A DNA stretch of 64,000 bases from Octopus vulgaris. Taxonomy: Eukaryota. The notes under the pieces were generated by a model. The model saw only the letters and a program-made list of their open reading frames with translations. It ran no database searches and was not told where the DNA came from. Position 1 is the first letter of the stretch. The number at the start of each line of letters is the position of its first letter. Location of the stretch: NCBI GenBank assembly GCA_951406725.2, contig OX597820.1:97774001-97838000 (forward strand). Reading direction: 5' to 3'. Positions 1 to 64,000 of this stretch are shown here, one piece after another. A program made the translations under genes and the position numbers.

Positions 1-280
1 GAGCCCTTTTATTTCTTCACATGTATACGCTCAGAATTGGTCCTTCACGCTGGCTATTCTTCCAACATTCACCCACCTTTCAACAAGCTTGCTAGGAAGA
101 AACACTCTCCTCTCCACCCTCAACTTCATTTTCAAATGACCGTTATACAAAGGGAAATTACTGTGTTATTGACCGCTATTAAGACAAAAGAGCTATTCGA
201 ATGACCGCTAAGTAAGGTAAGGTTCATAGTATTCGCGTAAACGGTCCTGTTCATACCTACACATGCGCGCCCGAACACCC

Positions 281-464
281 ACGTGCGTATGCATACATTC
301 ATCCACCCTCACGAGAAAAACGTACACATCTTCACTCGCATCCTTCGCCAAATTATATGCAAATCCATACAAACCCCCACACAAATGCATATACATTTGG
401 CGAAGGATGCGAGTGAAGATATGTACGTTTTGCTAGTGAGGATGAATGTATGCGTACGCACGTA
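281..464. repeat. Fold-back inverted repeat (MITE-like or PLE-derived hairpin)
   Basis: ACGTGCGTATGCATACATTCATCC...CATCTTCACTCGCATCCTTCGCCAAAT (281-353) is the near-exact reverse complement of 395-464 (ATTTGGCGAAGGATGCGAGTGAAGAT...TACGCACGT). Confidence 0.85.
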
Positions 465-624
465 ATTTAATTTTTTCCCAAATAGAGTTACGATGTTTTT
501 GAATAACTTCTCTCAATGTTAGGATTTTTCCATTTGATATTTGATAACCGTTACTTTTAGCTTACTTTACAAGAAAACTGCGCGTAATTTTGTTTACAGG
601 TGTTAGTTCAGTGTCAATTTTAAC

Positions 625-1235
625 ATGACGTGCAAAAACGAACATTTTCGCCAAATTTTACTTTTTTTATTTCCGTAAAGGCAAGAAAGCTGCTGAAACT
701 CACAAAGAGATACGTGAAGTTTATGGTGTTGATTGCTTAACAGAACGCATATGTCAGAAATGGTTTTAAAAATTCCGTCAGGAGATTTTTCATTCAAAGA
801 TGCCCAACGTTCTAGTCGACCTACTGAAATTGATGATGACATAATCAAAGTCACAATTGAATCTGATTGCCATATAATTGTGCAAGAGATTGCAGAGAGG
901 TTAAATGTCTCACACACAACAATTGAAAACCCCATAAAATATCTTGGACTCGTTAAGAAGCTCAATATTTGGGCACCGCATAAATTGAAAGAGATTAGCT
1001 TAACACGAGGAATTAATATTTGCGATATGCATCTCAAACGCAATGAAATAGACCTGTCTTTGAAACGAATCATCACTGGTGGTGAAAAATGGATTTTTCT
1101 ACAATAACATCAATCGAAAACGATCTTGGACCAAGCTGAATTGCATAAAAAAGAGGTCATGCTGTCGATTTGGTGGGATTACAAAGGTGTATATTTTCAG
1201 CTGCTTCCAAGGAACCAAACGATCTATTCAGATGT
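625..1235 (+). mobile_element. Decayed mariner transposase fragment
   Basis: Frameshifted ORFs 733-1107 and 1126- give the HTH region (SSRPTEIDDD...EIAERLNVSHTTI), WAPHKL (WVPHEL motif), IITGGEKW (first catalytic D mutated) and KKEVMLSIWWD. Confidence 0.9.
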
Positions 1236-1420
1236 TTCAGTATTTAGGAGAAATACAAGTTTATGTTATTGTTTCCATATGGCTGTTTGCAGCACTACAA
1301 AAGATGCTTCAAGTGCATTTAGGTGGTCAACTACAGCGAATCATCAAGAAACACTATTGCATTAAGTTACACACACACACGTACACACACCCATACATAT
1401 GTACATATCTATATATGAAT

Positions 1421-1458
<38 letters not shown>

Positions 1459-1517
1459 ATGTGTGCGTGTGTGTATGTGTGTGTGTGTGTATTTCTATAT
1501 ATTTATATACATAATAT

Positions 1518-1862
1518 ATGACCAAAAGCTGCGTGTATTCCATCCCATGCAGCTGTGGTACGTTATACAAAGGCGAAACATACCGCCCCCTCAAAATAAG
1601 GATAGAGGAACATCGCAAGGCTGTGATACAAGGAGATATTGATAAATCGGGTATAGCTGATCATATATGCAAAAATGGAGACCACCTATCCCTGTGGGAT
1701 GAAGTTAAAATAATAGACATAGAACACCACTGGAAAATACGAAAACTAAAAGAAGCAGCACATATGCTAGGACACAGCAATCTCCGAAGCAGACCGAGTG
1801 CAGAGATGAATAGCATATCGGAACCGGTACTAAGGAAGGCTAGGAAATTATTAGATTTATAA
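1518..1862 (+). mobile_element. Penelope-like element GIY-YIG endonuclease fragment (5'-truncated, in TA/TG microsatellite)
   Basis: CVYSIPCSCGTLYKGETYRPLKIRIEEH...SGIADH...WDEVKIID...RKLKEAAH is a typical PLE GIY-YIG domain. Confidence 0.9.
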
Positions 1863-1893
1863 GCCCTAAAGTTCGCTTCATAATTGCCCACTA

Positions 1894-1965
1894 GGCATAT
1901 GGCGTAGTGGTTAAGAGCGCGGGCTACTAAATCCAAGATTCCGAGTTCGATTCCAGGCAGTGACC
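1894..1965 (+). other. tRNA-like Pol III cassette in the PLE 3' region (not a functional tRNA)
   Basis: A box TGGCGTAGTGG, anticodon-like loop CTACTAA, B box GTTCGATTCC; acceptor and anticodon stems imperfect. Confidence 0.75.
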
Positions 1966-3288
1966 TAAATAATAATAATATTAATAATAACATCGAAAAA
2001 TACATTAGGAATGAAAACCCAGGTTCGAAATTTCCCCAAGGAAATGTAAATGTAAATAGTGTACATAATTCCTAAGATAAAATGAAAATGTGTACATGTT
2101 TGGGATACTCTGCACACCCCAGCACCACACACTTACACACAAGATTTTAAAATTATATTATGAACTTATAACGCAATTATTTATTCCTTTGTCATTGTAA
2201 TTTCTTATTACTGCTCTGTACCCCATTGACGTATCGTTCGGAATCATTTGTATATTGAGCTCTAACACCAGGTTATTTGTATCGCTAAACCTAAGCGAAA
2301 TGTCTGTCTATCTAGCTATCTGTCTATCTGTCAACCGACCTATCTATCTGCCTGTCTGTCTATCTGCCTGTCTCTCTTTCTATCAGTCTGTCTGTCTGTC
2401 TCTCTCTATCAACCGACCTATCTATCTGTCGATCTTCCTGTCTCTCTGTTTATCTATCTATCTATCTGTCCGTCCGTCCGTCCATCCATCCATCCATCTA
2501 ATTGTCTGTCTATCTCTCTTTATATATATATATGCAGGTATACTAACGTACTTATGTAAAGACGTATATTCGTCCCCCTCTCTATATATATGTGTATTGT
2601 CAAGTAAGATCAAGACCATGTATTTATGGAAGTAGTAAGTTACATTAATATAATACAGAATATTTATAAGACTCTTTATAAGACTGATAAACTCTACCAC
2701 CCGTTCCAGTTTCCATCCACCGAAACAATCACATTATATACAGAATGTAACTTTAATATTGCACGAGAAAATTAGCCGAGATCTAACAAACGAGATAAAT
2801 AAACATGTAAACAAATTAACATAAAGAACAACAAATATACACAAAGAAGATGAATATGGTAAAATGAATATGGTAAAATGAATATGGTAAAAAAACGAAA
2901 AAAATTAGGAAAATAGCTGTAATAGGCATGTGGGTTTATAGGAAGATATTTTGAAAATATGTATCAGGACGTTTTCTGAATTCTGGGCAAAGAGGAAATT
3001 ATACTTTGCCTCTAATGCCCCAAGGTTTTCCCATCTTGAGAAAAGTATTATTAATTTTATCATTGATATTGTTGCTGTTCTTGTAAGCATTTTCTTCTTC
3101 ATCACCATGATATACTTACTATCTGTAGATGTGTGATCAAATAAAAATTGATTCATATCTCCTTACCTCCTTTATTCACTTAGTAACGAACTGTCAGTCA
3201 TTCGTTCCCATCATTCAGTATTTCCTTGTTTGTTTTTATGTTTTCGTTTCTCGTTGTGTTCTACGTTTATTTGTGGTGTCCTGTACTC

Positions 3289-3349
<61 letters not shown>

Positions 3350-3533
3350 TATGCATGTATATACACATATAGATGTATATGTACATATATGTATGTATGC
3401 ATATATTTTGTTTATTAAATTGTTATTATATATATATATATATATAATATATATATATATATTTAATAAACAAAATATATGCATACATACATACATACAT
3501 ATATGTACATACCTACATCTATATGTATATATA

Positions 3534-3573
<40 letters not shown>

Positions 3574-4115
3574 TTATCTCTATCTCTCCCTCTCACTTTA
3601 AAAATATATGTAAATATATGCGTATATGCAAGTGTGTCTGTGTGTGATTGTGTGTAAATGAGTTTGTGCGTACGTGCCTGAAAATTTAAATATAAATGTA
3701 TGCAGCCATACATATATATATACAAATGTATGGTATACAACTTCTCTAAAATTAGGCTCTACATTAAATACAGAAACATAAACGTATACTCAGGAGGGAA
3801 TACACACGTAGAAATCTCAATATCTAATTCTACACTCATACCTATTTACAAAATGCTGCACGATCTTTAAGATGAATATAACAATTTTTAAAAAATGTGT
3901 TCTTATATGTGTGTACTATGTATACAAGCAAGTATATATATTAATGTATATAAGAAATAACTACAGTGCTCCAGCATGGCCGCACGCAAATAACTGAAAC
4001 GAGTAAAAGAATAAAAGAATAAATGCATATGCATTTATATATATATATATACATACATATATGTGTGTGTGTATGTGTGTGTGTATGCATGTGTGTATGT
4101 GTGTGTATGTGTGTG

Positions 4116-4148
<33 letters not shown>

Positions 4149-4317
4149 ATATGTGTTTGTGTATAAATATGTATGTGTGTTTGTATGAATATATATGTAT
4201 GTATGTATATACACATAAATACATATGTAGACAGAGAAAGAGAGAGAGAGAGTGAAAAAGAGTAGGTATGTGCACACACAGGTATGTAAATATAGATATA
4301 CTCAAGTACAAACAGGC

Positions 4318-4374
<57 letters not shown>

Positions 4375-4486
4375 TGTATATGTATGTATATGAGTGAGTG
4401 TGTCAGAATACATTACACTGTAAGGTACATTGGCATCACATGAAAGCCAAAGTCAATATGAATCCACACAAATATACACACACTCA

Positions 4487-4549
<63 letters not shown>

Positions 4550-4834
4550 ATATACATATATATAAGTGTGGGTGTGTGTATGTATACATATACATACCCT
4601 TTTATGTATATATATATAAATGTATATATATATGTATATATATGTAGATATATATATATATATATGCACACATAAAATCACATGTATAGATATAAATGTT
4701 TGTACAAATATATATATATACGCACGCGTGTATGTATGCCTGTATTAAGAGTATACGTACACACATGTATATGGAAGAATATATTCTTTGTATGTATATA
4801 TTTATTTATACGTAGGTGTATATATGTGTGTATA

Positions 4835-4891
<57 letters not shown>

Positions 4892-5010
4892 ATATATGTA
4901 TATATATTTATATATTTATATGTGTATATTTGCATTTATATATTATATATATATATATATATATGTATACACACATACACACACACATATATACATACAT
5001 ATATACATAC

Positions 5011-5058
<48 letters not shown>

Positions 5059-5281
5059 ATGTATGTATGTATGTATGTATGTATGTATGTATGTATGTAT
5101 ATATCGCTTTGCAACAATGTTACTGACATATCTCTAAAGTAAGAACGCATTTAGACAATGGAAAATGTTTTTGGCCACTCACGGCAATACGTGACGTCAG
5201 GATAATTCGACAGTAGCTTTAGATATTAATAACCTAAATGATTATATTAGGATTTTTACATAGTTTTTTTCTTTATTATCA

Positions 5282-5346
<65 letters not shown>

Positions 5347-5705
5347 ACCAGATACATTTTTCGTTTTGTTTTATGATTTTTGCCTTTTGATATTTTTTTT
5401 TCACCGTCTTATATTTTCTCTCCTACCTCTACCCACGTCATTCTCCATCTACCACACCATGAAACCCCCAATCCGACATCTACGCCGCACTGTAAACTGT
5501 TATGTTGTACTCTACATTACCATGAATATATGATTTATTATATTTCATGTAAGTTCAGATGGATACTAATTTCAGAATACATCTGTAGTGGCTTTCATGG
5601 CGATTTTAAGAAATATATGTAAGCATTCTCACTCTGACGTCCTGCTTTTCTCCTCTCTCGGCATTTCTCTCTCTCTCTCAGTCATACGTATATACAAAGA
5701 TATAT

Positions 5706-5740
<35 letters not shown>

Positions 5741-5764
5741 TTCTTTCTCTCTATCAAACACACA

Positions 5765-5805
<41 letters not shown>

Positions 5806-5878
5806 GTGTGTATATATGTATGTGTCGATGTGTCTGTATGTATATATATATATATGTTTATATATCTCGTTGTCTATT

Positions 5879-6090
5879 ATTGAGCTATTAAGCCAGTAAC
5901 GCATAAGGCGCAGTTGCTAAATTTGGGCAGTTGATCCTATGCTGAATTAGGCATCGGAACCTGCATCAACGCCATCCCACAGTCAGGAATGATTTCTCTT
6001 TCGTTTAACTGAGCAACTGAGTTGTCAAATGGTGCTGACGGCTATAAACCCAATCGAAACACACATTGGCCCTTGTGTATGTGTTTTACG

Positions 6091-6150
<60 letters not shown>

Positions 6151-6380
6151 AATATATATCGTCAGCACCATTTGAGCTATTAAGCCAGTATCGCATAAGG
6201 CGCATTGCTAAATTTGGGCAGTTGATCCTATGATGAATTCAGGCATCGGAACCTGCATCAACGCCATCCCACAGTCAGGAATGATTTCTCTTTCGTTTAA
6301 CTGAGCAACTGAGATATATAAACATATATATATATACAATACAGAAACACACATTGGCCCTTGTGTATGTGTTTTACGTG
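5879..6380 (+). repeat. Partial tandem duplication with a short inverted segment, PLE-like; degenerate hammerhead at 6028-6067
   Basis: 5879-6021 is repeated at 6172-6313; 6161-6175 is the reverse complement of 6025-6039; aatggtg-CTGACGG...GAAAC-a-cacatt, and the inverted copy reads CTGACGA. Confidence 0.6.
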
Positions 6381-6382
6381 TG

Positions 6383-6432
<50 letters not shown>

Positions 6433-6541
6433 TTGATATGTATAGATGCGTCTGTGTGTATGTGTGTGTGTCTTTTGCATATATCTTGTTTCAGTATATC
6501 TTTGACTGCGGCCAGCAATACTAGAGAGACAAACACAGACA

Positions 6542-6628
<87 letters not shown>

Positions 6629-6854
6629 CATATATACATATATACGACAGGCTTTCAGTTTCCGTCTACCAAATCCACTCACAAGGCATTGGTCAGCCCG
6701 GGGCTATAGCAGGAGACACTTGGCCAAGATGCCACGCAGGAGGACTGAACCCGGAGCCATGTGGTTGGTTAGCAAGCTAATACTAAGACCACTCCTGCGC
6801 CTATAATATCAAAATCTAAAATCATAAAACTAAAACGAAAAATGTCTGTCTGGT

Positions 6855-6919
<65 letters not shown>

Positions 6920-7049
6920 TGATAATAAAGAAAAAAACTATGTAAAATCTGTCTAATCTAATCTATTTATCTATCTAATATCTATCTATCTGTCTAATTA
7001 TCTATCGTCAATCTATCTGATCTATCTATCTATCTATCTATATATGTAT

Positions 7050-7250
7050 TCTCTTTCTCTTTTACTAGTCATTTGACTGCGGCCATGCTGGAGCACCTAT
7101 CTATTAGTCTAGCAAATCGACCCCGGGACTTATTCTTTGTAAGCCCAGTACTTATTCTATCGGTCTCTTTTGCCGAACCGTTAAGTAACGGGGACGTAAA
7201 CACACCAACATCGGTTGTCAAGCAATACTAGAGAGACAAACACAGACACA

Positions 7251-7306
<56 letters not shown>

Positions 7307-7485
7307 CATATGTACATATATACGACAGGCTTCTTTCAGTTTCCGTCTACCAAATCCACTCACAAGGCATTGGTCGGCCCGGGGCTATAGCAGAAGACAC
7401 TTGCCCAAGATGCTACGCAGTGAGACTGAACCCGGAACCATGTGGCTGGTTAGCAAGCTACTTACCACACAGCCACTCCTGCGCC
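7050..7485 (-). mobile_element. tRNA-derived SINE with CORE-like domain (abundant octopus-type family), near full length
   Basis: Minus strand GGCGCAGGAGTGGCTGTGTGGTAAG...GGTTCAGTC...CTTGGGCAAGTGTCTT, internal (TA)/(TG), tail GCTCCAGCATGGCCGCAGTCAAATGAC. Other copies near 6485-6801, 10212-10372, 14635-14975, 19440-19800, 28355-28752, 31257-31570, 54970-55070. Confidence 0.9.
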
Positions 7486-7502
7486 TATATATATATACTT
7501 CC

Positions 7503-7890
<388 letters not shown>

Positions 7891-9532
7891 CTCACCAACA
7901 TATGTACAGGCATACATACACACATACATACTCATAGACACAAACTGGACAATAGTTCAGATAACAAAGGAAACAAAAGAACTCAATATTGAGAAAAGTG
8001 TATCATATAAGTTCAATCAAAGTGAAATGATTCCAGGATATACTTTTCTATTTTGAGGTATCAAATATAATACGAATATTTTTATGAGAGTGTTGTATAT
8101 ATCTACTCATCGTTAGGATTAAGGAAGTACGAAAGAGATTAAAAGAGAGAGTGTATGTAGTAAATGTATTTAAAATGTGTTTTAAATGTGTAAAGAGGAA
8201 GAAGGGATCAAATCGGTGACATTTCATTATATTCAGCTGCTTTGAAGAATCAGAATGCTCTTGCTGTATTATCTATATCAGTTATTTGTCGTTCTGATCA
8301 CTCCAATTGCGTGTTGTTAGGCATGATGCTAAGGCGGTAAGGAGATTAGCCCTGACACGGCTTGGTACCTGGGTCGAATTTCAACTCAGAACGCAAAGAC
8401 ATGCGACAGATACTACAAGATATCTCATCCAACATTCTAACAGTTCTGTCAATCCACCGCCATCGGTCGATACCATATTTCATTTTGAAAGGATAAATGG
8501 CAATAGCTCACCTTCTAATGATTTCAGCTTAGAGCTCAGTGGCCTTCGGTTTATATTCCATAAGGCCCTTTCTCTTCAACCCTCTAACGACTTTGCCAAA
8601 TATGACTAATCAATTTGGTTGACAAACACAGGTGTTGTCAAGGTATTGTGAGAATCGTTATTAGTTTCAGTATCCCCAAAACGATGGGTTGGCTGATATC
8701 CCTTTTATAGCGCGTGATCTTCGCTTGTTAAAAAGTTTTATTTGTGAAATGATATTGCCGGAAAACTAATCGCGTGAAAAGCGAAGTAACTCTTATTAAT
8801 TAACATCACCTGTTTGGTCTGATAAAGACTTTAAGATATTTCAGTGATTTAAAGCGTTTATACAAATATGGAAACGCTTGATTTGAAAGGTATTGAAATG
8901 AGAAAAAAATGAAATTAATATGTGATATTAAGAAATTCAACGCAGTCTCAGCTTGTTGGATTGATTATCAGCTCTGACAAAAAATATATTTTGAATGGAA
9001 TGTCATAGTTCGTGTTTTTCTGTCTAAGATTCCGGATGAATATCGACAAATAATCATCGGGTTTTCAGAACTGATAGCGAAAAGTGCATAGAAGTTGGTT
9101 GTCGCGCAATTTAGGGGTAATCCAATGTATGATCTTGAAACTGCTAATCTAAATCTTAGCACTCTATAAAAAATCCTTTAGAAGAACATTTACTGTTGAA
9201 TGAACATATATTCGGACGAATGCAATTGTAAGGTAAAGTGCTTAGTTTGATGCTGTTAACAGACTGCACAAATTTAGATGTAGTAGACTAGAAAACGCTT
9301 ATAAAATATTTGTTACAAAGGTTATTGTACATATGGAGTGAAGTGCTTTTGCGAAACGACTAAGTTATGGGAATGTAAGCACGCCGACACCAGTTGTGAA
9401 GCGGTGGTGGGGGACAAACAGACAAGAAGACTCACACATACATACAGACACACACACACACATGCTTTCGGTGCGACTGGTTTTGTTATACGGTGCCGGG
9501 TTTTCAATCCTGTAAATAATAATAATGGTATT

Positions 9533-9762
9533 TATATAAGCCTAAAGCTTATGGTGATCACCGTGCAATGACTAAAGAAAATAGTCTCATAATTGGGCAT
9601 ACAAGCCCTCGACAGAAAAAAAGTAGGCTTTCCTATCCGTGTAGGACTCGAACGCAGATAGGAAAGCCTACTTTTTTTCTGTCGAGGACTTGTATGCTCA
9701 ATTATTAGACTATTTTCCTTAGTCATTGCACAATGTTCGATATAAGCTTTAGACTTATATAT
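9533..9762. repeat. Long fold-back element in TA context, with a tRNA B-box fragment in its loop
   Basis: Arms 9564-9637 and 9657-9730, plus outer TATATAAGCCTAAAGCTTAT / ATAAGCTTTAGACTTATATA; the loop reads GTTCGAGTCCTAC on the minus strand. Confidence 0.85.
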
Positions 9763-9790
9763 ATAGGCTATATATAGGCTTATATATATA

Positions 9791-10187
9791 TATATAATAT
9801 TAATTAGAGACAAAACCACTATTATGCAAATCAAACAAAGAAAGACTTAATCCAATACATAAAAAATTTTATATAAATTAAATAAAATTAAGTTATCCAC
9901 TACAATTGTTTCTTGTCACTTCTAATTTAAAATTGAATAGAAGGTCTGAAAACCACCTGATGAATGTCCTTAGAAGTGACAAGAGACAATTGTAGTGGAT
10001 AACTTAATTTTATTTAATTTATATACAAATTTTTATGTATTGGATTAAGTCTTTCTTTGTTTGATTTGCATAATAGTGGTTTTGTCTCTAATTAATATTA
10101 TATAATATTTTACTATAAAATTGGATTCAATCCTAAATCTGATTTTTCCCTGTAAATTTGGATTTATTCCCTAATATTTATTATTAT
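9791..10187 (+). mobile_element. Inverted (palindromic) Penelope-like terminal repeat with 3' extension, in (TA)n
   Basis: About 135-bp arms 9791-9925 and 9970-10104, tail 10105-10187; a related diverged copy lies at 16042-16500 (minus). Confidence 0.8.
9953..9998 (+). ncRNA. Minimal type I hammerhead ribozyme motif (one core substitution)
   Basis: ccac-CTGATGA-a-tgtc(cttagaagt)gaca-a-GAGAC-aatt-GTA-gtgg; the opposite arm keeps GAAAC; stem III ACAATTGT is palindromic. Confidence 0.85.
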
Positions 10188-10557
10188 ATATATATATATA
10201 TATATATATTAGACGGGCTTCTTCCACTTTCCGTCTACTAAATCCATTCACAAGCCTTTGGACGGCTCGGAGCTATAGTAGAAGATACTTGCCCAAGGTG
10301 CCAAGGAGTGAAACTGAATGCGGAACTATATGGTTGGGAAGCAAATCTCTTACCACACAGCCACGCTTGCGTCTCTGTGGAGATAGATTTGTTATAAAAG
10401 AAAGGCGTAAAGAAATGTATTTAATAAATGGGTTAAATTCTTTTCCATTCGATTCGCTTCCAATTCTGCCTTTCCACCACCACGTTCTTTTGTATAGGAG
10501 ACTATCTTTATCCATCAAGCACACGCACATGTAAACATATAAATATATACACGCACG

Positions 10558-10612
<55 letters not shown>

Positions 10613-10672
10613 ATATATATATGCATATATGTATATATATGCATATATATGTATATATATGTATATATATGA

Positions 10673-10724
<52 letters not shown>

Positions 10725-12081
10725 ATGTGTGTGTGTGTTTGCATGTGTTTTTGTATGCATGTTTATATGTACGCATGTATGTGTGCGCATGTGCGGGAAC
10801 GGTGGTGTTTTATGCGTGTGAAATATAAACTTTACAATTTTTGCTTTCATAACTTTGCTACCATTCGTCGAATATTCAACGTCGACTAATTTTAATTGGC
10901 TTTTGAAATAATACAAGACCACTGGTCTTGCAGAAACTATGGTTTGCTTCAAAACTAAATCTATAAATTAGTAATCATTTTTTTCTTTTGAAAGGGGCGG
11001 CGAGAGATAGTCAACAATGAGGTCAATATTGCAAAATCTTCGAAAGAAAAACGTAACAAAAACAATTATAAGTAATCACATATGCTGTCCATAATGCAAT
11101 ATACTGAATTCATTTCTTACTTAAGTATAAAAGCTTATATGAATGACAGAAGTAGGGGTAGAATTAAAAATGTAACGTTCAAATATTCGAAAATGGTGTT
11201 ATGGATGTAATTCAGTGTAAACGAAAGTGAAGATATTGGAAATCAAACACGCAGGCTTCTCCAAAAGAAACGTACCTCCTGCATTGTGACACTTGACATT
11301 TTTTTCATGTAGCTTACATTACCTACTTTCCAAGTCCATTATTGTAAGCATATATTTAACGTTTATATGTCTAATGAATATAACAGCGTTACACATACGT
11401 TTGCTACGACGGACCTCCAACAATGTTTTCACTGATAAATACTGCAGGCTCTTTTGTCAATATTTTTCTCGTACATTATCATTGCTCTCAGTTGTAGTAA
11501 CTCAGGCTTTGTCTCCCTTAAACCCACTTCCTCCCCATTTTGGATATACCACTTATAAGGAATATACGCTTACATTTTGCACTTTCTCGGAACCCTTAGA
11601 TATGACTTGCAGATATCCCCCCAGAGAATGCGCCATGAAACCTGGGGTAACAAAACACTAGGATAAAACATATATAGGAAACATATATACAGAAAATAAA
11701 CTTTGCATCTGATAATATGAAAATTTCTTCCATATCTATTACTACATAATGCATATAACATTGCTGTAATTGTTTTTAATTTCTTATTAGAAAGGCAGCG
11801 AATCGTTGGAGCGTTGAATAAAAGATATTGCGGTAGTTTTTGAGATCAAATCCCTCCGAATTTGTCTTTTCATGCTTTCGGAGTCAATGAAATATAGGGC
11901 TAGTCACGTACTGGAAAGGACGCTTTCCACTAATCCGCCACATACACATTTCAGGCCTTCTGTTTATGCTAGAAAGAGTTGTTACCTTATATTCAGGGCA
12001 GTGGTTTGGCAGAATCGTTTGAACATCGAGTAATACACTCCCGACAAATTTCAGGCCTTGTGCCTATCGTCGTAGAAAGGA

Positions 12082-12298
12082 TTCTTCTTCTTCTTCTTCT
12101 TCTTCTTCTTCTTCTTCTTCTTCTTCTTCTTCTTCTTCTTCTTCTTCTTCTTCTTCTTCTTCTTTTCTTCTTCTTCTTCTTCTTCTTCTTCTTCTTCTTC
12201 TTCTTCTTCTTCTTCTTCTTCTTCTTCTTCTTCTTCTTCTTCTTCTTCTTCTTCTTCTTCTTCTTCTTCTTCTTCTTCTTCTTCTTCTTCTTCTTCTT

Positions 12299-12328
<30 letters not shown>
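12082..12328. repeat. (TTC)n microsatellite
   Basis: About 80 near-perfect triplets with one register slip. Confidence 0.95.
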
Positions 12329-12329
<1 letters not shown>

Positions 12330-13043
12330 GCACTCTATAAATCTTAGTTAATAATCTTAGCTTCTTCTTTGCTAATAATGGCTGGTGTCCTAGCTACAGT
12401 ATGCAAAGAAATTGAAAAGTGGTTGAAAATATCCAGAAAAAAGCATTACTCAGAAGTGCAAGGAATCTCCACGAAGTCAACAAGACTTGAAAAGAATAAA
12501 CGACGGTAAGTGAACAGCTGGTACATTTACCTACATACATACATACATACATACATACATACATGCATACATAAATACATACACACATGCATCCATCCAT
12601 CCGTCCATCCATCCATCCATCCATCCATCCATCCATTCATCCATCCATCCATACACACATACATACATACATACATACATACATACATGCATGCATGCAT
12701 GCATACATACATACACACATGCATGCATCCAGCCATCCATCCGTCCATCCATTCATCTATCAAACACACACACACACACACGCATGCATGTATTACTAAG
12801 GTGGTCGATTGGCAGAATGCCATTTTACCTTTGTCAGTTCAAATTCTGCCGACGTTAATTTGCCTTTCATCCACTCTGCATCATTTAACCTCCTAATCTG
12901 AAAATTGCTGGCCTCGTGCCTAGCCATTCCTATTATTCTCTATTAACGCGTATATTTCTGAACGGATTACAAGCGGCCATACTTATAATGTATTAAAATT
13001 AAGTCATCGAAACTAATTATGACTTAATTTTTCCTCTCACACC

Positions 13044-13095
13044 GTCTCCGATGAAGGGATATTATTAATTAATATCCTAGAAATAGCTGTAAGAC
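13044..13095 (+). ncRNA. Minimal hammerhead motif (degenerate)
   Basis: gtct-CCGATGA-ag-ggatatt(atta att)aatatcc-ta-GAAAT-agct-GTA-agac. Confidence 0.75.
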
Positions 13096-13159
13096 CTTCT
13101 ATCTCTAAATGCTCTAATATCTATACAGCCCTGGGTTTTTTTTTATCTCATTACGCAGA

Positions 13160-14080
13160 AAACATAGAACCAACGTTGAACACTTTATTTGCAATATTAC
13201 CGAATCTAGAACTTAACTATGGTCTGTCTATAGCACTTATTCAGCATTACCTGACATCTTTGGGGCTCAATGACACCATTATCCTTTATATATATAGTAA
13301 TATAGAACTTGGTGGAAATGAATTTGATTCTACTATCAATGATCACATTAAAACTAAATCTGAGAGAAATGTAAAGAAATTATCTTAGCAATTGTTCTAC
13401 ACGGAAATCCTGTTATGTGAAAAATAAGTGTAATATATAGATGTAAAGTTACATTTAAGGGTAATGAATACTTTTACATCGGTGGGACATCATTGATTTT
13501 CAAGAGGAGACTGGGAAATCATTTGAGTTCATTTAGAGATAAAAATAAAAGGTTCCAAACAGGTTTTAGCAAATTACTCTGATCTATTAAAGACACAAAC
13601 TAATACTATACTATCAACGGGAAATTAATTTGTACTGCAAAACCAAACAGACCTGGAACTAAAAAATGTGACTTACGTTTAGAAGAATTTCACCAGATTT
13701 TTACATTTTACAGGCAATTCACATTTACCCAGTAAATATGAATAATAAACATTTAAACAAAAGAATGGTTTGAAATAATGGACTATAAGCGATTATGTAA
13801 ACGAAACTTGATTGGAGATTGTTCGCGTCAAACTTAACGGATATACAATATACATCACAGAGTAGATACACGAAAAACTTTAAACAGTTAAATAGAAGAA
13901 TATTAAGTAAAGACCCTGAAGAAACTGCACCGGTATTATAGTAAGGTTGCAACTACAACGGTTACTAATCGATGCATTTAAAACATGTGTAGGTCTATGT
14001 AAAGCTGTATATATTTTAAAAGATTTAAAGGTAATGTTATTCAACTTTGTAATAATCCTTACTATTATTATTGTTAATAT
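13160..14080 (+). mobile_element. Decayed Penelope-like element 3' end
   Basis: Remnant endonuclease C-terminus KLICTAKPNRPGTKKCDLRLEE (compare PLE KxCxLCLxEK), followed by a hammerhead and then (TA)n. Confidence 0.65.
13911..13996 (+). ncRNA. Hammerhead motif with long stem II (G12A)
   Basis: agacc-CTGAAGA-aactgca...tgcattt-AAAAC-atgt-GTA-ggtct; perfect 5-bp stem I. Confidence 0.8.
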
Positions 14081-14112
14081 ATACATGCATATATATATTA
14101 TATATATATCTT

Positions 14113-14201
<89 letters not shown>

Positions 14202-14218
14202 ATATATATATATATAAA

Positions 14219-14603
14219 CTAGCAGTATCGCCCGGCGTTGCTCAGGTTTGTAAGGAAATAACTATAAAGCATTTTTAGAGAGTTATAGCCAAAAAATAGC
14301 AAAAAAATGGAAAAAAAGCTATGGTAAAATTTTTTTTGAGAGTTAAAAAAGGTCGAGTTGCGTCCCCTAGACAGTCTGTGCTTTGTGTTTCTGATTCTCG
14401 ACCCCATGTCGAATTTATCGATTTTTTTCAGAACTGGGGGAACTTTTCAAAATTTTCGCTGCGTTAGTTTTGAATTATGACATTGGGCTATGTGTGTGTC
14501 AAGTTTCATCAGAATCGGTTGAAAGCCGTGGTCAGGGTGAGGGTACAACCAAACAGACACACAGAAACACACACAGACAAACTGCCGTTTATATAGAGAG
14601 AGA
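14219..14603 (-). mobile_element. Non-autonomous Helitron
   Basis: Minus strand starts TC and ends with GC-rich hairpin-CGATACTG-CTAG; sits between A and T; same termini as 23503-23894. Confidence 0.8.
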
Positions 14604-14989
14604 TAAAGATATATATATATATATATATATATACTTTTATTCTCTTACTTGTTTCAGTCAATTGATTGCACCCATGCTGGAGCCCAGTCTTTAGTCGAAC
14701 AAATCGACTCCAGGACATATTCTTTGTAAGCCTAGTACTTATTCTATCAGTCTTTTTTCCGAACCGCTAGGTTACGGGAACGTAAACACACTAACATCGG
14801 TTGTCAAGCAATGGTGGGGGACAAACACAGACACACACACAAATATACGCACATATATATATGACGGGCGTCCTTCAGTTTCCGTCTACCAAATCCACCC
14901 ATAAGGTCTTGGATGGCTCGTAACTATACGCTGAATCCCGAACCATGTGGATGGGAAGCAAGCTTCTTACCACACATATATATATATAC

Positions 14990-15880
14990 AATATGAGTGA
15001 CAAGGATGTATAAGTGTCAATTCATCACGGCCGTTTCGAGAGACTCCTTTAATTTATCAATGAAAGCATTATATCATTACAAAGAAAACCGTTCTCATCA
15101 AGTGACCGCATAGACTTCAAGCATAAAGGACAAATTAGCTATTTAAACATATTCATATCATCAATAGAGAGCAAATATTTACAATGATTCCGCTGCTAAA
15201 TTTTTTTGGCAGAATGAAAACAGGACAGTACAGTGACAGACAAACCAGAAATTAACATAGGCTAGAATAGTGGCGGCGGAGGATAAATGAGAGTAGTGAC
15301 CCTATTATCTACACATCAAAGACAATAGGGAGAATGTAGTCTTCAAAACATCTAAAATTAGATTTTTAGGGATTTATAAATAAATTACTATCATGACAGT
15401 CCATTCTAAGATTTATAAATAAATTGCTATCATGACAGACCGTTCTAAGAAAATGGAACTTTACATCCGGCTATGTCCTTTATGCTTGAAGTCTACGCTG
15501 TAATCTGATGAGAACAGTTTTCTTTGTAATGATGTAATGCTTTCATTTATCAGTTAAAGGAGTCGCTCGAAACAGCTGTAATGAATTGATACCTATGCAT
15601 CTTTCTTACTCATATTTTACTCACCTTCCCTGGAATTTGCACTTCACAAGTATTTGGAAAGTATCTTTATATAAAGTACATGTCTGACCAAACAAGAGTG
15701 GATTCACTCACTAAGTTGGATCGTGCCATCTGCACACACTGCAAGAACATCGGGTGGAAAAAAATTCTATGTAGGGTTTCACACTCACCTAATATTGCGT
15801 GAGTATGCACATAAGTTCGTCCTAACAAGGTGCTTCAATTTAATTACTTTATTCAACTAAATGAAAATTTACATTTTAAA
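14990..15880 (+). mobile_element. PLE-type element with inverted terminal repeats, each carrying a hammerhead (15022-15105 minus; 15501-15584 plus)
   Basis: 14990-15130 is the reverse complement of 15476-15615; CTGATGA...CTC-GAAAC-AGCT-GTA-atga versus TTGATGA...CTC-GAAAC-GGCC-GTG-atga; tail 15630-15880 resembles 55110-55325. Confidence 0.75.
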
Positions 15881-16003
15881 CACACACACACACATATATA
15901 TATATATGCATATATATATATATAGACATATATATATACATATAATATATATGCATATATATATGCGCGTGTTTTCCATGTATGTACCTATTTTGTGTGT
16001 ATG

Positions 16004-16041
<38 letters not shown>

Positions 16042-16401
16042 AATAATAATATTAGGGAGTAAATCCAAACTTACAGGGAAAAATTAGATTTAGGATTAAA
16101 TCAAATTTCACAGTATAAATATAAATTAAATTAGAGATAAAACCACTATTAGACAAATCAAACAGTGAAAAACATAAACCAAAACATAAAAATAAATATA
16201 ATTAATATAATATACAAAAATATAAAATATAAAATTTTAAATTAAATTATTTAAATTTAAAATTTTTATATATTTTTTATATTTTTAAATTTAAATTTAT
16301 AAATTTTTAAACTTTTAATTGTTTAATATTTATATTTATTTATTTTTTTATATAACTATCAAAATGTATTAAATAGTTTAATATAAGATAATAAGTAAAA
16401 C

Positions 16402-16496
16402 AACTACGTACGTTTCATGGCCATAACCCAATTCGAATTACAATAATTTAAATTCAATTAAAAATTCGAATTATAATTATAGTCAATTTTCAGGTT
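16402..16496 (-). ncRNA. Degenerate hammerhead motif in an AT-rich PLE terminal repeat
   Basis: aac-CTGAAAA-t-tgactataa...ttatggcca-t-GAAAC-gtac-GTA-gtt; same position relative to the tail as in the 9791-10187 family. Confidence 0.7.
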
Positions 16497-16816
16497 AAAT
16501 ATAATAGTTAAATAAATAAGCAAATATATTTAAACAATATTTTTAAATAAATAAATAAAATAATGATTTTTCTTATGAAAAACTCTATTATCAAATTAGA
16601 AACTTTAACGATTAGGATTATGTCATACAATCTAAATATAATGTTAAATATTAATTTTTTTTGGTAAAAGTAGATAGAAAATGTATTTATCTATTAATGG
16701 CTGTAAAAAACATAATAAACTCACTAATAACCTAATCTAAGTTATAGTCAATATCTAATTACTAAATTATTTAATAAAAAAGTAAAATATATACAGATAT
16801 ATAAATATATATGTGT

Positions 16817-16866
<50 letters not shown>

Positions 16867-17046
16867 TATACACGCATAAACACACCTATGCATACACGCA
16901 CACATATGTATACATACATACACACACATATATTCATACATGCATACTTGTATATATACCTTTGTGCATTATACATATATACGACTATAGCCTAGTCAAA
17001 GGAATAATTCATACAATGTCTGACTACACGATGGTGGACAGAGAGG

Positions 17047-17101
<55 letters not shown>

Positions 17102-17650
17102 TAATAATAATAATATGAAGAAGAAGAAGAAGAAGAACAACAACAACAACAACAACAATAATAGGGTAGATAGAATCGGATTTATAAGTTAAAATAGCAA
17201 GCGTCGCGCTACAAAACCGTATAATCTTTTCTTTTCTTTTCTTTTAAAATGTAACTTTAATTAAAATTATAAAAAAAATTTTTTTTCGTAAATTAATTGA
17301 ATTTTCATTAAAAAAACCTGAATTATTTTTGCTCCAATGTTTATTTGAACTGTTCTTCTCATATTCTATTTTTCACTTTCCGTCTTGTTAAATAAGTTTC
17401 TTTTGTTTCATGAATTTATCTGCCTGTGAACTTTTAATTTCTATGTTCTCTTAACTATTTTAGAGATAATTTTTTTTTTTGCAAATTTTATTTTCATTTC
17501 ATTTCGTTTGAAGACGAACAAATAAAGATTTGTGGGAAAGAATTACTCCTTCTATGAATAGTATATTTTAAGTGATTGCTATAATGCTTTTTGACACGTT
17601 TTCTCCTCTGTTTTTTGCGTAGTATATCTTATGTGTTTTCCCGTGTATTA

Positions 17651-17693
<43 letters not shown>

Positions 17694-17863
17694 TATACTT
17701 ATACGTTGGAGACATACATGTATACGTATATGCACGACAACTTATACTATCAGTACTCGTTATAGAATGCTTTGTATAAAATGGTATGTGTATTTGCGTG
17801 TGTTTGTTTACGTGTATATGTGTGTGTGTGTATGTAGGTATGCATGCACGTACACCCACACAC

Positions 17864-17902
<39 letters not shown>

Positions 17903-19140
17903 GAAAGAGTGAGAGAGAGAAAGAGAGAAAGAGAGAGACTCGCCGTTTTATTTTAGTATGATAATCTTGTCTTTTTTGGGATTGACGAAGTCGTACCCAG
18001 TATGGCATATTACTTAGACTTTCATATTTATTTCTTAAACTTATTGAGTGTGGAGAAAAAGCAGAGCTCATGCCGCTTGCAGGACATCCCATGTAAATGC
18101 CTTAAACTCTTCAACATGCACAATGTTATGGTCAGTTATTCTCGTGCATGATTAAATTAGCTTCAGCCACAAACCCACTCGAAATAGTCGCTCGTCTATC
18201 AGTCAAATCTGTCCACATGTTGACTCTGGAGATTCTGCTTTTCTAAAGTTTTATGCTGAACAAAGGTAATACATGAAGGTGACATCGAGATGGTATTACA
18301 GCAAACACGGTTTACTTCTTTCAAAATCTTCACTGATTTAGTTTAAGGAGCCGGGAAAATTCCATCTTTCAATTACACTTAGTCTGGTTACTTACCGCCC
18401 ACTGCTCATTTAACCACACGTTTGTTCTTGAGCAAAACACTTTATTTCACGTTACTCCAGTCCACTCAGCTGCGTACTAGTTCTGGCAGTTCTTGGGAAG
18501 TCAAGCTCCGAATTTATGACAACTAAGGCTCCTGATAGGCCTGTTCGCTGCACAGGCACTGATATGCTGTTAGTAAGAAAGAGAAGATATCGTTGGTAGG
18601 GCCAAACCATACTTTCATGGGGCACGAAAATGTAGCCTGAAGCACTTCGATCTGCCATGCGTAACAGCCGATGCAATGAACTAATGACGTTATATAACTA
18701 CACTGCAGCTCCTTGAGACAGCGGTAACAGTTACCTACCTATATTCAGTCCGCCCATGTGGTATAAGAAAAAAGAAAACATCTATCAGACCAATAATTCC
18801 ATCTGACCTAAGTTGACCAACAGATACCTAACGCTTTGTAGCTGTCATGAATTGGTCACATATTCTGTTACTGTGTCTCCAAATGCCTGAGGGTCCATGG
18901 CTCACTTCTTGCACTCGCGACGCTTCACATCGACCAAGAGATGATGGAAGCTTCAGCGAATGAGTTAGTTACCTTGAAGGATGAGAAATGGTATCAACGT
19001 GATGTCGAAGAACTGGTAAAAAGGGGAGCTTCAGATGTTGCAATACGATGATGTATACTTTGGATGCTAGGCTGCTTTTGTTGTCACGTGATGAATAAAG
19101 CAAGTTTATCAAAATATTGCAAATCTCCTGACTTAGCATA

Positions 19141-19206
<66 letters not shown>

Positions 19207-19283
19207 GGACGCCATGATAGAGCGTTAGCTCCTACACGCTTTTTTTTCACTCCTTTTTTTCTCTCCTTGTTTTTTTCTGTGTA

Positions 19284-19321
19284 TCTTTCTGTCGAAGAGC
19301 GTAGGCTCGAAACGTAAAAGA
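19284..19321 (+). ncRNA. Variant hammerhead (A6U core), family copy 1; element about 19205-19420
   Basis: tcttt-CTGTCGA-a-gagc(gtag)gctc-GAAAC-GTA-aaaga. Confidence 0.7.
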
Positions 19322-20088
19322 CTTGTTCTATTTCTAATCCTGAGCGCCATACTAATACATTTGTATGTTTGTACTCCACCTGCCTTCGTCTTTTGTTTAT
19401 TTTCGTAAACCTTTCCGTTATATATATATATATATATATTTTACATTTTACTTATTTTAGTAATTTGACTGTGGCCATGCGATATTTATATTTAAGCCTA
19501 GTACATATTTTATCGGTGTCTTTTATAGCATTGCTAAGTTACTGGGATGTAAACACACCAACACCGGTTGTCAAGCTGTGGTAGGAGGTACAAACACAGA
19601 CACACACACAAAATACATTCATAACAAATATATATATATGTGTGTACGACGGGCTTCTTTCAGTTTCCGTCTACCAAGTCCACTCACAAGGCTTTGGTCG
19701 ATCTGAAGCTATAGTAAAAGACACTTGCCCAAGTTGCCACGTAGTGGGACCGAACCAGGCACCGTATGTTTAGGAAGCAAGCTGCTTACCACAAAACCAC
19801 ATCATCTCTGTATAGCTTTTCGGTATCTGTTAATCTAGATATTTTTTCTTCCTTTTTGGCATGTAGGCCATCGATTATGTACCAAAAGCGTTAAGTGGTT
19901 CTGTAAATAGTACAATCAAAGTAGTTCAGAAACTTTAATAGCAGTTTGCTTACATGATTCCGAAAGAATAAATTTTGAGGAAAACATTTTTTTGCAAAGA
20001 CTACGCCTGATACAGATTAAGCTGTGAATATGTGTCACATCAAAGCAATTATAATACGATGACACACATAAATATGTACTAAATACAA

Positions 20089-20119
<31 letters not shown>

Positions 20120-20967
20120 TGTATGTATGTATGTATGTATTTGTGTGTGTATGTATGTATGTATGTATGTATGTATATATATAATTTGAATATATTAGTG
20201 TATACGTTTGTATATTTGTATATATTATAAACGTACATATTCACACATGTATGGAAGCAAACATACGTGCATATACATATGCACCAGTGCCACAGGTTTG
20301 GCCATTTTTCATGCAAATTTAGGGCACACGACAATATGGCTTACTTTTTCTCGTTTTTATTTAATTAAAAAATATGTTTTGAAAAGAAAACAAGGTAGAT
20401 ATAGAAAGAACGAATGAAAGAAATATAAATTCAAGGAATGGAACAAAACAAAAAAGTACAAACAAAGTAAGGATTGATATAGAGTCGAATGATCCAGTAA
20501 CCGGCACACAGTTCTGCAACTACGCTATCTTATCTAAGTTAGTAGGTCAAACATCTGACGGAGACAATATTAGGGGTAACCTTACTTTCATTTTTAATGA
20601 TTTTTTTAATGATGTTTTCTAAGACAACATTTCTTCTTTATTGTTCCATTTACCACTTCCCTATATTCGTATTTGTTTGTTTCCAAATTTTTGTTGTTTT
20701 GATTTGGCTGTGGTTTGGTTTATCACTGATGAGAATCTTTTATTCAGTATCATATTAATTTTCATGACATTTGCATTCCCAATAATAATAACAACAACAA
20801 CAACACAACACAACAACAACAACAACAACAATAACAATAACAACAACAACAACAACAATAATAATAAGGCCTGAAATTTTGGGGTGAGGGGATGAGTCGA
20901 TTGCATCGACCTCAGTAATTGATTGGTACTTATGAGAGAATGAAAGGCGAAGCCGGCCACAGTTCAA

Positions 20968-21079
<112 letters not shown>

Positions 21080-21099
21080 ATAATAATAATAATAATAAT

Positions 21100-21735
21100 A
21101 ACAAATGACAAACAGTTGGAAACACTATTAAAGACAGTTCATGGATTCACCAAAGAAATAGATATGAAATTTGGATTAGAAAAATGCGCCAAAGTAACCC
21201 TGAAAAGAGGAAAACTAGTTAAGAGTAGCAACATCACACTAGATAAAGCCAATGAAATAAGAGAATTAGACCAAAGCTAAACTTACAAATACTTAGGAAT
21301 CCATGAACTAGATAAGATACAACACACACAAATGAAAAAGAAATTAAAGAAAGAATACTATAGACGAGCTAGATCAATACTAAAAACAGAGTCAATGCTA
21401 AAAACAAGATAATAGGTATTAACACTTTAGCCGTCACAGTTATAAGTTACAGCTACAATATCCTTAACTGGACGCTAAATGAACTAGCTAAAATAGATAG
21501 GAAAACAAGAAAAATAATGACAGGATCTAGGATGCATCACCCAAAATCTGACATAGAAAGGCTATATATACAACGTATAGAAGGTGGAAAACTACTATAA
21601 AATAACCACCATAGGACTGCAAAAATACCTACTTCAGATGCAAGGAAAACTGATACAAATAGCGGTAAAACACGAGCAAAACAAAAAAAAATTCTCTGTA
21701 TTTGAGGAAGCTGACAAATACAAACAGGAAACCAT
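21100..21735 (+). mobile_element. R4/Dong-clade LINE reverse transcriptase fragment, after (TAA)/(CTA)n
   Basis: DIDMKFGLEKCA-like, YKYLGI, EYYRR..ILKTE, KIDRKTRK, MHHPKSDIERLY..RIEGG; contains stops and frameshifts. Confidence 0.85.
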
Positions 21736-21736
21736 A

Positions 21737-22295
21737 TTTGGTCGAAAACTTCCTGGAAAGTTCCGATGATTTCCCAACTTCCGGGAAATTTGGTCTAAAA
21801 TCGCCTGGAAAGTTCCAGGGACTTCCCACTTCCGGGAAAATTGGTCGAAAATTTCCGAGGTTTCCTACCTTCCGGGATATTTGGTCGAAAACTTCCTAGA
21901 AAGTTCCGAGGATTTCCTAGCTTCCATAAAAATTGGTCGAAAACTTCCTGTGAAGTTCCGGGGATTTTCTAACTCCCGGGAAATTTGGTCGAAAACTTCC
22001 TGGAAAGTTCCTATGATTTCCTACCTTCCGAGATATTTGGTCGAAAACTTCCTGGAAAGTTCTGGAGATTTCCTACCTTCCGGGAACTTTGGTCGAAAAC
22101 TTCCTGGAAAGTTCCGATGATTTCCTACCTCCCGGGAAATTTGGTCGAAAACTTCCTGGAAAGTTCTGAGTATTTTCTAACTTCTGGGAACTTTGGTCGA
22201 AAAGTTCCTGGGAAGTTACGAGGATTTTCTAACTTCCTGTAAATTTGGTCGAATAGTTCCTGGAAAGTTCCGAGTATTTTCTAACTTCCGGGAAA
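21737..22295. repeat. 52-bp minisatellite, about 11 units
   Basis: TTGGTCGAAAACTTCCTGGAAAGTTCCGAKGATTTCCTAMCTTCCGGGAAAT recurs at 21738, 21790, 21841 (short), 21881, 21933, 21985, 22037, 22089, 22141, 22193, 22245. Confidence 0.95.
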
Positions 22296-22820
22296 TGTCA
22301 GTGTTGAAATATGCAGATGATATCAAGCTGTACCTTGAAATAAAAAGAACAGATCCTATCCTGCAATCAGATCTGGATAGAATGCAGCAGTGGACCTCTG
22401 ACTGGCAACTCAGGCTATCTGTAGACAAGTGTGTCACCATGCATTTTGGGAGGAGAAATCTAGCTTTTACATACTCCCTCAGCAACACCAATCTCAAGAA
22501 GTCTTCTGGTGGACATGTTCTGGGTATTATTGTAAACAACAATCTGCATTGGACATACCACATATCTAAGATTGTCAATAAGGCTGAGGTGGTACTAGCA
22601 TCACTCAGTAAGACCTTTGTCAGTCACTCTCCAGTTATCTATTTAAAATTGTATACAACAATGTCCACACTTGGAATTTGCATCACCAGTCTGGAACCCC
22701 TCTCTTTCTTAGCATATAAATCTCCCGAAAACTGTTCAGAAATGTGCAACAAAGCGAATACCCACCGTCAGACATCTACCATACTCTGAAAGTCTTGCAT
22801 TCCTGGGCATGGATACCTTC
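22296..22820 (+). mobile_element. CR1-type LINE reverse transcriptase fragment
   Basis: LKYADDIKLY...LQSDLDRMQQWTSDWQLRLSVDKC..MHFGRRN...LGIIVNNNLHWTYHI. Confidence 0.85.
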
Positions 22821-22841
22821 CTACCTCTCTCACACACACTC

Positions 22842-22890
<49 letters not shown>

Positions 22891-22944
22891 ATCTATCTAC
22901 CTACTTACCTAACTAACTACCTGACTGCCTGTCTGTCTGTCTGC

Positions 22945-23014
<70 letters not shown>

Positions 23015-23502
23015 GTCTGTTTCTCTCTCTCTCTCTCTTTATCCATCTGTCTGTTTATCTGATGTTCTGCCTGTCTATCTGAGTGTGTTGTGTGTGTTGT
23101 GTGTGTGTTGTGTATGTGTTGTGCTATGTGTGTGTGTGTGTGCTGTTGTGTGTGCGTGCGTGCGTGCGTGTGTATGTATGTATGTGTGTGTGTGTGTGTG
23201 TGTGATCTAATCGCCGTTAGAAGCAACAATCCAGCTAAACTAACGACCAGCATGTTTTGATTGTGTCATTTAAGTTCAGTATATTAATCGAGAGCACACC
23301 TCCTTCAGTAGCCACACAATGCAAATAACCACTGCCACACCAACAGCAATTACCAACAAGATAGATTACAGAAAGTATATGATGTGATGCCACACACCCG
23401 GTGACACCTCTGTTCACACATTAAGGCTAGTACACAGCTTGTCATTCTCAGTCTCTTGCACAGTCTCTTGCAGTGCTACGCATGCATGCATTTTATTTAC
23501 GA

Positions 23503-23894
23503 CTAGCAGTATCGCCCGGCGTTGCTCGGGTTTGTAAGGGAAATAACTATATAAGCATTTTTAGAGAGTTATAGCCAAGAAATAGCAAACAAATGCATTA
23601 AAAATGGGAAAAAAATGATATTTTTTTTTAAATCGTTGACTCATCGTAGACATTTTTAGAGAGTTACTTCCCGTATATAATAGCGAAAAAATGCATTAAA
23701 ATGGAAAAAATGATGGTAATTTTCTTTTAAAATCGTAGACTCATCGTAGACGCGCGCTAATACCCAGAAGGGCTCGATATGAATCACGACTATAAGATAC
23801 CCGGTTTTGGTTAAACTGCACCGCAAAATATGGGAGTAGTTAGGAATCTAAATCGTAAGAGACAGACACACAACCTTACTTTTATATATAAAGA
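23503..23894 (-). mobile_element. Non-autonomous Helitron
   Basis: Minus: 5' TCTTTATATATAAAAG ... CCCGAGCAACGCCGGG-CGATACTG-CTAG 3'; A|T insertion site; internal tandem duplication. Confidence 0.85.
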
Positions 23895-24016
23895 TTTATA
23901 TATATCGACAATAGCAAGTGGAATATACAGTTCGAATTCATCTGCTTTACAAATGTATGCCAATGCAAACAACAGCAACAAGAACAACAACAACAACAAC
24001 AATGTCCTGATGCAGT

Positions 24017-24249
24017 ACCTATTTCTTTATTACCCACAAGGGGCTACACACAGAGGGGACAAACAAGGACAGACATAGGTATTAAGTCGATTACATCGAC
24101 CCCAGTGCGTAACTGGTACTTAATTTATCGACCTCGAAAGGATGAAAGGCAAAGTTAGCCTCGGCGGATTTTGAACTCACAACGTAACGACAGACGAAAT
24201 ATCGCTAAGCATTTCGCCTGGTGTGCTACCGTTTCTGCCAGCTCGCCGT
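24017..24249 (-). mobile_element. tRNA-derived Meta-domain SINE
   Basis: GGCGAGCTGGCAGAAAC head, GAGTTCAAA B box, CTTTGCCTTTCATCCTTTCG.GGTCGATAAATTAAGTACCAG Meta domain. Other copies at 33471-33690, 33857-34070, 38409-38632, 41492-41910, 51745-51880, 52170-52500, 56628-57275. Confidence 0.9.
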
Positions 24250-24782
24250 CCTGATACTGTACCAGGTATTGACTCTCATGACTTCTGATCTTAACTGATT
24301 GGAAGTGTCATCATGTGCATGTTTGTCTTGATGTGAAAGGTGGGCTGCAACAAATATATTACTCAATACCAGAAAATTGTCAATTGCTTAATTTTAACCA
24401 GTTGAACCTTTAGTGTGCATTTCTGATCACGGGCAAAAGTAGCGGGGGGGGGAGTATCATAACCATGTGTTGAGAGGGATTCGTTGGGGCATCGAATAAT
24501 TCACCTCTGAAAACATGTGTATTTCGTACGTCATCCTTAAGCACCACTTTTTCAGGGACCTTTTGATTGGGAAGGGCTATTCGATCCGAAGAAAATTCTA
24601 AGTGAGCCCCACCTGCAAGGTCATGCGCTGTTTATCTTGATATGAGATCACATGTCACGCATGTAGTTGTGATGCATGTACTTGGTGTTCGCTTTTCATA
24701 CGGGTAGTTATGATGGGTATATTGGGTTTCGTATATTTTTAACCTAATATCACTTTGATGGAGTGTGCTACTCTCTCACTCG
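24250..24782. mobile_element. Non-coding interspersed repeat of about 500 bp bounded by (TAA)/(CAA)n
   Basis: Homologous copies at 25497-25806 (partial) and 62560-63055; shared GTCCTGATGCAGTACCAGG...TCACTC termini. Confidence 0.8.
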
Positions 24783-24926
<144 letters not shown>

Positions 24927-24949
24927 GTAATAATAATAAAAAAATATAA

Positions 24950-25415
24950 AAGATCAGACAAAAAGGATATGTTTATTAATTGACATGAGTATTCCATGTG
25001 ATCACAATATAGCGGCGAAAGAATTTGACAAGATTAGTAAATATAAAGACTTGCTAATAGAAATTGAAAAAATGTGGCATCTCAAAGCGACTACAGTACC
25101 AGTGATTGTAGGATCTCTAGGAATGATAAAAAAAGGTACTGAAACCTATTTGAAAATGATTTCAGGCTTACCATCCCTACAGGAAGTGCAAAAAAGCGTA
25201 TTAACTGGAACGGCTCTTGTACTGAGAAGAGCACTATCGCTGTGAAAATAACATCCATCCATGAATTTATTTATTTATTAATTTTTGAAATACATATCTT
25301 ATCTGTGAATTTGCGTGTGTAATCTGGGAATACATACAATGAGCTTCTCTGCCCTAGGTGTATGGAAAACACTCGGCGAGAAACGGAAGAAAATTTGAAG
25401 AAAGAAGGAAAAAAC

Positions 25416-25416
<1 letters not shown>
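24950..25416 (+). mobile_element. R4/Dong LINE 3' end (restriction-like endonuclease plus 3' UTR) in (TAA)n
   Basis: LIDMSIPCD...KISKYKDLLIEIEKMWHLK...VPVIVGSLG...VQKSVLTGTALVLRRAL; (TAA)n on both sides; truncated 3' UTR copy at 32558-32690 (minus). Confidence 0.9.
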
Positions 25417-25485
<69 letters not shown>

Positions 25486-25804
25486 TGATAATGATAATGC
25501 CTGACACCATATAAGGCAGTGGCTCTTACGGCTTCTTATCTTAAGCGACTGGAAGTGATAACATATACATACTTCGTGTTGATGGGTTACAGCAAATATT
25601 TTGCTCAGTACCACAGATTTACTTGTCAGTTGCATGGTCTTAACCAGTTGAACATGTCTCTTAGTGGCTGAAGATATGTGCACCTCTGATTAGGAGCAGA
25701 AATGGTGGGGGAACATGATAACCATGTGCTGAAAGGGATTCTTTGGGGTTTGAATAATTCACTGTTGGAAACATGGGAGTTTCGTTCATCCTCCTCAAAC
25801 AGCC

Positions 25805-25874
<70 letters not shown>

Positions 25875-25876
<2 letters not shown>

Positions 25877-26755
25877 GAGTTGAATAAAGTTAAAACATGG
25901 TCTGGTTTTTCATGTATTCTATTATGGTATTTCAATATTAAAAAAATATTTTGTTTAATGTTTATAAACTTCAATTAGCGCTTTCATAAGTTCGTAGTAA
26001 CCATCAGATTTCAAGAATGTGTTTAACTGACAGTTGAGTTCTTGACAATTGTCGTACTCCTTAGAACGCTCTAACTATCTGAGATTTTGGGAATGCAGTT
26101 TTGACCAATCCACATGCAGTTAAACGTCACGGTTTGCCGGGCGTACCGATATTCTGTAATTTGTTTATATTCATATTTTAAAGATATTTTTCAATCCATA
26201 TACTTAACTGATTGTTATATTATTGCTGTTATTTCCGTTGAGAACAGGTTTGAATATTTTAATAAACCGTTTTCCAGCCTCAGTTGTGTCAAGCAGTTTG
26301 ACCACATGTTTCAATATGTTGGCTCAATGGAAATTGGCGAACATTAGTGTTCTGGATTTGTTTTCTGTGGACTCATGAGCATTCGGATAATGAATTCCCT
26401 ATCTCGCCTATATATAATTCCTTGCAATTTGGGCTTTTAATGCAGTAGATCAAATATCTGCTTTTGCCGTTCGTATCTGCATTTCCAAAAATCTCTACAT
26501 ATTTTGTTCTAATGGGTCTAGCAGTATACCTGTATTGACACGTTCCACATGTTATCATTACACTTGGATACTGTGGATGTTTTATCCTGTTTGTTCATGT
26601 TGAATTTTGTCTGTTAAATACATTTAGAAATCTGATGATTACTACGAAAACGCCGATTGAATTTTATGAACATTATAAAATGTTTTTAATGTTAAAATAC
26701 CTTAATAAAAAACGTGAAGACCAGGCCATGTTTTTACTTTATTCAGCTGATATAT
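25875..26755 (-). mobile_element. 5'-truncated Penelope-like element with an inverted terminal repeat
   Basis: GIY-YIG remnant CGTC...LIYCIKSPNCKELYIGE (26373-26558); 25875-26035 is an inverted homologue of 26610-26755. Confidence 0.85.
25973..26010 (-). ncRNA. Minimal hammerhead motif (A9G here; the partner at 26629 keeps CTGATGA)
   Basis: aat-CTGATGG-ttactacgaacttat-GAAA-GCGC-TA-att; stem III AGCGCT is palindromic. Confidence 0.65.
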
Positions 26756-26940
26756 TATTCTATACACATTCACACAAATTTGGAATATATATATTCCGCA
26801 GGTCAAGACCGAATTACTTTTTTCTGTATAACTTCCATACGATTACAGCCATTTCATAATCTCATTCATGTAGTATTTATTAATACCAATATGCAAAATT
26901 ATAAGTACATATTTGCATCAAATATATATATATATATATA

Positions 26941-27161
26941 CTTTATTTTAAGCAGCAGAAAATTCAACAAAATCTGTTACTCTGAGTTTCTCGTTGCCGT
27001 TCATCAGACAGTTTTTGCTAGAAAAAACTGTCTGATGAACGGCAACGAAAACTAGATATATTTTGTTGAATTTTCTGCTGCTTAAAATAAAGCATATTAC
27101 TCTACCACTGGTATTTGAGTACTCTTTTTTCCACCTTGTTTCACATTTATGTGTTTACTCC

Positions 27162-27163
<2 letters not shown>
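26941..27163 (+). mobile_element. Short palindromic PLE-type insertion in (TA)n
   Basis: Arms 26941-27016 and 27023-27092, 3' extension to 27163, (TA)n on both flanks. Confidence 0.85.
26974..27011 (-). ncRNA. Intact minimal type I hammerhead ribozyme motif (38 nt)
   Basis: ctgt-CTGATGA-a-cg(GCAA)cg-a-GAAAC-tcaga-GTA-acag. Confidence 0.9.
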
Positions 27164-27208
<45 letters not shown>

Positions 27209-27992
27209 TCAGCATTATACAATAGAATCGTATATTCACAAATGCTGAGCATAGATATTGATGCAAGCATGTACGTATAATTTTCCATATTGAATTTAAT
27301 AATGCGACATGAAGACGATTACGAAACGGCTGTAACCATACAGAAATCAGAGGGAAAATATATCTATCATCACTTCTCACACCTCCCTGACACTATATAT
27401 TATTTACTTTGCGTGAAAGTAAACTGAAATTTCCTTGATTATCAGTTGCTATATATATTACATTACATGATAATTGAGTACTACGTATACTGATAGTGAT
27501 CCGAATGGGAAACTTACTGTAATCACTCCATGATTCCCTGAATCTATATTTTACGCGACTCTTTATATATCTATATCTAGATGTATGCAGATATATTTGA
27601 GTATCAAGAACGTTATTCATGCTAAGAGCTTAAGTGAGGGAAAAACCTGTTGTATATACATCAAGTTTAACTCAATCAGTGACGTGATATAATTCCGCAA
27701 TCATATAAATAACAGCTGTTAAGGTAAAGAAGTTATGAGCTATTCGTGAACATCATGATTTTCTACTTTTTATTCTCTCTATGTATGTATGTATGTATGT
27801 ATGTATGACGGTACGTATGTATGCACGCACATATACATACTGTATATATATATACATATATGTGTGTATTTATATGTATATATAAATATATATAACGGGA
27901 AGCTTTATGAAAATAGACAAAAGACGAAGGCAGGTGGAAAACAAACAAACAATTGTATTAGTATGGCGCTCAGGAAATATAAATAAAACAAG

Positions 27993-28030
27993 TCTTTAAC
28001 GTTTCGAGCCTACGTTCTTCAACAGAAAGA
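27993..28030 (-). ncRNA. Variant hammerhead (A6U), copy 2; element about 27894-28295
   Basis: tcttt-CTGTTGA-a-gaac(gtag)gctc-GAAAC-GTT-aaaga. Confidence 0.65.
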
Positions 28031-28290
28031 TACACAGAGAGAAAAAAACACAGAAAGAAGGAGAGAAAAAAATGCGTGCAGTAACTAACGAATCAACATG
28101 GCGATCTGATTTCGGCCAGAGGTCAAAGATCAAACATGAGACGCGAGAGCGAAATAAGGGGAGATAATAGGGTTGATAATAGGGTTGAATGACCAGCATG
28201 AAATGAATGTAAAAAAAGTGGTAATATATGAGAAAATAAAAATACAACAAACGGGACAGTTTATGCGAACAAGTTCAAGGTTGAAAGTTC

Positions 28291-28339
<49 letters not shown>

Positions 28340-29461
28340 TATATATAAATATATATTTACTCTTTTACTTGTTTCAGCCCTTTGACTGCAGCTATGCTGG
28401 AGCACCACTTTAAGGGTTTTTAGTTGAGCAAATCGACCCTAGTACTTATTTCTTGTAAGCCAAGTACTTATTCTATCGATATCTGTGCCGAACCGCTAAG
28501 TTACAGAGAAGTAAACACACCAACATACGTTTTCAAACGATAGTGTGTGTATATGTGTGGGGGCAAACGTAGATACAAACATGCAAATATATACATATAT
28601 AATATACGACAGGATTCTTTCAGCTTCCGCCTACCAAATCCACTCACAAGGATTTGGTCAGCCAGAGGTTATAGGAGAAGCCACTTGCCCAAGATGCCAC
28701 GCTGTGGAACTGAATCCGGAACCATGTGGTTGAGAAGCAAGCTTCTTACCAGTGACCAGTGCCACATGTTTAATGTGTGTTGTTTATACGCTTATTAGTT
28801 GTGTGATTCGTCCTGGAAATATCTTTTTAAGACGTTGGGTGTTAAAAGAAACTCTGAATACCGTGAAACAGCGGGAAAAAATCGCCCCGTCGGTGAAGGG
28901 GAACGGTGGATACCGATATTTCGTTGTTATTTCAGCTTATTAACGGTATGTCCGACTTACCTCGAAACGAACTGTAAACGCTACAGGACGACTTAAAACT
29001 GAATCCTGCAGATAGTAAGCGTGTAAACAAGACACATGTACAAGACATCGATAACGTTGTAATGGTTACATCATGATAGCCGCTTCTGGGTATACACCTT
29101 GTAGTATGCCGTTTAAAGTACGTTAACAGTATTCCATTCGGCTATCTGATATTATCAGCTGTATGTAGGTATATGCCACTGGATTTAATGCTCACACATA
29201 CACACACAAACATATACGTTTATGAATTTGTGTTGCAAGATTCCTGATGTGAAGCCGTGTGTTGAAACAGATATTGTTATACTTCGGTATGGTCATTTTT
29301 CATTTGCCAAATAAACACGCACTGTATATTCGTTCTGCACTCGTTTATTACTGTTCTTATGTCCATCATGCGGAAGCCTTTCGCCACATATCTGTGATCC
29401 CTTCAGCATCCCTTTATATACCCACGTGTCCTCCTGCTCCGTTTACTCCATCTCTCTCTCT

Positions 29462-29531
<70 letters not shown>

Positions 29532-29564
29532 TAATCAAAATAAAAACATGATGCCAAGGATTCA

Positions 29565-29642
29565 GCGGTACATATGTTTCGGGCCTTTATTAGACGGATT
29601 TATAACAATGCATAATGTGTGTCTATGGCCTTCTTCAGCCGC
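29565..29642 (-). ncRNA. Intact type I hammerhead ribozyme motif with extended stem II
   Basis: gcgg-CTGAAGA-a-ggcc-a-tagac...gtcta-ataaa-ggcc-c-GAAAC-atat-GTA-ccgc; about 30 nt from the element end at (TA)n. Confidence 0.9.
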
Positions 29643-31733
29643 GCACAATTACTACTTCAAGGACATGTATTACATCATAGATTCTACGTTGGGGATGCAA
29701 ATCCTCACAGTCGCGTACGACAGAGTGGGGCACCAGCACAAAAACGAAGCGTCCATCCCGTCTTTCACTCAATGTAGAATGAGGAAGTTTGGATGTTGAG
29801 GTAATGTAAATAAGTAAATAAATATATAAGTATATAAATACACAGACGTGAAAAAGATAAAGAAGCGAGAATTAAGGATGAAAGATTAAAAAAAAAAATA
29901 AATATAGAAATATTAAAAAATCTAAAAAAATATTTTAAAAATATAAAAAATATAAAAAGATATAAAAAATATAAAAATATATTAAAAAAATATAGGGATA
30001 AGGGATGCAAAGTGGTTAAGAACTAACAAGGTGGTCAGGGAGATGACATATTCTGGTTGTAGAAGCGGCGGGTGTCATAAATCAACTAGAAGGTCTGGAG
30101 ACCCAGTATATGGTTAATTATGGTTGTCTGGTTAAACTGTTTATCTATTTCCTCGTAAATTGTCTAGTGGTCAACATGTACATACGTACCCGCATGGATA
30201 CATATACACATATACACGCATACATATACACACGCATACACATCTACACGCATACATACGTATTCTCGTGTAAAAATATATCGAGAGGGGTGTGCATATA
30301 CGTCCGTCCCGCCACGTACGTATATCTGAGTCGCCTCTGCACACGCACTCGTATACACACAAATACATGCTCATGCGTACATAAGTAGAGCCCGCCCGTC
30401 TACCCACCCACATACGTATATGCTCACATACATAATATCTCAATATACACATACATATGGAAAAAGGCGCATGTAGTTGGGTACAAGAACTGACGCACAT
30501 ACGTACGTATACACATACACGTACATGCGCACATACAGACACACTCACACACCCACTCATACACATGAGGAAGTAAAACTCTATGCTAATGGACAAAGAT
30601 ATGCATACACCCACATCCACACACATGGGGGAGTAAATCCCCATGCATATACACAAAAATATGCATATGTGCATATGCACAGACACAGGTATAACAAGCA
30701 GATCCCTTCCCGCACGCAGGCAGGATGGACCTATATGCTCTAAATGTCTGTCTTAGAGAGGCGTGACGGATGCAAACCATTGTAATAACATAAGTGGGTA
30801 GGGTAATTAGCAGGTTACAGGGGTGTACGGGTAAATCAGAAAAGAAAGAGACAAAGAAGAAAATAAGAGGCAAAGAGAAAAATTGAGAAGGGATAAGAAT
30901 AAAAATAGGTAAAAATATATATATATATTGTTGTATTTCGGGACGGTAATTTTTTTTTGCCAAATAAACACACGCACTATATATTTGTTCTTAATTCGTT
31001 GAATCTAGTTAGTTTGGCTGCCACCATTTCAAAAATTAAAGTTTATCGAAAATTTTAAAATTTGGCACATCAATATACTTTTCCAAGCTGAATTGCTGGA
31101 GTTATTTCCCTTTTTCCAGAAAATGTTTTTAAAATGTTATAAGTGTGATCATTTTCACCCAGTCCTGAAACAGAGGGAAAGCTGATGAGAATGAAGGGAA
31201 GGCTACGAAATGTGAGAGAGGTGGAGCGAGAAAAAGATATATATATATATATATATACGACGGGCTTCTTTCAGTTTCCGTCTACCAAATCCACTAGCAA
31301 ACTTGGGTCGGCCCGAGGCTACTGTAGAAGGCACTTGCCCAAGGTGCCACGCAGTGGGACTGAACCCAGAACCATGTGGTTGGGAAGCAAGCTTCTTACC
31401 ATACAGCCACTCCTGGCTTCTTTCAATTACCGGAACAAATCCACTCACAAAACTTTGACCGACTCGGTGCTATAGTAGAAAGTACTTACCCCAGTGCTGC
31501 ACAGTAGGACTGAACCGAAGGTCACATTATTTCGATGTAAGCTTCTTAACTATACAGCCACTCCCGTGCCTGCGCACACACGTGCACATTCATAGACACA
31601 AATACGCGCACGTACGCACGCACATATACATACATAACGGGAAAGTTTACGAAAATAAACAAAAGACGAAGGCAGGTGGTGTACAAACAAACAAATGTAT
31701 TAGTATAGCGCTCAGGAATAGAAATAGAAAAAG

Positions 31734-31771
31734 TCTTTTACGTATCGAGCCTACGCTCTTCGACAAAAAGA
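31734..31771 (-). ncRNA. Variant hammerhead (A6U), copy 3 (extra C3U and GATAC changes); element about 31635-31860
   Basis: tcttt-TTGTCGA-a-gagc(gtag)gctc-GATAC-GTA-aaaga. Confidence 0.6.
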
Positions 31772-31875
31772 TACACAGAAAAAAACAAGGAGAGAAACAA
31801 GGAGAGAAAAAAATGCGTGTAGGAGCTAACGATCTATCATGGCGTCCTGACTTCGGCATATATACATACACACAA

Positions 31876-31915
<40 letters not shown>

Positions 31916-32273
31916 GCATTTGTGATCATACATATATTTGTATGCATGACTTTGTAGGTATAAATGTATGTGTATTTGATATATATGTTTGTATGTATGC
32001 GTACACGCTTAAAGCTGTCTTTAACCTTAAACAAACCAGTTCTGTAGTAATTGGATATTGGTCTCCGATTCCCCTACAATATTAAACGTTGTGTCTTTAA
32101 AACCGATCTTAGCTATTAAGGTGGGGGGATTGATGAATTTTGCCATTCTGATTTACTTTCAACATGAAACAAAGAAAAATTGTTTAGTAGTGCTCTACGG
32201 AGCTTTACAAGGGCATGAAAATATTTCCATTCTTAGTAATCACTTGTCACATTCCATTGGTTATTCATTTTGT

Positions 32274-32351
<78 letters not shown>

Positions 32352-32689
32352 TATCTTCTTCTTCTTCTTCTTCTTCTTCTTCTTCTTCTTCTTCTTCTTC
32401 TTCTTCTTCTTCTTCCAATCACGACCCACGCCATTAGCCACAAAGAATTTTCTCTAATTCCAAGCAGTGCTGTTTTCTGCAACTGCCCCACCCTTATTGC
32501 AGCCCTTATTTGTTCCACGTACTTCTCGAGATTTTTGCTCTATTATTATTATTATTACTTTTTTTCTTCTTTCAAATTTGCTTCCATTTCTTGCCGGGTG
32601 TCTTCCCGACTCCTAGGGCAAAGAAACTCATAGTATACATTGGTAGGCCATTAAACCAAACTCAATAGTTCGTTCATTTTTAATTTTTT

Positions 32690-32790
32690 TATCATCATCA
32701 TCATCATCGTCGTCGTCATCATCATCATCATCATCATCATCGTCATCATCATCGTCATCATCATCATCGTCGTCATCATCATCATCGTCG

Positions 32791-32831
<41 letters not shown>

Positions 32832-32853
32832 GTCGTCATCATCATCATCGTCG

Positions 32854-32897
<44 letters not shown>

Positions 32898-32944
32898 GTC
32901 ATCATCGTTATCATCATCATCATCATCATCATCACCGTCGTCAA

Positions 32945-32990
<46 letters not shown>

Positions 32991-33092
32991 GTCGTCGTCG
33001 TCGTCATCATCATCATCATCATCATCATCGTCGTCGTCATCATCATCATCATTATCATCATCGCCGTCGTCGTCCTCGTCGTCGTTATCATC
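32690..33092. repeat. (ATC/GTC)n compound microsatellite
   Basis: Direct reading; source of the poly-D and poly-M ORFs. Confidence 0.95.
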
Positions 33093-34779
33093 TTTAACAG
33101 CGTCGTACACTCAAAAGAGTAATCCCAGTTGTCACGAAAATACACTTTATGTGTTCCAATAAATATTACACAACATGAATCAAGTTCTTAGTTTGACTGA
33201 TTTTACAATTAATTGACATTATTGCTGTTACCCAGTACAGCAAAATAATGTTTGAGGTTACACATCTCGACAGCTTTGTCAGTAATAGCCAGACAGAGCG
33301 AATAACAACGGAGAGTAGAGCGACAAAGACAAATTGATTTGTTGTGCATTAAGAAGAGAATACACGTCCACAAAAATGGGTGAGTTTAGTAATGTTGGTC
33401 TGAAATTTTGGCATAAGGCCAGCAATTTCGGGAATGGGGCTAAGCCGATTATATCGGTCCCAGTAATCAACTGGCAGAAACGTTAGCACGGGCGAAATGC
33501 TTAGCGGTATTTCGTCTGCGTTGCGTTGTGAGTTCGAATTCCGCCGAGGTCGACTTTGCCTTTCATCCTTTCGGGGTCGATAAATTAAGTACCAGTCACG
33601 CACTGGGGTCGATGTAATCGACTTAATACCTATGTCTGTCCTTGTTTGTCCCCTCTGTGTTTAGCCCCTTGTGGGTAATAAAGAAATAGGTACTTATTTC
33701 ATTGACCCCAAAGGGATGAAAATCTATGACTACCTCGGCGTAATTTGAAATCAGAACGTAAAGATGGATAAAATGCTGCTACCATTTTACTCGGATTGCT
33801 AACGATCCTGCCAACTTGCCGCTGCTCAGTTTAGTAATATTAAGCATCAGTTTGAAGGTGGCGAGCTGGCAGAAACGTTAGCACGCCGGGCGAAATGCTT
33901 ATCGGTATTTCGTCTGTCATTACGTTCTGAATTCAAATTCCACCGAGGTCGACTTTGCCTTTCATCCTTTCGGGGTCGATAAATTAAGTACCAGTTGCGT
34001 ACTGGGGTCAATTTAATTAGCTGGCCTCTCCCCCAAAATTTCGGGCCTTCTGCCTAGAGTAGAAAAGAATATTGAGCGTCAGTTTTATATAATGTTGCTG
34101 AGAAAATGAACTAAGGAAGGGGTTCTGAAGGGTGCTGTTTTAAAGAAAGGAAGAATTATAAGAGGAAAGTGTTTCGTATGTTGCCTAAAACGGAAGGCAT
34201 GTTAAGGGCAGGTGGAAACAATATATTGCTTTCAAGTTTTGGCACAAGACCAGGAATTTCCGTGGAGGAATAATTTGAATCTATCGACACCAGTGCTCAA
34301 CTGGTACTTATTCTATCGATCCCGAACGGATGAGAGGCAAAGTCGACCTCCGCGGAATTTAAACTCAAAATGAAGACGGACGAAATGCAACTAAGCGTTT
34401 TGCCTGTCGTGAGAGGATGTCATATATTGAAGTGTCATGAATTAAATTGTTAATTTTTATCGCTTATATTTACTTCTAGGCCGGTCTTCATCGAGCAGAT
34501 TAAAGGTTATCTCAACCGTAGTCATCCTGTCTTTTTAGACACATGTGCAGCTGGGTGCGCTAGGGAACTAAGAGATAATTAGCAAGAGCAAGAGTTTTGA
34601 TGTATGTGTATGCATGTGTGTATGCGTATGCGTGTATGTGTGCAGACTGAGGAAGTGTTCCAGTTGGAGTGAGTAACATGCAAACGGAATTGTATAATAG
34701 CGACAATCGACTTATGGAAACACGTGTTAACAATTCTGACAGCTCGCTGCCTTAGTATCAGACTAACAATGTTTTCAAA

Positions 34780-35800
34780 TTTTGGCACAATGTCAGTAAT
34801 TTCAGGGGCGGAGGTAAATCGATAACATCGACACCAGTGATCAACTGGTACTTATTTCATCGACACCGAAGGTATGTAAGGCAAAGTCAACCCCGGAGAG
34901 ATATGAACTAAAAACGTAAAGACGAGATACCTATTTCTTTACTACCCACAAGAGGCTAAACACAGAGAGGACAAACAAGAACAGACAAACGTATTAAGTT
35001 GATTATATCGACCCCAGTGCGTAACTGGTACTTATTTAATCGACCCCGAAAGGATGAAAGGCAAAGTTGACCTCGGTGGAATTTGAACTCAGAACGTAGC
35101 GGCAGACGAAATACCTATTTCTTTACTAAACACAAGGGGCTAAACACAGGGGGAACGAAAAAGGACAGACAAACGGATTAAGTCGATTATATCGACCCCA
35201 GTGCGTAACTGGTACTTATTTAATCGAATTTGAAATCGAAATACGAAATACCTATTTCTTTATTACCCACAAGGGGCTAAACACAGAGCGGACTAACAAG
35301 GACAGACATAGGCATTAAGTCGATTACATCGACCCCAGTGCGTAACTGGTACTTAATTTATCGACCCCGAAAGGATGAAAGGCAAAGTTGACCTCGGTGG
35401 AATTTGAACTCAGAACGTAGCGGCAGACGAAATACCTATTTCTTTACTAAACACAAGGGCTAAACACAGGGGGAACGAAAAAGGATAGACAAACGGATTA
35501 AGTCGATTATATCGACCCCAGTGCGTAACTGGTACTTATTTAATCGAATTTGAAATCGAAATACGAAATACCTATTTCTTTATTACCCACAAGGGGCTAA
35601 ACACAGAGCGGACTAACAAGGACAGACATAGGCATTAAGTCGATTACATCGACCCCAGTGCGTAACTGTTACTTAATTTATCGACCCCGAAAGGATGAAA
35701 GGCAAAGTCGACCTCGGCGGAATTTGAACTCACAACGTAACGCAGACGAAATACCGCTAAGCATTTCGCCCGGCGTGCTAACGTTTCTGCCAGCTCGCCG
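34780..35800 (-). mobile_element. Head-to-tail concatemer of the Meta-domain SINE
   Basis: One intact head at about 35800, then 5'-truncated units joined at GAAATACCTATTTCTTT (about 34925, 35108, 35245, 35429, 35568); about 323-bp higher-order duplication. Confidence 0.9.
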
Positions 35801-35938
35801 TTTTCCAAGTGAGACTAATATTATAAGTCGAATGTAATTTCAGAACTAAAATTATAGACATAGATATATGAAGTATTTCAGACGTTAATTATATTCTTAC
35901 TATTGTAAATACAAATTAAGTGAAAGTGGATTGAAGTG

Positions 35939-36152
35939 CAGTAATCCCTCGACTATCGCGGGTGTTACGATAGATGAAAATTCACCAAGTAGAAACAATA
36001 TTGTACTGTATATTTTTTCTGTTATTTTTATAATTTCTCTATATTTATTTTATTATAAATGCAAAACAACACCACAGAGGAATCGACGGTAGCTTAAACC
36101 GCGATAATAATAAACCGCGATAGGTGAACCGCGATATGGTGAGGGATTACTG
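35939..36152. mobile_element. pogo/Tigger-type MITE
   Basis: TIRs CAGTAATCCCTC...ATCGCGG / CCGCGAT...GAGGGATTACTG; TA target duplication degraded. Confidence 0.75.
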
Positions 36153-36503
36153 AACTTAAATGGGGAAAAAACAATAGTTGGATGAAGACGAAGAAGAAAG
36201 CTATGATAAAGAAATAAAGGAGATATTAAACAATAGAGAGAAATGAGAAGACAGGCGATGGATAAGAAAAATAATATAGAAGATGCTGAATAAAACAACA
36301 AACAAATTGTGAAGAATAAAATGGAAGGCGAAGCTCTTTTTTCCAAGGAATGTCTAAACTTTCAAACATGTGGACGAAAGAAAGGAAAGGTTAAAATGCG
36401 GGCAAGAAAACGCCCCCACACAAATCATACGCTCACGTATATACATATATGTCCGTCTATATATATACATATATATTATATACATATACAGATATATATA
36501 TCT

Positions 36504-36537
<34 letters not shown>

Positions 36538-36582
36538 CTGTATATATGTATCTGTATATATATCTGTATATGTATCTATATA

Positions 36583-36641
<59 letters not shown>

Positions 36642-36660
36642 ATATATATATCTATATCTA

Positions 36661-36713
<53 letters not shown>

Positions 36714-37401
36714 GTCTGTCGGTCTCTCTGTCTCTCTGTCTCTCTGTCCCTCTCACTCTCTCTCTCTCTATATAATATATATATATATATATATTTATAT
36801 ACATATAACCAAATATGTATATTTACATACATATACTTAGACATACAGTCACGTGGATACGCATCGACATATGTATACATAATGTCTGCGTATACACACA
36901 CACACACACACACACTCACACACACACATCCTCACACTCATACACGCGCGCACACACACAAACACACACACACACACACACATATATATAAATCTAAAAT
37001 TGACTGCAACGCTACTAAAACATTCCTGAACATATATTTTAATCCAGGGAGTTAATCCTGCTGGGAATGTCGGGTGGGTTCAGTGAAGATAAAGACATTT
37101 CCCTACTTTTTTTTCTTTTTATTTCCTGATTTTTTTTCTCTTTATTATTTATCTTTGTTCATGCTGTCACTTAGATTTTATTTATTTGTATGCGTGTAGT
37201 TGTCATTGTTGTTGTTGTTGTGGTGGTGGTGGTGTAGATGGGGGGGAAGCCGGTGGAGATGGTGACGGTGGAGGCTGGAGATGGTGGTGGTGGTGGTGGT
37301 GGTGGTGTTTATTGTCGCCATTTCTGTTCTTGTTGCCGTAATTGTTGGTCATGTTGTTATTATCATTCTGGATTTCGAACGAAAATAACTGAAATCATGG
37401 A

Positions 37402-37470
<69 letters not shown>

Positions 37471-37507
37471 ACACATATGCACAGAAGCACACAGGCACAC
37501 ACGCACG

Positions 37508-37544
<37 letters not shown>

Positions 37545-37642
37545 ATCCGTATGTGTACATAAATGTATATATATATATATATACATATACACACACACAC
37601 ACTTATATGTGTTTGTGTGTATATATATATATGTATATATAT

Positions 37643-37684
<42 letters not shown>

Positions 37685-37695
37685 TTTATGTACTC

Positions 37696-37742
<47 letters not shown>

Positions 37743-37910
37743 ATTCAGTGTGTGTCAGAGGTTGAGAAACCAACTAAGAGATAGTACCTATCCAATATAC
37801 TGCTGGTAGTGTACCCAATTATTCTTACCCAAGTACTAGCTATTGCGTGGCAAGCTCGCAATTGAGTGTTATATATGGGCGGGGTAAAAAGTGGTTTACC
37901 CTTGATTTAT

Positions 37911-38349
37911 ACGGCAAATAAGAAAGAGAAGAGGATACAAAATCGACAGACATCAAGCGGTAAACATCCTAGTATGTCTTTTTATTCCAATATATTAGAT
38001 GAATTCATACTCATGTACTAATAGTACAGAAATGAGGAAATGAGCAGATTGTCAGTAGGTAATGACAATCTGCACCTTTGCTAATTTCTGTACTATTAAT
38101 ACATGTGTATGTATTTCATAAGTAGACATACTAGAATGTTTACCGGTTGATGTCTGTCGATTTTGTATCCTCTCTACTTCCTTATTTGCCGTGTGCTTTC
38201 TCTCCTTGTCTCTTTCTGCGTTCCTTTCTGTTGAAGAGCGTAGGCTCGAAACGTTAAAGACTTTTTCCACTTCCCAAGCGTTATACTAATACATCTGTTT
38301 GTTGTCTACATCACCTGTCTTCGTCTTTTCTTTTTTTTGTGAATTCACC

Positions 38350-38352
<3 letters not shown>
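37911..38352 (+). mobile_element. A6U-hammerhead family element with a long 5' fold-back; hammerhead copy 4 at 38224-38259
   Basis: Imperfect palindrome 37911-38192 centred near 38058, then cttt-CTGTTGA-a-gagc(gtag)gctc-GAAAC-GTT-aaag and tail to (TA)n. Confidence 0.8.
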
Positions 38353-38411
<59 letters not shown>

Positions 38412-38792
38412 CTTTACTACCCACAAGGGGCTAAACACAGAGGGGACAAACAAGGACAGACAAACGGATTAAGTCGATTACATCGATCCCAGTGCGTAAC
38501 TGGTACTTAATTTATCGACCCCGAAAGGATGAAAGGCAAAGTCGACCTCGGCGGAATTTGAACTCGTAGCGGCAGACGAAATATGGCTACGCATTTCGCC
38601 CGGCGTGCTAACGTTTCTGCCAGCTCACCGCCTTTCTATATATATATATATAGGCACAGGAGTGACTGTATGGTAAAAGCATGCTTCCCAACCACATGGT
38701 TCCTGATTCAGACCCACTGCGTGTCTTCTGCTATAGCCTCGGGCCGTCCAAAGTGAGTTAATTTGGTAGACGGAAACTGAAGAAGCCCGTCA

Positions 38793-38848
<56 letters not shown>

Positions 38849-38852
<4 letters not shown>

Positions 38853-39220
38853 TGTGTGGTAAGTAGCTTGCTAACCAACCACATGGTTCCGGGTTCAGTC
38901 CCACTGCGTGGCATCTTGGGCAAGTGTCTTCTGCTATAGCCCCGGGCCGACCAATGCCTTGTGAGTGGATTTGGTAGACGGAAACTGAAAGAAGCCTGTC
39001 GTATATATATATATATATATATGTGTGTGCGTTTGTGTGTCTGTGTTTGTCCCCCTAGCATTGCTTAACAACCGATGCTGGTGTGTTTACGTCCCCGTCA
39101 CTTAGCGGTTCGGCAAAAGAGACTGATAGAATAAGTACTGGGCTTACAAAAGAATAAGTCGATTAAAGGTGGTGCGCCAGCATGGCCGCAGTCAAATGAC
39201 TGAAACAAGTAAAAGAGTAA
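38849..39220 (+). mobile_element. tRNA/CORE-like SINE; further copies at 38652-38795, 39300-39500, 43021-43365
   Basis: Same family as 7050-7485. Confidence 0.9.
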
Positions 39221-39550
39221 ATGAGTATATATATATATACATATATATATATGTATGTGTGTGTGTGTGAGTGTGTGTGTGTGTACGTATGTATTTGCAT
39301 ATCTGTGCTTGTGCCCCAAATATCGCTTGACAACTGATTGTATGTTTACTTCCCCGTAAACTAGAGGTTCAACAAAACAGACCGATAAAATAAGTACTAG
39401 GCTTACAAAGAATAAATCCTAGGGATTGATATGTTCGACTAAAGGTTGTCCTCCAGCATGGCCGCAGTCAAATGACTGAAGCAAGTAAAAGAATAAAAGA
39501 CTAAAAGAAGAATTTATTTAAACATACATATATGTGTGTGTGAGTGTGTA

Positions 39551-39622
<72 letters not shown>

Positions 39623-39630
39623 TGTGTGTG

Positions 39631-39670
<40 letters not shown>

Positions 39671-39837
39671 TACATATATACATGTATGTATGTGTGTGTG
39701 CATGTGTGTGTATATCATGTCTCTCAAAATATCAAAATGACATTAAACAAGTCATACACATGAAAAAGGATATTTGTTAAAGAAAATAAAATTACGTAAA
39801 AAGAGTACCAATAATGTAATACACACACACTCACGGA

Positions 39838-39897
<60 letters not shown>

Positions 39898-40234
39898 CTC
39901 TCTGTCTGTCTGTCTGTCTGTCTCTGTCTCTCTCTTTCTCTCTCTCTCTCTCACACACACACAGATTCACAAGCGATTAATTGTGTGAAGCGGTAGGCAG
40001 GCAAAGCGGTGTGTATGGGACCGAAAATTTTTGACGATTTCAACAGTATAAATGATAGTAGCTGGGAATTAGTATGCTGTTATATCTACAATTAAAACAC
40101 CCTAGGGATTTAATAAGTAAGCGAGTAGTAAGTTCTGGCGAAGCACATACGGTATTTCAGCTGTTCCGCCTTACAGAAGGGCACCAGATGTCACTGCATC
40201 GACTTTCATAACAACATATACAATATGATCTCTC

Positions 40235-40950
40235 CTTTGCTCTCTCTGTCCCCTTGCTCACTCTCCCTTTCTCTCTCCCCTTTCTCTCTCACCCCTTGTT
40301 CTCTCTTGCCCCTTCTCTCTCCCCTTTTCTCTCCTCTTGCTCTCTCTCTCCTTTTCTCTCCTCTTGCTCTCTCTCCCCTTGTTTTCTCTCCCCTTGCTCC
40401 CTCTCCCCTGCTCTCTCCCCTTCTCTCTCCCCTTCTCTCTCCCCTTGTTCTCTCTCCCCTTGCTCGCTCTCATCTTCTCTCTCCCCTTGCTCTCTCCCCT
40501 TGCTCTCTCCCCTTGCTCACTCCCCTTGCTCTGTCTCCCCTTGCTCTCTCACCCCTTGTTTTCTCTTCCCTTGCTCTCTCTCACCTTCTCTCTCCACTTG
40601 CTCTCTCTCCCTTGTTCTCTCTCTCCTTGCTCTCTCTCCCCTTGCTTACTCTCCCCTTCTCTCTCTCCTTGCTTACTCTCCCCTTCTCTCTCCCCTTGCT
40701 CTCTCACCCATTGTTCTCCCTCCCCTTGCTCTCTCACCCCTTGTTCTCTCTCCCCTTGCTCTCTCTCCCCTTCTCTCTCCCCTTGTTCTCTCTCCCCTTC
40801 TCTCTCTCCCCTTGCTCTCTCTCCCCTTGTTCTCTCTCTCCCTTGCTCTCACTCCCCTTGTTCTCTCTCCCCTTGCTCTCCCCCTTGCTCACTCTCCTTG
40901 CTCTGTCTCCTCTTGCTCTCTCCACTTGCTCACTCTCCCCTTCTCTCTCC
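40235..40950. repeat. Pyrimidine-rich degenerate minisatellite (CTCTCTCCCCTTG-type unit, about 13-17 bp)
   Basis: Dozens of CCCCTTG/CCCCTTCT motifs separated by (CT)n. Confidence 0.9.
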
Positions 40951-42410
40951 TTCATAGACTCAACAATAATCAATCTCGTTGTTTACCACGTCGTGACATG
41001 CTCAAAGACCATCATGTCATATCGTATCATGCCATGCGATAGTATACTGTAGGATGCAAGCCAACGAAGTAGCCACTATGTCAGTCATGAGCAAACTGCG
41101 GCTCGCGTGACTTTCTGAATGTTCCGCCTAACAAACAATTGCCTTGAATTTCTTTATTGGTGCAGCCCGCCTGATCATGAGCTACGTCTCATGCAGCCCG
41201 CTTCTCGACAAAGGATGCTCATACCTGTTCTATGTTATTGCTCCAGTTGCTAGAAATAAAAGCAAAATGCTATCAAGTCACTCAGTACTATATTTAAAAA
41301 AAAACGAACTATTACTAGAGTATAGAATACGTGGCAAGTTGTTCCGCTAGAAATAATAGCCAAATTCCAGCATATCACACACTTCTGTCTTAATCAGGTG
41401 AGTATACAATGTTCATACCATTACCCTGCAATCGGATGAGAGCCGAGAATGAACCTCGGCGTGGTCGTCTTACCTTCTAGAAATAACATAGAGGCGGAGA
41501 GCTGGCAGAAATGTTAGCACGTCAGGCGAAATGCTTAGCGCTTTTTCGTTTGCCGCTACGTTCTGAGTTCAAATTCCGCCGAGGTCGACTTTGCTTTTCA
41601 TCCTTTCGGGATCGATTAAATAAGTACCAGTTACGCACTGGGGTCGATATAATCGACTTAATCCGTTTATCTGTCCTTCTTTGTCCTCTCTGTGTTTAGC
41701 CCCTTGTGGGTTGTAAAGAAATAGGCATTTCGTCTGCCGTTACGTTCTAAGTTCAAATTCCGCCGAGGTAGATTTTGTCTTTCGTCCTTTCAGGGTCGAT
41801 AAATTAAGTACCAGTTACGCATTGGGGGTCGCTGTAACCGACTTAATCGCTTTGTCTGTCCTTGTTTGTCCCCTCTATGCTTAGCCCTTTGTGGGCAATA
41901 AAGAAATATGAAATAGCATAAAATACGGGGGTTCGATGTAATCGACTTCACCCGTAACTCGAAATTGCTGGCCTTGTACTAAATGGCGAAGTCTTACCTT
42001 CTAGAAATAACATAGACGGAAACTGAAATCACGTAAAAAATACATTGGATAATGCAGCATTAAATATAAAACATATGGGATGGTCACTGCCCGAACATTT
42101 TTCAACATAGGTCTGTTCCATTAAGACCCATCTGGGGTTAAAAAGTAGCTACAACAATATTATGGAGTAGGACACCAAATATGTGTGGAATTCGCATCCT
42201 TTATAGCCATTGTGATTGTCATTATCATTGTCATCGTTATGATCTGAGTGTAACCTTGGATACGAGTGTACGTGTGTTCATATGTTTCTTTACGTGTGTG
42301 TGAGTGTGTGTAAGTGTGTGTGCGAGTGTGTGTTTGTTTATGTATTTCCATGGATTAATGAGATTAAGTCGTTAAAAGTATGTTTCAGAAAGAGCGGCTG
42401 CGAATCGAAC

Positions 42411-42492
<82 letters not shown>

Positions 42493-42532
42493 GTCTGTCT
42501 GTCTGTCTTCTGCCTGTCTGTCTATCTATCTG

Positions 42533-42607
<75 letters not shown>

Positions 42608-42655
42608 GTCTGTCTATCTGTCTTCTGCCTGTCTGTCTATCTATCTGTCTATCTG

Positions 42656-42735
<80 letters not shown>

Positions 42736-42971
42736 ACTAACTAACTAACTAAATAGCCAATCGTTAGAGGTAGGTTTTGTCCCGTAAATGCAGGTGCTGT
42801 AAGGTCGAACAGTTAAGAAGTTCGTTTTGTAATCATGAAGTCCGGGTTTCGATTCATCTGTGTGGCATTTTAGCTGAATGTCATTTTCTGTAGTCTAGGG
42901 TTGACTCATAACGTATGAGTGATACTGACAAGTCGTAAACTGTGTAGAAACCTGTCGGCTGGGTATGTATG

Positions 42972-43023
<52 letters not shown>

Positions 43024-44432
43024 CGCAGGCGTAGCTGTGTGGTAAGAAGCTTACTTATTAACCACATGGTTCCCGGTTTAGTCCCACTGCATGACACCTT
43101 GGGCAAGTGTCTTGTACTGTGGCCTCAGGCCGACCAAAGCCGTGTGAGTGGATTTGATAAACGGAAACTACGTGTGTCTGTATTTGGTCCCCATCATCTC
43201 TTGACAACCGATGCTGGTGTGTTTATGAGCCCGTAACTTAGCAGTTCGGCAAAAGAAGCTTACAAAGAATAAGTCCTGGGGGTCGGTTTCTTCGACTAAA
43301 ACTCTTAAGGCCGTTCTCCAGCATGGCCGCAGTCAAATGACTGAAAGAAGTAAAAGAATAAAAGAACACACACACACACACACACATATATATATTTGCA
43401 CATACACACACATACATACACACGAACATTCACGCACACAATTCTTCCTTCTTTTTTCTCCAGGCACTTGGTATCACATGACAAGCATTCTTATCGCAAC
43501 TCCTGTCAGAATTCTTCCGAGGATTGTGTTAAGATTACTTTTCAGGCTTTCAAAATATTTTTTTTGTTTTTCATTTCACCAATACGAATTCCCAGATATG
43601 AGGAAACTTAGCTACAATTTGTCGCACGAGTGATCACGTAAACCTGTGTGCTGATACGGATTGTATCGTTCCCTTTGCTCCATTTTAATGCAGAGGGAAT
43701 CTTGTTGCTATTTTAATACCACGAGTAATGCATGATACATACCTATATGATACGCTACAATATTATAGCCGATCATACAGGCAATTGTTGTTGGGACAAT
43801 GGTTTTCAAATTTTGGTACAAGACCGGTAGTTTCGGGGTGGGGGCAACTTCATTACAATGACCCAGTTTTCAGTTGGTACATATTTTATAGACCCTAAAT
43901 GGATAAGTCGACCCCGGCAGCATTTGGACTCAGAACGTAAAATCGGAAGAAATACTGCTAAGCATTTCCCGCCATGGTGACGATTTTGCCAGCCTCACAG
44001 ATCATAAATATTGGCTTCAAAATTTAGTACAAGGCCAGCAATTTCGAGTTACAGGTGAAGTCGATTACATCGAACCCCCGTACTTTATTGCTAATTTGTT
44101 TTATTGATCCCGGATAGATGAATAACAAAAATGAGCTCGTCGAGATTTAAGCACAAACCTTTAAATGTTATATCATGGTGATTCCGCGCCCAAACAGAGA
44201 ACTGACATTCAACTACATTGAAGTTATTGACAGTGATACATGACATGAAATTTCAGATGTACCAAAGCTGATCAGTAAAAGAATTTTGGAACAGCATTGC
44301 GAAAGGAGATTTTGGTTTTAGTATGACATGTAATAAATTAACACATGAACTTGAACGTGATCGTTTAAATTGCTCGAAATAGCAGCAAAGCTACGTCCAT
44401 TATCTATATTCATTAGAATAGTGGAATGGTGA

Positions 44433-44675
44433 CGTATATTTGCCATTTAAATATGGCTAACCCCTAAGGGTGGATGCTACTGTAGTTTGTAGCCCCAGGA
44501 GGACACCTCTTCCAGCTGGCTATAGACACAGTGTGTCTATAGCCAGCTGGAGGAGGTGTCCTCCTGGGGCTACAAACTACAGTAGCATCCACCCTTAGGG
44601 GTTAGCCATATTTAAATGGCAAATATACGACACGATGTGTTGCAGCTACTGTTTATAACTCGCTCTGAGATTTAT
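44433..44675 (+). mobile_element. Near-perfect 197-bp palindrome plus 46-bp tail, flanked by a 14-bp target-site duplication
   Basis: 98-bp arms 44433-44530 and 44532-44629 with one mismatch; TAGTGGAATGGTGA at 44419-44432 and 44676-44689. Confidence 0.9.
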
Positions 44676-44869
44676 TAGTGGAATGGTGATTATATACCTT
44701 GCGGTATTTGTTCCGATGATTCTTTGTGATTTGCTTCAAATCCTACTGAGATTAACTTTATCTTTCATCGCTCCGGGGTTGATAAAAGAAAGGATTCGAT
44801 ATAATCAAAATAATCCTCCCCACTGAAATTTCGAGAATACTGTCTATACAAGAAACAAATGTTAAGGGT

Positions 44870-45300
44870 CCTGAAAAGTAATGTTGATGAAATGCGCCAT
44901 TTGTTCAAATCAGCTTAAAACTTTTGGTAAATATCACCATTGATAGCATTTTCCGTAGTTTTGATTTCTCGGTTTTTTTTTTTAGAAGGGAAAACTGTGT
45001 GATGTGCCGTTTCGATATCGTCTCTGCTTCTGTATGTCTTTCCACAGGTATTCAAGTATTCAAGTGACCTGAAAAAGGGAAAATCTGATAATACTACGTC
45101 CGGTGATTAGCCAAATAAATATATCGTTTCTTGAGTTATATTCCTTAAATGTGACGCTACATCATCATGTTGCAGGATGATTCCCTTTCTGTTGATGAGA
45201 ACTGGTTGCTTTTTGAGCAAAACTTGAATGACACGTTCAAGTTGTTGACAGTAATGTTCTGCGGTGATCGCTTTTGGTTCTGACAATCGAAAGCGAACAA
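44870..45300 (-). mobile_element. Decayed mariner transposase fragment
   Basis: Minus-strand translation AITAEHYCQQLERV...QPVLINRKGIILQHDDVASH (mariner YCQQL / LLHDNARPH region). Confidence 0.8.
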
Positions 45301-45784
45301 TATCTATTGTATTCTACGCAACAAAACCATCTTTGGAGTAGATCTAGTTTGGGGGGTAGGATTTGGACTTTCAGGTATATACATGCACATACACGCAAGC
45401 ACATACACATTCAATTTGCAGGTAAAAACACATGCAAACAAGCATATATAGGTAAGCACAATAGCGCTTCTACCATATCAACATGCATTAACACATACAC
45501 GCACTCACATATTCGAATATATATATAACAGATGAGAACATGAGATACATCTTTTGTCTACACATCATACACACATGCATAATCACACAAACATACACAT
45601 TCGTGAAACGTGCAAACACTTATACACATGAATCACACATAGAACGCACCAACACAACTAATTTACTCCATAGTATGTATGTATGTATGTATGTATGTAT
45701 GTATGTATGTATGTGAATGTACAACCATAGATATATATACATGCATACATATATACACATATATGTATATCTATATAAATAGAT

Positions 45785-45845
<61 letters not shown>

Positions 45846-45849
<4 letters not shown>

Positions 45850-46733
45850 AAAGTTAAAAACATACACAAACTGGGACAAGAACGTGAAACATTTAGAAGA
45901 CGACAAAAATCACGGACGGGACTTTCGAAGCTCTCAGTCATCAGTCAAGAACCAGATCATCTTCGCAATTTCGGCTGATTAATCTTGAGATTGCTCCGAT
46001 CTGGGCAGCCACCAAGGGGAATCTAAGCCAATCTAAGCATTAGATTCCTTGGAAGAAAGCCTCGAAAGTATACAACACAGTGACGGAAAACGGACGATGT
46101 TACACGAAAAAAATACAAAATTACGTAAAAACAATAAAGATAGCACGAATAAGAATACAAAATACGTAAAAACAGTAATAACAAAACCAGGACGTCAGGA
46201 CAAGCGTCTTTCGACAGGACGAGTTAAGTATAGGGCTGGCTGTGGGAAAAAGTACCTGAAGGCAACGGAGCACAAACAAATACGTGTTGCCACACTGACT
46301 ACTTGATGCGAAAAGGCAGTAGTAGCTGGCTGGTCACGCGAGCACAAAAGAGAGGAGAAAGGGACAGATGAAGAGAGAAAGAAGGGTAACAAGGGAGGAG
46401 AAGCAAGAGAGGGAAAGGGACAAGTCAAGTGGGGTGTAAGGTGTGAGAGGCAGAGAAATGTGGGAGAGGGGGGACGGAGGAAGAGAGAAAGAAAGAAGGG
46501 GAACAAGGGAGGAGAAGAAAGAGAGGGAAAGAGACAGATCAAGGGGAGTGCAAAGGGTGAAGGCAGAGAAATGTAGGAGAGGGGGAAAGAGACAGTGTAG
46601 TAGAGTCGTACCAATGTTAGAGAGTAATATACTTACGTATAGGGTCAAAAGGTGGGTACGTAGCCGCCATGTATATATGTAAAAGTTTAAAAAATACACA
46701 AACTGGGACAAGAACGTGAAACATTTAGAAGAC
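45846..46733 (-). mobile_element. Unclassified (TA)n-inserted repeat with a short terminal direct repeat, PLE-like; second copy at 49380-49720
   Basis: 45846-45902 is repeated at 46679-46733; 45860-46250 is homologous to 49380-49720. Confidence 0.7.
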
Positions 46734-46829
46734 ATATATATATATATATACATACAGACAGACAGACACACACACACACATACACACACATATACACACA
46801 CACACATATATATATATACACACACACCG

Positions 46830-47200
46830 TTTCGAATCACTGATCAGGAGTCACCGTCTTCGATGGGCAGGACATTTAGCAAGAATGGAAGAGTCAAGGT
46901 TCACTCCAGGAAAAAGACTTTGGAATGAAAGATACAAGGACGAACTCAAAGCAACACTTAAAGCCACTGAAGTTGAGGCTAAATCGTTTGTAGCACATGC
47001 ACGAGACCGTACCAAGTGGCGGTGTTTCATCACCATCGGATCTAAAACTTCGAAGATACAAGAAGAGAAAAGTAAGAAATCAAGCGACAAGAGAGAAAGA
47101 CTCAACAAAATAAACCTTATGTCGTCGACTCTTCTATGCAAGAATTAGTCTACAGAGTCATCAACAACATCAGCATAGAGAGAACATTCAGCAGGATCGA
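46830..47200 (+). mobile_element. RTE-clade LINE 3' fragment
   Basis: HRLRWAGHLARMEESR...RYKDELKATLK...ARDRTKWR. Confidence 0.8.
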
Positions 47201-47206
47201 GATAAA

Positions 47207-47357
<151 letters not shown>

Positions 47358-47506
47358 AGAAACGAAAACATAAAAATAAACTAGGAAACGGACTTTTTTT
47401 AACAACGAAAAAACAGAGTACAAGATAAACAATACAAGGGATACTCCCCTTCATCAGCTGCCCCTGTTTCGACTCAATGCGTGTGTATATATATATATAT
47501 AATATC

Positions 47507-47810
47507 GCATGGCTCAGTAGTTAGAGCGTCGGGCTCACACTTATGTTCTGGAGCAAGACACTTTATTCCACGTTGCTCCAGTTCAGTCAGCTGTAGAAAT
47601 GAGTTGTAACGTCACTAGTGCCAAGCTGTATCGGCCCCTTTGCTTTTCCTTTGGATAACATCAGTGGCGTAAAGAGGGAAGTTGATATGCGTGGATGACT
47701 GGTCTCCTATAAACAACCTTGCTGGTCTCCTATAAACACCCTCGCCTGGGAGGGTAATTTTCTAGGTGCAATCCCACGGTCATTCATGGCCGAAGAGTAT
47801 ATTTACCATT
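47507..47810 (+). mobile_element. tRNA-derived SINE, third family, internally deleted
   Basis: GCATGGCTCAGTAGTTAGAGCGTCGGGCTCAC head; GAGCAAGACACTTTA CORE-like motif. Confidence 0.65.
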
Positions 47811-47859
47811 TATATATATAAATATATATATATTGTTTGTTTTGTTTGTTTTGTTTTTC

Positions 47860-48507
<648 letters not shown>

Positions 48508-48849
48508 CAGTCACATTTCCTATTTTAAGCCTTTCTACTGTCTCTTCTGTTAAATCATTATTACTAATAATATTAGCATTAATTTACTATTATTATGCTT
48601 ATTACTATTCTTGTTGCAAATATCTCTGCGCACACATATTTTTACTCACACGCATACTCACACAAATATAGATACTCACATAAATAGATACTCACATAAA
48701 TAGATACACACATGCATATATATATATGTATGTGTATAAACAGATACTCATATATGCATATATATGTATATATGTATGTATGAGTGGCTGTATGTGTGTG
48801 TTTGTGTGTATGTGTGCGCACAAGTACATGCTCCACCCACACATATGGC

Positions 48850-49160
48850 CTTCGTTGAATACCAAGAATTACTTCCGGTTAAAGAAAATAAACAATTTTC
48901 GCTTTGTAGGCAACGTCTTTCTTGCAAGATTATTCTATGGCTTCTCGCAATATAAACTGGGATTACACATATGTAATATACTTTATTAGAGCACTGTACC
49001 TCTAAGCCCATATCCTTGGGGAAAAGTGTGGACGGAAATCGGTCTCGAAGGAGAGAAGACGTAGGTGGAGCGATCACATCAAAGACCGGAAGGAGAGGAG
49101 CCTGCCGGATGGTAGGAGCCTTCAATCGTCATCCATGAGGATGGACATATTCATTGATTA

Positions 49161-49195
<35 letters not shown>
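48850..49195 (+). mobile_element. RTE LINE 3' remnant ending in (ATTG)n
   Basis: RRRRWSDHIKD-like translation near 49050-49090 and a tetranucleotide tail. Confidence 0.55.
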
Positions 49196-49329
49196 CAATA
49201 TACACGTATAAACATATCCTCTCTCTTTCTTTCTCCTTTCTGTTTGTTCTCTGCATGTGTGCGTTTTTATATACATATAAATCATACACGTGTACGTACA
49301 ATATATACAGTATGTACACACACACGCAT

Positions 49330-49382
<53 letters not shown>

Positions 49383-50050
49383 GAAAAATACAAACTGGGA
49401 CAAGAACGTAAAACATTTAGAAGACGATACAAAAAACACGAACGGGACATTCGAAACCTTCAATCTTCAGTCAAGAACCGGATCATCCTCGCAATTTCGG
49501 CTGATTAATCTTGAGATCGCTCCGATCCGGCCAACCCCAACGAAAAACTAAGCTACGAGCATTAGATTTCTTGGAAAAAGGATGGAATGTATACGAAACA
49601 AGGACAGAAAAACGGACGATGCCACACGAATATAAATACAAAAAACAATAATAGTAATAACAGGACAAAAACAGCGGGTGTCTTACGACTATAGACAGTA
49701 CAACTTAGTTTAGCTGGCGTATACGCTCACAAACATGTATGTATGTATTTTTGCGTGTATGTGTATAATGCACTACATAAATACATATCCACATGCGCGC
49801 GTACACACACACACAGACAGACTCGCGCGGGCATGATTGTATGCAATTAAAAGTATGGAAAAAAATAATATACGAACGTTACTTTCTTATAAAACTGAGT
49901 TGGCACGGTGTTAAGAATGATGATGATGATGATGATGACGACGACGATGTTGTTGATGACAACGATGTTGATGATGATCATAAGGACAATGCTGATAGAT
50001 GTGGTGGTTGCGTTGGTGGTGATGACATTTAAAGTTATATGACGATGAGG

Positions 50051-50140
<90 letters not shown>

Positions 50141-50155
50141 CTTCTCCTTCTTCTT

Positions 50156-50186
<31 letters not shown>

Positions 50187-50199
50187 TTATTATTATTAT

Positions 50200-50637
50200 T
50201 GTAGACGTAGCACAGTATACAATATCTTGAGGTTGTTGATTGAAGACATCGTATCTACCGGGGGTTTGTACTGTTTGTCAAGTCACAACGAAGACCTCAG
50301 ACAGACACTACTCTACGCAATACGCGTGCAGTTCCAAGTAATGGCGACTTGTGCAATACACCTAGATTGTAGGACATCTCTAAGGTTTTCAAATGTTTTT
50401 TTTTTTCAGATTGGGTGGTATTGAACCCAATGCTCCGATGTCAATAGGGATAACATCTATGTTCGACTCTCATAGCTGCCACATCTTAGCGTTCTCAATT
50501 CTCAGGTCTCCATATTTATTAACTTTTTCTCTTTCTTTCATGATATGTTGATCTCCTGGTACTGCTACGTCGATCATTAGGCACTCCTGTTTGTTCTTTC
50601 TAAAGGTTACTTTATCCGGCCTTCGGTGCTCTAAACT
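50200..50637 (-). mobile_element. R4/Dong LINE endonuclease remnant
   Basis: Minus: RRPDKV...ECLMIDVAVPGD...KYGDLRIE..KMWQ; ends at (TAA)n. Confidence 0.8.
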
Positions 50638-50799
50638 CTTGTTGTTGTTGTTGTTGTTGTTGTTGTTCTTGTTCTTCTTGTTCTTGTTCTTGTTCTTCTT
50701 GTTCTTGTTCTTCTTCTTCTTCTTCTTCTTCTTCTTCTTCTTCTTCTTCTTCTTCTTCTTCTTCTTCTTCTTCTTCTTCTATTCGGGATTGCTCTTATT

Positions 50800-51700
50800 T
50801 CAAGTAGAATTTATGTGGTTAGCGGGTTTCTACCTGTATCCATACGCTTTCAATAATCTTTCAAGTGTTCAAAACCCTTCAGATAATTTTTCCTTTTCCT
50901 AAGAGACAAAATTTCTGTTGAAGCTCTACAGGACATTCCTTTCCAATCTCCTTCAACCATTTGTCTATATTACTACTCAGTGTCCCTAATGTACCGATTA
51001 TTACAGGCACAAATTTACATATTTCAAATTCGCTCAATTTCGAATTGTAAGGGATTGTATTTTTTCATTTTTCATCATATTTTTTCAGTCATAGGATCAA
51101 ACGGGCATTATGGATCAATTGCTCTTGCAATTGTCATTTCAATATCATTCTTTGAATTCAACCTTAACTGTAATATTTTTCTCACCCACTAAATGTTATT
51201 TGATTCATTTCTCCATGTTTTATTTCTTCTGCTTCCACTATTCCCAAATGCTTATACCACTGTCCATCCTCAACTGCTTTCATTGTTTGCCTTTTTGACA
51301 CTTCAATTCCCTGGATTCTTTCAAATCTTCCTCGTTTCATTATCAATATATCATAATTTTCAATCCAGAATTCCATACCTACATCATTTGAGAAAATGCA
51401 AACAGAATGTACAAGACTTTCCAGCTGCTTTTCAATTACAGCATAAAGCTTTACGTTATCCATAAAAAGAGATGATTAATCTGACCATATTGATTTCCCA
51501 AATCGTAAGCGATTTTGACTTCCTGTAATATCAAACTGAACGATATCATGGTCAATACAAATAACAATGGAGATAAGATATCACCTTGAAAAATACCAGG
51601 TCGGATGTTCACTTTCCTAGGTTTTTGTTTTCCTCTAATCAATTCAGTTTCATAATTTCATTCATCATTAGCTCCATATTTTCTGCCCCTCTAAACATCA
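50800..51700 (-). mobile_element. R4/Dong LINE reverse transcriptase remnant
   Basis: GIFQGDILSPLLFVL, INHLF.MDNVKLYA, DVGMEF, YKHLGI. Confidence 0.85.
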
Positions 51701-53136
51701 TCCTCATCCTCCTCGTCGTCGTCGTAGTCATTGTTGTTAATCATTAGCGCGCCGGGCAAAATGCTTAGCGGTATTTCGTTCGTCCTTACGTTATGAGTTC
51801 AAATTCCGCCGAGGTCGACTTTGCCTTCCATCCCTTCGGCATTGATGAAATTTGTACCAGTTATGCACTGGAGTCGATTTAATTAGAAATAATTATCATT
51901 ATTATTATTCTGTAGTCTTATTTTTAACTCGTGCTTTCACGACAGTACCGAACACGGCTCTGTATGCCTTCGTATGAGCTGTAGTTTCCTGTGGTGCTCT
52001 TATTTTCACTGTATTGAAAGTGCTTTACGTGGGATGTTTGAGGTGCCCAGTAGTGCTATTTTTTGTAGTATTCATTCGCAAGACCTGGTGTCTGAATGAT
52101 TTTTAAGCATAACTAATGCATTTATTATAGAGATTGTTTCTGTTTTTAGGTTCCATATTCGGGTTGAGTCGGCAGACTCGTTAGCACGTCATGCGAAATA
52201 CTTAGCGCTATTTCGTTTGATCCTACGTTCTGAGTTCAAATTCCGCCGAGGTCGACTTTGCCTTTCATCCTTTCGGGGTCGATTAAATAAGTATCAGTTA
52301 CGCACTGGGGTCGATGTAATCGACTTAATTCGTTTGTCTGCCCTTGTTTGTCCCCTCTGTGGGTAGTAAAGAAATAGGTATTTCGTTTGCCCTTACGTTC
52401 TGAGTTCAAATTCCGCCGAGGTCGACTTTGCCTTTCTTCCTTTCGGGGTCGATACATTAAGTACCAGTTGAGTAACTAGGTCAATGTTATCGATTGTCCC
52501 TCGCCTCACAAAGTGTAGGACGAAAGAAAAGGGCGAAGAAACGACACAGAGAAAGAAAATAAGACCGCCAAGATGAATGAAACGAAGAAAAGTAGAAAGG
52601 ATGGATGAGAATGAGGAGAATCCAATAAAAAAAATTCTATCCCAGGTGTTTAATGAAAGTATCCCAGTCTCTTAATCCAGGTGAGTAACAATAATTTCAA
52701 CCTCATCATTTGTCACCTCCGAATTAACTTCCAGTGTTAACATATACTATCAGACTGCTTACCTTTGAGTAGATTATTAATCCGTGCGTCTGTATTGTCA
52801 TCGGTGTGCATGTATGTATGCATGAGTGTATGTATGTATGTATGTATGTATGTATGTATGTATGTATGTATGTATGTATGTATGTATGTATGTATGTATG
52901 TATGTATGCATATCTATCTATCTGTCTGTCTGTCTATCTATCTAATCTCTCTCTCTCTATCTCTACCTATATATATGTTAAAAATACATACAAATACACT
53001 CATGAACACATACCCAGACACACAAACCCACGCATATTGTACGCGCACGGACGCACGCACACACACACGCATACACACACATGTACACTCATATACGAAC
53101 GTTAGTAGCTGACTCTCTATAGCTTCATCTTTCTAT

Positions 53137-53204
<68 letters not shown>

Positions 53205-53293
53205 AGAATTCACCAAAAAACCCCCAAAAGACGAAGACAGGTGGTGTAGACAACAAAGAGATATATTAGTATAACGCTCGGGAAGTGAAAAAG

Positions 53294-53331
53294 TCGTTAA
53301 CGTTTCGAGCCTACGCTCTTCTACAGAAAGA
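53294..53331 (-). ncRNA. Variant hammerhead (A6U), copy 5; element about 53201-53335
   Basis: tcttt-CTGTAGA-a-gagc(gtag)gctc-GAAAC-GTT-aacga. Confidence 0.65.
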
Positions 53332-53361
53332 ATGTAAAGTGACTATCGATCTATCATGGCG

Positions 53362-53431
<70 letters not shown>

Positions 53432-54001
53432 ATACATACACACGCACACACATATATATATATATATATACACACATACATATATATGTATATGTACACA
53501 TACATACACACACACGCGCGCGTGCGAACGCGCATTCTCACACATATATATATTTATACACACATACAGATATATATGTATATATACAAATACATACACA
53601 GACACACACGCGTGCGCGCGAGTGCGCACGCACACATATATTGACACATATATATATATATACACACACACATATATTTACATAACTGCACTCAAAACGT
53701 GTGTGTGTATGTGTGTGTCCTAGGATTGTACCACTGCTTGTACAATTATATACTCATGCTCAAACATACTTTCATGTGTGTGTGTCTTTGTGTCTGCATT
53801 TATTCCCCGACCCACAGCTTGACAACCAGTACTGGTGTGTTTATGTTCCAGTATCTTAGAGCTTCGGCAAAAGAGACCAATAGAATATTTATAAAAATAA
53901 ATATTGGGGGGGGGGGTCGATTCATTCGACTAAAAATTCCCTAACATGGCCGCAGTCTAATGACTGAGACTAGTAATGGATAAAATACACACAGACACAC
54001 A

Positions 54002-54065
<64 letters not shown>

Positions 54066-54468
54066 ATATGTACATAAGCACACACACATATATAAATGTA
54101 TAAACACATACATTTCTTAATATATGTTGCTTGTGTCTATCTGTCTTGTATTTTGTTTATCACTGACATGGCTTTACATAGTGGGAGTAGAGTTCTCATC
54201 TGCCTGAATAATTTGGGTGTTGTCTAAACTCAAGTGTATAGGGAAAGAAATCTTCAAACTCTTTAGGGCCAATTATCTAGTTGAAGTGGGAGTACTTTAC
54301 GTACTCATACTTCCAAGTACATAAACACATATAAAAACAGACGGACGCAGATGTATACACTCGTAAATATGTAAATCGGCTCAGGCGATAACATAAAAAA
54401 AAAACAATAACAAAAAACAGAAACGAATTTTGTTTATCCTCACGCATACATCCGGAAAACAATACACA

Positions 54469-54525
<57 letters not shown>

Positions 54526-54608
54526 TTTTCTTCAAACATTAAATACGTACGTATGTTTGTGTATTCATATACATACATTCATACACACACACATATCTGT
54601 ACACACAT

Positions 54609-54639
<31 letters not shown>

Positions 54640-54744
54640 CATATATTTATATAAGCATACTTTTGTATAGATATAAACAACTTTACATAGACATATAGAC
54701 AGATAGGCATAACCAAAGATACGTACGTACACACATATTCAAAC

Positions 54745-54789
<45 letters not shown>

Positions 54790-54930
54790 TGTATGTACGT
54801 ATGTATGTATGTATATAAACGTATGTGTTTATATGTATATTTATATTACGCTTATATTACACACAAACACACACCGTGTGTAGTGTATGTGCACATATGT
54901 ATGCTTGCATGTGTAGGTCTGTCTGTGTGC

Positions 54931-54973
<43 letters not shown>

Positions 54974-55336
54974 GGTTTCAGGTTCAGTCCCACCGCGTGG
55001 CATCTTGGGCAATTGTCTACCAAAGCTTTGTGAGTGGATTTGGTAGACGGAAACTGAAAGAAGCCCGTCGCATATATATATATTCGGGGATATATATATA
55101 TATCCCCGAATCTAAGCTTCGTAAATATTATAAACAGTATCATTAATATAAAGTATATGTCTGAATAACTAAGAGCGGATTTCTTCATTCAGCTGGGTCT
55201 CATTATCTGCATACGCTGCAAGAATATTATGCGGCCGGCACTTATGCCCCAAATTTGATATTCATTTAATATTATTGAGTAACAAGGTGCCTCAGTTTAA
55301 GTGCCTAATTCAACTGAAACTTAATTGTATTATATG

Positions 55337-55400
<64 letters not shown>

Positions 55401-56821
55401 TATATGAGTACAGGACGTCACCAACAGTGTAAACAATATGAAATACAAAAACAAACGAGTTAAATACGCAAACGACGAGAGAAAAATGGAGAACTGGACC
55501 AAGAAACACAAAGAATGACCCTTCATCAGTTGTCGGCTGTCTGTCTTCTCCTCATTTCGAGCATTCAACGACAACATGAGTCTTCAAAGACAGTTGCTCC
55601 CATAAATTCTGGATTAAAATTTAGGATTTATTGAGGGTCAAAGCAGGACAGTGGAGACATATAAGGACACCGAACGAAAACAAACATGGAGGGTCGTTTG
55701 TGTGTTTACCTCCTCGTAACCTAGCAGTTTGGCAAAGAAGACCGACAGAATAAGTTTTAGGCTTACAAGAATAAGTCCTGGGATCGATTTCTTCAACTAA
55801 AACTTTTAAGGCGGTACTCCAGCATGGCTGCGGTCAAATGACTGAAACAAGTAAAAGGATAAAAGAATACTTGAAAAAATATATTTTATTATTGTTCGGC
55901 AGAAATTCATATAAATGAGTCAATGGCCAATAGTTTCGTATATGGCATATATCTATATGAATTCATACGCACATACTCACGTCAACTCTAGGTTTGGGTG
56001 TGTCCAGTTATTGTGTACGGATGTTTTTACACAGAAGCTACACGATTGAAACGCCTAAAACCATAAATATTTTGATTCCCCATCACTCAAGAAAAGGTGG
56101 TATCACTTATTTGAAGCAACAAGTTGTTTGAAACGAAAGAAAAAGGAAAAGAAAACAAAGAAATTAATTAGAAAAGCGTTCCATGAGAGAAAACGTGCAA
56201 AACCCTATGGCGGCCACCAAATCATTAGAGCGTGATGATTTCATGCTTACTGAAAGCCCCACGAGCATGCGCTGTATAGGAGAGTGAATCGAGGCAGTAT
56301 CATAGAGTATGTGTTCGTTCATACCGTTTTCATCGCAGGTTATGAAATATAAATATTGAGTGACAAATGGATAGATGAAGGAATAAATGTATTTATGTGA
56401 GGGTGAATGACCGAAGGATTAAGCAATAAAAGTAAAGACAATAAGAAGTTATCGAAGCAAAAGACCCATCGCACGAGAACGGGAGGACGGATTTAAAGAA
56501 GTGGGGAAAAGGAAAGAAAGAAGGGCAAGTGAATAAGTAAGGGTGAGAATAAATTTATAAATGATTAATGAACGAAGGATGAGTCGAGTAAGTGAAACAG
56601 ATAGAAAGAAAAAAAGACACAGAAATATTCTTTTCTACTTTAGGCACAAGGCCCGACATTTCTTGGGAGGGGGCCAGTCGATTATATCGACCCCAGTGCG
56701 TAAATGGTACTTATTTAATCGACCCCGAAAGGATGAAAGGCAAAGTCGACCGCGGTGGAATTTGAACTCAGAACGTAGCGGTAGACGAAATACCGCTAAG
56801 CATTTCACCCGGCGTTTCTGC

Positions 56822-56854
<33 letters not shown>

Positions 56855-56975
56855 AAGCTGATGTTGATAATGATGGAAAGAAAGAAAGAAAGAAATTAAA
56901 AAGAGATGAAGAGAAAGAAAATTAATGAAATCTATCAACTGGAGAAGTTATTACATCTGGTGATTCTGTCTTAAC
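56822..56975 (-). repeat. Inverted copy of 57999-58152 inserted into a SINE, with a 12-bp duplication
   Basis: No mismatch seen against the reverse complement; CGTTTCTGCTAG at 56813-56824 and 56975-56986. Confidence 0.9.
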
Positions 56976-58119
56976 GTTTCTGCTAGCTCGCCGCCTTAAA
57001 GGCACAGAAATATTCTTTTTTACTTTAGGTACAAGGCCCGAAAGTTTTTGGGGAGAGGACCAGCCGAGTAGATCGACGCCAGTACGCAACTGGTACTTAA
57101 TTTAAGTCGATTATATCGACCCCAGTGTGTAACTGGTACTTATTTAATCGAGCCCGAAATGATGAAAGGCAAAGTCGACCTCAACGGAATTTGAATTCAG
57201 AACGTAAAGACAGACGAAATACTGCTAAGTATTTCGCCTGGAGTGCTTATGTTTCTGCCAGCTCGCCGTCTTAAAGACACAGATATATTGAGAGACAAAT
57301 TGAAAGAAGACAGAAAGAAACTTAAAAGGCAAAAAAAAAAAAAAAAAACCCCAAAAAAACGTGAAGATAGAAAAATAGAAAGAGAGAATGACAGAAAGAA
57401 AATAAAATAAATGCACATTCCTGTATGGTGTTACGTTGATGTTGTATCTGGCAACTGAAACACTTTGATCTTATTTAGAGGTGTATATAAGAAGTATAAT
57501 CAATTTCTTGCAGCTAAATTTTAACAAAATCTTATATCGACCCCTAAGGGCCATATGGATCCTGGTCGAGGACCACTATTTTATAATTTTATTCAGCACT
57601 TTTTATGAAATCTTATTGCAAATGTCTGCTTTGTTGTTGGTCATGTAAAATCAAGATCAAGCAAATTTATAATCAGTCAATCCAGTTGCGACCATTCCTT
57701 AGTCCTTTTACATTTTTTTGGTAGTATGTAAGACTGTCACATTTAAATGTGACAGTCCACATTTCTAGTGTTCAGGCTCCATCGCTGCGCACATGCGTGG
57801 GCGTGTATGTGCGTGTATATGCGCGTGTGTATGTGTGTGTGTGCGTGTGTGTGCATGTGTGTGTGTGCGCGTGTGTGCACGGGTGCACGGGAGAAATATA
57901 TTTTAAAACATGTTATTTTCTCCTCCTTTGTCGCTTCAATACCTCTCATCTCATTTCCTCATCCATCTTGGCGAAGTAACCCTTCCGGATGTTAACCAGT
58001 TAAGACAGAATCACCAGATGTAATAACTTCTCCAGTTGATAGATTTCATTAATTTTCTTTCTCTTCATCTCTTTTTAATTTCTTTCTTTCTTTCTTTCCA
58101 TCATTATCAACATCAGCTT

Positions 58120-58171
<52 letters not shown>

Positions 58172-59081
58172 CATCACTCTTGCCGCTATTGCAGCTGTTT
58201 CTGTTCCACCCGCCCCTCCTGTCCTCCCGCTCCGACTCCCGCTCCTCCCGCTCCTTCCGCTCCAACTCTTGCTCCTCCTGCACCTCCTCCCGCTCTTTCC
58301 GCTCCTCCTCCCCCGCCCTCCCCTCGTCGTCGTCGTCGTCGTCCTCCTCCTCCTCCTCCTCCTCCTCCTCCTCCTCCTACTACTACTACTACAGCTTCGT
58401 TTCGGTCATTTAAACTAATATTAAAGACAGATATCATAAAAGCATTAAAATTACACGCATACGCACACATCTTTCCCCTCCCTCTCTCCATCCATCAATC
58501 CATCCATCCGTCCATGCATGCATCCATCCATCCATCCATCCATGCGTACATACATAAATCCATACACATATTATGGTGGGATCAGTGGCTGGATTTGGAA
58601 AGTGAACTGCATGCTTGACGAAGACATCAACCCGAGCGGAGGACAGCTATGTTGAAATGCGTCAAGGCAAGCGGAGCTGTGCTGGCTGGAGGTTGCGATA
58701 GAGGCATGTGCTGGAAAGACATATGAAGTACTCAGGCTTACCCCCACTCCACCATACCCGTGGGATCAGAAGACCCTGCGGCGCTATGAACATATATATA
58801 TATATATATGTGGATTCCTATGATAAAGTGTTTTAATGTACACTAATTTTCTTGTACGCTAGGCCACTGGTAGTAAAAGTTTCTATAATTTTTACTACCC
58901 TGATATCATTTATTATGTTTAATGATTTCTGGTAGATTCGTTCGAAGATTTTACCGGCATCTTCTTGTTGCCGACTAAAAAGACTGCACTTGCGCAGTGG
59001 ATTTGAAAAAAATTAAAATGTACAAGCAATGAGTTACATGCTAGTTCGGCCTCGTTGTTTGTATATTTAACCTAAGGCATC

Positions 59082-59148
59082 CCCGCTGATGAAGACTTAG
59101 CCTTAGTGAATAATAATTTTTATTTACTAAAATAAGTCATGGTCCGGG
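59082..59148 (+). ncRNA. Hammerhead relic lacking GAAAC; element about 58810-59280 with a short direct repeat
   Basis: cccg-CTGATGA-a-gactta..ttagtgaataa/ttatttactaa..taagtc-a-tg-GTC-cggg. Confidence 0.7.
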
Positions 59149-59294
59149 AATTAGATGGTAAATGTTTTTATTTTTCATTCCCTTCGAGAATTTATCCTTA
59201 ATTAGTGGTTTGTTCTTTCTAGCGTAATGGATTCCTATAATGGAAGCCTCTTAATGTATTTTAATACACACTGTATTATATATATATATATATT

Positions 59295-59451
59295 ACAGTT
59301 CTATATTTAAGAGATGAGGAATTACATACATTATTCACATTATTCACATTATTTACATTATTTACATTTGACGGTTATTTATCCTCAAATAACAACAAAC
59401 AATATGAGGACAAATAACCGTCAAATGTAAATAATGTAAATAATGTGAACA

Positions 59452-59497
<46 letters not shown>

Positions 59498-59556
59498 GTT
59501 AACAACAAACAAGATGAGGACAAATATCGTCAAATGTAAATAATGGAAATAATGTA
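59295..59556. repeat. Inverted and tandem fragments of the same PLE tail as 2041-2073
   Basis: 59354-59388 is inverted at 59405-59445, with a third copy at 59498-59556; shares AATGTAAAT...TAATTCCT. Confidence 0.75.
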
Positions 59557-59612
59557 TATATATATATATTATGCGCAACTCATTGTCTCTCGAGACAAAA
59601 AGGATGCCAACA

Positions 59613-59700
<88 letters not shown>

Positions 59701-59935
59701 ATATATATATATATATATATATCAATCTTTTATCATTTACTTGTTTTAGTCAGTAGACTACGGCCATGCTGGGGCTTCACCTTGAGGAATTTTTAGTCCA
59801 ATGAATCGACCCCAGTACTATTTTTTTCTTTTTAAAACCTGGTACTTATTCGAAATGGAGACATAAAAGATCAAGTTGAGCCCGGACACCCAGTATTCTG
59901 CTTTAGAAGCGTATTAATTTGAGTCCGTTAAATAC

Positions 59936-60830
59936 AATTTACTTCTTTCGTTGTCTAATTTATACTTTAAGTATACATTTAACTCGTCTTCAGAAAACCG
60001 GAAATACAGAAATCGGGTCCACTTCCGTATATTTGGTCCTGTACTGTAATAGCATAAAATCTCAGATATATACTGAAGTCGGAATATTGAAACGTTGTAG
60101 TGGTTATCTTTTTCCGGTAGCCATTAGGAATTATTTATCAGGGTTGTTTTCCTTACCTCATCAACCGTCTTGTTCGTTATATTAGTTCTCGGACAAAATG
60201 TCTTGCAGAGTTATTTCATTACTTGCGAACGAGAGATGAATAGCACGAATTTAGGGATGGGTAAATCCGGATTGCAGATGTGGCGGGTGTCTGGGAAATA
60301 TCGTCTGATTGATTAACCGTAATAGACAGCATAAGTCCAAGGGACGGGGCATAAATTCCTACTGGACTGAACTGCTGACAGTCTTTGGAAGACGGTGTTA
60401 ATTAATCATTATCAAAACAGCTTTCCCTAGCTAAATAAAAGTTCTTCAATGTTGATATGAAAATAGTTACTCCTTACGGTTTACAATGTTTGAAATTTAG
60501 TTCAGTTTTATTTTTCTCCTGGATAGTGGTCGTGGTGATGGTTGAAGTAAATTCTAAGAACGAATCTTAATCGTGACTTAAGTTTAATCCGTTAAAGAAT
60601 CCTTAGAAGAATTAATTTTATTTTATTTTTAAATATGATTCCTTCGAATGGAAGTGGAAGTGTTCATGCGAAACTCAATGGAATTACTGTTGATCTTCTG
60701 GAAGGAAGTAGGGATAGTTTTCTATGGATTATTCCGCTCGGATTGTTTTAAAAGAAAAGCTTTCATTAAAAGTTGATATCAACAGAGGTATTAATTAATA
60801 TTCATAAGTTCAAAAGCCTTAGAATATTCT
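59936..60830 (-). mobile_element. Highly decayed PLE remnant with a possible hammerhead relic at 59936-59997
   Basis: Minus: SSSVQ*EF...YAVYYG*SIRR resembles GIY-YIG; tttt-CTGAAGA...tatactt/aagtata...GAAA-gaa-GTA-aa. Confidence 0.4.
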
Positions 60831-61780
60831 TTATTTTATGTTAAATTGGAAATATGCGCCTTGTCGGTGTCACAGATATAGCCATACATTCAAGAAATTG
60901 TTTTCTACCGCGTGGTATCAGGTTCGATTCCACGATACGCCATCTTGAGCAAGCAAGCAAGCGTCTTCTTCTGTTGTCTTTGTTGGATCAATGCCGTGTC
61001 TGTGGAATTTAGTAGGCAATAACTCTACCGAATTATATGTGTATATGAGAATATGTGCGTGCGTACGTGTGTGTATGAGAGAGAGAGACAGTGTGAGTGT
61101 ATGTGAGAGAGTGAGTGTGAATGTGTGTGTGTTTGTTTCTTCTCGAGCCATCCCTGGCTCATAAGAGCTGGTTTCCCGGTTTCCTTGGCGTATAGGTTCC
61201 CCACCTGGACGGGACGCCGGTCCGTCGCAGGTGAGCTGCAAGATGCAGGAGAAAACAGCGAGAGAAACTTGTGGCGAAAGAGTCAGCAGAAGTTCGCCAT
61301 TACCTTCTGCCGTGTAGCTTAGGTATTTCACTCATAAACACACACATCAACCGGTCTGAGATTTGAACCTGCGATCCCTCAACCGCGAGTCCGCTGCTTT
61401 AACCACTAGGCCATGTGCCTCCACAGTGTATGTGTGTATGTGTGTGTGTGTGTGTGTGCATATCTTGTTTATGTAAAAAATATGTTTATGTTTATTCCTT
61501 GTTTATGTAAAAAAAAAAAAAAATTAAATTAACGATTCGATAATTAGAGGTTGATAAAAAATGATCACTAGACTGTATTCAGTACTAAGGTTGCTAAATT
61601 TGACTAGTAATCCTTAAAGGATGTTAGCCGGTCATTTCCAATGATTGGAACCAGACGGAAAAGAACGGGAACGGCACAGCTGCTTGTGCCGATAAGGAGT
61701 TGGACAACAGCTTGAGGAGTGGACAGTTTGTACCCCATCGGTAGTGTGACATTACGCTCTTGGATTAAGATTTTATCTTT

Positions 61781-61816
<36 letters not shown>

Positions 61817-61941
61817 CTTTTCTACTAAAGGCACAAGCCCTGAAATTTTGAGCGGGGAGGAGATTAGTCGATTACACTGGTACCTAATTTACCGACCCCT
61901 AAAGGCTGAAAGGCAAAGTCGACTTCAGCGGAATTTGAATA

Positions 61942-62008
<67 letters not shown>

Positions 62009-62031
62009 TGATGATGATGATGATGATGATG

Positions 62032-62099
<68 letters not shown>

Positions 62100-62121
62100 A
62101 TAATAATAATCATAATAATAA

Positions 62122-62440
62122 TAAAACTCTCAAAATACAAAGACCTGGAAATAGAGGTAACTAGAATGTGGAATCTGAAAACAAACAATTCCTATCATAG
62201 TAGGTGCATTAGGCATGATAAAAAAATATTCAGACAAATACATAACAAAAACACCTGGACTTACAAACACATATAACATACAGAAAATTGCACTACTAGG
62301 CACTGCACGCATCCTACGCAGAACACTTTCCATACAATAACCATCAGAGCATCACAACAAATCACAGCACATACCCAAGGCACACAGAGCTGCGCTCGGT
62401 AGTGAAGTGAAAGCACGCTATAAAAATAAAACTACTGAAT
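62122..62440 (+). mobile_element. R4/Dong LINE 3' end in (TAA)n; relative at 51905-52160 (minus)
   Basis: KLSKYKDLEIEVTRMWNLKT..IPIIVGALG...IQKIALLGTARILRRTL. Confidence 0.9.
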
Positions 62441-63054
62441 AATAATAATAATAATAATAACGATAATAATGATAATTATAATGATGTTGATGATGATGAT
62501 GATGATAATAATATTAACAACAACAACAATAGTAATAATACTAATAATAACGATAATAATGTCCTGATGCAGTACCAGGCAGTGTCTTTCATGGCTTCTG
62601 ATCTTAACTGATTAGAAGTGTTATCATGTACGTTGTTTTGTCTTGGGCTACAGCAAATATTCTGCTCAGTACCACAGATTTGCTTGTTAGTTGTTTGACC
62701 TTAACCAGTTGAGTAGAAGTAGTAGGGGAGCATCATTGCCATGTGTTAAGAGGAATTCTTTGAGGTTTGGATAATTCTCCTTTGGGAACATGGGTGTTTC
62801 GTTTATCATCCTTAAACAAACCTTATTCAGGGACTTTTTGAGCAGGTTGGGCAACTCGACCTGAAGAAAATTCTAACTGGGCCCCCACCTACAAGGTCAT
62901 GCAGTGTTTATCTTGATATGAGATCACCATGTCACGCACATATGGTTGTGATGCATGTGCCTGGTGTACCCTTATCAGACAGGTAGTCTTGATGGGTATA
63001 CTGGGCTTCATATATTTTACCTCAATGTCACTTTGATGGCATGCACTGCTCACT

Positions 63055-63085
<31 letters not shown>

Positions 63086-63088
63086 AAC

Positions 63089-63152
<64 letters not shown>

Positions 63153-64000
63153 GTTGAAGGCAGGAGCTATTACATATGCAATCAACTTGTTTCGTATGGT
63201 CATCAAATATTCCTCAAATATTCAAAGGAAAAAAAAAACGGAATAAGAAGGACACATTTAATGGTGTAATCTCTGCGATATACCCAGCCTGAACAAAAAA
63301 ATAGCAAAAGATTAATAATAGACACAGCTTGACAAAGTTTTCAACAAGAACAATAACGGCAGCATAAAATATGAACCAAAATGAATGCAACAGATATCAT
63401 AAAAAATTACGATACAATTACGTTAAAATGAAATCTACCGTCCCTCTTGTTTATTGTCCCTCGTTTATTCCATACTTCTCACAATGCCTTCATATTTACT
63501 CTCTTTCTCTTGTCTTCTACCTTACTCTCCATAGCTCCCCTTCACTCAATTTCTCATAATAATCCTTTAATATGTTGTCAAGTGAGAGTTATTGATACTA
63601 TTGGTCTCTACACTTTAATGTAAAGAAATAAAATCATATAATAAATGTTGACAGTTACATTTGAATAAAATAATCGGAGCAAACAAGATAAAAAATAAAT
63701 CCAGCTTAAAGTTTTGTATATTAGTTGTAGGTTTAGTTGCTTGTACTATTTTGTAGGTGTGTTCGATACTGTCTTTCAGTGTGGTGACCTCACCACTATC
63801 TCGACCTGTGTCAGATTCAATTTTTAGAAGTCTGACCAACATCCGGTTACTACCACTCCGTGTTTATTGTCTTCCGTTCATCCCCTCTCTCACATCCAGC
63901 TTTCATATACTAGTAAATCTCTTCTTTGCGACACTATATATTGTCCACTCCTCCTTCTCTGCCTTCAGTGAGACAAACAACACCCACTTTCCGTCCACTT

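Follow-up and report, generated by a model that had tools for sequence, protein, structure and literature searches.

The five hammerhead motifs in a 64-kb stretch of octopus DNA (64,000 nucleotides, hereafter the window) have uridine in place of adenine at core position 6, and they sit in truncated copies of a Penelope-like element (PLE). Taking the evidence together, we consider it probable that the U6 hammerhead, carried in the repeat of an autonomous Neptune-type PLE, would be a slow, protein-assisted cutter of dimers and that transposition would proceed from uncut RNA.

Motifs in the window and their parent element

A pattern search for the 38-nt hammerhead motif recovered 5 copies in the window, and no further copy was found within 9 substitutions elsewhere in the 64 kb. 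The initial annotation had described five dispersed copies, giving the low coordinate for those on the minus strand, and its reading of the letters was borne out. Position 6 is U in 5/5 copies, N7 is C, U, C, U and A, N17 is A, U, A, U and U, and stem III is a loopless AC/GU palindrome with a predicted cut after 19316. Compared with the minimal hammerhead core (C3 U4 G5 A6 N7 G8 A9...G12 A13 A14 A15.1...U16.1 H17), all positions of the family motif matched except A6. Stems I and II, the extra nucleotide after A9, the G10.1-C11.1 pair and the palindromic 15.2/16.2 positions are present, the last without an intramolecular stem III. A 111-nt Rfam scan returned no hammerhead match to the motif at E<=10. 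For the whole window, only microsatellite-driven miRNA matches appeared among the 150 of 390 matches listed.

Copy a, on the forward strand at 19206..19420, is flanked by (TA)n tracts and is the 5'-truncated 3' end (a pseudo-LTR fragment) of a Neptune-type PLE. Its subfamily state is U6-C7-A17, and it is 93-96% identical to 39 other genomic copies listed. The minimal type I hammerhead motif of this copy (19284..19321, + strand) was delimited by sequence, with positions numbered by analogy to Cervera and de la Pena 2014. Stem I pairs 19284-88 with 19317-21, C3 is at 19289, U6 at 19292 and the extra A at 19296; stem II occupies 19297-19308, G12 is at 19309, and the loopless stem III spans 19312-15. 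Copy b (27886..28197, - strand) is a truncated end of the youngest, intact-ORF subfamily (U6-U7-U17), and its motif (27993-28030) has a mismatch in stem II. Copy c (31630..31857, - strand) is a truncated end whose motif (31734-31771) is decayed, with C3U and A14U. Copy d (38196..38363, + strand) is a truncated end of an older subfamily with a motif (38223-38260) intact in its core save U6. Copy e (53202..53361, - strand, ends approximate and taken from the alignment) is a truncated end that has lost internal sequence ahead of its motif (53294-53331), and the motif has a mismatch in stem I. Thus 2/5 window motifs (19284 and 38223) have an otherwise intact core and stems, and 3/5 are damaged. 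The surrounding repeats are 160-310 nt long, with a variable 5' end and a TA tract ~105 nt downstream of the motif. Dimerisation in cis is implausible for the window copies, which are solitary.

Extending the long copies upstream revealed a reading frame with the reverse transcriptase (RT) motif YIDD and a GIY-YIG endonuclease. A protein search of the genome gave 15,623 candidates; the 150 that were scored were all 93-100% identical. Sixteen stretches around the longest frames were taken and 13 were read from the ATG, with 8/13 frames intact (1,064-1,080 aa from the ATG) and 5/13 stopping early. The eight intact ORFs are 99.1-99.9% identical over 1.8 kb, and YIDD and a CX4CxxC linker before the endonuclease are found in 8/8. 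Pfam matched RVT_1 (E 3.8e-8) and GIY-YIG (E 0.005, under its cut-off) on a 962-aa frame and nothing on two C-terminal fragments; relatives of the element carry PF00078 and PF01541. The PDB held no relative by sequence. In one intact copy (L125) the frame continues ~120 codons past the endonuclease into a variable-length pyrimidine-rich simple repeat before the stop.

Tandem units of the element are 4.4-4.6 kb long and have the same U6 motif in each repeat. The motif occurs once per repeat, one lying ~750 nt ahead of the ATG and the other ~3,750 nt beyond it. Insertions end ~105 nt downstream of the predicted cut and sit in (TA)n. Within tandem units, the position at which solitary copies stop is followed by a short TA run, and the 5' region of the following unit comes after that. 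The element also shows three PLE features, namely partial tandems that form pseudo-LTRs, truncated copies in inverted orientation, and microsatellite targets. Judged by the CX4CxxC linker and domain order, the element is an EN+ PLE of Neptune/Nematis type; the protein tree has no named reference rows, and the clade rests on these two characters. Because the long copies are coding and carry U6 in each repeat, the window copies are 5'-truncated ends of an autonomous element.

The initial annotation had proposed a non-coding, PLE-dependent family. This part did not stand, since the window copies are truncated ends of a coding element and copy b matches the repeat of the intact copy L125 at 97% identity across 313 nt. 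An autonomous PLE sharing the same 3' end, which the annotation had suggested looking for, is present with intact RT and GIY-YIG frames. From its sequences the family is very abundant, recently copied and protein-coding. A non-LTR retrozyme or non-coding SINE-like family was also considered and rejected, as the 5' ends vary and grade into the ORF and the long copies are coding.

Other repeats were seen in passing. A fold-back at window positions 26984-27054 gave weak Rfam miRNA matches. It holds a hammerhead-like core that belongs to a different family and has a short stem II, and it is probably not a miRNA but a PLE stub in inverted orientation. Other mobile-element fragments were recognised by eye at 733-1107, 1515-1862, 22181-22789, 24940-25245 and 26286-26453; they include a mariner-like transposase, the GIY-YIG end of another PLE and LINE-type RT pieces, and the last interval had a weak tblastn match to the PLE endonuclease. 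Genome-wide, a very abundant repeat (L141, L142, L144, L146-L151 and others) carries a canonical minimal hammerhead with a 6-bp stem II. It is often preceded by a tRNA-like head (likeness by eye) and a (TAA)n tract, and it may be a SINE carrying a hammerhead.

Position 6 across the family and the direction of change

The genome searched has 227 contigs totalling 2.8 Gb. When any base was allowed at positions 6 and 7, the 27-nt core had 16,332 exact matches compared with 0 for the reversed control, an abundance far above chance. U6 was found in 96 of the first 100 matches listed, and A6 in 180/16,332. Because core-based searches select on the core itself, a flank-based sample was added, consisting of 60 copies (the first 30 loci listed from each of two downstream-flank searches). 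The motif was present in 47/60 and the other 13/60 were truncated before or within it. U6 was found in 45/47 motifs and A6 in 2/47, both in old subfamilies. These counts agree with the earlier view that U6 is the family-wide state and not local decay. AC/GU is the majority state of stem III in every subfamily sampled. RNA contigs from four runs, one of them thinly covered, contained no position-6 variant at 5%; such contigs cannot show RNA ends, strand or level.

Old A6 copies with a GUAG-type loop (L061, L033/L338, L346 and L202) form a loose cluster in a DNA tree of 184 short 3' ends, and they may be a pre-U6 subfamily, with weak tree support. That tree has weak internal support, A6 copies were deliberately over-sampled in it, and it was used only to view the subfamily ladder. 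L200 and L201 represent a minor and old U6 subfamily whose loop II is UUCG. Its stem II contains a U-U mismatch, and no other stem II change shared among copies was seen in the lineage.

Exact cores numbered 14,515 for the canonical general form, 23,490 for U6 and 11,457 for C at position 4 genome-wide. Non-canonical cores thus make up 34,947/49,462 (71%) over these three exact pattern classes, exposing a counting bias.

Some canonical families have stem II and flanks in common with the U6 family. Tracing one of these families to its reading frames led to an active sister lineage, which has ~60-70% amino-acid identity to the U6 element, units of roughly 6.2 kb and long open frames. Position 4 is C (U4C) in 20/20 stretches fetched from this lineage (L240-L259, e.g. 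L246 and L249), and older members have the canonical core. In a protein tree of 27 rows, built in quick mode and rooted on a distant row, the U6 lineage is sister to the U4C lineage, and the pair falls within PLEs from metagenome contigs (SH-aLRT 99-100). Outgroup PLE loci yielded 15 exact-core motifs in 13/78 loci, all U4 and A6, and 65/78 had no exact-core motif on the sense strand. There were 5 one-mismatch matches vs 7 on the opposite strand, none of them a U6 or C4 motif. As positive controls, the motif finder recovered the U6 motif and one of two U4C motifs. Because the tree has this shape and the outgroup motifs are U4 and A6, A6 is ancestral and the U-turn changed separately in the two lineages. 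On this sequence evidence U6 is derived and fixed, and the sister lineage fixed U4C instead. The U4C element has a very long (CA)-rich 3' region containing a GC-rich island.

Selection on the fold and predicted cutting

Among the 47 flank-selected copies with the motif, 3/38 motif columns vary (second state in at least 15%), namely the stem I end, N7 and N17. Variable columns numbered 14/49 in the downstream flank (Fisher p 0.027) and 8/12 upstream, with columns treated as independent on one lineage ladder. N7 has all four bases across subfamilies while adjoining positions are fixed, and N17 is A or U at the subfamily level. At stem I pair 2.4:1.4 the U6 lineage has C-G where the sister lineage has G-C, a compensatory change, and families that retain stem II have different loop II sequences. 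Because variation across U6 subfamilies is confined to N7, N17 and the stem I end, the hammerhead fold looks to be still under selection in the U6 family. Flank-selected copies showed no covariation of stem II or loop II inside the family, so conservation for some other sequence-level reason is possible.

Mutations in the U-turn are costly in published hammerheads. The natural A6C hammerhead of phage Bcep176 is slow (Perreault 2011, PMC3088659), and an engineered A6C ribozyme was reported to cleave at 3.55e-6 per min in 0.3 mM Mg2+, compared with ~0.3 for A6 (Naghdi 2020, PMC7151607). In the pairwise scan of Roberts 2023 (PMC9901934) the CUGA-turn mutants were all low in activity save the C3:G8 swap. 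No published A6U cleavage rate was found, and the A6C data and averaged U-turn data serve as proxies. From these mutants the U6 motif is predicted to cut weakly. The canonical minimal hammerheads of PLEs are themselves slow, and that of the Anolis PLE was reported to cut only with protein and to be dispensable for insertion in vitro (Frangieh 2024, PMC11167929). Slowness and read-through are shared by canonical PLE hammerheads, so U6 may change little.

The genomic footprint bears on whether templates are cut before they insert. Read-through was seen in 47/60 flank-selected copies, which extend past the motif, and 1/60 begins at the cut site. Among motif-less copies, 1/18 starts at the cut (own-genome loci examined). 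Read from this footprint, efficient cutting of the templates that insert is excluded. Because insertions end 105 nt past the cut, the template would have been uncut or re-ligated. The end of solitary copies at the TA run of the tandem unit fits internal priming on uncut RNA, as in Anolis Poseidon.

The initial annotation took the family to use an obligate-dimer ribozyme. It is unlikely, on balance, that such a ribozyme retains full competence because something such as the invariant loop II or the protein makes up for A6U, and that its cleavage supplies the unit-length RNA the element needs. Such competence would account for the fixation of the other core positions across diverged subfamilies with N7 and N17 free, and for U6 in the youngest intact copies. 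It would also account for the truncation junctions. Truncations joined to (AT)3 were counted by hand in 28 distinct loci listed out of roughly 270 (2 x 137 reverse-strand matches); 10 clear and 2 ambiguous cases start at most ~2 nt from the predicted cut, making cut-adjacent starts commoner than those at any other site among the 28 distinct copies listed. However, 4-5 of 28 start at the matched TA site in loop II, the excess at the cut is not significant (one-sided p 0.07-0.15), and it is confounded by TA microhomology with the target. The position of the insertion ends, noted above, also counts against competence, as do the pairwise data, in which no double mutant other than the C3:G8 swap rescued the CUGA turn (PMC9901934), and the insertion of the Anolis element despite catalytic mutants (PMC11167929). 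The truncation junctions are compatible with some cutting in vivo.

The preferred reading, a slow and protein-assisted cutter, accommodates these observations as follows. The element endonuclease would nick a (TA)n target, and reverse transcription would start internally at the TA run ~105 nt past the ribozyme and read through the ribozyme of uncut tandem RNA. Truncation at the 5' end would leave solitary stubs such as the five window copies, inert in place. Slow dimer cleavage with protein help would occur only in tandem transcripts. Selection would keep the hammerhead fold and the catalytic guanines and tolerate a weakened U-turn, because fast cutting would not be needed for insertion. Since this core letter is altered in almost every copy, the element has likely gone on spreading while its cutter was weakened.

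Predicted folding did not separate the variant and canonical motifs. In U7 subfamilies U6 permits a predicted helix of 4-7 with 14-16.2 that closes the core (pair probability ~1.0). Such a helix lends some weight to the motif being catalytically dead and kept as a protein-binding or folding RNA element, or as a DNA element such as a promoter or endonuclease site, a reading we regard as quite improbable. It would be consistent with the conservation of loop II and stem II sequence without covariation, with an additional U-U mismatch in stem I of the youngest U4C subfamily, and with the promoters that reside in PLE repeats according to a review (PMC6765202). Against it, the variable positions are those that hammerheads leave free and N17 stayed A or U. 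The core-closing helix is not diagnostic because canonical relatives misfold as strongly, their off-pathway monomer folds being predicted equally stable. A convergent lock of the core in a rod-like fold was tried as a general explanation and rejected; U4C did not stabilise that helix in its own background, the canonical relatives misfold as strongly, and changing U6 to A raised the opening cost in 2/6 natural backgrounds.

Least likely is a functionless vestige killed by A6U, its 38 nt looking conserved only from a short drift time in the master lineage: Naiad and most Chlamys PLEs are reported to spread without canonical hammerheads (Craig 2021, PMC8557442) and the core is damaged in both active lineages of the genome, but both flanks gained many subfamily changes and indels while 35/38 motif columns stayed unchanged, and N7 took four states with its neighbours fixed. 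The 47-copy sample already points to core and stems changing well below the rate of neutral flank sites.

The weakened hammerhead might even be favoured rather than just tolerated, as A6U and U4C were fixed separately, the fold was kept, and jointly these cores outnumber canonical ones by >2:1. We hold this to be doubtful. If true, the PLE hammerhead would be a deliberately throttled, protein-gated switch or an RNP scaffold, and core-exact descriptors would miss most successful PLE hammerheads.

Comparison with known systems

The U6 motif departs by a single letter from a known system, the minimal hammerhead of PLEs, and does not constitute a new ribozyme class. PLE hammerheads are nearly universal in canonical PLEs; they are poor cutters, and in the one in vitro system they were dispensable for insertion. 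The octopus genome offers a matched natural experiment in which a common stem II is combined with canonical, A6U or U4C cores, and the A6U and U4C cores sit on young intact elements whose protein could be expressed. Nothing describing A6U in a PLE, or octopus-type families such as these, came up in the literature compared, which left aside the Lunse 2017 alignment and repeat databases.

Like the metazoan minimal hammerheads described by Cervera and de la Pena 2014 (PMC4209133), the octopus motif is type I with a 4-5 bp stem I, has an extra nucleotide between A9 and G10.1 and a G10.1-C11.1 pair, is palindromic at 15.2/16.2 with no loop 3, and follows a U-rich 5' flank. It likewise occurs once per repeat, in copies that are mostly solitary and truncated. 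It differs in having U at position 6; U4 and A6 are found in 56/56 motifs of their Fig. S3, whose descriptor required the core. None of the Fig. S3 motifs is from a cephalopod, and the core covariation reported there is U3-A8. The very short palindromic stem III and the PLE association are shared with the variants of Lunse, Weinberg and Breaker 2017, which, as summarised in a review (PMC6765202), cleave as dimers at low rates.

The parent element resembles the Neptune/Nematis EN+ PLEs of Craig et al. 2021 (PMC8557442) in its single ORF, with RT followed by a C-terminal GIY-YIG domain, and in its linker, which is CX2-5CxxC in that group. Pseudo-LTR partial tandems, inverted truncated copies and microsatellite targets are also common to both. 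Unlike those elements, it has a non-canonical hammerhead core. The initial annotation had anticipated that a CUGANGA descriptor would miss the U6 motif, and it does; that string was used in Craig 2021 (PMC8557442).

Anolis carolinensis Poseidon (PMC11167929) offers the closest parallel for the proposed mechanism, with an internal RT start downstream of the hammerhead and an uncut RNA template, both of which are proposed for the octopus element. The C3G and G8C mutants showing that the ribozyme cuts with protein are Poseidon's own. The Poseidon start site is reported as not homologous to its target, whereas the octopus unit has a short TA run matching (TA)n. A natural change at position 6 is also known from the A6C hammerhead of phage Bcep176 (PMC3088659, PMC7151607), to which the low Mg2+ activity belongs. 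Unlike Bcep176, a single phage sequence with C and a full stem III, the octopus family has U fixed in >20,000 copies of an active animal retroelement.
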